A stretch of DNA of 64,000 nt, taken from NCBI GenBank assembly GCA_009103225.1, contig RHPI01002069.1, forward strand, positions 1,408,744-1,472,743. Direction: 5' to 3'. Under the pieces are notes generated by a model. That model did not search any database, had not been told where the DNA came from, and worked only from the letters and a program-made list of their open reading frames with translations. A program made the translations under genes and the position numbers. The DNA is from Chlorokybus atmophyticus. Lineage: Eukaryota; Plantae; Mesostigma and Chlorokybus algae. Below are positions 1 to 64,000 of this stretch, piece by piece (position 1 is the first letter of the stretch; every line of letters begins with the position of its first letter).

Positions 1-470
1 CACCAGCAGGTGGAAGGTGCGTTCGAGTGGGTGCCACCATACTTGCGGCACTTGGCTGCATGCACCGTCATGCCTGCCCGCTCTCCACACGCCGTGATGG
101 GGCCATTCAGCAACATCTTCATGTCGCAGGGTGGGCTTTGATGCCACGAGATCAAGGCGTCCGCCCTGCGACTGCCTTGCGCAGATGGGCCTGAAACCCA
201 ACTGCTCGCGACTCACACAACGAAGCCAACCTCGGTCACCGACGTGAACACCTTGTCACAAACACGTCGTGGGTGGCGGTGCGTGCGCATCTTAGGCCGC
301 AGCGGAGCAGGTGTGTGCCCTCCAACCACAGAGTCGTCCCGCACGTGTGTGACACTCTGGTCAGTGATACATGTGGTAAGCCCAATGGTATGCGCAGCGC
401 CGTCCGAAGATGTTGTTGGACAATCGCGTTGCTGACGTCAGGAGCAGTCTGCTCTGCCAAGCAACCTGCT
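1..470 (-). mobile_element. 5'-truncated remnant of a CRE/SLACS-type (RLE) non-LTR retrotransposon (CCHC knuckle plus restriction-like endonuclease region); continues past the window start
   Basis: ORF 236..460 reads LRTALRIPLGLPH...CGTTLWLEGTHLLRCGLRCARTATHD (C-x-G...H...C...R-x-x-x-HD pattern). Downstream frames give GGRLDLVA and AAKCRKYG, the RLE-type (P)D...K-x-x-KY motifs. Frameshifted. Confidence 0.7.
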
Positions 471-694
471 CATAAGCCCGCCACCGGTAATCTGCGCGCC
501 TTGTGAGTCTAATGGTCAGGGTCTCGCCAGCAGGGTAGGCAACATGACTTGCCTATAATCATCAAATCACGCACAATTGGTATTGGCATGGCAACCGTCA
601 AGCGCAAGGAAGCACCGATAAGCTAGGCACACGCTCCATCACCAATAGTGTTCGATAACCAAGTCCTTCTAGCAATCGGCTGTTCTGGTTTGCA

Positions 695-3600
695 CTACGA
701 ACTTGGCGGCAGTGCACAGTTGGAGAGCTCTCCAATCTCTGGCTTTTCCGTCTGCCATGTACAGGAAGAGTTCACTTAGTTTCTTCCACTGGTACTTTGT
801 GGCTACTGTCACTGGAAGCGGTTGCCCTAAAGGCCCTGTTAACTATGTGCTTATCGAAGCAATGCTGCATACACATCGCAACTGCATCCAGGATACTAAC
901 ATGATTGAACAATGCATCCTTGAAACAAACTGGTACTCACCAGCAGCTGATCCACATTCCAGGTGTTTCGGAAGAGAAGCACAGGCCTGTTGTACTGTGC
1001 AGCGAGACAATTGGTCAGTAGATGTTCCACAAAGCTTACGAGCAGGCAGAACAATGTGTGCAAAAGGGAAATGATTGAAATGTGTGAAGCAACAAACTCG
1101 CACCGCATCTTTCGCTACCACGCAGTTAAACAAGCGTCCAGCCTTTTCCACAGCAGGCCAGCCTGCATTCACCCAGCGCGCGACAGTATAGGGCAGCGGG
1201 TCCAACTGCGTCTCGACTCCATACTCACTTTGTAACCTATACTGCACCACCTGTTTACCACAGATGGCTCAGCATGCGTAATTGTGTTGACTGCATTGTG
1301 TCAGTGAACACGAGACACTCACCTCAAACTGCAGCTGTCCAACAGCTGCAACGATGGGGTCAGTTCTCCTATCATCCATGGAGTACAGCGCCTGCAGCAG
1401 CAAATCGTCAGTAATACTCTCAACGCAACCAACTGCGTGTGCTTGCAACTACAGTGCCCAAAGTGCCTCACATACTGCACGGATTCTGTAGTATAAACTG
1501 TTCTTGGTCTGAAGACCAGTATGAAAAAATTCAGTAAGCATACCTGCACAGCTCCCTCACCAAGCAGCTCAGAAATGCCCTTCTGAAACTGCTTGTACTT
1601 GGAGGGAGTCAAGTTCCGCAGATATGCAAACAGCTCTGGCGAGAATGTGGGGATGCCGGGGTAAGTGCGTTTTGGGCCACAATAGATGGTGTCGCCGATA
1701 GCGAATGCACCCGGGTTGTTAAGGCCGATTACTGCAAGCAGTAAGGCAATCAGCAACGAGACATGCTCAGTGCCATCTACAGCAAATTGTCAAACACTGG
1801 CTACCATCCACTGACAACCACCATTCAAACCCCTGTGTGTCCTCAATGACCAACTCAGTCCAACAACAGCATTTACGAATGGCTTACCATCACCAGCGAA
1901 TCCAGTATCCACAGTGCTGCGTTCTTGCGCAAACAGCTTCTGTGGTCGAGTTAGTGCAATGCTCTTCCCCGTGCGCGCAATCTGCACCTTCATGCCACGT
2001 TCAAACACACCTGTTGCAACCAATGTTGTGTGTTCAGCGCCAGATCCGTAAAGATTTAGCGGCTGGTCAAGCTGTGGGCTGCAATACCAGAGCAAACTCG
2101 CAAGAAGGCAATCTTGTCGCGATGCTTGGGGTCCATGTTCGCTTGCAGCTGCAAGGAACAGAAGTTCACACTCCGGCCGTGCAAGCATGATTCAAAATGA
2201 CACTCTACTGTGTTTTGAAGTTGCAAGCTGGTCATGCACACTGCGCAAAGCAAGCCAGATTCGCTGGAGCTGATGCTTTAGTGGGTCAGATGTCACACCG
2301 CTTCAATTTGGTTCGATGCACTACGTCATGACTGCACAGGTGGCAGGTCGGTGTCACCGCAAAAGAATGACTACCTTGAAGACGAAACCAGTAAAGTGAG
2401 GGTCATCCGGCAGTATCTCGTCACCATCAATGCTCTCATGAGCTCCAGGTGCAACGGCATAATCGAGGAAAGATTCCAGGAACAGTTGAACCTGCAATGG
2501 CATAGCGATTGTTGTGCTAAAGTTTTGTTGTCATGGCGTCAAGGCAAACAACGGTGGCTTGTGGCAAGCTTACACCGAAATTGTTCATGGCAGAGCCAAA
2601 GAAAACTGGCGTCAGCTGGCCAGCAGCAACCTCATCAAGATCTAATGGCGGCGACACAGAGTCCAGGAGTTCCAGTTCTTCCTGAGCAGCAATCCATCAG
2701 CAAGCATGCAACACCTTCAGCTTGCTATGGTTACCAAGGAGACTGCATGCCATTCTCTCAAGCACACCTACAAATCTACCTACTGCCAGCCCCTTGCAAT
2801 CAAACCTGAAGCTGGAGCAGTAACTCCTCTGGAATCAACTCTTGCAGTCTGGGATCGTCTTTTGGTAGCACATTGGCCACAGCCTCTCGGGAGCCATGGT
2901 TCAATGCTCGCTCAAATAGATGCACTTCACTGGTAGGCCTATGGTACACGCCCATAAACCTACGCGAGAAACGATAGGTTTAAGGTGTGCGATGTGAAAC
3001 GAGTGCAGTGTCGTTCATCAACATGGGTGTAGTGCACTGGATGGTGTGAGAAGTTTTTCCTCGCACCTATCACCTGAGCCTATTGGCCAGTTGACAGCGT
3101 ATGTTGGCAGGTTGAACTCCTTCTCAATCTGATCCAGCAGCTCCAAAGGCTCGAGCGAAGGCCGATCCAGCTTATTTACGAACGTGAACACGGGCAGTTG
3201 GCGCATGCGGCACACCTGTGCATGACAGGTAGTTGAACATGGTTGCATGCGCATTGACCTGTACTAATATGCGCTCGCGAGTTTGTACACACACAACCCA
3301 CAGCAGAATGTGGCAGTGTGTACACTACCTCAAATAACTTTCGTGTCTGAGGTTCCAAACCCTTTGCAGCATCTACAAGCATGACCGCATTGTCTGCTGC
3401 GGCCAGCGTCCTGCACAAAGCAAGCATATCAGCTGCACTGCCCAAGCTGGCCTGAATTCCCTAACTTGCATTGGTAGATCAACTGCACTTGCCTGTACGT
3501 ATCCTCTCCGAAATCTTGATGTCCAGGAGTGTCTAGCAGGTTGATCTGAACGCCCTTGAAACCAAACTGCATGCAGGTGGATGTGATGGAGATACCTGCC

Positions 3601-4316
3601 GAAGTGGATGCTTAAGCAAAGTGAAACTGCGGCAGAGTTGCAGCGTGTGTGCGTGTGTTGAAACAAGCGAAGCCTTGACCAGCGTTAAATCTCTGCAGCC
3701 ATGAGAAAGTCAGAACGTGGCCGTACCTCTGGCCTTTTCTAGCTCCATCCAATCAGATGTGGCATGCCGCGCAGCCCTTCTAGCCTTGACAGCTCCAGCC
3801 TCATGGATTGCCCCACCATAGAGCAGCAACTTTTCAGTCTGCACAGCACAGTTTCTTACCGATGTAGCCCATGAAGCAATGTAGCAAGCGTAACATGCAC
3901 ATCAGCAATCGAACAAACATAGAGTCAAAGTATACCAGTGTAGTCTTGCCAGCATCAGGATGCGATATAATAGCAAAATTTCTGCGTCGCCCGACTTCAG
4001 TCTGCAAGTCGTAGGCTGGTGGTGCTGTCACCCCAGCAGTGCTAGGCTGTGCTTCTGTAACATCAGCAATGCGCGTCTCCTGGACGGGCGCTTGAGCCTC
4101 TGCAGCAACAGCGGCGTCCACTGCGCACAGCGTGTGCCACCTGACACGCTGGCTCCTCAGCTTCTTGGGTTGATGAAAGCAAGCTGCTTTACTCAACGAA
4201 GCTGCTTGGTGCCGCAGGCGCTGGTCTCTGTGTCTACTTTGTGAGGTGCTCACAGCTGCAGCTGCCAAGCTAAGTGTGGAAGCAACCGGCACCACTACAG
4301 CCATCATTGCAGACAT
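695..4316 (-). CDS. prfC: Bacterial-type peptide chain release factor 3 (translational GTPase) with N-terminal organellar, probably plastid, transit peptide; about 13 exons
   Basis: Exons encode [96 protein letters not shown] and [23 protein letters not shown] at 4316 is followed by a Ser/Ala/Arg-rich leader; stop TAG at 695-697. Confidence 0.93.
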
Positions 4317-5390
4317 GACTTGGTTGCAGGCATCAGCCTCTGCAGCGAACGATAAGAGTGTCAGACAATCACGCCCGGCAACCTTTGGCCACGAGCTGTT
4401 ACTCAACACACAGCTGACGAACACAAAAGTCACCCACACTGACTACAAGAAAGAAGTGTACATGGAAGCGTTGCATTCATGGGCTATCAACACATCACAT
4501 AGATTGAGTACAAAATCCATACAGACTACAAGTGCGTGTTAGGCGTTCCGCCAGTGAGCTGTTATCTTTCCAGCCGTGGTCGAGTCAAGAGGTAGGTAGC
4601 TGAATATTCTACACAGACGACTTGTCAACCAAAGCTCGCAATCTGCGAACGTAGACTGTGCAATTTCGGTGAGTTGAAAACGGTACCATTACAAGCAGCA
4701 TCCTGACGCTATTCCACAACATAATTGCTTCGAGACTGGCTGTTGGATTGTTACGAGCAGCCTGACGCAGATTACTCGCAAGAGTGAAGGCAACATGTAC
4801 GTTAAGGTGTGCCTGAAAAGCAAGAATCCAGACTGTTGCAGCCAGGTAAGTGTCACTACGCGTGCTCAACTGCTCGGCACCGCATTGTCACAGCACCCAG
4901 ACTCGCCCACAAACATCTGATTATATGCAGCGTCTCACCAATCAAGAACAGCAGCTATATGCATACATGCCAATCTCCACAACAAAATCTCAGCTACACT
5001 GACCTGGAATTCAAGCGCCGAGCGCTTGTCGCTAGCCTCAATCACCACCGCCGTCGCCGCCGCCTCCTTGTGGCTACCACGCACGCCACACAGCTGCCGG
5101 GAGAATTACCAGCACTAGCGAGTGTTGAAACCGGTTTACATCGGGTCAACAAGTCGACTTCGCATGCGTTGCGACCGAACCTGGTTCACGGAACCCTAAC
5201 ATTGCTAGGTTGTTCAACTTGTCGCCGCCGCCGCTGTCGCCGGCACCATCGGCGCCCGTGGTGGCGACATCGCGAAGGACCTTGGCGGGGTTGGGTCCGT
5301 TGAGCACAGATTTGGTTTGCATTATGCTGGAGAGCTTGGATTGTTGAGTGCAACTCTCTGCCTGGAGAAAGGCGGTGTACTTTAAACGAC

Positions 5391-8300
5391 ATGGCTGCAG
5401 CCGCAGCGTTTCAGCGGTTGCAGCCGCTGGCGCTGGACACGGAGGAGGCTTTGCTGGCGCCCATTCCGCTCGGTCCTGCTCCCCACCTCGTGCATGGAAA
5501 GCTGCAGAACGGTCTGACGTATTACGTCAGGTCAAACCCTAAACCCAAAAACCGAGCAGCGCTGGCACTCGCCGTGCGCGTCGGGTAAGCTCCTGCACCT
5601 GGCCGCGCTTCTTCAGCGTCGCATGCATGTTACTGTACAAGCAAATCTACCTCTGTTTCCGGAGGGTTATAGCCCCAGGTTATGGCCCCTGTGCATGGAT
5701 CTGCGTAGATCTGGTGGCTGTTTAGGCTGTACGCTTGTTGAGGTTGTGCCCTTGTGTTTGTGACTGTATTCAGTTCCGTCGCGGAAACCGAAGAGGAACG
5801 TGGCGTGGCACACATTGTGGAGCATTTAGCCTTTTCTGCCACAGAAAGCTACGAGAACCACGATCTCGTCAAATTCCTTGAGAGCATTGGGGCCGAGTTC
5901 GGTGCATGCCAGGTAAGGTTGTCTGGAGACGCGCAATGCATTGAGGAGCCTGTTGACATGATTGAGCTCGTAGTCAGTGGCGCAATGTTTCAGTCGTGGA
6001 TGTGTAGCATGTCAAGCGTTCGTGATGTATACGTTGCGCCAGAGCACTCTGCCGCCCGTCCTCTGACAAACAGCTGTCGCGTAGCTGATTTGTCCAAGCG
6101 GACGGCTGATAAATTGTCAGTGGTCTCTGTACTTTGTGATTAGAGCCTAATTACGCACTTGTATTGCAGAATGCTTACACTTCTGCTGATGAAACGGTGT
6201 TTGAGCTTTTCATTCCCATCGACAAGCCAGGCGTGCTCAAGCAGGCATTTTCTGTGCTGGCAGAATTTTCTACCAAGGTAATGCAGCATTTTGCGCTGCG
6301 GCTATTATCATATAAGTAGTGCCTAGATGTATGGTTGTGCATATTGTACCGAGCTGTATGCAAACCTTGGCGAACTTTTGCTGCACAGGTGCGTGCCTCA
6401 GACTCTGATCTGGAGAAGGAGCGTGGGGCCGTGTTGGAAGAGTGGCGAGCCGGACGCGACTCCAGAGGACGGCTAGCTGAGGCCCACTGGAAGCTGTCCA
6501 TGGATGGATCTCGGGTATGTCAGCGTAGTTGTCCAGGCTGTCTGTTTCGACGTGCACTGTGGTGGGAGCATTGGCTTTGTCAGCATGGTGTGTCTTTCAG
6601 TTTCATTGCTGTTCTACAGCTTCTGTGTACAGTAACAGCAAGCTGCAACACGTGAGAACAGCATGACTGAGCTCTGCATCAATGGTGTTCACATTGCCAT
6701 TTTGCCATATGGAGTTGCCAGTATGCAGAACGCCTACCCATTGGTCTGGAGAAAGTGATACGGAATGTCAGTGGCGAGGTGGTGCGTGCTTTCTATCATC
6801 GGTGGTACAGGCCGGAGAACATGGCTGTTGTTGCCATTGGCGACTTCCCAGACCCGCAGGTACGAACGTGCAGGATTTTGTTTTCGCTGACAAATTGATA
6901 ATGTTGTTACTTCTGTTGCAGGGGGTGTTGAACTTGGTCGAAGAATTATTTGGTTCACAGCAAGCTGATGGTGAGGCTGTCCCTATACCCAGCTTTGGGT
7001 TTCCTCAGCGGACACAGCCTCGGTTTTCAGCCTTTGTGGATCACGAGGCAACAGAGGTGTGTTTGGTTGTGTATGGTACCAAGTTGTGTATGCTTGAATT
7101 ATTGAAGTGCGTGATGACTGATGCCCAATTCGGTATCAGACTGCAGTACTTGTCAACTACAAGGCCCCTCGCAAGTTAATGAGTACCATCAAAGATTACC
7201 AGCATTACCTGGCTAGTGAGATTTTCCAGATGGTGCTGAACCAGCGCTTCTTCAAGATTTGTCGACAACAGGATGCACCATTCTACTCTGCTGTTGCGTC
7301 CACAGAGGACCCTGTACGGCCAGTGCAGGCATTTGGGTTGAGTGCTGTTCCTGAAGAGGGAAAGCCCTTGCCAGCTCTCAAGTGCATGCTGATGGAGGTG
7401 AGCTTCCACAATATCAGTTTGCAGTTTGCATGCGCGCCCATGTCCATGGCCGTAATAGCACCGTACTACAATCTGGTCATTTACAGGTGGCTCGCATTCG
7501 GCTGCATGGCGTGTCAGAGCGAGAACTTGCTATTGCAAAGTCTCGCCTTTTGGCAGACATGGAGTCAGCTTACCTAGAACGCGATCAGTCCCAGTCAACA
7601 GACCTTCGAGACGAGTATCTGCAGGTACGGAATATGGTTGCGCAATCGTACTTACAACGCAGTCATTCACTTTGACTGATTGCAGCACTTCTTGCGGGAG
7701 GAGCCAGTGCCCGGCATTGCATATGAAGCTCAGTTGGCCAAGACACTCCTTCCAGGTCTGTCGTGCTACATGCTACAGCCATTGCCAGTTGCAAGCACTG
7801 TCAGACCTGAGGTGGTACCTCTTCGCCATGTGCAGCGATAACCAGAAGCGAAGTGGCGACTTTTGCACAATTGTTTCGTCCAGAGTGTAATTGTGTGGTG
7901 AAGACGGTAGGCGCTTCGTATTAATGTATGTTGGTTGTTGCAGGGCTCCGTAGCAGATGAACTCACGCTGTGCTTCTCGTGGTTTGTTCTTGCAAACTTA
8001 GGTTTCCAATCAGCGGTGTGTTACGGAGGCTGAGCTTGCAGCTGTTCTTGACGAGGTGAAAGCCCTCGAGGAGGCTGGCAGTGTTGGAGGTTGGGCAGAG
8101 GATAGTGTTCCCGATGAGCTGGTTTCAACTCCGCCGGCACCAGGGTGAGCTTGGCAGAGCCTTGGCAGTTGCTGGTTGCAGCACTTCACCTGTCGCACTG
8201 TTTCCTACGTGATCTATATGTTACTTGTATGTGTTTGTTGTCGTTGTCTCAGTATGCTGTCTGTATACAAACAGCAAGGTGGAGCAGTCTATTGAGTATT

Positions 8301-10930
8301 CCGACATAGGAGTGCGAGAAGTACACCTAAATAATGGGATGCGCATATGCTTTAAGCCAACTGACTTTCTGGACGATCAGGTTCTTATAAGGTACTCATT
8401 GATGTTTGCCATTGCTCACTTCAAGCTGGTGCACAGCGATAGTGGAACATGTGATGGTATACGCGCAGCGGTTATGCGTTTGGCGGGCTGTCTGAGTTGC
8501 CGAAGCAACAGTTTCAAAGTGCGTCCATGGCCTCTGCTATAGCTGGAGAGATGGGAGTGTACGGTTTCAAGGTAAGCACAGGCAGGGCCTCGCGCCTTTT
8601 TGCGACGGTGCAGTATGAGCCAGCCCTGGTCAGGTTGACAGGATGCGCATCCTTTGGGATTGCAACATCTCTCCTGTTAACTGTTACAGGACTGGTAAAG
8701 TAATCCGTCAGTCTGGTACAGATCAGCAACCAACCTGGTTGGACTTTTGTTTGCTGTATCTTCAGTATGGCCGACACATTAGCATGTTACAGTATGTGTC
8801 CAGTTGATTCCGGGCTTCTCGTCCTGATTGCCACATCTGTGCAGCCTGCAGTGCTCTCAGACATGCTCGCTGGCAAACGATGTTCCGTGGGTACTAGTAT
8901 AGGAGCTTACAAACGGACTTTTGGGGGCGATTGCTCACCATCAGACCTGGAAACTGCGCTGCAGGTAAGTCAACAGTGTATACATGTTGCGCATTCGCCT
9001 GCATGTTCCTGACTACGTGTATTGCTTGTGCACAGCTGCTTTACCTGCTGTTCTCAACAAAGCGCAAAGCAGTGGAGAAAGAGCTTAAGTTGATTATGCG
9101 GATGACAAGGGAGGGCATTCTGGCCTCGCAACGGAATCCGTTCTACATGTTTTCGCAGCGCGTCAAATACATCAACTATGGCAACTGTTATTATTTCAAG
9201 CCACTCACAGTGCAGGAATTTGACAAGATTGACCCTCACTATGCGTGCCAGTACTTTGATGACTGCTTCCGCAATCCCGCCGAGTTCACCGTGCTGGTTG
9301 TCGGGTGGGTGGGGGTGCCCAGNNNNNNNNNNNNNNNNNNNNNNNNNNNNNNNNNNNNNNNNNNNNNNNNNNNNNNNNNNNNNNNNNNNNNNNNNNNNNN
9401 NNNNNNNNNNNNNNNNNNNNNNNNNNNNNNNNNNNNNNNNNNNNNNNNNNNNNNNNNNNNNNNGGTTAACACGCATGAATGTCTGCGTTGATACATGCGT
9501 GCTTGGAATGTACTTGTGTGTCGGTGGGTGTGCTCCTGCACACCACGCCCTGACACACGCGTACGTCCGTGTATTAGTGCTGTGTGTGGGACATGTGTGC
9601 GTGTCACTGTGTGCGCACGAGTGTGACTGTATGGGTATGTATGTGTGTGTGTGTGTACTTACTCGATGTTTGTATTCTCGCAGAAACATTGACATCGACG
9701 CAACACTTCCACTCTTCGAACTTTATCTTGGTGGTATTCAAGTACCTCCAGGTAGTCCGCCTCCGCGAAAGCCGGAAGACTTGACACCTTTGCCCTTCAC
9801 GTTTCCAGATGGCATTTTGAAGGAGGACGTGCGATTGCCAATGGTGCACGCGCAAGGTGTCACCCAGATTACATTTCCCGTTGAGCTCACTTCTGGCAGC
9901 GAGCTTGAAGACTCCTTCTGGACGCTTTTCATGTGTCGAGCCTTGGAGACCAGGCTGTTGCGAACGCTGAGGTTCAAGTATGGTGAGATTTACACTGTGA
10001 CCGTGTCTCCTTTCTTCGGTGGAGCCCCTCCTCGCAAACCAGGCATTTTGCGAGGTGACATGGCCATCAGTTTTACATGCGACCCTCAGAGCGCATCCAA
10101 GTTGGTGGACTTGGCACTCAATGAAGTAAGTGGAGGCCAGTATGGGCTGTTGAGCAACAACATGTGTCGCATGCTGACTGCGTTTAAGGAGCTTGCAACG
10201 GAGCACATTTACATTGTAGCCTTTGATCATGTACATTCATATCATTTGCTTACACCATGGTAACCGCAGCTGGAGGAACTACAGCATAAGGGTCCGCTGG
10301 AAGGCGACGTGAAGACAGTTGTTGAGTTGGATGAGCGCGGGCATGAGATGGGTTTGCAAGAGAATGGGTACTGGCTTGACTTGCTGACAGCAGCATATCA
10401 GACGCGAGTCTATCGTGGCAACTTGAGTGACTCGTATCAGGTAATTGCTGCTCCAATATGCTGGTCTGGTCAAGCATGCAAGTTTGTCTCGATTCTTGCT
10501 TATGGCTGCTGCCGTGCTGACTATAAGTCAAACTTGACACGGTCATTGCAGGAACGCGATGCCAAAAGGAGGAGAGTTATTGGCGAGATGTCCAGTGACA
10601 CTGTACGCGCAGCCATTTGCAGGCTTCTGCCCAATCCCTGTACGCAGCACTACACCGTGGTGACGCTTCTCCCGCAGCTATCCCTGTGGCACCGATCGCT
10701 TGCATCCCTCAGACGCACTTCAACAACACAGGTACATGCAGCAGGGGTGTTGTACAGTGTTGTGTGCTGGTTGTCAGTGGTTGTGCAGGTTGGCATAGTG
10801 CTTGATTATATGTTGGTTGTTAGGGCTGTACTCACTCGTATGTGCCACGTAGAAGCTGGTGCTTGCGGCGGCATTAACCGCAGTGACTGCTATGGTCGTT
10901 ACGCGATGGGTTCGGCAATCGAGGTCCTAG
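5391..10930 (+). CDS. PqqL-like M16 zinc peptidase, multi-exon, with a hydrophobic C-terminal tail
   Basis: GKLQNGLTYYV, ERGVAHIVEHLAF (HxxEH zinc motif), NAYTSADETVFEL, EKERGAVLEEWR, RLPIGLEKVI, FYHRWYRPENM, RFKYGEIYTV. The last exon KLVLAAALTAVTAMVVTRWVRQSRS* ends at TAG 10928-10930. Confidence 0.9.
9323..9463. other. Assembly gap (141 N) inside an intron of the M16 peptidase gene, flanked by TG-rich low-complexity sequence
   Basis: Run of N directly visible. Confidence 0.98.
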
Positions 10931-11569
10931 GTGGCAGCAGATTTTGTCAATTGTTGTAGCAATAATAAGTGCATCGACCTGTGAAGTAGACAATTGTACA
11001 ATGCCTTGTCCATTGTATGCATCCCTGCCGAGTCGTATGCAGCATTACCTCGGCTTAGGTGTTACTGTTATTTGTTGCTCTGCAGTATTGCCGTTATCTA
11101 CGGCAGTGTTGTGGTATGGACAGATTGGAGTCTACTGTCCAAGCCCTCTAGACCTGTGTAAACGTGCTGGTTTTAACAAATAGATGTCAACAGCGGTCAG
11201 TGACATGCAAACATGTTGTTAAGGAAAACAGGTGGCAGTGCCCGGGCTCTGCGGAGTGTTCACAAGTAATGCTCTTTGTACATTGCCTATTCACCCACAC
11301 TCACAACTCCATGTCTGGGTTTTATGCTGCAGCAGCCAAGCAAAACCAACCGTGAGCCCTCAGACCTCGGATGCGGCACTGGCATATCGTGTGACTGTGT
11401 GTGTGTGATGTTCAAAAGCCCTCTCTCTGCATATATTATGTCAAACAACCACACGGTCTCAGTGTCAAAGCTATGTTGCTAACCCAACAACAAGTCCAAG
11501 ACAACCACAGCGCGAATGCACATCACATTACAACTACGCACGTCAGCTGCGCAAGCCTCGTGCCAAGAG

Positions 11570-11950
11570 CACTGCCACGTCCGACATGACGACCATGTGG
11601 TCGTCATAGGAGCAGGTTGCGGTGGTGGCCAACCTGGAGCTGCACACACGGCCGTTGTCGCTCTCTCCAACAGAGCCACGCCATGAGCCCGATGTAGACT
11701 ACAGCCTGTAGTGCACAAGCAATCCGCTGCCTATGCATGGACACGAAAACCCAGACATATGTGTCGTATGCAACCCCCTGTGCTGGACTACACGGCGCAC
11801 GCAGTCGATAATCAGCTCATGGAAAGAAGCTCCCAGGGTGCCAAACGTCTCCGCTGCCAATGGGATGAACTTGTCTCCTGGCGCATGGTTACAATACTTC
11901 CGACACTGCGGCAACTCGGCTGCAAAGATGCAGCATGCATAGCATGCATG
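11570..11950 (-). mobile_element. Degenerate 3' fragment of a CRE-type RLE non-LTR retrotransposon
   Basis: QCRKYCNHAPGDKFIPLAAETFGTLG (K-x-x-KY...F-x-PL-x-x-ET-x-G motif), then in another frame SLHRAHGVALLERA. Confidence 0.7.
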
Positions 11951-12049
11951 CAAGTCAACACACGTGCACACACATGCACACACACGCTGACTAGCACGCA
12001 CACGTCAACAGTAGTCATACACGTTCATCATCATCACCATTAACCTATA

Positions 12050-12270
12050 CGCATGACCACCGGGCTATCGCTCACGACTACATCACCTGTCACCACTACT
12101 ACTTGGCTCTGTACCGGCAGCGCGTGTCTTGCGCGCTGCAGCGCGCCCAGGGCATCACCATCCTGGAGCGGGGGGCGGCAGTCGTTGCGGCAGTACCAGG
12201 CTGGGGCCCGGTCCAGACGGCGGCGCCAACGGCGGAAGCGGACGCTGTGCTGGCAGCTGCGGCAGTGTAG
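12050..12270 (+). mobile_element. Extreme 3' end of a CRE-type RLE non-LTR retrotransposon ORF, followed by a TG-rich 3' tail
   Basis: Frame reads LALYRQRVSCALQRAQGITILERGAAVVAAVPGWGP...* (TAG 12268-12270), which aligns by eye with the minus-strand fragment at 11600-11720. Confidence 0.65.
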
Positions 12271-13708
12271 TTGTGTAGGCGTGCTTGCATGCCGCTGGCG
12301 TGCGTGTGAGTATGCTTGTGCAGTGATAGGCAGGGTTGACAGTACGTAGCTTGGTGTGACGATGTCGCTGTTAGTGTATGAGAGACTACTTGCAACACTA
12401 ACCACCGACATGTGTATGGTTCGGTATGGTGGCAGCCAGTATTTGCATCCCTGATGATGGATGTAGGAGTTGGTGTTAGCACACGTAGGCAGGGGCTGGC
12501 GCCATCCCCATCTCCCAACCCACCCACCCACCCACCAATCCTACAGCGTCCCCCACACCCACCTGTGGTGTGGCATTACCAGTTGCAGAGCCAGGGAGGG
12601 GAAAGCGCATGCAACTAACTGTCCCTGATGGTTGTGGAAACCAGAGCACTTAGCAAGGACAAACTACTAGTTGGCGTGGTTACTTGAACAAGGTCAAGAC
12701 TTGTATCATGCACATATGCGCCGCCAGCAAGAGATATGCTATTTGCTGGCTGTTGGTGTTAGCTCTCTCAGTAGCACAGTAGAAGGTGTGGTGGTTATGG
12801 TTGTGATACATATGGACATCGGGTTATGCTTGGGTGGGGAAGGGTTGTATCTGATTTGCATGTGTGTGCGAGCATGTGGGTGTGGGGGTGCGTGGGTGTG
12901 GGTGCGTGTGCCTGCATGTGCGCGGGTGCTTACGCGTGTGTCTGCGTATAGTCCGTACTATTGTCTGCTGTTGTCATCTGGGTTGAGCACAACATTATCA
13001 CCTTATACGTATAACTGTCGGTGTCGGTAGGAGAGAGCATGCACATCTGTGATTAAAGTATGCGCATGGTGCGGATCTTTGTATGAGCACCAGCGCAACT
13101 CAATAAGCTTTGATTGCAATGACAGTACCTACCACACGTCAACAACACTTGTATCTCTCCACACCGAAGTGATTGGGCGTCAATAATAGAGACGGGCAAA
13201 CAAGTTCAGGCGTGGTTGGTGTTGACTCGAAGCGCAGAGTACATGCAGTTGCAGAAGCGATACCTTCTGCCATCTAGCGGCAGAGACCCATGGCACCATG
13301 AGCGAGGACTTCCGCAAGCTCCGCAATGTATGCGTAAAGGGCTATGTACACGCGAGCGCTGCTTACACTACTAGTTGTGAAGACAATAGCACACACGTTT
13401 CAAGTGTAGCAACAGGTGGGTGCCTCACATCAATGCTTGACATGGTGGAAACGTGTGCCAACAGAGTGGACAGAGAAATGTGGCGCACGCAATGTAAGTA
13501 CATGGCCGGATACAACGCCAGCTGCACTGGCCTGTCAGCAACATGTTCCTGCACAAATACGTGCTCCCAATTCCCCACTGCTGTATACGCACAACTGTGT
13601 ATGTTACTTGAACACCTCTGCTCAATTTCCCCCCATTCTGTTCTACCCAAAAATAGAGGTGTTTATCATCTGGGCAAAAACCCAATGCATGTGCCGCAGC
13701 AACGCTGC

Positions 13709-16700
13709 TCATGATGGGGTGTAGACGCTTCCCGACTTTGCTGCTGAGGCTATCTCCTCAATGCTGGATACAGACGAGTGATGCACAACAAGGTTGCGAG
13801 CAAACTGCAGCGCCCTTCTTTCACATATGGCGCGCTTGTCTGCATCCTGAATCGCTTCCAACTCCTCAACGTGCGCAATCCCAACAAGGCGCCTGTAAGG
13901 TGCGATGCGTTACAAACCAGGGCGTACGTAGAGTGTGCATCTTCAACACAAGTTGCATTCGTAAACAGCCCACAATGGCATCATGCAAGATGGGGTACAA
14001 CATGCTTGCGAACCACCAACCTGATCATTTCACAGGCGCCAAACCCGATGGAGTTCTGCAACAGCTGCCTCATGAACTTGGTCTGGCAAGCTTGCAACAG
14101 GGAGCCGTCCTTGTCAGTAGCAAAGAAGTCCTTTGGATACAGATCACCACGCGCTTGACTGCTCGTCCACAATGCCAAGAACTGCTTGCTGAATGACTGC
14201 CATGTCTCAATCAAAGCGTCCAGCAGCCATGCCTTCATCGCCTGATACACACACAATTTGTTAACACCAACCTGCCACATTGCGTGCAACTTTTAACATT
14301 CGCCACATGCGAGCGAGCAAACGCGAGTGAGAGCAGCGTTCACCTGTCGATCTCCTTGACTGCTTTCGTAGCCATCTTGAGCGAAGTAAGCAAGCAGTAA
14401 GTTGCCCAAAAACAGACCGATGTCAAAGCCCATGGGACCGACAAACGTGAACTCTGGATCAATGACAAACATAGAATCTTGTGTGGCCATGATCGATCCC
14501 GTATGTAAATCGCCATGAAGGAGTGCCTGCACCATTGGGACAAACCATTTTAGCTGAAACTCAAGGCGCGGAACAGGAATAGTATGCACAAGCAACACAC
14601 ATATACATACCTGTGATTGCTCACAAAACTTGGCCTTAAGTGTGACTACTTGCGCCTTCAAAGCCGTGTCAGACCGCAAAGAGAGTGCGTCCTCATCCAA
14701 CTGTGGCGATGTGTGCTGATTGTATTTTGCTGCATAGTATGGATCTGTGAAGATGACCTGTGCACCAGCATGCACCAACAAGATGAGCAAGTATTGTTGC
14801 AAAACCACATTACACACAATGACTGCACCTGTTCAGTAAGCCTGCACAGCTCCACATTGCCGCTAAACTGTGCAATGGCAGCGCGATGCTTGGTGGTGTT
14901 GATGGCGAGCAACGAGGTGTGATACAATGTATTGGCCATATATGTTGCAATCTGATTGGGCAGCTTTGGGTACTGCACACCGCGCACAAAGCCCTTCCGC
15001 AAGATTTCGTGTGGTGGTTTGATGTAGCGCATCGCTATGATGGAGTGCACTGCGTCGAAAAGAAACATCTCCGGGGTGTGCTCGGGACAGTGTTGTCGGT
15101 GTGCCGTCAAGCATGCAGCCTCAAAGTACACCCGCACGGGACTCAAAGGCCAGGTCTCACCAACACAGCGCACATACCTGGGAGACAAACGTGGGTGACT
15201 ACCTATTGCACTTTGAACCACAATGGTGTGGCTAGTTGGCTTGGTATTGCACACATCATTAGGAGATAAAGCCACTTAGGATAACTGGAATGGAGCGCTA
15301 TGCATGCATCCACTTACCCGAGGGCTTGTTTGAGAACAAGAGAACCGTCGGGGCCCTCAACAATGTACACGAAGTTGATGTTGCCATCGCCAACCTCTTT
15401 GATCTTCCAACTAGTCGGGCTGCCACCAAGGCGCTGGGCAAGTGGCGGGTGCGTGCGGAGGAACAACATTACTGCGTCTGTTCCCTGAAGATCGCCACTG
15501 GTTTTGGCCATATCTTGAGCCGTATGCTCGGCATCGGAACCATTCACAAACGCCTTCAAGTCAAACTTGTGGGTTTTGTGCCGCGCAACACCGATATCTG
15601 TGATGATCCCGGTGATGTACTCTGCTGGCGTGACATCAAAGGCGGGGTTCCACACTCCAATGCCTTCTGCAGCCACCCTATCGCCATACCTGCTACATCA
15701 CTGCAGACTTTAGCAAGCTGGTAAAAAGCTGTGGTCTTATACCAGTTGCGACACCAACATGACAACGACCACAGATTTGTGTACCCGCCAAGTGTGTGCG
15801 TCAGCTCCTCGGGTTTTCTCTCCTCAACGATGATGGACGCACCACTCGGCATGTCGAGGTCAATAGTGGTTACGGGAGCTGCGATGAAGAACGGCACCTG
15901 GTGTAAACCAGTGAGACACGCAAGGCAGCAATAACCAGTTTAGACCATGCACTTGTAAGATGTCACTTAACCTTGTGCGTGGCAGCGGCCACAGCCAGCT
16001 GGTAAGTTCCGATTTTGTTTGCTGTGTCGCCATTGGATGCAATTCTGTCTGCTCCTACCACAACCGCATCCACTTTGCCTGCTGCCATCAGTGCAGAAGC
16101 AGCAGAGTCCGCAATCAGGGTTGCTGGTATGTTGTCGTGCACCAGCTCGTACGCTGTCAGCCGGGAACCCTGAAGGTTTGCAGCGATGTATGCGTGTTGA
16201 GCAAACTTGGGTGTGCTTTGTGACATACACACAAGGCCAAACAACAGCGTGCGCATTGAGTATTTACCTGATTATAAGGGCGAGTCTCTGTGCAGTATGC
16301 ATGCTGAAGCTGCCCCTCAGCATGCAAAGCACGCACAACACCAAGTGCTGTTCCATATTGCGATGTAGCCAAGCTGTCAAGAGTGAATGGGTCACTATGC
16401 ATGAACGACTGGGTGAGCAAACCCACCAACACATCAATGCAAGAGCTGCAATGCAGACTTCCTGCCGGCAGTGTTGCACAGGGCCTACACTGCCATCTAG
16501 GACGCCAACCAGCAGTCACTCACCTTCCAGTATTGCAGTGAGTGAGTACTTGCAGCCGGCCGTCCTTCCCACGACCGGCTGCAGCAGTGGCTGCGAGCAT
16601 CGCAGCTGCGCCATGTTTGCCGATGGCTAAGTTAGCAGCAACGTCAGCTTGCAGCATCCCCTCAGCTTCAGCCAAGAACGTATCCACCACAGCTTCCGCA

Positions 16701-17604
16701 TTGCTGTTCTTTTCAGCCACCACGGCAGCCTTCAAGCGCGCAGCAGCCTCAGCCAAATTGACAGCTGTTGGCCGGCTGCATGCTACAACAAATCAAGAAA
16801 GGTACACTCCAGCTGCTGGTTCATGCTTCCCTATAACAAGACCACATCACGCGTACCTTGTGACCAAGTAGTCCATTCGCTCGTGTATGTACTTGGATGC
16901 TGCAGCCGCTGTTTCAAATGCTTCCGGTCGGTTCACCAGCTCAACTGCCAACGACAGCACACCGGCGATTGCAATGGCGGGTGCACCACGCACGACCATG
17001 TCATGGATGGCCTTCCTGCATGGTTGCACACGTTACAACGAGAACACTTCTCCACACTGCGGTCCCTCCTCATTATGAAGCAAGGAGCAAGTTCCTACCA
17101 GCCATCTCCTGCGTCGTTGATTGTTAACCATTCCGTCGTCAGCGGCAGTTTGCGCTGAATACACATAAAAGAGATAATGTGATGTGAGCAAAGTACTCTT
17201 TGCAGCATACAAGCAATGCAACTTGCCCTGATGACGGTTCGCATTGCCAATACCGCTCAGCACCGCCATACTTATGCAAACTGGCTGCAAGCATGCGCGT
17301 CTACGATGTTCAACTCTACAACCCTACAATGTACGAGTCGCACATGGCACGTAGCAGACAGACAAGACGCACAACAGCTGGCGGTTGCAAGTTGTAAGTT
17401 ACAACCATTGAGCGCACTAGATATCGTCAACAACCAACTGCATGCAAGCACTGAACTGACACAACTCCTCACTTGGTCGAGCAGTTCCAGCGATCCGCGG
17501 CTGTAGCGTATAGCCAACAGCAGTGCGCCATATGCAGGGCCGTCTACCACAACAGCCTCCTCGGCAGCTACCGACGCTGCCGCCGCCGCCTGCTGGTCCG
17601 CCAT
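13709..17604 (-). CDS. mtnA-mtnK: Fusion of methylthioribose-1-phosphate isomerase (MRI1/MtnA, N-terminal) and methylthioribose kinase (MTK/MtnK, C-terminal)
   Basis: MRI1 motifs: [79 protein letters not shown] motifs: [47 protein letters not shown]. The junction lies in one exon (15318-15689) with no stop. Stop TGA at 13709-13711. Confidence 0.93.
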
Positions 17605-18002
17605 GGCAGCACTGTGTGCGGGAGTCCGTTAACCCTGATCTCACCTTGTCTTTCGTGCACTAGCTTCAACCAATCCAGATCGGTCGGATGGCAACTCGTA
17701 AGTTACGACCCGTAGTAAAGCGCATGCCGTACACCCAACTCACGGCCACGTTTGCTGCGGGCGATGTGCGTGCCCGGTTGTGCAGATGCCCGCTGTGCCG
17801 CAGTGCGCGGCACCAAGCCCTAGAATCGTCAGGCCAGCGTGGACCCGACGCGACGGCGGCGGCGGCGGACGAGGAGGCAGCGGACGCCGACGACAGGCCG
17901 TTGAGGCTGCATAGAGAGTAGTTGAGGCAGGTTGTGGTGACGTGGCTGCTGGAATCAAGATCTGTTGTGTGGAGCTTGTTGCCCGAGGCTGCGGAGAACA
18001 GC

Positions 18003-20239
18003 ATGATGCCGGCGGTGCGTTCTGCCATCACGGCGCACCGCCGGCCAGCTGGCTACGGGCATGCCGCTGAGGTCAAGAAGGACTTGTGCGCGGCTGGCAT
18101 TGGGAGGCCAGCAGACGAGGAGTCCACGGTATCAATTGTTAGCCATGTATATACCGCTGGTTTGTACTAGCAAATGTTGTTGGGGCTGTCTGTGAATGGC
18201 ACTCTAAAAAGCAGGTTTACAGTGTGGTACCTTGCCGTGTTTTTTTTGGTTTGCAGCTTAGCACCAGTTAAAACAGTCATGTACGCACTTTTTTGAAGCA
18301 GATGCCTCGTGTGTAACAGCGCAGTAACACAGTACCGTAAGCTGTTCCTGCACTCTTTTTGTGTTAGTTCAACCCTCAAGAATGTATTTTGTGTTAGTTC
18401 AACCCTCAAGAATGTAGTTGGCATGTTTAGAGAGTGGTGTGGGTTTTTCCTTACGCATGCAATTGCCAGCAGTGTCGTGCTCTTGTGCCCTGGATTGGGA
18501 GTAGGATTAGGGACGTTGCTATGACCATCTCTTATGGGTATGGCGCGTGCGTCTAGCTTTCAGACTGCTACACTGCTTTGCCAAACAGCTTCTTCTCTTC
18601 TCTGCTGCTTTCGGCACCTGGTCTATCGTGTGGTAAGCGAACTGATGCAGTTACCTGTTCGCAGGTGATGGTGATTGCTGCTGCTGTCGAGTCATTGCTA
18701 ATTGCAGTTAACGAGAATGTGCAGCGGGATGGTTTGAGACGCACGCCTGTCCGTGTGGCACGGGCATTGCTGGTAGCAGCACAAGGTGCGCATGCGTTGT
18801 TTGTTCGTGCATGGTAGTTGCTTCACAAATAAGCGCATGGCAAATCAAATGCATACACAGGGTATTCCCAGACGGCGGTTGAGGTGGTAGGGGACGCCAT
18901 GTTTCCCGAGGACGAGGTTGATGATGGCCAAGGTGGCGGCAGCGGTGGGATCGTCCTCGTGCAGAATATTGACTTCTACTCCTTGCATGAGAGCGACCTT
19001 TTGCCATTGCGCGGCACTTGTCATGTAGCATACGTTCCTGATGGAGGGCGAGTTGTGGGTCTGAGCAAGCTTGCGCGCATTGTGGATGTCTTTGCCCGCA
19101 GGTACGGTGCCTTGTGTTTAATTGATGCATTGCATGGGTGTGTTAGTGGTGTAATTGTTTAGGCGTTGTAGTTCAGGGCGTCACTGGTTGCACTGTGGGT
19201 GTAAGCAGTTGATTGTGATGTTGTGCTAATGTCGCTTTGCTGCAGGTTGCAAACACCCGAGCGACTTGTGCAACAAATTGCAAGCGCCGTTGAGGCTGCC
19301 ATTGCGCCTCAGGGTACAGCAGTTGTTGCAGAGGCCACACACCTTTCTACAGACCACGTAGGTTGCTGCACGCCGCCACCAGCTCGTGTCGCCTGTGCAG
19401 CAACAGGAACGTTTTTGGACAACTCTGAGCAATGGGACGAGTTTGTATCCCTCCTGTCAACCACGGAATCCCTGATACAGCCCAAGGCTTCTTGCAGCAG
19501 TCAGGACAGGGAGCCAGTAGCAGAGCTGGAGTCTATGATGAGGCCATTTGTGAGCAAGCAGTCTCACTTACAACCGCAACTGCCGCGCATGATGGCACAA
19601 GTGCGCACCATCCTTCAGGCTCTGGGTGAGGACCCCGATCGACCAGGTCTTCTTGAGACCCCGCGGCACTTCGTGGACCACCTTTTGTCATCTGTCGCAG
19701 GCAACTATTGTTCGCTTGTTGAGATGGCCAAGCTGAGACAGCACAGACGACCTGATGTTGACATGGACGACTGCACGCCATCATCCTCGCTTGCACCGAG
19801 CACGCCAGATAACAGCTCCGACAGTGAGAGCGACACGCAAGCTGTTACTGTGATTGAGCTAGAGACATGCATCCCCTTCTGCACACAGTGCGAGCACCAT
19901 ATGTTACCATTTTTTGGCCATCTTCACGTTGGCTATATTTCGAGTTCAGGACGCCAATTGAGTAGAGCGGATCTGCAGCCTCTGGTAGAGCTGTTTGCGC
20001 GAAGACTGCAAGTCCAGGAACGGCTTACCCGACAGATTGCAGAAGGGGTGCGAGACCTCCTTGGGTCGGAAGGCGGCGTAATGGTCGTCTCTGAGGCCAG
20101 CCACATGTGCATGCTCTCAAGAGGAGTTAGTAAGCCAAACAGTAGCACCACAGCAACCGCTACACTAGGTTGTTTCGCATCCAACCCAGCTCTCCGCACC
20201 CGATTCTTAAGGACGCTCAGAACAAAGCTTGTACGTTGA
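18003..20239 (+). CDS. GCH1: GTP cyclohydrolase I, plant-type with two tandem GCH1 domains; 4 exons, first exon less certain
   Basis: Domain 1: REGL-like [39 protein letters not shown]. Domain 2: [43 protein letters not shown]. Putative exon 1 (18003-18128) joins exon 2 in phase 0. Confidence 0.9.
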
Positions 20240-20479
20240 TTGATTTGAACTGATATAGAAGCAAGTAATCTGACGTCATCACCACCATGCATGTGAGCAT
20301 GTTACTTGTTAAGTATTTCACGTATCATGGTATCTAATGGTGTTTTGGTATTATATGCACGTACAGTGTTGTGGTCAGTGCTTTTGGAACACATGTCTTG
20401 CACCTCTTTTTCTAAAAGAACCTGGTGCAGGTGTTGATGTTGATATTGGAAGTGTGCAAGTAGCAATGTGAAGAAGTCG

Positions 20480-21660
20480 CAGCATCAACAGACATTAATT
20501 TTTGTTATTTCCGAGATAGCCTCAGTGGGCTTTAATGCAAACATACCGCAATGCCACGGACTATCCGTCATTTGCATAAATGAAAAGTAGGTAGTACCGA
20601 AAATACAAACCCATATACTCGACAAGTGTAAGTATGCGATCCATTGTAACCATTGCAAACCCTTACTTAAGCTCATGCATTGTGTAGTGTCGCGGGGGTT
20701 CCGATGAAAATTGCACTATATGAATTACCAAGAAAAAGTGACGGATAGTCTCTGGCACTACGGTATGTGTGATGACCTGTTCATCATACTATTATGTACA
20801 CGTGTAATGTGCTTACATGTACATCTCAATCATAGCCATGCCGCCGATGTTCTCCTTTAGAAGGGATGTTGAAGGACCTTTCCACGTACGCACAAACGAT
20901 AGGTTGGAAAGACATCAATTAATACATATGAATGTACACAAGTAATGTGCTTACATGTACATGTCAATCATAGCCATTCCGCTGATGTTTTCCTTCAAGA
21001 AGGATGTCAAAGGACCTTTCAATGTATGAACAGACGATAAATTATAATGACATCAATTAATACATATGTAATAAAATGAATTGTACCGCAGTTATGGTAG
21101 TATAAGTATATATATAACACACAAAAGTTGCATGTATATGGAAAGGTATGTTGATACAAAAATTTACATATTATGGTACATACATGTGTTTATACTTAAA
21201 TGATCGATACTATTAAGTACATGTGACTATCTTTCATTCATGTTAATTATAATGTAAGCACCAGCGCAACCTTGTACATTAACGAACCTTGTATGCCTTC
21301 TACCATCTACATACACTGTTAGTGAGATAGTAGCATAATGCATTGCAAAACGGTCAAAAATAGGCAGACATGTTTGATACATACTGTGATAGCAATAGGG
21401 CACTGCAGGTTGATACAAAATCTGCATCACATAGTCCACATATTTTAAAAAATAAAACTCTTAAACATTGACGCCGTTTAAGACTCTTGATGACGGATTC
21501 ACGAGACATATCTGATGACTGAGACTTGAGCTATATTCTTCAAGAAAGTTGCAAAAAAAAAAGAACAAAAAAATATACTTCTGAGCTTGATGACAACAAG
21601 CCTGACTGAGAATTGTTAGGCCCAATTGGCAAAGGCATTGCAATGGGCTATTCCATTACC
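20480..21660. repeat. AT-rich intergenic island with a 29-bp inverted repeat (20542-20570 / 20739-20767) and a ~138-bp tandem duplication (20795-20932 / 20933-21068); probable non-autonomous transposon remnant
   Basis: cataccgcaatgccacggactatccgtca matches the reverse complement of tgacggatagtctctggcactacggtatg at 25/29 positions. The unit starting gtaatgtgcttacatgtacat recurs 138 bp later. Confidence 0.6.
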
Positions 21661-21989
21661 CATGAGTCATGAGCCATGCACATTCTTACGTCAAGCACAC
21701 TCGTAACCAGGATCCTGGCGGCGGCGGCAGCAGCGGCGGCGGCGGCGGCGGCGGTGACCTCCCTGCGCTAGCTGTCGACGTACACAGTGTCACACGATTT
21801 TGTGTGCCGCATTGTCAGCTATTGGACGACTCATCCTGTCAACCATTGGGGACTGCAGTCGTCAGTCAGCCGGAAGAAAAGCGCAGCTGCGCAGTGGCGC
21901 ATGCTATGCTTTGCTACAGGCCTGATTAGCTTGTCTTTAATAGTCTGAAAGCAGTAGTGTGAGGGAATTTGTCCCCAGTAGCGTTAGAA

Positions 21990-24548
21990 ATGAAGCTGGA
22001 CGTGAACGCCCTGCGCTACCTCAGCGGCGAGGACTGGCGAGTGCTCACAGCAGTGGAGCTGGGCATGCGCAACCATCAGGCAAGACACTTTGCGCGCTCA
22101 ATTTCCTGCGAACTTCACCTGTATGTCGTTGAAAACACCCTATTGCCAACAACTATTTCCAGCGTTTCTCCATAACTACATGGCTGGTCACTTACAGAAA
22201 AATGACGCTAAGAATACGTTTCAAACACTGTGCGGTTTCATTTTGCTCTTGATTTGGAAGCAGGCTTGCATTGCATGCACTCCTGGTCCTCTGTAACGTA
22301 CCAAAGTTGGCGCTACTTATATGTATGCGTTTAAGGCAGAGCATTGCAGCACTGTTTAGCAAGGAAAGCAGCATTACGAACATGTCAACACAAGTGCTTT
22401 GCCCACGCTGTTGATAGAAGCCCGGTGTCGTGGTTATCTACATTCCAATCGTTGTAGTAGAGTTTTGTACACATTGTCGTGGTTGTTAAGTATCCCAGAG
22501 AGGTTAAAATGCAACAGTTTCGTTGATAACCTTATTATGCTACGAATGGTGCAACAGATTGTGCCAGCGGAGCTTATTGAGCGCATTGCACGGTTGCGAG
22601 GCGGCGGCGCTTTCAAGCGACTATCCTCCCTCCTTCGTCACAAACTCGTGCATCACGACTCTTCACGTGGATACGATGGATACAGGCATGTACATCATGC
22701 TCTTATTTCAGTTGCCTCAACGTGCAGCAGGTACGTGAAGACAAAGCTTACGTGTGTTTGTTCCTTAACAGGTTGACAAACTTGGGTTATGACTTTCTGG
22801 CGCTGCACGCAATGACAAAAGCGGGTACACTCACAGGCATTGGCCGCCAGCTGGGAGTCGGTAAAGAGTCAGGTAACCACACTCAGTGATGCAATTCCCA
22901 CCATGTTCGCTGTTGCTTTGACACTAAGGTGCATGTTGTCATTGTAGACATCTTTGAGGCTGCGGGTGCGGACGGGGAGAGCCTTGTGATGAAGTTTCAC
23001 CGGTTGGGACGCACGTCTTTCCGCGCTGTTCGACACAAAAGAGATTATCTGCGCCACAGGTAGCACTTGCTGTAGCACTCATCCGTATTTCGGTGTGCAA
23101 CGCGGTTTGCATACTCATGGTTGCTGTGCTCAACAGGACTTCCACCAACTGGTTGTACCTCTCGCGACTGGCCGCCGCCCGGGAGGCGGCCTTCATGCGA
23201 GCCCTCAAACAACATGGGTTTCCTGTTCCGGAGGTGAAAACAGCGATATGTTTGTGGCTAAGCATTGCTTGTTTGCTAGCTGGGTGCGGAGGTGTGACAC
23301 TGTGTGTTTGTTGTTGCGTCAGGCTGTCGACGCCAACCGACATTGCGTGCTTATGACTCTGGTGCCAGGCTACCCGCTCGTCCAGGCAAGCGCTCACATT
23401 TGCACACAGATTTGTTTTGCACTCCTCTGCGCCAGTCTTGTCGTGGTACAACAGGCGTAAGTATCCCTCGTATGTGCGTAGTACTTGTACACATGGTTGT
23501 TTTCTTGTTCAGGTGAAGCAGGTGGCGAATCCGGCTGAGGTGTATGAGCAGCTGATGGGTTGGATAGTGCGGCTGGCGCAGCACGGTCTGATCCACTGCG
23601 ACTTCAACGAGTTCAACGTGATGGTCGACGACGAGGAGCGCCTCACCCTCATCGACTTCCCGCAGATGGTCTCAACATCCCACCGCAACGCCCGCATGTA
23701 CTTTGATCGCGATGTCGCGTGCGTGGCAAAGTTCTTCCGCAAACGCTTCGGATATCCGTCTCCTGTTGATGAGGAGGAGGAGGAGGACAGTGATGTCGAG
23801 CTCGCGGGCCTGCCGTCCTTCGATGATATCCTTGCCTACAGATCAAGCGCTGATTTCCATGAAGATGATATCGCCACTGCGCTTGATGTCGAGCTTGAAG
23901 CTTCGGGCTTCACAAAGGAGCAAAGACAGGCTCTGGAGTCTTATAGTGCGGATGCTGGGGAGCCATCTGATGGGGAAGAAGGCGGTGTGGGTGTTGGAGT
24001 GGAGGGTGAAAGTGTGGTTGAAGATGAGGGAGTTGTTGGTGGCGAGCACAGACTTGAAGGTGGTACTGAACAGGTTGGTGACGATGCACAAGCTGCCTCC
24101 AGGTCTGGAGATGACACGAGCACATCTGAAAGGTGCGCAAAGGCAATGTGGACTGACCTTTGTTTGCTACACGCACAGTTGTTTGCTGACCAGTTGTTGG
24201 GTATGTATGAGCACAACAACTACACATGATTTGGGAAGTTTTCAAGTGCATTTGTCATCAGGGACGATGATGGTACTGATGGCGAGGGTGACGGAGGTGA
24301 AGAGGGTCAACAAGACGGCACGCAACAGGTAAGTTTGCATGTAGTTTGTGTATGCTGCCATTCCGTCAACACAACCGCAGCTGAGTTTATACAACGTGTG
24401 CTGGCAGGCGCAAAGGCAATTTAACACGCAGCAGAGACGGAAAGCGCTCGGCGAGGCGATGAAGAAGGCTTCCCGCAACGCCTACAAGAATAAATCCGGC
24501 TCAAGACGAAGGGGTACTGCCAGTCAAGGCATGGCAGGCTTGTTCTAG
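21990..24548 (+). CDS. RIO2: RIO2 atypical Ser/Thr kinase (40S ribosome biogenesis)
   Basis: MKLDVNALRYLSGEDWRVLTAVELGMRNH, YDGYRLTNLGYD, GVGKESDIF, KFHRLGRTSFR, WLYLSRLAA, GLIHCDFNEFN, IDFPQMVSTSH, YFDRDV, then an acidic tail. Confidence 0.95.
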
Positions 24549-25751
24549 CTGGTTGTTGTGTTGTGTTGTATGGGCAGGCTTGCCTACACTCACTATTGGA
24601 AGACAAGTTGGTGTACGGATTGGGGTGGTTGCAGGTCAACTTGATTGGGTTGACGCATATGTGGCCATCACATCAACTTTAATTTCGTGAAGTACACTTG
24701 TCCTAGCAGTGACTATCGCGAACAGCACAAGCAGTATTGCTACATGCAACACTGCTTGTGCACGCACTACCACTGATAGGTTCTCAGCAGTAAGCGCTGT
24801 GCATCATCACAAAGCGAATTGGAGATTGAGTTATGATGGGCAAGGTGATGTTCCATAAGCACACTTGCGCACAGGGTGTGTTCCCGTGCTTTGAATGAAT
24901 TGTATTACATGGAAGCGCATGGGTTCGTGCGCTAGCGGGTTTTGTGTTAACACTGTGCTGGGCATGCTGTGGTGGGTATGAATGTGCTTATGCTCATGTG
25001 CTGTGCTGTGCGTGTGGTGTGGTGTGGTGTGCTGCTGATGTCACTAGGGGCCCTTCGGTTTCACCTGATGAATCAACAGCACTTGCTGCAGTCAAATAAC
25101 ACCAAAACAGTCCAGGTAGCAGCGTACACTAGTATGATTCATGATACCTGTCCACCGTTGGATCACTGTGCGTCATCTGCGCCGTCAGCCGGTAGCACAG
25201 TTTTGGCGGGAGACGTGCTGCCGACCGGCCGCGGCTCAGAGATCGGCCGCGCGCGAGGTCATGGCTGGTTGACTGCGTCTTGCAGCACTGGTCACACAAC
25301 CGTAATACACCAGTCGAAAGCGCTTTCCCGCGCCAAATGACCGGCCATGTGCAGGTCTTACACCACGCAGCCATTCGCACACGCAAACGAGCCCAAACAG
25401 GCTGGTGTTAAGACCCGTCCGCGCTTAGCGAGGCATATTTGACGGAAAACCAGTAAAACTGCGTGGACGTCCCTACACTTGCGGCGCTTGCTAGAGTTCA
25501 GAATGTGGTTTAATAAAGCTAGGGAAACGTTCCGACGATCCTAGAGGAAAGATTACGGGTTGCCTTTGGCAGCAACAACTGTGGGCAGCAGCGTGCTCGG
25601 TGGCAGCGGCGGGAAGCTCGCCGTCGTTGTTGACGTCGTGGTCGTGGTTGTCGCCATCGCTGGTTAGCTTCCTTGAATCAGCCTTCATTGACCTTGCTCG
25701 CCACAGGCCGCATTTGCGGGTGTAGGAGCTTCTGTTACGAGAGCTTGCAGC

Positions 25752-28700
25752 ATGGCTCGCACCAAGCAGACGTCGCCGTCCGGACAGCCCCGCCGTGGTG
25801 AGCGCTTGAGCATTGCTTTGCGCTTTCGTGTGCATGGCATATTCGGCTGGGCTGTAGGCACCTCGCACCTGGACAGTAGTACTGCCGTGCCATGCAACCA
25901 TGCACTTGCCTGATCTGCTCCTTCTTTTTGAGGATGCTTCGCAAGCATGTTATCAGCACATTATAGATTGGATTCTCACAGTGCAGATGTTGAAAGAATT
26001 CTAAGCATATATCAACCATTGCGCAATTAAGGTTGTGGTTTAAAGTTCTGCTTGTGGACGTTGGCAATCTTTGCGTTGTTCGAAAGTCACAGTGGCAAGC
26101 ATGCACCCTTAGCGCTAGCAGCTGTGGAATTGAAAGTCAGGCTTCTCAGGATAGAGTATGTAGAGAGACATGATTGCTAACTGCCACCGCCATCACATCT
26201 CTCAGCGTCGCTTGCGCCACTTTCCAAGAGCATGTGCAGTCATTCACGTAATGGTGCTTGCAGCTGCTGCGGAGAAAGCGAGCAGCAGCATGCGGCAAGC
26301 AGTCGCAGATAACGAGGACGACGGCAGCGATTTTACACCTGAGTCAGAGGACAATGGTTTGTGCATCGTGTGGTCACCTGTCGATCTGTGGTGAACATTT
26401 CTGGGCGCTTATGGAACAGCAGTTCAAACATAGGTGCTTGCTCCTAGCAGGAAGTGAAGAAGTGTATGAAGAGGAAGCAAGCAGCAGTGGCAGCGAGGAG
26501 GACTGTGTTGAGGAGGAGGAAGAGCAGCCGCCCAGCAAGCGTCAGCGACGCATGAGCACTCCTCGTGGCAAAGCAGTTGCCGTGGTAAGCATGCTGCAAT
26601 GGTTGTGTTTGAATGTTAACATAGTTTTATCGACCTGTCCTCATGCTGTTTTGTTCGGCTGTTATGTATGTAGGTGACACCAGAGAAGGGCATTGTTGAA
26701 GTGAGCAGCGAGGATGAAACGCTGTCCCTTAGAGTGCAGAAAGCCAAGGCAAGGAAGAAAGTTGCCGCCAAGCAATCAACGCCCAAAGGGTAAAAAGGGT
26801 CTTCAGCACCTTCATTATATAGCAAGCCAAGTGTATCTCTATTGTATAGGCAGCCTTTGCTGTGTGGTTGTTGATGCCATGGTTTGAGCTCAACTGTTGA
26901 TAACTCAGGCGTGGTAAAGCCAGAGCCAAAAAGGAAGAGGATCCTTCTACCCAGTGCGCAGATGACAGCGACTCTGAGATTGACCCGGATAAGATAGTCA
27001 AGCGTACAGGACCACAGGAAAAATTGTAAGTTTTTGTAGAAGAAGCAATGCTGTACCTTACGGTGATGAGTACACTTTGCGTGTTGCGCACCTCAAATGC
27101 ATATCATTTCGGTGTTCTTATCATCCAGTTGTTCATATATTATCCTTGCAGGGAGCCGCCATCTGAGCTTCTGTTGCCCTTACTACCTTTCCAGAAGGTA
27201 CTTTGTTGTAACTGCTCTGCCTTTGCTTATACGGATGTGCATTAATGTGTACCCTCTCAAGTGAACTTGTTGGCATTGCCATATGCATTATGGGCAACGA
27301 GATGCGTGTCATGATTTGCCTCAAAGCTCACTCTCATGCTCTCACTTAACCGCAGGAATGGCTGGCCTGGAGCATCAAGCAAGAAACCGGTCCTCTAAAG
27401 GGAGGCATTTTGGCAGACCAGATGGGTACGCTTGAAAGTGACTTGGTTTGCTTCATGCAGTTGTGCTGATTAAGCTAGTTGCGTGCCAGTGCCAACGGGC
27501 TGATGCATGTCATGTTGTACACAGGCATGGGGAAGACAATTCAGGTATAGATATAGTTGTGCAGTGATCCACACTGGTGCTTGGTGGGCTTCACAGCTGC
27601 AATAAGTGTTACGATGATGTGTTTGCTCAGTTCATGCTGCCCCACAGGCCATATCGCTGGTTGTTACAAGCCGAGAGCTTCACAAACAGCAGGGTGTGTT
27701 CTCTTTGCCTGATGCTGCTACTGCAGTAAAATGCGAGGGAGAGGCTGTCAGCGCTGCAACAGAGTATGTGTGTTTTTTTTTGAGCACACATCAGCCAGTC
27801 GACAATGTCGCTGACGTCAGCGGGTGCTGACTGCATGGTGTGCATGCCATTTCTTGCTACTTTGCAGGATTGAGTTGCCGCGTGCAAAGGCAACACTGGT
27901 TGTGTGCCCCCTTGTAGCGGTGATCCAGGTACAACAGACACCTTTCTGTACATGATTCTCGTTGTCTTTGTCGTGTCGTGTGCTGACACAGCATGTTTTT
28001 GCTGCAGTGGCGACAAGAGATTGAGCGCTACACAGCTCCGGGTTCTGTTGCTGTTCTTGTGTACCACGGCCCCAACCGAGCTTTAAATCAAGAGAAGCTA
28101 GACAAGTACGATGTTGTCCTAACAACGTACTCAATTGTGGAGGCAGAGCACCGCAAGAACGTGCTCCCTGATAAGGTATCACACCTGTATCCTTTCGCCA
28201 AGCAATATATTCTTCACTGACATCATGAACCAGGATATCTGACTAGGTGCTTGCTTGCAGCTGGAGTGCAAATACTGTGGCAAGCGGTACCTTCCTGATC
28301 GGTTGCGAGTGCATCTGCGCTTTTTCTGCGGGCCAGATGCGCAGCGCAGTGACAAGTTGTCCAAGACAGACAAGAAGCGGCCCCGTTTTGGAAAGGGTGC
28401 CAAGGTCAAGCAGGACTCAGACGAGGTGCGACACTGTGCTTAACACCAAGTTTGTATCGTCTTTTATATGCTGCTAGCACCACTTGCTCAGGGTGGAATG
28501 TTTGTGCGTAGGACGAGCCCAAAAAGAAGCCAATGGGCAGGGGTGCGGGAAGAGGAAAAGGGAAAGCTGCAAGCAAAGGTCGTGGACGGAGCAAAGTAAA
28601 GCAGGACGATGATGAATGGGAGGGTTCCGATAACGAGGAGGAGGATGAGAAGCCTTCTACATCTGGCCGGGGAAGGGGCAGACCATCCGCTCGAGGCAGG

Positions 28701-31182
28701 GTAAGTGCTCGGTCATCACTGAGTGCCTGCGCCAAGCCAATTTTTGCCTGAGTGTTGTTAACCCTGGCAGCAAGGATAGGGAATGCAGCTAAGCTGCGGG
28801 TTGTGTTTGGCCGCTTTCAGGAGCCAGACTGGGTGGCTGAAGCACTGCAACAGGTTGATGCCCAACAACAGTGTGACACGCGGTCCCTGTCCAATTCTGC
28901 ACTGCATGGTGTTCACTGGACGCGCATCATTCTTGATGAGGTGCACTTTGCGACTTTGAAGGACTGTTGCAGTTCAGTTGTGCAATCATGCATGCATGCT
29001 AACAGACTGGATATGAACCTTGTGCTCAGGCGCACTCCATCAAGGACAGGCGTTGCAGCACAGCAAAGGCGGTGTTTGCGCTGCGGTCTAACTACAAGTG
29101 GGCTTTGAGTGGGACGCCGCTGCAGAACAGAGTCGGCGAGCTGTACTCGCTGATCCGTTACCTGCGGATAGATCCGTATTCATACTACTTCTGCAAGAAG
29201 TGCCCATGCAAGGCTTTGGACTACTCTTTCGGCAAGGATTGGCGCAAATGTGACCACTGTGGACACTCGCCTCTGCACCACTTCTGCTGGTGGAACAAGG
29301 TACGCTCACGTCAATGCAGCTATGTTGTGCATGAATGCTGACAAGATGCGTGAAAACTTGATGTGACAAGATTGTGGGTTGCAGCACATCGCCAATCCAA
29401 TCAAGAAGTGGGGTTATGTTGAGGGTGGAAAGACCGCCATGTTGACATTGAAGTACAAGGTTTTAGATCGCACCCTTCTCAGGCGGACAAAGGAGGAGTG
29501 CGCTGAAGACCTTGCCCTTCCACCGAGGACGGTAAGTAGATGCGTTACGAAGCATAGTCTCTGGCATCATATGCTGCTCATAATTGGTTGCCATTATTGT
29601 TGATTTGGGAGGTTTAGGGTTAACTCGCTCAGCCTGTGGCTTTACGGTTGTAGGCTGTCCTGCGCCGGGACACTTTTGATGAGAGGGAAGAGGACTTCTA
29701 CCAAGCCTTGTACACGCAGTCCCAGTCGCAGTTCAACACCTACGTCAACGCCGGCACTGTCGTCAACAACTATGCGCACATCTTTGACCTCTTGATCCGG
29801 CTCCGCCAGGTGCCTTCTTCTGGACCAATTCGTAACAGTTTCATGCACACAGTACGTGCGACCGACCTTGCAGCTTACTGTGTTGCAGGCTGTCAACCAT
29901 CCCTACTTGGTCATCTACTCTGCAACTGGCAAGTCGCCTACTGACTCGAGCGTTGACAACTATACAGATGTTGCAACTGAGACTCCCGACAGTTGCGGCC
30001 TTTGCCATGATGCACTCGAGGACCCAGTGGTAAGTGCTGCTCTGCCTGCCAGCTGAGCATACACAGTGGTGCCGGAAGCGTGTTGTGTTTCTCATTGCAT
30101 ATGTGTGTCAGGTCACTGCATGCAAGCACAGCTTCTGCCGTGCATGCATTCTGGAGTACGCTGCAGCTGCAGGGTCCGGCGCTGCTGCCAAGTGTCCGTC
30201 CTGCAGCAAGTCCCTCACGGTGGACCTCAATGGCAACGCAGCACCCGCACCAAAAGAGGCTTCTTCCGGCCGCTACCGGAAGTCCATCCTCAGCCGTGTC
30301 GGTGACCTCTCACGCTTCCAAAGCAGCACCAAGATTGAGGCATTGGTAAGTGCCTCATGAGCAGCTTGGTATACATTCCAAGTCAGTTGTAGTCATGCTA
30401 ACTGTACCACCTGCATGCAGCGAGAGGAAATTGTGCGCATGCGTGAGCGTGACGTAGCAGCCAAGGCCATTGTGTTCAGCCAGTTCACTTCCATGTTGGA
30501 GCTAATCCAGTATCGCCTAGAGAAGGTACTGGCTGGTTCTCCCCGCCTTGCAGGCAGCGGTAATTCCCATGCGCATGAAGGCGCTTATACTCGCTTGTTG
30601 ACGTACTATAGTGCGGCATCAAGTGCGTCAAGCTGGACGGGAGCATGACCATGGAAGCTCGTGACAAGATGATTAACGCATTCACACATGACCCCTCAGT
30701 GACCATTTTCTTGATGAGTCTCAAGGCTGGTGGCGTCGCTCTCAACTTGACAGTGGCTTCTCAGGTACAAACCCCTTGCGTATGCGTGGTTACCCATATT
30801 GTTTGCTCGTCATTTGTGTGATGCATTCTCAGCTTCGTCATCTGCAGGTGTTTCTCATGGACCCTTGGTGGAATCCAGCTGTTGAGCAGCAAGCACAGGA
30901 TCGCATCCATCGGCTTGGCCAGTACAAGCCGATTGTTGCAACCCGCTTTGTCATCAGCAACACCATTGAGGAGCGCATCCTCCGTCTTCAGGTGCATTCT
31001 GGCATTGGATTGCCGAGTTGTTGGTCAAAATGTGCCCAGCTTTAGTGTCTACGCGCACTTGCTAACATGTTGGGTGTGAACAGGACAAGAAGCAGTTGGT
31101 GTTTGATGGAACGGTTGGTGGTTCTTCTGAGGCCCTTGGAAGATTGACAGAGGCCGATTTGCGGTTCCTTTTCTCCAATTAG
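25752..31182 (+). CDS. RAD16: RAD16-like SNF2 ATPase with embedded RING finger (plant-type); predicted N-terminus [18 protein letters not shown]
   Basis: [87 protein letters not shown]...CKHSFCRAC...[31 protein letters not shown] (TAG 31180-31182). The 5' exons splice in consistent phase from ATG 25752. Confidence 0.92.
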
Positions 31183-32709
31183 GTTGCTGGCGTCGCTCTA
31201 GCACGTTGTCATCTCGACAACGATTGCCTGTTTATGTTGTACATCACGGCTGTCAATCTGGCGCAGTGGATGCGCTGGTACATGACGTGCCACAACAGTA
31301 GCAGCTTTGACGCATGTTAATGGTGCGACGATTCATAGTTTGCTCAGGATCTTTTGTACACTGTCATACCACTTGCTGTGTCAGTGCAACGCAGGCAAGC
31401 AGCACGTACGGTACTAATGGCAGCCCCGAGGTGCGTGGCAACTCTTGCCCTGCAACCGACTTATATAAGAGACAAAGGAGACCTTTTAACACGTGTTGAG
31501 ATGTATTTGCGCAAAATGTACAATGCGCCCTGTGTTCATAACCACTGATGCATGTACCATGGATTGCTGCCCGAAAACATAGCCGGGGACTTCCATGCGA
31601 CGCAGGTTGTGTCACAAACAACGTTGTCTTTGCCCAACGCGTGCGACATGGATCCTGTCGGTTCGGTTGACAACTTTACACTTACTGTAAGACGCTTATT
31701 CAGCCGGAACGCCCCAGCAGCGATCGTGGGGTAAAACATTAACTCAGCAATGCCGTCGGTTTTGAGATGCGTGTCGACGACGACGACTGCGCTTGTCGCT
31801 GTCGACGGGTAGCGACACGCTTACGTTTGTCGATGTCAATGTATGTTGGCGTAATGCCGGCCGTCGATGGCGACGAGGAATGATAGTCGTTGACCGCCAA
31901 CGTTCACATGGCCGATGTGCATCGTCGACGTTGACAGGGTTGTCGCTGCGTTCTGGGAAGGGCCGACGACGGACTTTCCCGCCCTACGTCTGCCGCCTGA
32001 GTGGCGGGTTGTACCCGACGCTGCAATTGATTGATTAATTTTGCAGAATGGAAGCCGCGCGTCGACGTTGACAAGCACGTGCACAACCTAGCGGCCACAA
32101 CCTACCAACCGCCACTGTGCTGGTTGAACGTTGATGAGCCTCGAAAGGTCATGGCTGCATTCGATCCTCTTACAGTACATGTTGCCAGCCTTCCGTGTCG
32201 CCTGGCGCGCAAAGTGACGAAAGCGGCAGAGGAATATTACGCCACCCGGTGCGGCACAATCCCCCCCCCCCATGTCGGCTGGCGCAGCAGGCATGTACGT
32301 AGCTGAGGCTCACGGCTACAGACGGTAGCCTACAGTAGTGCGCTGAGGTGGTGCGCATATAATTTCATAATGCGGCGGCGGGGCATGCAACGGAGGCATC
32401 TCTTTGAAGCATCTCTCATCTCGCCCTCCTCTTTTCACACCCGCGACGCGGGTGTATAAATGGGCAAGCTTGCATGCATGCAACAGGCCAGAAGTCAGTC
32501 GCAGCCGCGGGTGCAAGCCGCTGTCTCGGGGTACGTACGATTTGGCTGTTGCGAGCCGCCTGCCTCTGCGGTTGTGTGCCTGCTCGTTGAGATGATGCTG
32601 CTGAGGCTGGCTGTGCACCTAGTTGTGCTCTTGCATGCATGCATGCATGTGCATGCATGCGTGGTCTGACCGGACGTGTGTTCGACCAGTCCTCTTCTTG
32701 TCTGTCACC

Positions 32710-33556
32710 ATGGCTTTCTCCAAGGTGCTCATCGCCGTCGTTGCCCTCCTGGCCGTCTCCTCCGCCGTTGAGGCCCAGGTGACGTGGCATGCAGCGCATG
32801 GCATTGCAGCACTGCAGTGTGCTTGTGTGTTTGGGAGGGGGACTGACTTGATTGTGGTTGTGAGCAGACCATCATCGCCACCTACAACATTGCCAAGACC
32901 GTGTACAACAAGGTCGCCAACGTCCCGGACCCCAAGGGCCAGGAGCTGCACAAGACCGTGTACTACCCCCCCGTGAAGGCGGTGTACACCAAGCTGACCA
33001 CCAACGGCCCCATCCCCAGCGGCTACGACCGCCCCACCCAGAACCGCGGCGAGGCCCACGTCACTGTCCTGCGCGACGTGGAGTTCGCACGCATCTCCCA
33101 GTACGTCTCCTTCAAGGACATCGTCACCCTCGGCAACAACAACAACATCCAGGGCGTCGCCTTCACCCTCGACTGCCTGGGCGGCGCGTGCCGCGTTGTC
33201 TCAGGCGTCAGGACATGCGCCTACTTCATCGTCCTCAAGACACCCAACACCGCACTCATCAACATCCGCAAGAAGGTCAGCAGCATGCATGGGCTGTATG
33301 TGTGTGTATGTGTGTGTGTGTCTGTGTGTGTGTGCGTGTCTGCAAATATGCCCAGAATGCACTGTCTGACACTGCTCTGATGTGTTTACAGATCCAGAGC
33401 CTTGTCGTGAGCCGCGGTGGCAGCGCCGCCCTGTTCAACCCCACCACCTACTACCCCCACGTCACCGTTGGCTTCACCGTCCAGAACCTCAACCCCGAGC
33501 AGGGTGTCATCAAGACCCGCGCCAAGACCTGCTTCGCCGAGCTCAACTTCGTTTGA
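32710..33556 (+). CDS. Secreted or luminal 2H-phosphoesterase-superfamily protein, 213 aa, 3 exons (32710-32778, 32868-33275, 33392-33556)
   Basis: Signal peptide MAFSKVLIAVVALLAVSSAVEA. Two H-x-T motifs: EAHVTVL (33057) and YYPHVTVGF (33458). Strongly C-ending codon usage. Canonical GT-AG introns, both phase 0. Confidence 0.8.
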
Positions 33557-34547
33557 GCCGGATGTCCAGGCAGCTGTGTCTGCGAGCTTATGACAAAAGG
33601 ATCCGATTCGATGAGTTACTCCCCTTTCCCCCACCTCATCAGTTGATGGACAGTCCAATTGCATCTCCGTAGTTGTCTTGACATTTCTGACATTTTTGCC
33701 TTGACATTTTTGGATACTTGTACGTGGACTGGGTCAATTCTTCTTTGAGAACACCTTGTATGCTGCTTTCTCTCTGCGTGTCGTGATCTTGTCTGGTGAT
33801 TGTCAAGCTTGGTATGCTTGGTGTTGGTGAGTGAAACATACGGCTGAAAGTGAACAGATCTCTGTACATGTGTGCACATCAGTATCGTATATATAAATCT
33901 CTGCACAGTACACAAAACCTTCATGGCTAGCGTGCACCCACGCACCACTCGCAGCCAAAGCTGCAAGGGACGGGGCTTGAAGAGGCATGAAGCTATGCGC
34001 ACTTTTCATACTCTCAAAGACTGTAGCAAGACGTATTGCAGCATTCAACACTGTTCAAGCACCACACACTGGCGCCTTGTGTACAGGTAATGATGCATGC
34101 ATGTTGACTAACGGGGCAAGGGCAATAGCGAAGCTAGCTTATTAGGTTATATAGGCAGCCCGGTGGTGTAACAAGTTGTTGGCTGGCATGTGGGACTGTG
34201 CTTGTGCTTGCGTATGTTAGAAGGCCGTGCAATGGTCAGTCACATGCACACCATTGCATATATTCTACACAACCACTATCATCCCATGCACACATCGACT
34301 ATGTGACTACATAGGCAGCACCGTAAGCGTGCAAAGAAAGTACACCAGCGTCATATTACACGTGCACAACTGCGCCGGGACCTTGGTACACAACAGGAGT
34401 GTACCTTGCAAACAACAAGCTTCATCTACAAACAATATTTGGATTCCGCAGCTCAACCTATATTACAGTGCAATTCTACAAGCCGTTTCAGCAGGTTCAA
34501 CAGTAGACAAGCTGCCAATGACGTCACACAAGTCTGATGGCTTGCCT

Positions 34548-39399
<4,852 letters not shown>

Positions 39400-40799
39400 G
39401 TTGTTATGTCAAAGCAAGCTGTACTGCATGCGAGCATACAGAGTTCAGACTCAGCGTTCCACTTGACCCATTCAGCAGGTCAGTCGGTCACCAACAAGAA
39501 CAAGTAGCTGACGCTTCTGCTCACAAACTAGAGGTAGGACACTTCAACTGTGCAAAGGCAATGCAGGTCATGAGTGCATAGACCGTTGCCATGGAGAAAC
39601 CCAAAAATTCCCCTGTACGGGACGACGCAAAGCCATTATGATTGGTTATGCGTAGTGTGAATGCTATGTGTGTGGGCTAGGTTAGATTCAGCTAGGCGTG
39701 GGCAAGGCGACCACTGCAGGGCGAGCACGACGCATGCAGCCTGCCATTGTGCAATGGACGTTGAGTTGGGAGACAGAGACATTCAGGATGCACGAAAGCA
39801 GTTGGAATTGCCAAGCCACATTTTGCATAAAGCCAACCAAGCCCTGACTGTGGCTTGTCCATGTGTGCCAAGGGAAGGGGGAACCTCCCAACACTGCATG
39901 TGCCTTCCAGCATTGTGTCAATTCTGCACACCACGGCTGCTCGTTCCCAACACACCGCGTTGCTTGCTGCTTTTATGCATTATAATTATATTTACCAAGG
40001 CTACGCTGGTGCTGTCAAACACGCCAAGCAATGCTGGAGTCTTGGTCACTTTTGGTAGAGTGACAGCACATCACGCGCGGCTTCACCTTGCTGGTAAGCG
40101 AGCTGTGCTTGAGCGCGAGGGTTTCAATGCGAGGGAAAGCGGCAGCGCTACGCAGGGGAAGCCCGTCGCTGTTGCACTAGCTTTCCTCTGCCGCCTGCCG
40201 CCACCGCCGCCGCCGCCGGAGCAGGCATCTATATGCATGCCGTTATTGGCTGAAGCAGCTGCTAGCATGCACCCGAGTTTGTTGCGAGTGTCGGGTCCGT
40301 TTCTAGGTGCCCGCCACACCAGCTCAGCACGCAGAAAGCAGATCATTGCTTGATCTGTAATCCACGTGGCATGACCACATCAATGTTGTTCGCGTGCAAC
40401 GCTACTGCGAACAGAAGGTGGAACAAACGAGCCATGCTCTTGGTACACTCGGAACACAACTATACTGCAGGCATTATGTTGAACTCACGTTGTTACACTC
40501 AACAGACCAACTGCCAGCCTGATGTCTGATGCTACTGATTGGCCCTATATATGCGGCCTAGTCTGCTGAGGTTTGATCATGCAACAAGTTTGGATAGACA
40601 TGCACACAAATGTGACCAACTACTTAGACTGCGCGTCTAGAAACAGGTTCACAACTCACAAAACAACATACAATGAATATAAAACATCAATAGCTACCGA
40701 GATAAGCAGCCTACCCATTGGGGACTAGATTGCCGTATCCATATGTGCACTCTAAGCATGCAGTCAACACACATTCACCAGCTTTACATCTAACCCTCC

Positions 40800-43700
40800 C
40801 TAGCACATACTCAGCAATCTAGGCAGAATCAAAGCTGCTCCTGCTAGGCCGGCGATCGCACTGTATCGCAGCATGGCCCTTTGGATGGCACGCTGTCGTA
40901 TGAACGCGGTCTTGCGGTGCTCAGCGTAGTCACACAGGGACGACTGCGGCACCAATATCAATCCCTTGTTGTCCTCGTGCAGGTGGTACCGCAGCTGGAG
41001 GTCCGTCAGCAGCTGCTGCACCGACCACCGCACTGCTATCAATTGCTCCGCGCGAGTCTGGTCCCAACCTGCAACAGCAAAGTGTTAATCTGCTGGTGTT
41101 TTGAGGAGGTTCTCACACCAAATGAAGCACGTATATATTGCGCATACTAGTCTACAATGCACCAACTGCAAAGTATAGGTAACCAGTAATGCTGCATTGC
41201 TCCACGCATGTGTACACACGCAATTGAGCATACTCAGCGTGGAAGCCTCCAGCACCGCACACTGAAGCTGTGCAAGATCACCAAACACACCTATGTCGAT
41301 AGTTAGGCCAGGAGCTTCGACGCGTGTGGTGGGCCTGAGTGCTTGGTCATTTTGCGTGAGCCAGTCAATGCGCTCCAACACCGCTAACCTGCTCTCATCG
41401 CTACTCGTATCATGTAGTTCCAGCAACAGAGCATCACTTGTACCCCCGAGGTCAGTGGCAGCTGTGCTGCTCTGTGCAAGCATGGATGAAGCTACTCGCT
41501 CCATCACATCACCATGCGCCTGAGTTACTTGATTGAGCTCGACGTCACCGGTGGCGCTGTCGGTGCGAGCAGATGCTGCGGTGGTTGCAGGCTCTTGCGT
41601 GCTGCTACTGGCACGCACGTCTTCAAGCACCGCCATCGCCATCGCGGGTGTCAGGTTAAACGCGCGAACTATGGCACGGTGGAGGCCCTGCGCAATGCAG
41701 ACAACACAATGAAACTGCATTGCAGCAAGGCAGCCCGCGTCCCACATGCATGCGAAGCAGAGTAGCTTTGAGCCAAGTCTCAAGCGATGGTGTCCATAGT
41801 CTCAGGCATTAGCGAGACAAGGCGTACCGGGTGGGATGGTATCTGATCCTCCTTCAGGGCTTGCAACAGCTCTTGTGCGTATCTCTGGTCTACGCTTCCC
41901 TCGCAAGCATGAAAGAAGTTGGTATATATACGCGAATCGGGCTTGAAACCTGCAGTAGAAACGCCAGTATGCATCAATTGCATGGCTGGCCATGATGCAG
42001 TCAGGACGATGAAGAAAACAGTGGTAACTGCTTTTCACGCTTATATCCTGGTGGGGCTCACCGTCTTGTCGCATTCTTTCTCGTATGTGCTTGACAGTAT
42101 CAATTCGGCGAGCCATTGCGGCAGCTGCACGTGATCAGAAGGTTAGCACGCGGGCTTGTTTACCGAGCCACTGTCTCATGACAAGCACTGATGCAGCGAG
42201 GCCCTGGGAAATAGGCATACCATGGCTCAGAATCTTGTAGGCATGTAGTGTAGGTTCAAAGCCATCCCTGATCTTCGCAACAAGCAATGCATGCAACTGG
42301 TCAGTGCCTGTGTTCAACATCAAAAAGTGCGCTGAACACATGACCAATCAGGCAACTGATGCTCACCATGTGGTCTGCCACTCTGAATGCGTCATCAACC
42401 ATGCCGAAATGCGCAAATGTATCCATGAAGGAGAAATAGGATCGTGAACTGGGTACAATCCCAGACTGAAGCATCGCGTCAAATAGCTCTCTAGCGCGCT
42501 GCTTGTCCCCGCTTCTCGAGCACACATGCACTAGTGCGCTGCGCGACCAAAAACAGTGAGTTACTCCGTTCAGCGGGTCATACAGAAGGCATCGCTTACG
42601 AGTAGGTAACGCAGTTGGGATAGCAACCCGCAGCAGGCATACTCCTGTCACACAGCACACAAGGCAGCACTGAGTCAAGGTTGCAAACAGCAAACAGGTT
42701 GTAAGGCACAGCAGACAGGTGAACATACTCCTCACCTGTACACCTCAAATGCTATCTGAGCAAACTCATTAGTGAATGCTAGAGCCCTGGCGCACATGCC
42801 GATGACAGCAGTGTGCAACCACATGCTGCGCTGGATCCGGTAGGAACCAACTGGCGGAGCAGACATCGCCTTGTAGCGTTTCAGCAACTCATATGACTGC
42901 AGAATCTCGTCCCTGGTTTTGTTGTACTTGGTCCGTCCTTGCACGTTGCCCGACACTAGTCGCCTAAACTCGCCTAAAGTCTGCCAAGAGGTATGACAGC
43001 AGGCGTCACCACAGTACGACAAGATGAGAACAAGCATGTCACCTCACATGAACAGCTACTCGAACAACAGAATAACATGTTAGCATTGAAAACTACCTGC
43101 AGCAAGGAGCATTGCTCTGGCATCACTCTCAAAACAAACTGTGCGACTCACAGCCAGCATACCTGCTTAAGCTCCCGCAGTTGCTCCGCTGTGAGCAGTG
43201 GACTTGAGTGCACTTCCACGGCTGTTGAAAAGCGGGCGCGATGCGCTGGCGCAGCAAGCATGCACCAAGCAGCGTACGTCGCATTAGATCCCAAAACTCA
43301 AGTAGCTAAAAAGCAAGTACATATATCTTATACGTAGTCATATCAATCTATTACTAATAGACAGTCAACACATCAGCAAACACAATGCACAGGCCTAGGC
43401 GAAGCACTTGGTGTAGAAGGCAAAGCAGGTTGGTCCGCTCAATGGTGAACGGCTTACAACTGTTTGTAGACGTGGAGGCAGGGGGGTTGCGACCAGTGTG
43501 GTTTGTGAGTGGCTCCCTGCCACCGCTTGTGTCTGCAGAAGAAGAACAAGAAGGAGAGTTGTTGTCGGCATCAAATCGTGGCAAACTGTAGGAAGCGTCG
43601 CTGCCTGAGGAGAGCTGCTGTAACCTCCAGATCATCTTGCGCTTCCTATCTGCTACGAGTTGCAGCCTCAATTGCTTACTACTTTCATCTACACCATTTA

Positions 43701-43911
43701 CACCAGCAGCCACGCCACCGCCCTGCTTCAGCTGCCTCTGCAGCGTGTCAATAAACGCCTTGTAGTCCAACGGGGCGGCGGCGGACGAAAGTGAGCTGGT
43801 GCTTGGAGCATCACCAGCACATGCGGCAGGCAGCAACGAGCTCCTCCACCTCTCCCCCTTGCTCCCCTTCGCCGAACCACGCAGCGCCTCCGCCGCCGCT
43901 CGCCTCAGCAT
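40800..43911 (-). CDS. Pentatricopeptide repeat (PPR) protein with organellar presequence, a possible SMR-like C-terminal domain and a terminal hydrophobic helix
   Basis: PPR-like units SALVHVCSRSGDKQRARELFDAMLQSGIVPSSRSYFSFMDTFAHFGMVDDAFRVADHM and GFKPDSRIYTNFFHACEG. Leader MLRRAAAEALRG. Last exon VQQLLTDLQLRYHLHEDNKGLILVP...RYSAIAGLAGAALILPRLLSMC*. Exact exon boundaries are uncertain. Confidence 0.8.
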
Positions 43912-44032
43912 GCTGCCACGTAGGCCACTGCACACGCAAGCCGTTTAACTGCAGTCAAGACCAGGTCGCTGTTTCTCACTAACTGACTGCGGCTAGTTAA
44001 CCGCTCTACCAGGCCACAACGACCAGGCCGAA

Positions 44033-45370
44033 ATGATGGGCGGCCCGGCGGAGCAGAGCAGCGACCTGTACAACTACGCCCGCGCTTCCGCCAAGCGTGT
44101 GGACGAGGACGTCTTGCAGGCGGCGGGCGTGACCTTTGGCCCGGCCTCAGCCGCCGCCCGCAAGGTGCGGCATGTTGTCGTGGTTGTTGGTGGTGGTGGT
44201 ATTGTCGTGGTTGTTATTGTTGGCATGCAGCAGCTGTGAGTCTTTTCTTGTCAAAGGGTGACGCCTGTGAGCTGGAGAGGGTGTTGGATGCCGACGCCTC
44301 AGCCGCCGAGGAGGAGAGCAGCCCCGACGGCTACAGGCCTCTGCATTGGGCGGCATGCTTCGGCGCCACGGACTGCGTCCGCGTGCTGCTGGCAAGGGGC
44401 GCCCAACCTAACTGGCAAGCACAGCACGCATTGTTGACTGTAACGAGCATGCATAAGACCAGTGCGTTTGAGCATGCACATGCATTATCGTGTGCGCACA
44501 GATGTGCACGAGCACCCTTGTGTGTCAGTAGTGGCAACTTGCTCCAATTTATGCGTGCCATGCATAACTGTCCAGCTTAGTCATGTGTAATCAGCCGGAC
44601 AAGCGAAGGTTGGAGTCCCTTAGGCTTGGCTGCCGGGAAAGGCTTCCCAGAGTGTTTGCGGCTGCTGGCTGCTGCAGGTGTGCACACGCATGCACGGAAT
44701 GTAAGACAGATATAACATACGATTGCATGTACTTGCACGGCACTTGCACAGTGGGCGTTAAGCCATCCGCCTACAGTCCAGTTTAGTGCCTGCACATTGC
44801 GCGACAGTCAGGTGCTAGCACAACCGCTGCGGACGAGCGAGGCTGGACACCAGTGCATCGCGCGACCTGGAATGGTCATGTTGCATGCTTGAAGTTGCTG
44901 CTTGAAGAGTACAAGGCGCCAGTGCACCTAACCACACGCCAGGTTCTCCAGTGCTTCATAAACGCATTCGACCTTGCATGTTGTGAGTAGAACACATTAC
45001 AAATATATGCCTCGTTAGGGATGGCAAGCATTGCATCAAGCTGCACGCTTCGGCCTGGTGGAGTGCGCACGGTTGTTGCTTCAGCACAAGGCTGACGTCG
45101 ATGCAAAGGCTTCTGGCCGCCATGGAGTAAACTGGACGCCACTGCATGTTGCAGCAAACAACGGACACACTGAGGTCAGTATTGTCGTGTTGTGATATAA
45201 GCTGTACAACTGTTGTGACATTCCTTTGCTGTTTGCAGATGTGTAGACTGCTTTTGCAATCTGGAGCTGCACCGGAAGCACTGACTAGCGATGGACAGAC
45301 CGCATTGCAAAGGGCACAAGGCAACATGCACAACACCTGTATGATATTGCTGCAGACTTGCACACATTAG
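44033..45370 (+). CDS. Ankyrin-repeat protein (about 5-6 repeats)
   Basis: GYRPLHWAACFGATDCVRVLL, GWSPLGLAAGKGFPECLRLL, GWTPVHRATWNGHVACLKLL, GWQALHQAARFGLVECARLL, WTPLHVAANNGHTEMCRLLLQSGA. Confidence 0.88.
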
Positions 45371-45585
45371 ACGGTCGTGCTTGAGCAACTACCATCAATC
45401 CATGGGCATGCTTTGGTTTGCAATCTGGAGCTGCACCGGAAGCACTGACTGGCGATGGACAGATTGCATTGCAAAGGGCACAAGGCAACATGCACAACTA
45501 CTGTATGAAATTGCTGCAGACTTGCACACATTGAACGGTTGTGCTTAGGCAACTACCATCAACCCATGGGCATGCTTTGGTTTGC
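45254..45585 (+). repeat. 164-bp tandem duplication of the last ankyrin coding segment, stop codon and 3' flank
   Basis: ttgcaatctggagctgcaccggaagcactgact... starts at 45254 and again at 45418; the copies differ by a few substitutions. Confidence 0.92.
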
Positions 45586-45913
45586 TTGCAACATGGTGTC
45601 AAATCGAAGAACACTGATTGATGTTCCACTCAACACCAGTTAGTCGCCAGTGTGCCATTCGCATAGCAGGCAAACAACAACGAATGGCAATAAAGAACTT
45701 ACCATGCTTGTGGCATGCACAGAACATTGCATAAAGTCGCTACTTGAAACCTATCTCACCCTGCGTCACGGTACTGTGTAGTTCAGGGCGAGTAGAAACA
45801 CCACACAAAGCTAATCACTAATATAGGCCTGCCATTTCATCAGGCTTACGTGCATGGATTACCGTATCTGTGCAATGTACATGAAACAATTGTCCTGGAG
45901 AAAGGCAGCATGT

Positions 45914-46863
45914 CTAGAGGTCATATCCCCAGCCAACCTCCAGAGTGGGCTCTGTTTGGAACAACTTGCCAGGGGCTTGATCAAATGCGTCCGCATATCG
46001 GAGGGTGGCAGTCCAGCCGGTCGCATACTCAGATTGGACTCCAATGACAGCATACCTGTCGAGACAATTGTAAATTGATTAATAATAACATGCTGCAAGT
46101 CAACGCAATACTTGAACTGCTGAACTGTTTCACACTGCTGCAAACTCACTTCTGAGGAAGGATTCTGAACTTCTCGTCTGACGGCATTCTGATGCGTGCA
46201 CCAACACCCAAGAATGGCTGCGCATGCCTCCAGTTGGGCTTCCATTTTGTCTGCAATGACATGACCGCCATGTTGATTGATTAAACGGAAATCCTCACCA
46301 CTGTGCACATTGTCATTGGACCATCCAGCTGCACAACAAACAGTGTCAATACATACCTGTGCATAGAGCTCAGGCGTCCAGGTCTTCACGTGTCCGCGCT
46401 GCAGATCGGGCTCTTGCAGATTAATGCGGGCGCCGACGTCCAGCGGCAGGCGCTCGTTGTTGAGATAAAAGTGCCGCAGTGTGGACTCGTAGCCCACATT
46501 GAGCTGGAACTTTGAGGTGGTCCACTTGTCGCCACGCAGGCTCTTATCCAGCTGCCAGCCTGGTATTAAATGCAGGATGAGTGACAGCATGAGCACAACA
46601 ACAGCTGCTTTGCTTGCAAGCTATATTGCAAGAATGACGCCGCACCCTCCTGAAATGACATGTTGGGACATGACCTGTGACACGCCAACAGCACGGCTCA
46701 ACAGCATTGCTCCTGACAATGCTGCAGCGCACGCTCTTTAGACAATGCAACCAGTTTCCACAACACACGCAACCAATGGGCGGGCAATCGCTCGGCATGC
46801 ATCCTCACCTGCAGCAACCGCCAGCTGTGTCGCCTCTCCGACCCGCACCTTGGACAAGTCCAT
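45914..46863 (-). CDS. OEP21: OEP21-like small beta-barrel outer envelope pore protein, 166 aa, 4 exons (46809-46863, 46357-46559, 46150-46250, 45914-46055)
   Basis: The four GT-AG exons total 501 nt in frame. STLRHFYLNNERLPLDVGARIN resembles LIRHFYP...LGVGVRYD of land-plant OEP21, and the C-terminus EVGWGYDL* resembles the OEP21 ...YDL end. Alternating polar/hydrophobic strands, no transit peptide. Confidence 0.65.
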
Positions 46864-47319
46864 GACTACAGCTGAGTAAAAGCAGCAGAAGCTTTCAGTC
46901 AAGGAGAACGAATTCACCGCCGCCGCTGCCGTCAATGACACCAACAATGACACCGACAACGTCAGCCACGGACGTCCAAATCCTGTAGTCGAGAGAAACA
47001 ACTTCACGGAACGGACAAGAGAAGGAATCTGTGAACTAGTAATTTCAAGCTATAATTGCTCACTTGTCAATGCAGTGCAACTGATAAGCATAGGAAACCA
47101 GGGAAAACCAGCTCAGGTTGTGAGGCCTCTACAATCCAGATTGCGGGTCGAGATGTGAGATCCAGTCGTAAACGTCAGCACGATCCGATTAAACGGTCAG
47201 TACTACGCTTGTGCGCGGGGCACACAAGGAGGCGACGAACCCTAACCCTAAGCAGTGGTCCTAGTGCCAGCTGGCAGACATTGCACAGTGTTGTCGCCAC
47301 CGCCTCTGCCACGGTGGCG

Positions 47320-48423
47320 ATGTCTTCCGCGGCGACGGGCGCCGTCAGGCGCTTGCTTGTCTCTGGTGCGCGCTCCTTCCGATCAACCACAGCCAAAGCT
47401 GGCGGCGGAGCACACGGCAATGAGCCGGTAAACTTTGTGCAGCATACTCCGTGGGTAGCGTCAGTAACACCACAATGAATGAATGCGTTACATGGGTGCC
47501 AAAGTACACAATGGCTGTGCTGTAGATTGTACGTTGAGAAAATACATCTCACCAAGCTATAACTCAACAGAATGGAGCATGGAGAAATAATCATGCACAA
47601 CTCTGTTGACACCCATCGTCACCTGGGTGATCCCCAGTCATGGTTGTGTGTGTATGGAAAGTTGTTCTGATAGGTTGCATGCTTATCTGCTCACTTTGGC
47701 TGATGATTTTCATTGCGTATTGCATGGTTTTTGCATATGATATCAAGTACGTCTCCACGGTCAGTAAGAGGTGAGCAGTGCATGCGCAATATACCAAACG
47801 TAAGCAGCCCACTTTGTATCATTGGGGACACTTACATTGGACCCTTGCTATTGAGGCCCATGTAATACATCATCAATGGACGCTCGCACAGTAGCTTTGT
47901 TTGCCACATGATTTACGTGCAGCCTTGACTTCGTCTGATAACATTGATGAGTAGCCTTTGTGACATACCAGGTTCACAACTCTTGCGCATGTCAAGCTAT
48001 TCCTGTAATCCGTTGTACGCTGTGCAGCATGCGTGATAGACAGGGCAATGATCCGCACATGCAGTTGCTATGCGCATGAATTGGCACTAGTGGTGCAAAT
48101 GTTGTGCAGGAGGAGTTTTGAGCATGTCTATGCCATCAAGTGTGCCTTGTGGGCCGTTCTTTTCTGACCATTTTGCTGTGACTTTTGCAGGAGTACTTGC
48201 ATGCTCCACACATGTACTCACTGGACAAGGTATTGCACTTTCCGGAAAACCCCTTGCTGCGTTGTGCGCAGTGGTTGCTTCAGTTATGTGCTAAGACATA
48301 ATGCCTTGTCGCATTATGCAGATGCCGAACAGAAAGTTGAAAATGGCAATTCTGGTGTTCGGAGGAATGGCCACTGGCTTTGGCGTTCCCATTGCCGCTG
48401 TGTACTATCAGCTCCACAAGTGA
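47320..48423 (+). CDS. COX7C: Cytochrome c oxidase subunit 7c (plant-type), 82 aa, 3 exons (47320-47427, 48191-48229, 48322-48423)
   Basis: Mitochondrial presequence MSSAATGAVRRLLVSGARSFRST, then GGGAHGNEPEYLHAPHMYSLDKMPNRKLKMAILVFGGMATGFGVPIAAVYYQLHK* (single TM helix with P...V..Q..K ending). Confidence 0.8.
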
Positions 48424-50434
48424 TGATGCCTTGACTGCACATAATACTAACTAACTCGCGCCACCAGTCAACACCAGGCAGTCACCCCAATCGGATATGC
48501 ATAGTAAAGTTTGGAAGTTCAAGGGGTAGGGTGCATGAGGATGTGGACTACGTCATGGTGATATGCAAATGGTCTATCACCAGCGTGTTGGCTTTCAGAC
48601 GTGTTTGCCTGATGTCTTCCGGTAATGAAACATGCCAGCGCACAAGTTGCGTGGTGTTGTCGCCTTGAAGTTGCTTGTAACTTAGATACATGGCACATGC
48701 ACGCATCTTGCACTGATTGAGCTTTAGGTGTCTCGTAGTGGAGTCTGCTTGCCTTGGTAGGTTGCGAGCATGCACAGCCTCATGATTGCGACGTTTTCTT
48801 AGGATGATGGTGGGATGCAAATTGACTGTTGCAAGCCTTTGGCAATAGTCATTGCCTGCGCAATGGTGTGTTAATTGAATATGATAATCAATGTTTGTAT
48901 GTTATGTTGCGCACAACATTCGATAGACATTGGTTTAAAGGTTAATTACACTACGTGTGATGTGGATCTATGTATGCATGTTGTCAAGTCGTATCAATGT
49001 CTTTGCCTGTGCTGACAATCTCGATAAACATGTTGTGTACAAGCTGCACCAACGATTGTTTTGATGTGCTATATTGTATACATAAGATCACAAGGGTGTG
49101 CTAATGCTAGTGCAATGCCATGCATGCAACAAGCAATCGGGCTGGCCCAAGCCCTCAAGTATGTTGTGCTATGCTATGTGTCAAGTCGACACTCACCGCC
49201 ATCCATGGTGAACCAAGTCCGCACACACATCAGACCCCATAGCCAACCCCACCATGCCCACAACCCCATCATCACCATACATGGCGACGCCACAGTTAGC
49301 TAGTTGCCGTGTGGGCAACTGCCAACTGCGGCCTCCAGGGCTTGAGTTTGAACTTTTAGGGTTGCAACGGCTCTCTGCGTTGACACTCGGACTGTGCGGT
49401 CTCCCCCCCCTTCCCCCCCTCACACCATGTTACATGTTGATGTCAGACATATTGTTTGTGCAGGTTGTTGCCAATTAGCGACATGTGTTATTTTGCAAGT
49501 TTGGGCATCACTTGCATACATAAATCACTTAAGATAAGAATATAGTAATTACATACAGAGCATTTAAGCAAACTTCATCAATTTTGGTCAAAGTTACGTT
49601 TAACTTGTTGTCCATTTGCTATATTTGCTTGCGCAAGCATGCCCAATGTTAACAATTGCAATTCTAAAACTGATGAGTTCAATATTGACTATTCATTCAA
49701 TCTTGATGTTTTAAGTTACAATACTTAACCTCTATAACCATGATTGAGTAATTAGAAATGAATATCAATAAATTACAATTTGCAGCGGTATTACTATACA
49801 AACATCGCATGGTAGGCATATGCAAATTGCGTTGCAGCTAAGCTCTTAAACCATTCAATAGACGGCGGAGGAGAGCGAACTATGGATGGTGAGGCTTAAT
49901 TGCATTATAACATTACAACAGAACATTGCATTATATAATTTGAGCTGCACTATAATGCGCTGCACTAAGTTGCACAACATGTGCATAGTCCTCGCCTCCT
50001 TCATATCAGCCGGACGCTATGCTGCAGAATGCTTTCTTGTTGCGACGCTTACATGCACTCACATCTATATAAAAGGGGCACGTAATGCACTACATGTAGC
50101 GTGGTGGAGGGGGGGCCATATCGCCAATCTTCACACCCATCTTTGATCAGACTGAAGCTGCTCCTACCTGCGCTGCCTATTGTTGTGATCGGTGTACATG
50201 TGAGCAGACTAGAACATCTTGCAATATGTTGCGCGTGCATGTTATTCACATTGTATACCACATATATGTAAGCTTGTGTTAGCTTTCGTCGCTTTAACTT
50301 GCTTCAACAACAACTTCATTATCGTCGAATATGTATTTTGTTGACATGTTGAACGCACACATCACCCACATTGCACATGGTCAAAACTAATCAATAAAAG
50401 CCATCCATATGACATGATGAGAGAACAGGGCATC

Positions 50435-50435
<1 letters not shown>

Positions 50436-50467
<32 letters not shown>
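50436..50467. repeat. (AC)16 microsatellite
   Basis: Directly visible. Confidence 0.95.
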
Positions 50468-50471
<4 letters not shown>

Positions 50472-51065
50472 TGATATGCATGCTATTCCTTGCTCAGTTT
50501 TACTCAAGTTTTGATAATCAGCCTACTTCCCGGCTTGCATGAACATTTTTCGTTTCCTTGTATACTATTTCATAAACGCTTTGCAATTAAAAAACATAGC
50601 AACCCGACTATGTAAGTAAGTGTGTGACAGTGCTTTGTCTGTCAAAGTGCCTCCTTGTCTTGCCTTGTGTGCGTCCGACGGCATGGTGCCACATCCCATG
50701 CATGCCAGCAATGCCATGCATGCTATTGTTGCAACTTTTATGCGCATGCTGTTGAGTCGAGAATCACGTTGTCTCGTGCCGCTGGAAGGAACGACATGCT
50801 CGCTGGACATGCTACTGCAGCATCCTGTAGCATGTTTGGTGGTGTTAGCAAAAGCAAAAAGATAACCCATCTCTTATAACAGCAGGTGCTTCCTAGAGCA
50901 CGTCCGCCGATGTGGAGTGGTGCGGACATGTGGAGCAAATTTCCTCCTTAATATACATGCTGTGATGTAGAACACACAATCAACAAGCCACCCCCCCTGA
51001 GCCTCTGGAGAGGTTTCAGCTCCAGAGCTCAGTGTTTAGTGCGAGTGTGGAGGGCCGTCGGCGCG

Positions 51066-51200
51066 GCAGTCATCACACCAGTACTCCTCCATGGGTACCG
51101 CATCCAATGGGGGCTCCAAACAGCAACAATGCAGGCCCTTATTGCAGCCATCGCAAAGCATCATGAGCGAGTCGTCGTCGGCGCTGCTGCAGCGTTCGCA
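51066..51200 (-). pseudogene. PHD finger at the integrase C-terminus of the Gypsy element
   Basis: CERC...CDGC...HCCC...WCDDC gives the Cys4-His-Cys3 spacing. Confidence 0.88.
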
Positions 51201-51859
51201 ACGCGTGCTGCTGGCGGGGCGAGGGTGTTTGATGCGCCAGAACCCTATGTAAGGGAGGTGACGCGGCGCGCAGTTCACCATGTTGTCCTTCAACCTCTCG
51301 CCGTTCTAGCCGCGGAGTTCCATTACCCCTGTGGGGTACACTATGAGCACCTTGTGGACTGTGCGGCCAACGGAGGTGTCAAGCGTGTCCATGGTGGCCT
51401 CCATGCGGTAGGCGAAGTCTTTTGCTTGAAATTGGCGTTGGCGCTCCTTGTAGAAGCCACTGCGCACGCGCTCAGAGTGTAGCGTGTCGCTGTGCTGCGC
51501 GATGCGCAAGTTGTTGAAGGCCATAGGGACTGTGCGCTCATATAACGCGCGCTTGATAATGTTATGGTGCATCCAGTCGGGGTCGTCGAGGTTGTTCACA
51601 ACGCGATCCACCTCCTGCTGTGCACGGAAAGCAAGAAGCGGCGGTCGCCGAAACAGTAGATAGTACGGGCTGTACTCGCGCAGAGCTGCCTGCTTTGACA
51701 GTCGGTATTCAAGAGCCACCCATGGGAGGTGGTCATCCTAGGTGTTCTTCTCATACTCCAGCACATACTTGCGGAGTGCCTTTTTAATGGTCTGCTCTGT
51801 GCGCTCGGCGAGACCGTCAGCTTTGGGGTGGTCACGCGAGATACGGCGATGGTCGATGT

Positions 51860-53220
51860 CGTCGCAATGTTTTTCCCCTGCCGGCGGACTAAATATCGGC
51901 AACGATCGTGCACCTGAGAATACTCATTTGGACTGTTGTGGCTCAGTCCACCTGTAATCTCGATACAGGGACCTCCGTATAACGGCCGTCCCCAGCCGTT
52001 TGCACAAAGGGACTGACTTGGACGGACAGGTACTGTCAGTTACATACCTGTTAGGCAAAAGGGACTTAACCTAACAAACCGGTACCTGTTAGTTAGGTAC
52101 AGTTAATGTACCGGTGACTGTACACCAACTCAGTGTGACTAACAGGTACCTCATGGTACCTTTTTCCGTACCGACCATTATTGATAGGTACGTGTAAAGG
52201 TATCTGTTAGTACCGTTCAGGTCATAAATAGGTACTCAAATGCGTGACAAGCAAAATGGCGATTGAAATAAAAAAATATAGTATATATTGCAAGTCATAA
52301 AAGCACTACAATGTATACACAATCTGAACCATCTATTGTGAGCTACTACTACCATTACTACTACCCTAATCCAAGGCCTTAATAGAAACCGGCACTCCTG
52401 CACCGCGCTCCACCTCCGCCGTCGCTCCTTATCCACCGCCACTCTTGCACAGCACAAGGCAATTGATCAAGCGCCGTCAACAGCAACATACACAACCTTC
52501 ACACTCGCATACTGTCGCTTACCATACCGCCGCCGCCGCTGCCGCCCAGCGCTCACCTATTCAACACTTCAAGCCAATGAGCATTTTTAAGACTTTGGCT
52601 GCCCAAGTCATTCAAACGCTCAACGGTATAATGGCACCGTCGTACTATTCAAATGGTACGATTATGTCACTATAGCAATGGACGTTTTGTACCATTTATA
52701 ATTGCATTGTACCACCGTCCCGACTTACCGGCATTACTCGCCGACATATAGGGACGGGCGTTGCATAACCGTTGGGTCGCCGCCGCGTTAAATGCACAAC
52801 CGGCGGTCGGCCGTCACTTAATAAACGCGATAAGGTCACCTAATAGGGACTAACGGTGACTGGCTTGCCATAGTAGGCAAGCCGTCGCGCATACTTTTCG
52901 ACGGTCAGGGTACAACCGACGGTCGGCCGTCACTGTATGTGATCAAAACGTGACTTACTTGCTATACAAATAGGTCGCCATCGCGCAAATGGAACGACCA
53001 ACAATCGGCCGTCACCTTAAAGTGCAGTGTTGCCGTCACAGGCAGGCCGCCGTCGATTGTACTTGTCGACCGGTTGCCGTTGGTATATGTTGCTTGGTAG
53101 CAACAGCCGTCCCAAAAAGTCCCTTTATGGACCAATCTGTTACGTCAAGTAGGACCAGGCAGGGTCTGGCACCCGTCAGTCCCTCAGTCCCTTGTCAGTC
53201 ATCGTGTAACATTTGCGACG
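51860..53220. mobile_element. Non-autonomous TIR DNA element, copy A (1361 bp), inserted in the Gypsy integrase core
   Basis: Ends are CGTCGCAATGTT and AACATTTGCGACG, with GT on both flanks (51858-59, 53221-22). Removing the element and one GT restores LLDRCY-IDHRRISRDHPKADGLAER in frame. Confidence 0.88.
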
Positions 53221-55689
53221 GTAGCACCTGTCCAAGAGACTATCGAACTCCCCTCTGAACTCAAGGCCTTGGTCGGCGAAGACCTTTGCGTAGCTGCCGA
53301 ATCGGCTGAGGACATGAGACAGGAAGGCTTGAGCCACCCCCTTACTGCTCTTGTCGGGTAGTGGCACTAGCTCCACCCACTTGGAGAAATGCTCGATCAT
53401 CACCATAAAGTAGCGGTTGCCGCGTGCCGAGGGTGCTAAGTCTTCCAAAGAGTGTCGAGTACCCATCGATAGAAGAGGCCGAAGATGGGAAAAGGGTGTA
53501 ATGCGGCGCTGCGCGTGTTGAGGCTGGCGCGCACCATATCACATTGTTGACAGTGACTTACGAACACCTGCACCTGCTTGTACAACCCATGCCACCAATA
53601 CTGTGCCCTCACAAGGCTAACTGTGCGCTTGACACCGAAGTGTCCAAGCTCAGTGTGGAGGGCGGTGATGATGCCTTCGCGTGTGGCCGGTTTGGGGCTC
53701 TCTTTGTCTTCACCATGGAGGCGACGATACAGCTTGTCATCCGCCCAGCGATAGTTTTGGGTGCGTTGGTTGACGCGGTCCTTCTCACGCGCACTCATAC
53801 CAGAGGGAAGCTGACCACTTTGAAAGAAGGAGAGGGATGGCTTGTTCAGCCATATGTCATGTCTGGTGTCGGTGGGTGCTATCTTTGTGTCATCGACCTT
53901 AATGTCGCCACCGCGAGTGGTCCCTGCGGGTGTGGTAGTTGCGGAGCCGGTGGACTCAAGAGCACGTACCTCTTCAGTTGTTGCTGCGGCACCGGCGACG
54001 GTCGTGCGCCCTGAGCGCAACGCGGCAACAGCAAACATGGCAGCCACGGTCGGAGCTGATGATGCAGAGCCGAGCTCATGCCGAGCTTTTGTTGCAACGT
54101 TAATGCTCGGGTGGGGTTTACGAATATATCTATCGACCTTGGTTGGTGAGGCCAGCGCGGTGGTCAATTCCAAAGTCGTACTCCTGCAATAGCAGGGCTC
54201 AACAGGCAAGTTTTCCTGTTCAATGTTGGTTGATCATCAACCACTTGAGTGGCTGATAATCAGTGGTCAACTGAAACTGTCGGCCCAAGAGGAAGTGTCG
54301 GAAGAAGGAGATAGCTCACACTGCAGCTAGACACTCTCCCTCATAGCTGCTGTAGTTGGCCTCGGCACTGATGTTGCTTCGACTAGCGTTCGACACCACC
54401 CGCTCTTTTTTGTTCTCATCGTGCTGCACCAGCACGGCTCCCATCCCGAGCTTGCTCCAGTCGATGTGAAGGATGAAAGGCTTGGTGTAGTTAGGGCATT
54501 GAAAGATGGGTGCTGTGGTGAGCCTGCTTTTCAGCTCCTTGAAGGCCTGCTGTTACGGCTTACTCCTTCTTTCTTCAGTAGCTCGTTGAGGGGTCGCGCT
54601 ATTTTTGCAAAGTCTTTCACGAACCGGCGATAGTAGTTGGCAAGGCCCAAGAAGGCGCGCAGGCGCGTAAAATCCGTTGAAGCAAGGATAGCTGCCAGGG
54701 CCTCCACCTTTGCCTGCTGTACGTACACACCGTGGGGCACAATCATGTGTCCCAAGTAGGGTACCTTGTGAGTGAAGAAGGTGCACTTGTCTGGGTGCAC
54801 AGTCATCCCCACTCCCTTGAGCCTCTCCAGCACCTCCTCGATGTGCTGTAGGTGCTTTTTGTTGCTGCTGAAGATGAGGATGTCATCGATGTAGCACCAC
54901 GCGAAGTTCAACCCCTTAAGACTTTGTCCATCACGCGCTGGAACTTGGCGGGGGCATTCTTCATCCCGAACGGCATCATCTTCCACTGGTACAACTGTCG
55001 GTCGCCCCAAAAGGAGGTCTTGTGCTCGTCCTCGTTGTTGATGGCTATTTGGTTGTACCCTTGGCGCATGTCGAGGATGCTGAAGATTGTGCAATATCCA
55101 ACATTGTCAAAGATGCCCTCTGCTATGGGCATTAGGTACCTGTCTTGTTTGATCTTGTTGTTGAGGGGACGATAGTCGCCGCACATGCGCTGTTCTGTCC
55201 AATTGCCTGCCGGATCTTTCTTCAGTGGCAGATGGTTGCGGCTGCAAAGTCCGATGTGGACTCCTCAATGAGGCCTGCGTCCAGCAGCGCCTTACATCTC
55301 TGTTCCATCAGATCCTCCTCTAGCTTGGAGAGCCTATATTGCCGTCGAAACACCGGCTCGGTGTCCATTAGCTCGATGTCCATCTGTACACTGAACATTT
55401 TATCCAGCTCCTTTACGATGAAGTTGAATTGGCTCCGCCACTTATTGAGGAGAGCCTTCAGCTTCTCTCGTGTGTCCTTCGTGGCAAGAGGGCCAATGGC
55501 GTGTACCCAAGAAGTTGCGTTGGCAACTTCGAGGATGAATTCCACTGTCACTGCTAGCAGTAACAGTGGAAGGAGGAGCAAGTAGTATTTGCTCATCCAT
55601 GTGAGCCACCTCGAGGGCTGTGTAAGCTGCCGTGGTGTCTGCAACGCGATCAGTCCACCCCCCAGCCAGATGTTCGAGATGTTTAATGG

Positions 55690-56700
55690 ACACATGGCGG
55701 GCCTGCAACGCAAAGCTCAGCTCTAGCAGCCAGACCATGCTGTTTTGATCTATGGCCGAAAAGATGACATTGCTGACTGTCTGTCAGCGGGGACCCTATG
55801 ATACTGATGGGAAACAACCCCATGATGCGTTTGCGCTCACGTGCGTTGGGTTCTTCCAGCTTGCCCGTTGTGGTGTCGAACACTATGCCATTGCCTTCAT
55901 TGCGGAAGGCATGGAACCCTGGGTAGGACACCGAAGCTGTAAGTGCGCGGCGCGGTTGGCCAGGTTGGTTGCATTGATGGAAGTGGCTGTGGTGGTCAAG
56001 ATGTGTGACAGCTTGAGCTCTACCGTCGGGGTCGAGGATGTCATCGACCAAGAGGTTGCGTGGCCATGTCACATACGGTACTCCGCGTACGGTACTCCGC
56101 GTGAAATCTGCTGTCATCAGCTCTTCTGTGGTGGCCAAATTTGACCACTTGGCGCGGACGCAATGTGCACGGGAACCATGGCGCGCTGCGTTCACTTTGA
56201 GTGGATGCCCAAGGATGGAGCACACCTGCCGGTAGGTGGAGGCTACATGCGGACGCTGATCGTCCGCTAAGTGCACGTTCTCGATGACGCACCCTAGTGG
56301 CCTGGAGATCTGGTGTTGTTTGAGGAGGTGGATGACTCTCATCAACTCCCATAACAAACCTAAGGGAGGGTTGTCAAGGCCTTGGCCTTTTCCTGTCTTG
56401 GAGTGTCCTAGGCACTCCCATCCAGCTATCAACAAGTCAATGTTGCCAAGGGATAGCAAGTGGTCCTCTGTGATCAATCTGATGTCTTGTGGCAATGCTT
56501 TGAGGTTGCCTTACAGTGCCGACGAGAGGGCAATTGCTATGGATAGCGCTCGTGCAGCTGGCGCCGATGATGCTTAATGGCTGTTTGAGTGCGCGGGTCA
56601 GGGTTGCAATAACAATACTTGGTGACTTTAACACCTGTATTGAGGACTGCAACGAGACCACTGCCGAAGCCTCCGAACAGTTCAACACCGTGACGCCTTG
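55690..56700 (-). pseudogene. C5 DNA-cytosine methyltransferase domain within the Gypsy pol region (disrupted)
   Basis: Motif I VELFGGFGSGL, motif IV-like IDLLIAGWECLGHS, motif VI VIENV, motif VIII-like SRAHCVRAKWSNL, and C-terminal EEPNARERKRIMG. Frameshifts near 56690 and 56520, with premature TAG/TAA codons. Confidence 0.85.
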
Positions 56701-57516
56701 CTACCGCCGAAAAGTATGGAACTCCACGACTTCGGTGGCTACCATGTGCTGGTCTTGCACCGTGCTGTGCTTGTAGTTGTGGAAGCGCGAAGTGATCAGC
56801 GGCTGGGTCAACAAGAGGTGCGCGTCCACTTGTGCCCGCCAACGGTGTTTGGCAGGGTCTTGTAATGCCACCTCAACCATGGCATCCTCCTGCTCCTCAA
56901 TGTAAGGTGTTGGAGCAGCGTTGTTTGTGCGGCAAGGGGGTGCGACAACGGCAGCAACTTTTGTGCGGGTGCTGTCATATGTGGCTGATGGCGCCTCCCG
57001 TGTGCGCACGTGATTGCGCGTGGCTGTGGCAGCCACTTTGTGTTGAGCACGCGTGCATGATACCAACTCAAAAGGCAGGAAGCTCTGTACCTTTCCGTCA
57101 TCTTCATCCCAATGTGGTCGGAACCACGCCCGCTCTGTCCAGCATTCAAGGCTCATACCCACGGAAGTTAAAGTCCTGTCCAAGCAGAACATCGAAAGAG
57201 CCAACATTGGTGACCACACATTGCTGATCGATCTCTGTGGTGTGGGTCGGGTCCAGCCCTATCAACCGGATGCAAAAGACGTCCTTAGTGACCCCCATAA
57301 CCTTGTCACGGCTCCCCATTGCAGTGTTAAATACGTGTGGGCAGGGCATCAGATCCGAGCTGGTGATGCTAAGAGACCGCGCAAAGAAGCGCCCGATAAT
57401 GACTGGCTGCGCACCAGTGACCAGCATCACCCGCTTGGGTGCCAGGCCGTTGATGGTCACATGCTTGCCGTGGTTGGCTACCATGGCAGCGTTGGCGTTG
57501 ATGGCGTAGCCTCTGT

Positions 57517-59047
57517 CATCGCAAATTTTACACAGTGACTGACAAGGGACTGAGGGACTGATGGGTGCCTGACCCTGCCTGATCCTGCCTGACGTAACGA
57601 ATTGGTCCATAAAGGGACTTTTGGGGATGGCCGTTACTACTAAGCAACATATACCAATGGCAACCGGTCGATAGGTACAATCGACGACGGCCTGCCTGTG
57701 TCGGCAACACCGCACTTTAAGGTGACGGACGATTGTCGTCCCGTTTGCGCGATGGCGACCTATCTATATAGCACATAAGTCACGTTTTGGTCACATACAG
57801 TGACGGCCGACCGTCGGTCGTACCCTGACCGTCGAAAAGTATGCGCGACGGCCTGCCTACTATGGCAAGCCAGTCATCGTTAGTCCCTATCAGGTGACCT
57901 TATTGCGTCTATTAAGTGACGGCCGATCGCCGGTCGTGCACTTAACGCGGCGGCGACCTAACGGTTATGCAAGTTACCGCCTGTCCCTATATGTTGGCGA
58001 GTAATGCCGGTAAGTCGGGACGGTGGTACAATGCAATTATTAATGGTACAAAATGTCCATTGCTATAGTGACATAATCGTACCATTTTGAATGGTACGAC
58101 GGTGCCATTGTACCGTTAAGCGTTTGAATGACTTGGGCAGCCCAAGTCATTCAAACGCTCAACGGCTTGAAGTGTTGAACAGGTGAGCGCTGGGCAGCGG
58201 CGGTGGCGGCGGCGGCGACGGCCTACAGGAAGTAAGCTTGTATGCTGACGTTGTTATGCGCATGCAAGCTAATTGCCGTTCTTTTCTCAAGGCGGCCCTG
58301 GCTATACCAAACTAGGCCAATCCAGGCCAAACCAGGCCAGGCCAGGCCAAGCCAAGCTAGGCCAGGCGGCGGCGGCGGTATGGTAAGCGACAGCATGCTA
58401 GTGTGAAGGTTGTGTATATTGCTATTGACGGCGCTTGATTAATTGCCTTGTGCTTTGCAAGAGCGGCGATGGATAAGGAGCGACGGCGGAGGTGGAGCAC
58501 GGTGCAGGAGCACCGGTTTCTATTAAGGCCGTAGACTAGGGTAGTAGTAATGGTAGTAGTAGCTCACAATAGGTAGTTCAGATTGTGTATGTACACATTG
58601 TAGTACTTTTATAACTTGCAATATTTATTTACTTTTTTATTTAAGTTGACGTCTTGCTTGTCACGCATTTGAGTATCCCATTATGACCTGAACGATACTA
58701 ACAAGTATCTTTAGACGTACTTATCGATAATGGTCGATAGGGAAAAGGTACCATGAGGTACCTGCTAGTCTCACTGGGTTAGTGTTTAGTCACCGGTACA
58801 TCAACTGTACCTAACTAACAGGTACCGGTTAGTTAGGTAAGTCCCTTTTGCCTAACGGGTATGTAACAAACAGGTACCTGTCCGTCCAAGTCAATCCCTT
58901 TGTGTAAACGGCCGGGGACGGCCGTTATACTGAGGTCCCTATATCGAGATCACAGGTGGATTGAGCCACGACAGTGTAAATAAGTATTCTCAGGTGCACG
59001 GCCGTTGCCGATATTTAGTCAGCCGGCAGGGGAACATTATTGCGATG
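57517..59047. mobile_element. Non-autonomous TIR DNA element, copy B (1531 bp), inverted relative to copy A, inserted upstream of the protease
   Basis: Ends are CATCGCAAAT and ATTATTGCGATG, with GT on both flanks (57515-16, 59048-49). It is the reverse complement of copy A along its length, plus a ~170-bp extra segment (~58205-58375). Removal joins GKDP*H-RGYAINANAAM in frame. Confidence 0.88.
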
Positions 59048-59770
59048 GTGTCAAGGGTCTTTTCCCTTATTAAATGTTTTCACCTTGACAATATCTTATA
59101 TGACCTTGATTGGTCCACTGTATGCCAAGCTCCATTGGTTCCTCGCTTTATGCTTGTTAAGTCTGTTGTATGAGTCATATTCAAGTCATGCGTCCCAACG
59201 GGTGATATCCACGACTCCTACCCTATTTGGTTGATATCAAATAGACTGGTTAAAGCTATGGCTAATAGTGAGTGGTGAGGGGAGATCCTTATCACGACAG
59301 TCACAACGGCGGCGTTAGTAGGGTCGTTAGCGTGAATGTTGGGGTAGAGGATCAAAGGGGGAGTTTTGCTATTCACCTTTACATTTGGTTTCGGAGCTGG
59401 GTCCTCCTTGTCGGTGGACCTTATTGTAATGGTTGTGGTTATTATTGTGGTAGAGCAGCGCCGCCAGCAAGCCACCAGGCCGCTAGCAGCGCCGCCATTC
59501 ACCTTCAGACCAGGAGCCGGGCAAGCCACCTACTGCGCAGCCTACTGTGCAACGTGCGTCGCAGCAGGTACCACAATCGCCGGCTGCCGTCACCTGCGAG
59601 CGTTAGTCTCTCCTGCGGTCGTCGCCGTCTAGCTAGCGGAAACAAAGCCTGGCAAGTCGCAGCGACCAGCCAAACCACTACCCTTACAAGTAACAAGTTT
59701 ATTTATACAAGGCTGCCTTATGCTGATTTGGCCCCTCTTCCTTGTTGGTCTTACCACAAGGATAGGTGGA

Positions 59771-62700
59771 TGTGTGAGAGTGTTTGCTGGCTCGCTTGCA
59801 TTGTGTGCGTATATGTGCACATTTTTAGCAAATGGAGCCTCTAACATAATCCCCTCATTGTTGGTTTTACTACAAGGGGGATGTGCGAAAGTGTTTGCTG
59901 GCTCGCTTGCATTGTGTGCGTATATGTGCACATTCATTAGCAAAAGGAGCCTCTGCGATAATCCCCTCATGAATTGAGGGAGCTTCTCGGATATTCCTCT
60001 GAGCTGCAGTGGAACACTTAGTCATCAAGTTGCTTTGCATTGCAATAGGTGACAACACTCACTCACATTAACACCATTCTTAAGTGGTTTTATACTCAGT
60101 GTTACAACACGAGCAGCCTCTGGCATAAGACTTGTTGTTGTTGATTGTTGCGAGCTTTGCTTGCACAACTCTATTGGCTTGCACAGCGTTGTTCTTACAT
60201 GCTGTATTGTTGTGTCAGACATGGCAAAAGGCAAGTCAAGAAAGACATCTCAGGGTACTGAGGATCCCCCGCCTACCGCTACGCAAGTAGAAGAGCAAAA
60301 GGAGGATGCAGTTGACCCACAGAATGAGATGGAAGGGACCATTCTCCTTGAGCTCATCAAGCAAATACGTTTTCTTCGCAGTCAACCCTACTTTGTGGGG
60401 GACGCGAAGCGTTTTACAGGTGATGTAAGAAGGCACCTTCATGTTGGTGAACAGTTTGACAAACTTGACCCCGCTAGGCAACAGCGCCTTACATTTGATG
60501 TAGAGAAGCGGTTGAAAGAAGTTGAACAGGGGGCCACCCTATTATAGTTGCCTGCAGACCCAGCTCAGATTGTGCATGTTGATATCAATGAGCCTAAGGA
60601 GAAAACTACACAGCGACCTGCACCAGCGGCTACTCGCACTACTTCAAGGGGAGCTCAACAGAACGAACCTTTTGTGTTGCAACCCACTGAATCAGTGATG
60701 AATTCATTTAGATTTTACTACATGTCTTTGACGCTGCTTCCAATGGCCCGCGTTGCGCATTTCAATCCTTGGCACAGTATTGTCGCCATCAGGAAGCATT
60801 GGCACGAGGCATTACTTCTACATTGGAGAATGCAAAGTTATTGATTTCTCATCTGTCTCAGCAAGACGGCGTTGCATTCTGCACCCGCCACGAGCACAAC
60901 GTCTGCTAGTCCCAAGATGGCACTAGTCCAGCCATCCAAGTTCGACCCAACTAACAGGAAGACTACTGTCAAGAAGTGGATTGCGTTCATCAACAACTGG
61001 TTAGCCTTAGCCAATGATATGTCAGGAGGACAAGTTAAACATTGTTCTCAACTTGGCACCACTGAGGTGCAGATGCAGCATGAGCAGGGCAAGTTTGCCA
61101 GTACCATGCAAGCACTGCTGGACTACATGCGCAGTCACTATCAGAGTGTTGCATCTCGGGTGGAAGCAGATGAGAAGTTGGCTCAACTTCGGATGAGCAA
61201 CAAGAGTGCTGATGTGTATGCGCACTAGCGGCGCCTACTGGTTGACGAAGTCAACCAAGGAGCACTTCCATATGATGCAGCTGCACAGATGCGCTCCTTT
61301 CGCAGTGCATTACGCAAGGATTTGGTCACCAGCTTGCAGCTGAAAGGAGACAACACTGTGTGGGGCCTGGGGATCTTGAAGAGTATATCAAGGCTGTTAT
61401 TGGTCTCGACCACTCTCTGCGATCTACCAAGGCAACTCATCATTGAGGGTACAGCTGCAGTGTCGACGCAGAAAAAGAGAGAGCACACGGACGGCAAACG
61501 TGGGGCATCACATCAATCCAAGAAGCCCCGCAACAAGCCAAAGGTGATTTGTGCTTCTTGCAAGAAGCCGGGTCACACGGCAGATCGTTGTTGGCAGCTG
61601 CACCCTGAGCTCAAGTCCTCTACATCCCAGAAGATGGGAAAGGGCAAAGGCCAGAAGACTCAGCAGCCGTAGGGATTAAGCATGGCCACTGTGCCTCGTA
61701 ATGTTGGTTTAGACATTACATATGTTTTGTGTACACATAGTGTTCAACAGCATGTGTAAGTTACACATGCTGAATTTGATCATGATACGTTGCATGTAAT
61801 GCAGCGTGATGAACCAGCGCATGCACGCGTGTTGCTTTCAAGCAAACTAATTGACTTAGCAATTGCTTTAGCAGAGTTTGCTATGTTTAAAAAACAGCAA
61901 CATTTTGCTATCACAGGGTATGTGTTAATGCCATGCTATTATGGCTTATGGTCCAAATGGACATCACATGGACACCTTGTGGCTAAGTTCAAGCGGACAA
62001 CCGACATGCCTACTTCTGTGAAGGTTGGTGGTGCTTCCGCCGCACACACACACACACAGCGACCATGCACTTGTGGCTGAATTTGATGGTCATCTCATTC
62101 CCCTACTATGGACCTTTTAGGGTTCTTTAGCGAGTTATCATGCTTTATTTGTGTTGGACACCGCTACTACGCATAGCTTCATTTGTTAGTGAAACGCTTA
62201 TCATTAGCTATGTTACCAGCAAACATGCTGTTGCATGCCGCAGAGCGTAACAGTTTGCCTTTATATGGCGTGGTCAATGCACGCATGCGCATTGGTGCAT
62301 ACCCGGGCGTATTTAAGTTGTTGGTCACAGATTTTGAGATTGACAAGACTGATGATCATCCTGGGCTTGATTGGCAACAAGCTGTGCGTCTAACTCTAGA
62401 CACGTATGCAAAAACATTGTCTGTACGCAAAGGTAAGCGTAGAATTATGCTCACCACCAAATTGCGACGAGCCTTGCCTGAGCCTGCAGGGCTTTTAAAT
62501 GCTCCGCAAGCCAAACGTGTGTATCGCAAGCACAAATCAATGGCCTTTTGGGCTCATGTACGCGCTTCTTCTGATGCCACCAGCAATGCTATAAATGGCA
62601 TACCTGAAATGTAACAAGTGGTGAACACATTCAGTAATGTGTTTGCTGACGCTTTGCCGGAACTACCACTGGATAGAGGTATTGGTCATACCATTCCTAT

Positions 62701-64000
62701 CGAACCAGGTTCTGTCCCTCCTTCACGATCTACCTATGTACGCGCTTCTTCTGATGCCATTAGCAATGCTATAAATGGCATACCTGAGATGCAACAAGTG
62801 GTGAACACATGCAGTAATGTGTTTGCTGACGCTTTGCCGGAACTACCACTGGATAGAGGTATTGGTCATACCATTCCTATTGAACCGGGTTCTGTCCCTC
62901 CTTCACGACCTACCTACAGGCTTAGTTGTGTAGAGAGGGAAGAAATGGAATGGAAAAGCAGATCACTGAGTTATTGGCCAAACGTCTAACTTAGCTGCTA
63001 GAATTCAGCCAAGTAAATCCCCATACGGCTCTCCCATTCTCTTTGTGAAGAAGAAGAACGGGAAGCTACGCATGTGTGTGGATTATCGGGCACTGAACAA
63101 GATCACGGTCAAAAATAGGTACCCTTTACCTCGCATTGATGACATGCCAGACTCATTGTCGGGTAGTAAGTACTTTACATCACTCGATTTAACCAGTGGT
63201 TATCATTGGATCCGGTTGCATCTTGATGATGTATACAAGACTGCTTTCAGAACGCCAATTGGCCATTGCAAATACAAGGTGTTGCCGTTTGTTTTCACCA
63301 ACGTACCCGCTAAGCCGAGATGAATGCTGTGTTTGGCAACTTGCTTAGCAGGTTTGTAAAGGTCTACTTGGATGACATCATCATTCATAGTAAGAACCTA
63401 CATGAGCATAAACAACATGTGGCAATCGTGCTTAAGTGGATGCGAAAGCACAAGTTGTTTACCAACCTCAGCAAATGCAAGTTAGTAAGCAGGAGTTGCC
63501 ATATTTAGGGCACATTGTTGGTGATGATGGCATTAAGCCTGATCCTGCTAAAGTTGAAGTCGTGGAATATTGGCCTACGCCTCGCAATCAGCATGAGCTG
63601 ATGTCACTTTTGGGCCTAGCTAACTACTTCCGACGTTTTATACTCAACTACAATTCATTGACTTTGCCATTAACAACATTGTTGCGGAAAAGACAATGCT
63701 TTACATGGGATGCAAAACACGACGAATCGATGCACCTAATCAAGCATGCACTAACATCTGCACCTGTACTGGCAATGCCAGATATGAAAGAAACAATTCA
63801 CTGTGATTAGTGATGCGTCCAAGTTGGGGTGTGGTGCGGTGCTCATGCAAGATGATCGTGTGTGTGCTTATAAGTCTCGCAAATTCATTCCGATTGAGGT
63901 CAATTATACCACTACTAGGCAAGAACTATTGGGGGTGGTGCATGCAGTAAATACGTGGCATTGCTATCCCGAGGGCGCACACTTTACAGTGACAACAGAT
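59771..64000 (+). mobile_element. Second Ty3/Gypsy LTR retrotransposon (decayed): putative 5' LTR, ORF/gag with CCHC knuckle, protease, RT and start of RNase H; runs beyond the window
   Basis: Gag QPSKFD..., zinc knuckle CASCKKPGHTADRC, protease VLDTATTHSF, RT PYGSPILFVKKKNGKLRMCVDYRALNKITVKNRYPLPRIDD and VYLDDIIIHS, RNase H DASKLGCGAVLMQ. A ~111-bp tandem repeat (59771 / 59882) lies at the presumed LTR start. Confidence 0.9.
62556..62915 (+). repeat. 180-bp (60-codon) in-frame tandem duplication between protease and RT of the plus-strand Gypsy
   Basis: atgtacgcgcttcttctgatgcc... starts at 62556 and at 62736. Confidence 0.93.

Follow-up and report, generated by a model that had tools for sequence, protein, structure and literature searches.

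A histone H3-like N-terminus on the RAD16 repair ATPase of the streptophyte alga Chlorokybus, encoded by a mini first exon

The RAD16 ortholog of Chlorokybus atmophyticus starts with MARTKQT, and this H3-like N-terminus is confirmed here as real: the gene model is sound and the motif is no annotation artefact. The full ARTKQT is the established start of mature histone H3, and plant CENH3 proteins likewise often begin MARTK. The six-residue identity is probably, though far from certainly, a coincidental and lineage-specific elaboration of an ancient, conserved and basic N-terminal mini-exon.

The coding sequence (Table 1; positions are those of the window, i.e., the whole 64-kb stretch of DNA that was analysed) was modelled from three sources: 15 splice joints listed for two public runs (X1 and X2), a loose end of X2, and the coordinates in the record of a 3133-nt contig. 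These runs are labelled only 'RNA?', and their contigs are taken to be RNA because they skip at least 15 GT..AG introns. All introns of the 23-exon model are of the GT..AG type, those downstream of exon 2 are borne out by spliced RNA contigs, and the summed exon sizes equal exactly the record positions of the 3133-nt contig, the 20-nt micro-exon included; this micro-exon (exon 8) is supported by the exon sum, which fits positions 410-719 of the contig record, and also by GGAAGACAATT, the X2 loose end, placed before 27645. P0182 (EukProt jgi/Chlat1/2287/Chrsp17S02793) was reached in two steps, by a profile-free search with exon 15 and then by a word search that took the best full-length match as its query. 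The 969-aa model agrees with P0182 residue for residue, MARTKQT start included; this N-terminus is already present in the published Chlorokybus annotation.

Table 1. Features of the Chlorokybus RAD16 locus and the basis of each.
Feature	Position	Strand	Basis
Complete CDS, RAD16 ortholog	25752..31182	+	23 exons, 969 codons, stop 31180-31182
5' UTR (as far as the RNA contig reaches)	25670..25751	+	X1 depth bins; start approximate
Coding exon 1, 46 nt, 15 codons + 1 base, phase 1	25752..25797	+	sequence, gene model, P0182
Codons A-R-T-K-Q-T (residues 1-6 of mature histone H3)	25755..25772	+	sequence; H3 ARTK as quoted in PMC7060239
Intron 1, GT..AG, 466 nt	25798..26263	+	acceptor AG at 26262-26263; no RNA contig coverage
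Exon 2, (A)AAEKASSS..., phase 1	26264..26356	+	RNA contigs, gene model
Exons 6-17, SNF2-related ATPase lobe 1 (aa ~182-680)	27152..29809	+	Pfam
Micro-exon 8, 20 nt, Walker A core (G)MGKTIQ	27525..27544	+	exon sums, X2 loose end
Exons 18-19, C3HC4 RING finger (aa 714-756) between the two ATPase lobes	29889..30345	+	Pfam
Exons 20-22, Helicase_C lobe (aa ~799-913)	30421..30991	+	Pfam

In yeast, GG-NER, the global-genome form of nucleotide-excision repair, involves the Rad7-Rad16 complex, in which RAD16 is the ATPase and E3 ligase. RAD5/HLTF proteins are marked by a HIRAN domain and SHPRH by PHD and linker-histone domains. The Pfam search of P0182 returned PF00176 (6.7e-58), PF00271 (6e-20) and PF00097 (at aa 714-756), and none of the HIRAN, PHD and H15 domains. 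A Walker A GMGKT and a DEAH box are both present in the model, and the first ATPase lobe carries, according to Pfam, a C2HC zinc-finger insert and a basic/acidic loop (aa 331-446, exons 12-13), the loop at 373-446 being of low confidence in the AlphaFold2 model. Over the full length, the protein is closest to plant proteins that bear the name DNA repair protein RAD16 or rhp16. Its identity to land-plant proteins named RAD16 is 42-59% (full-length alignment), and the nearest gymnosperm relative reaches 59.5% over residues 151-969. Among solved structures RAD5 (6l8n) comes nearest, with a match that covers the C-terminal part only. The names of these relatives and the domain set thus assign the predicted protein to RAD16 rather than to RAD5/HLTF or SHPRH. 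Among the papers searched, none names Chlorokybus together with RAD16.

The start codon at 25752 lies in the context GCAGCATGG and is preceded by an in-frame TGA stop at 25689-25691. The RNA-covered 5' UTR is devoid of any ATG, and the 350 bases before the start contain a single one (at 25503), which opens a 13-codon ORF ahead of the start of the RNA contig. After A-R-T-K-Q-T, exon 1 codes for S-P-S-G-Q-P-R-R and then ends with an extra G (25797) before a GTGAG donor at 25798. The original prediction had joined this ATG, through a phase-1 donor, in frame to RAD16, and both the start and the reading frame of the join stand; its acceptor, placed at about 26254, has to be moved to the border of exon 2 given in Table 1. 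Exon 2 opens an acidic, serine-rich disordered tail. Intron 1 is the longest of the gene, the remaining introns measuring 75-158 nt, and an Rfam search for a snoRNA or other RNA gene inside it gave no match at E <= 0.1. A scan for bacterial-type promoters and terminators, of a type that does not apply to this genome, found nothing.

RNA support for exon 1 comes from X1, which has two contigs on the region. The main one, the 3133-nt mRNA contig, has its first base within exon 2 (at about 26316), and the second covers about 25670-25797 and then 26264 onward, with nothing between. The X1 depths of 8.1, 26.2, 0 and 10 in the bins 25500-699, 25700-899, 25900-26099 and 26100-299 fit one contig of about 53x, with about 30 + 98 nt ending at 25797 and about 36-37 nt starting at 26264, whereas an alternative acceptor AG at 26239 would give 60 nt in the last bin, which does not agree with the depth. 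The joint 25797^26264 is strongly inferred from these depth bins and the published model, not taken from the listed joints, and the contig flanks intron 1 with zero depth inside. It could be argued that the N-terminus is not made, i.e., that transcripts start downstream or that a later ATG is used (e.g., Met25, in exon 2), exon 1 being minor or non-coding: the main contig begins only within exon 2, the joint rests on a shallower contig (about 53x against 120x, as inferred from the bins), X2 leaves exon 1 uncovered, and contigs cannot reveal transcript starts or levels. This is improbable. The second contig flanks intron 1 on either side, no ATG comes before that at 25752 in the covered leader, this ATG has a good context and follows an in-frame stop, the published annotation starts at the same codon, and a phase-1 mini first exon is likewise annotated in Sphagnum, Diphasiastrum and Aquilegia. 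RNA is also lacking over the whole of intron 1, including 26100-26263, where any intronic start would fall (an alternative in-frame ATG lies within 26170-26263). Exon 1 is expressed as the start of the protein, as the RNA contig, the upstream in-frame stop and the published model agree.

The same architecture was found at the genomic loci of RAD16 orthologs from a moss, a lycophyte and an angiosperm. The first coding exon measures 46 nt in Chlorokybus, 46 nt in Sphagnum (peptide MARPRRVAAKRTVDK), 52 nt in Diphasiastrum (peptide MGRRPKRRAAANTSRGK) and 37 nt in Aquilegia (peptide MKRRSQRLRASD), and in all four it ends in phase 1 at a G/GT border. Because its length and phase in Chlorokybus equal those of Sphagnum, and because the architecture recurs in the lycophyte and the angiosperm, the mini-exon is ancestral to streptophyte RAD16. 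For the same reason (equal length and phase of the Chlorokybus and Sphagnum exons), an ungapped alignment anchored at the start was preferred to that of MAFFT, which set Chlorokybus SGQP-RRAAAEK against MARP-RRSAAK, implying a 9-residue N-terminal extension, and was dropped.

This exon structure bears on the origin of the motif. A 5' piece of a histone H3 or CENH3-like gene could have been inserted upstream and recruited as a first exon, and the unusual length of intron 1 (466 nt) would agree with such a capture. The exon has, however, exactly the length and phase of its Sphagnum counterpart, its presence in a lycophyte and an angiosperm makes it ancestral to the gene, and the identity to H3 ends after residue 6. 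Besides, all six reading frames of the window are free of H3-fold motifs, as the original prediction had anticipated in reporting that no histone-fold exons follow the start. Exon capture from a histone gene is therefore largely refuted and deserves very little credence, and the simpler possibility that an H3 or CENH3 gene starts here is ruled out, since the window has no histone fold and the exon is spliced to RAD16.

Across the family, N-termini were read in 349 members, among which there is no other Chlorokybus species. Full identity to H3 (ARTKQT, 6/6) is found in Chlorokybus only (1/349, and none of the 348 other members), and even ART[KR] from position 2 is restricted to it. The looser M[AS]R[TP][KR] occurs in nine of the 349: Sphagnum, five fern or fern-like sequences, a further sequence (P0137), Trebouxia (MSRTRS) and Chlorokybus. 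Typical starts in relatives are MARP[RK]R in moss and ferns, MSRTRS in Trebouxia, M[KR]RP.RK in gymnosperms and M[KE]LRSRR in angiosperms, while Mesostigma, the nearest sequenced relative, starts with MGDTARTTR. A degenerate DNA pattern of exon 1 gave 0 matches in the JGI metagenomes. The orthologs are thus without ARTKQT, which had itself been named beforehand as the sign of chance similarity; the proposed K4 methylation and the recruiting or decoying of H3K4 readers gain no support from conservation, and the balance leans to coincidence. It is not pure chance, because the same mini-exon codes for A-R-P-[KR] in moss and ferns and for S-R-T-R in Trebouxia; A1, R2 and the basic residue 4 look ancestral in this comparison, and a short basic peptide is, as far as these N-termini tell, what has been conserved. 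Seed plants have K, R or E as residue 2, with which the initiator Met should be kept, so conservation does not extend to a free Ala end.

Three substitutions lead from a fern-like ARPKR to ARTKQT. The probability of T3, Q5 and T6, given M-A-R and a basic residue 4, is about 1e-4 per lineage (an author's estimate from typical residue frequencies), which is small yet not negligible when set against the large number of lineages, gene families and windows that were inspected. Complete identity with H3 over six residues on an enzyme acting on chromatin is nevertheless unlikely under simple residue frequencies, which leaves room for selection. Beyond T6, the following 14 positions, aligned without gaps, hold only one more match to H3, and neither K9 nor K14 is there; a collinear likeness of residues 7-15 to H3 7-18 was rejected, because it has this single further ungapped identity in 14 and its gapped version is pattern matching.

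Proteins whose N-terminus mimics that of histone H3 (H3TM proteins) have been defined by an N-terminal M-Z-R-X-K (Chen et al. 2021, PMC8166343), the rules being removal of the Met ahead of a small residue Z, a groove for R2 and a cage for K4 (PMC8166343). Humans have 48 of them, enriched for chromatin proteins and with members such as VRK1, PCLAF/PAF15, BCL11A/B, SALL, FOG, TSHZ and MEF2; in the methylated state some of them are ligands of PHD or Tudor domains, and in the unmethylated state of NuRD (PMC8166343). The PHD finger of UHRF1 binds VRTK of PAF15 as it binds ARTK of H3 (PMC7060239), and yeast Rad16 has been tied to UV-induced acetylation of H3 K9/K14, via Gcn5 (PMC3116912). Residues 1-5 of Chlorokybus RAD16, M-A-R-T-K, conform to M-Z-R-X-K as defined in PMC8166343.

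A functional H3 tail mimic therefore has to be weighed, in which a free A1-R2-T3-K4-Q5-T6, left after Met removal, would be bound by binders of the H3 N-terminus. Candidates are PHD fingers (K4me0/me3), WD40 proteins of the WDR5 type or of the RbAp48/MSI1 type, and H3K4 methyltransferases or demethylases, and the outcomes proposed are recruitment of these binders to repair sites, their sequestration, or regulation of RAD16 via K4 methylation. The R-x-K-Q-x-x-P of the Chlorokybus end presumably recalls the FOG/SALL/BCL11 motif that binds RbAp48. All the sequence features of H3TM proteins are present (a small residue after Met, R2 and K4), the match to H3 goes beyond the R2 and K4 fixed by M-Z-R-X-K, the binding of PAF15 by UHRF1 and the link of yeast Rad16 to H3 acetylation both speak for such a role, and A-R-x-[KR] recurs in orthologs of moss, fern and Trebouxia. 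The physical setting is also favourable. Residues 1-152 have a pLDDT below 50 and no secondary structure in an AlphaFold2 model (50-sequence alignment), which shows no docking of the N-terminal tip onto the ATPase; on this model the hexapeptide is at the free tip of a disordered, mostly acidic tail of about 150 residues, in that sense tail-like, on a nuclear chromatin enzyme. Against it stand the lack of the motif in every other member of the 349, with Mesostigma and all land plants differing, the seed-plant starts M-K/R/E, which should keep Met, so that conservation does not concern a free-Ala H3-like end, and the single match to H3 in 14 residues past T6, without K9 and K14. A functional mimic in Chlorokybus is possible, but on this evidence rather unlikely. 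A broader version, more doubtful still, holds that the mini-exon of green-lineage RAD16 encodes a true H3-type end, [AS]-R-[TP]-[KR], which docks H3-tail binders (PHD fingers, WD40 proteins of the MSI1/RbAp48 type and H3-directed modifying enzymes) and couples excision repair to chromatin modification, Chlorokybus having its most complete form (ARTKQT) and seed plants having replaced it.

The preferred account is that of a coincidence on ancient ground. ATG 25752 would be the genuine start of Chlorokybus RAD16, a presumed GG-NER ATPase and E3 ligase, and its first coding exon an ancient phase-1 mini-exon common to streptophytes, which would tip the disordered tail with a short basic peptide. 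In the ancestor this peptide probably had the form M-[AS]-R-[TP]-[KR], and in the Chlorokybus lineage point substitutions would have turned it into H3 residues 1-6, with exon length and phase unchanged with respect to Sphagnum and with no capture of histone-gene DNA. The function for which the element has been conserved is most likely a generic basic contact made by the N-terminus, in nuclear import or in DNA or nucleosome binding, and the exact identity to H3 has most likely arisen by coincidence in this lineage, on a start that was already H3-like. With Ala as residue 2, the initiator Met should nonetheless be removable, so that the mature end may be chemically H3-like and could bind readers of the H3 N-terminus; in vitro, this predicted end would be able to serve as an H3-like terminus. 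Caution about a functional use is advised, because the motif is not conserved in any available ortholog.

If functional, this would be the first histone H3 N-terminal mimic on a repair ATPase of the SNF2 family, and also the first from a streptophyte alga of early divergence, offering a direct handle on the crosstalk of global-genome excision repair with readers and writers of the H3 tail. If a coincidence, it would be a caution that a perfect six-residue match to a histone can arise via few substitutions in a conserved basic mini-exon. Exon structure in distant relatives can also tell such an origin from the capture of a histone gene fragment.

Among known systems, the RAD16/Rhp16 subfamily shares with the Chlorokybus protein the domain order (SNF2 lobe 1, embedded C3HC4 RING, Helicase_C), the C2HC finger insert typical of the family and a mini first exon in phase 1, and the difference is confined to the N-terminal hexapeptide. 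The first six mature residues of histone H3 and CENH3 are identical to the end of Chlorokybus RAD16, whereas the Chlorokybus gene is without a histone fold and the rest of its product is a 969-aa ATPase. In ISWI remodelers, AutoN is a histone-H4-tail-like basic motif within an ATPase of the SNF2 family (PMC5305211, PMC5976439). As in Chlorokybus, a short, basic, histone-tail-like motif thus lies in the N-terminal region of an SNF2-family motor, and AutoN is a precedent for such motifs regulating the motor itself. AutoN, however, is an internal motif that resembles the basic patch of H4, is shared by the ISWI enzymes as a conserved element and has been found experimentally to be autoinhibitory, whereas the Chlorokybus motif resembles the end of H3, is terminal and lineage-specific, and does not dock onto the ATPase in the AlphaFold2 model. 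The H3TM proteins differ from the Chlorokybus protein in that their rule fixes R2 and K4 only (PAF15 has VRTK), whereas six residues match here; in that the mimic is kept among orthologs in the SALL, BCL11 and FOG families, whereas the exact motif is found here in one lineage; and in their carriers, which here is an SNF2/RING ATPase of a streptophyte alga. They are like it in being non-histone nuclear proteins with an M-Z-R-X-K end, a small residue after Met and a disordered region, and one of them, PCLAF, is also a factor of DNA replication and repair.

RAD16 opens with a phase-1 mini-exon of 12-17 codons, encoding a basic peptide, in all three of the orthologs from Sphagnum, Diphasiastrum and Aquilegia. 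Gene prediction could overlook so small a first exon, and mis-started models may account for the odd N-termini of several orthologs in the databases (the protein records P0001, P0171, P0209 and P0232).

RAD16 of Chlorokybus and neighbouring features, with the first exons of its orthologs (L001-L003, genomic loci)
Feature	Sequence	Position	Details
Upstream neighbour	window	23417-24230	+ (same strand as RAD16); RIO2-type kinase gene 3' end, by appearance
Intron 1	window	25798-26263	466 nt
Micro-exon	window	27525-27544	20 nt; codes for the Walker A core (G)MGKTIQ of the RAD16 ATPase
C2HC zinc finger + loop	window	28261-28700	exons 12-13, aa 331-446; insertion within SNF2 lobe 1
Mini-exon 1, Sphagnum	L001	1501-1546	
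Mini-exon 1, Diphasiastrum	L002	1001-1052	
Mini-exon 1, Aquilegia	L003	1001-1037	

Intron 1 of the Chlorokybus gene is three to six times the length of the other 22 introns (75-158 nt), has no Rfam family match and no RNA coverage, and possibly plays a promoter-proximal regulatory role. Upstream, some 1.4 kb of non-coding DNA separates the RAD16 leader from a neighbour that is apparently the 3' end of a gene for a RIO2-type kinase, with an acidic tail after a GLIHCDFNEFNVMV motif.

The Walker A micro-exon is backed by arithmetic on the transcript contig record, together with a loose end, GGAAGACAATT, of the RNA run X2 before window position 27645. Further downstream, the C2HC finger is conserved in the RAD16 family (with ...CRICGKKFYPEKLRVHRKYFCG in many family matches), and is followed in Chlorokybus RAD16 by a loop of about 75 residues, basic, RG-rich and acidic, which is disordered in the AF2 prediction.

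In its protein record, the Mesostigma viride ortholog Mv23041 (P0002 / P0271) starts with MGDTARTTRARARGP, where an A-R-T-T-R that lies four residues inside the N-terminus recalls the ARTKQ of Chlorokybus.
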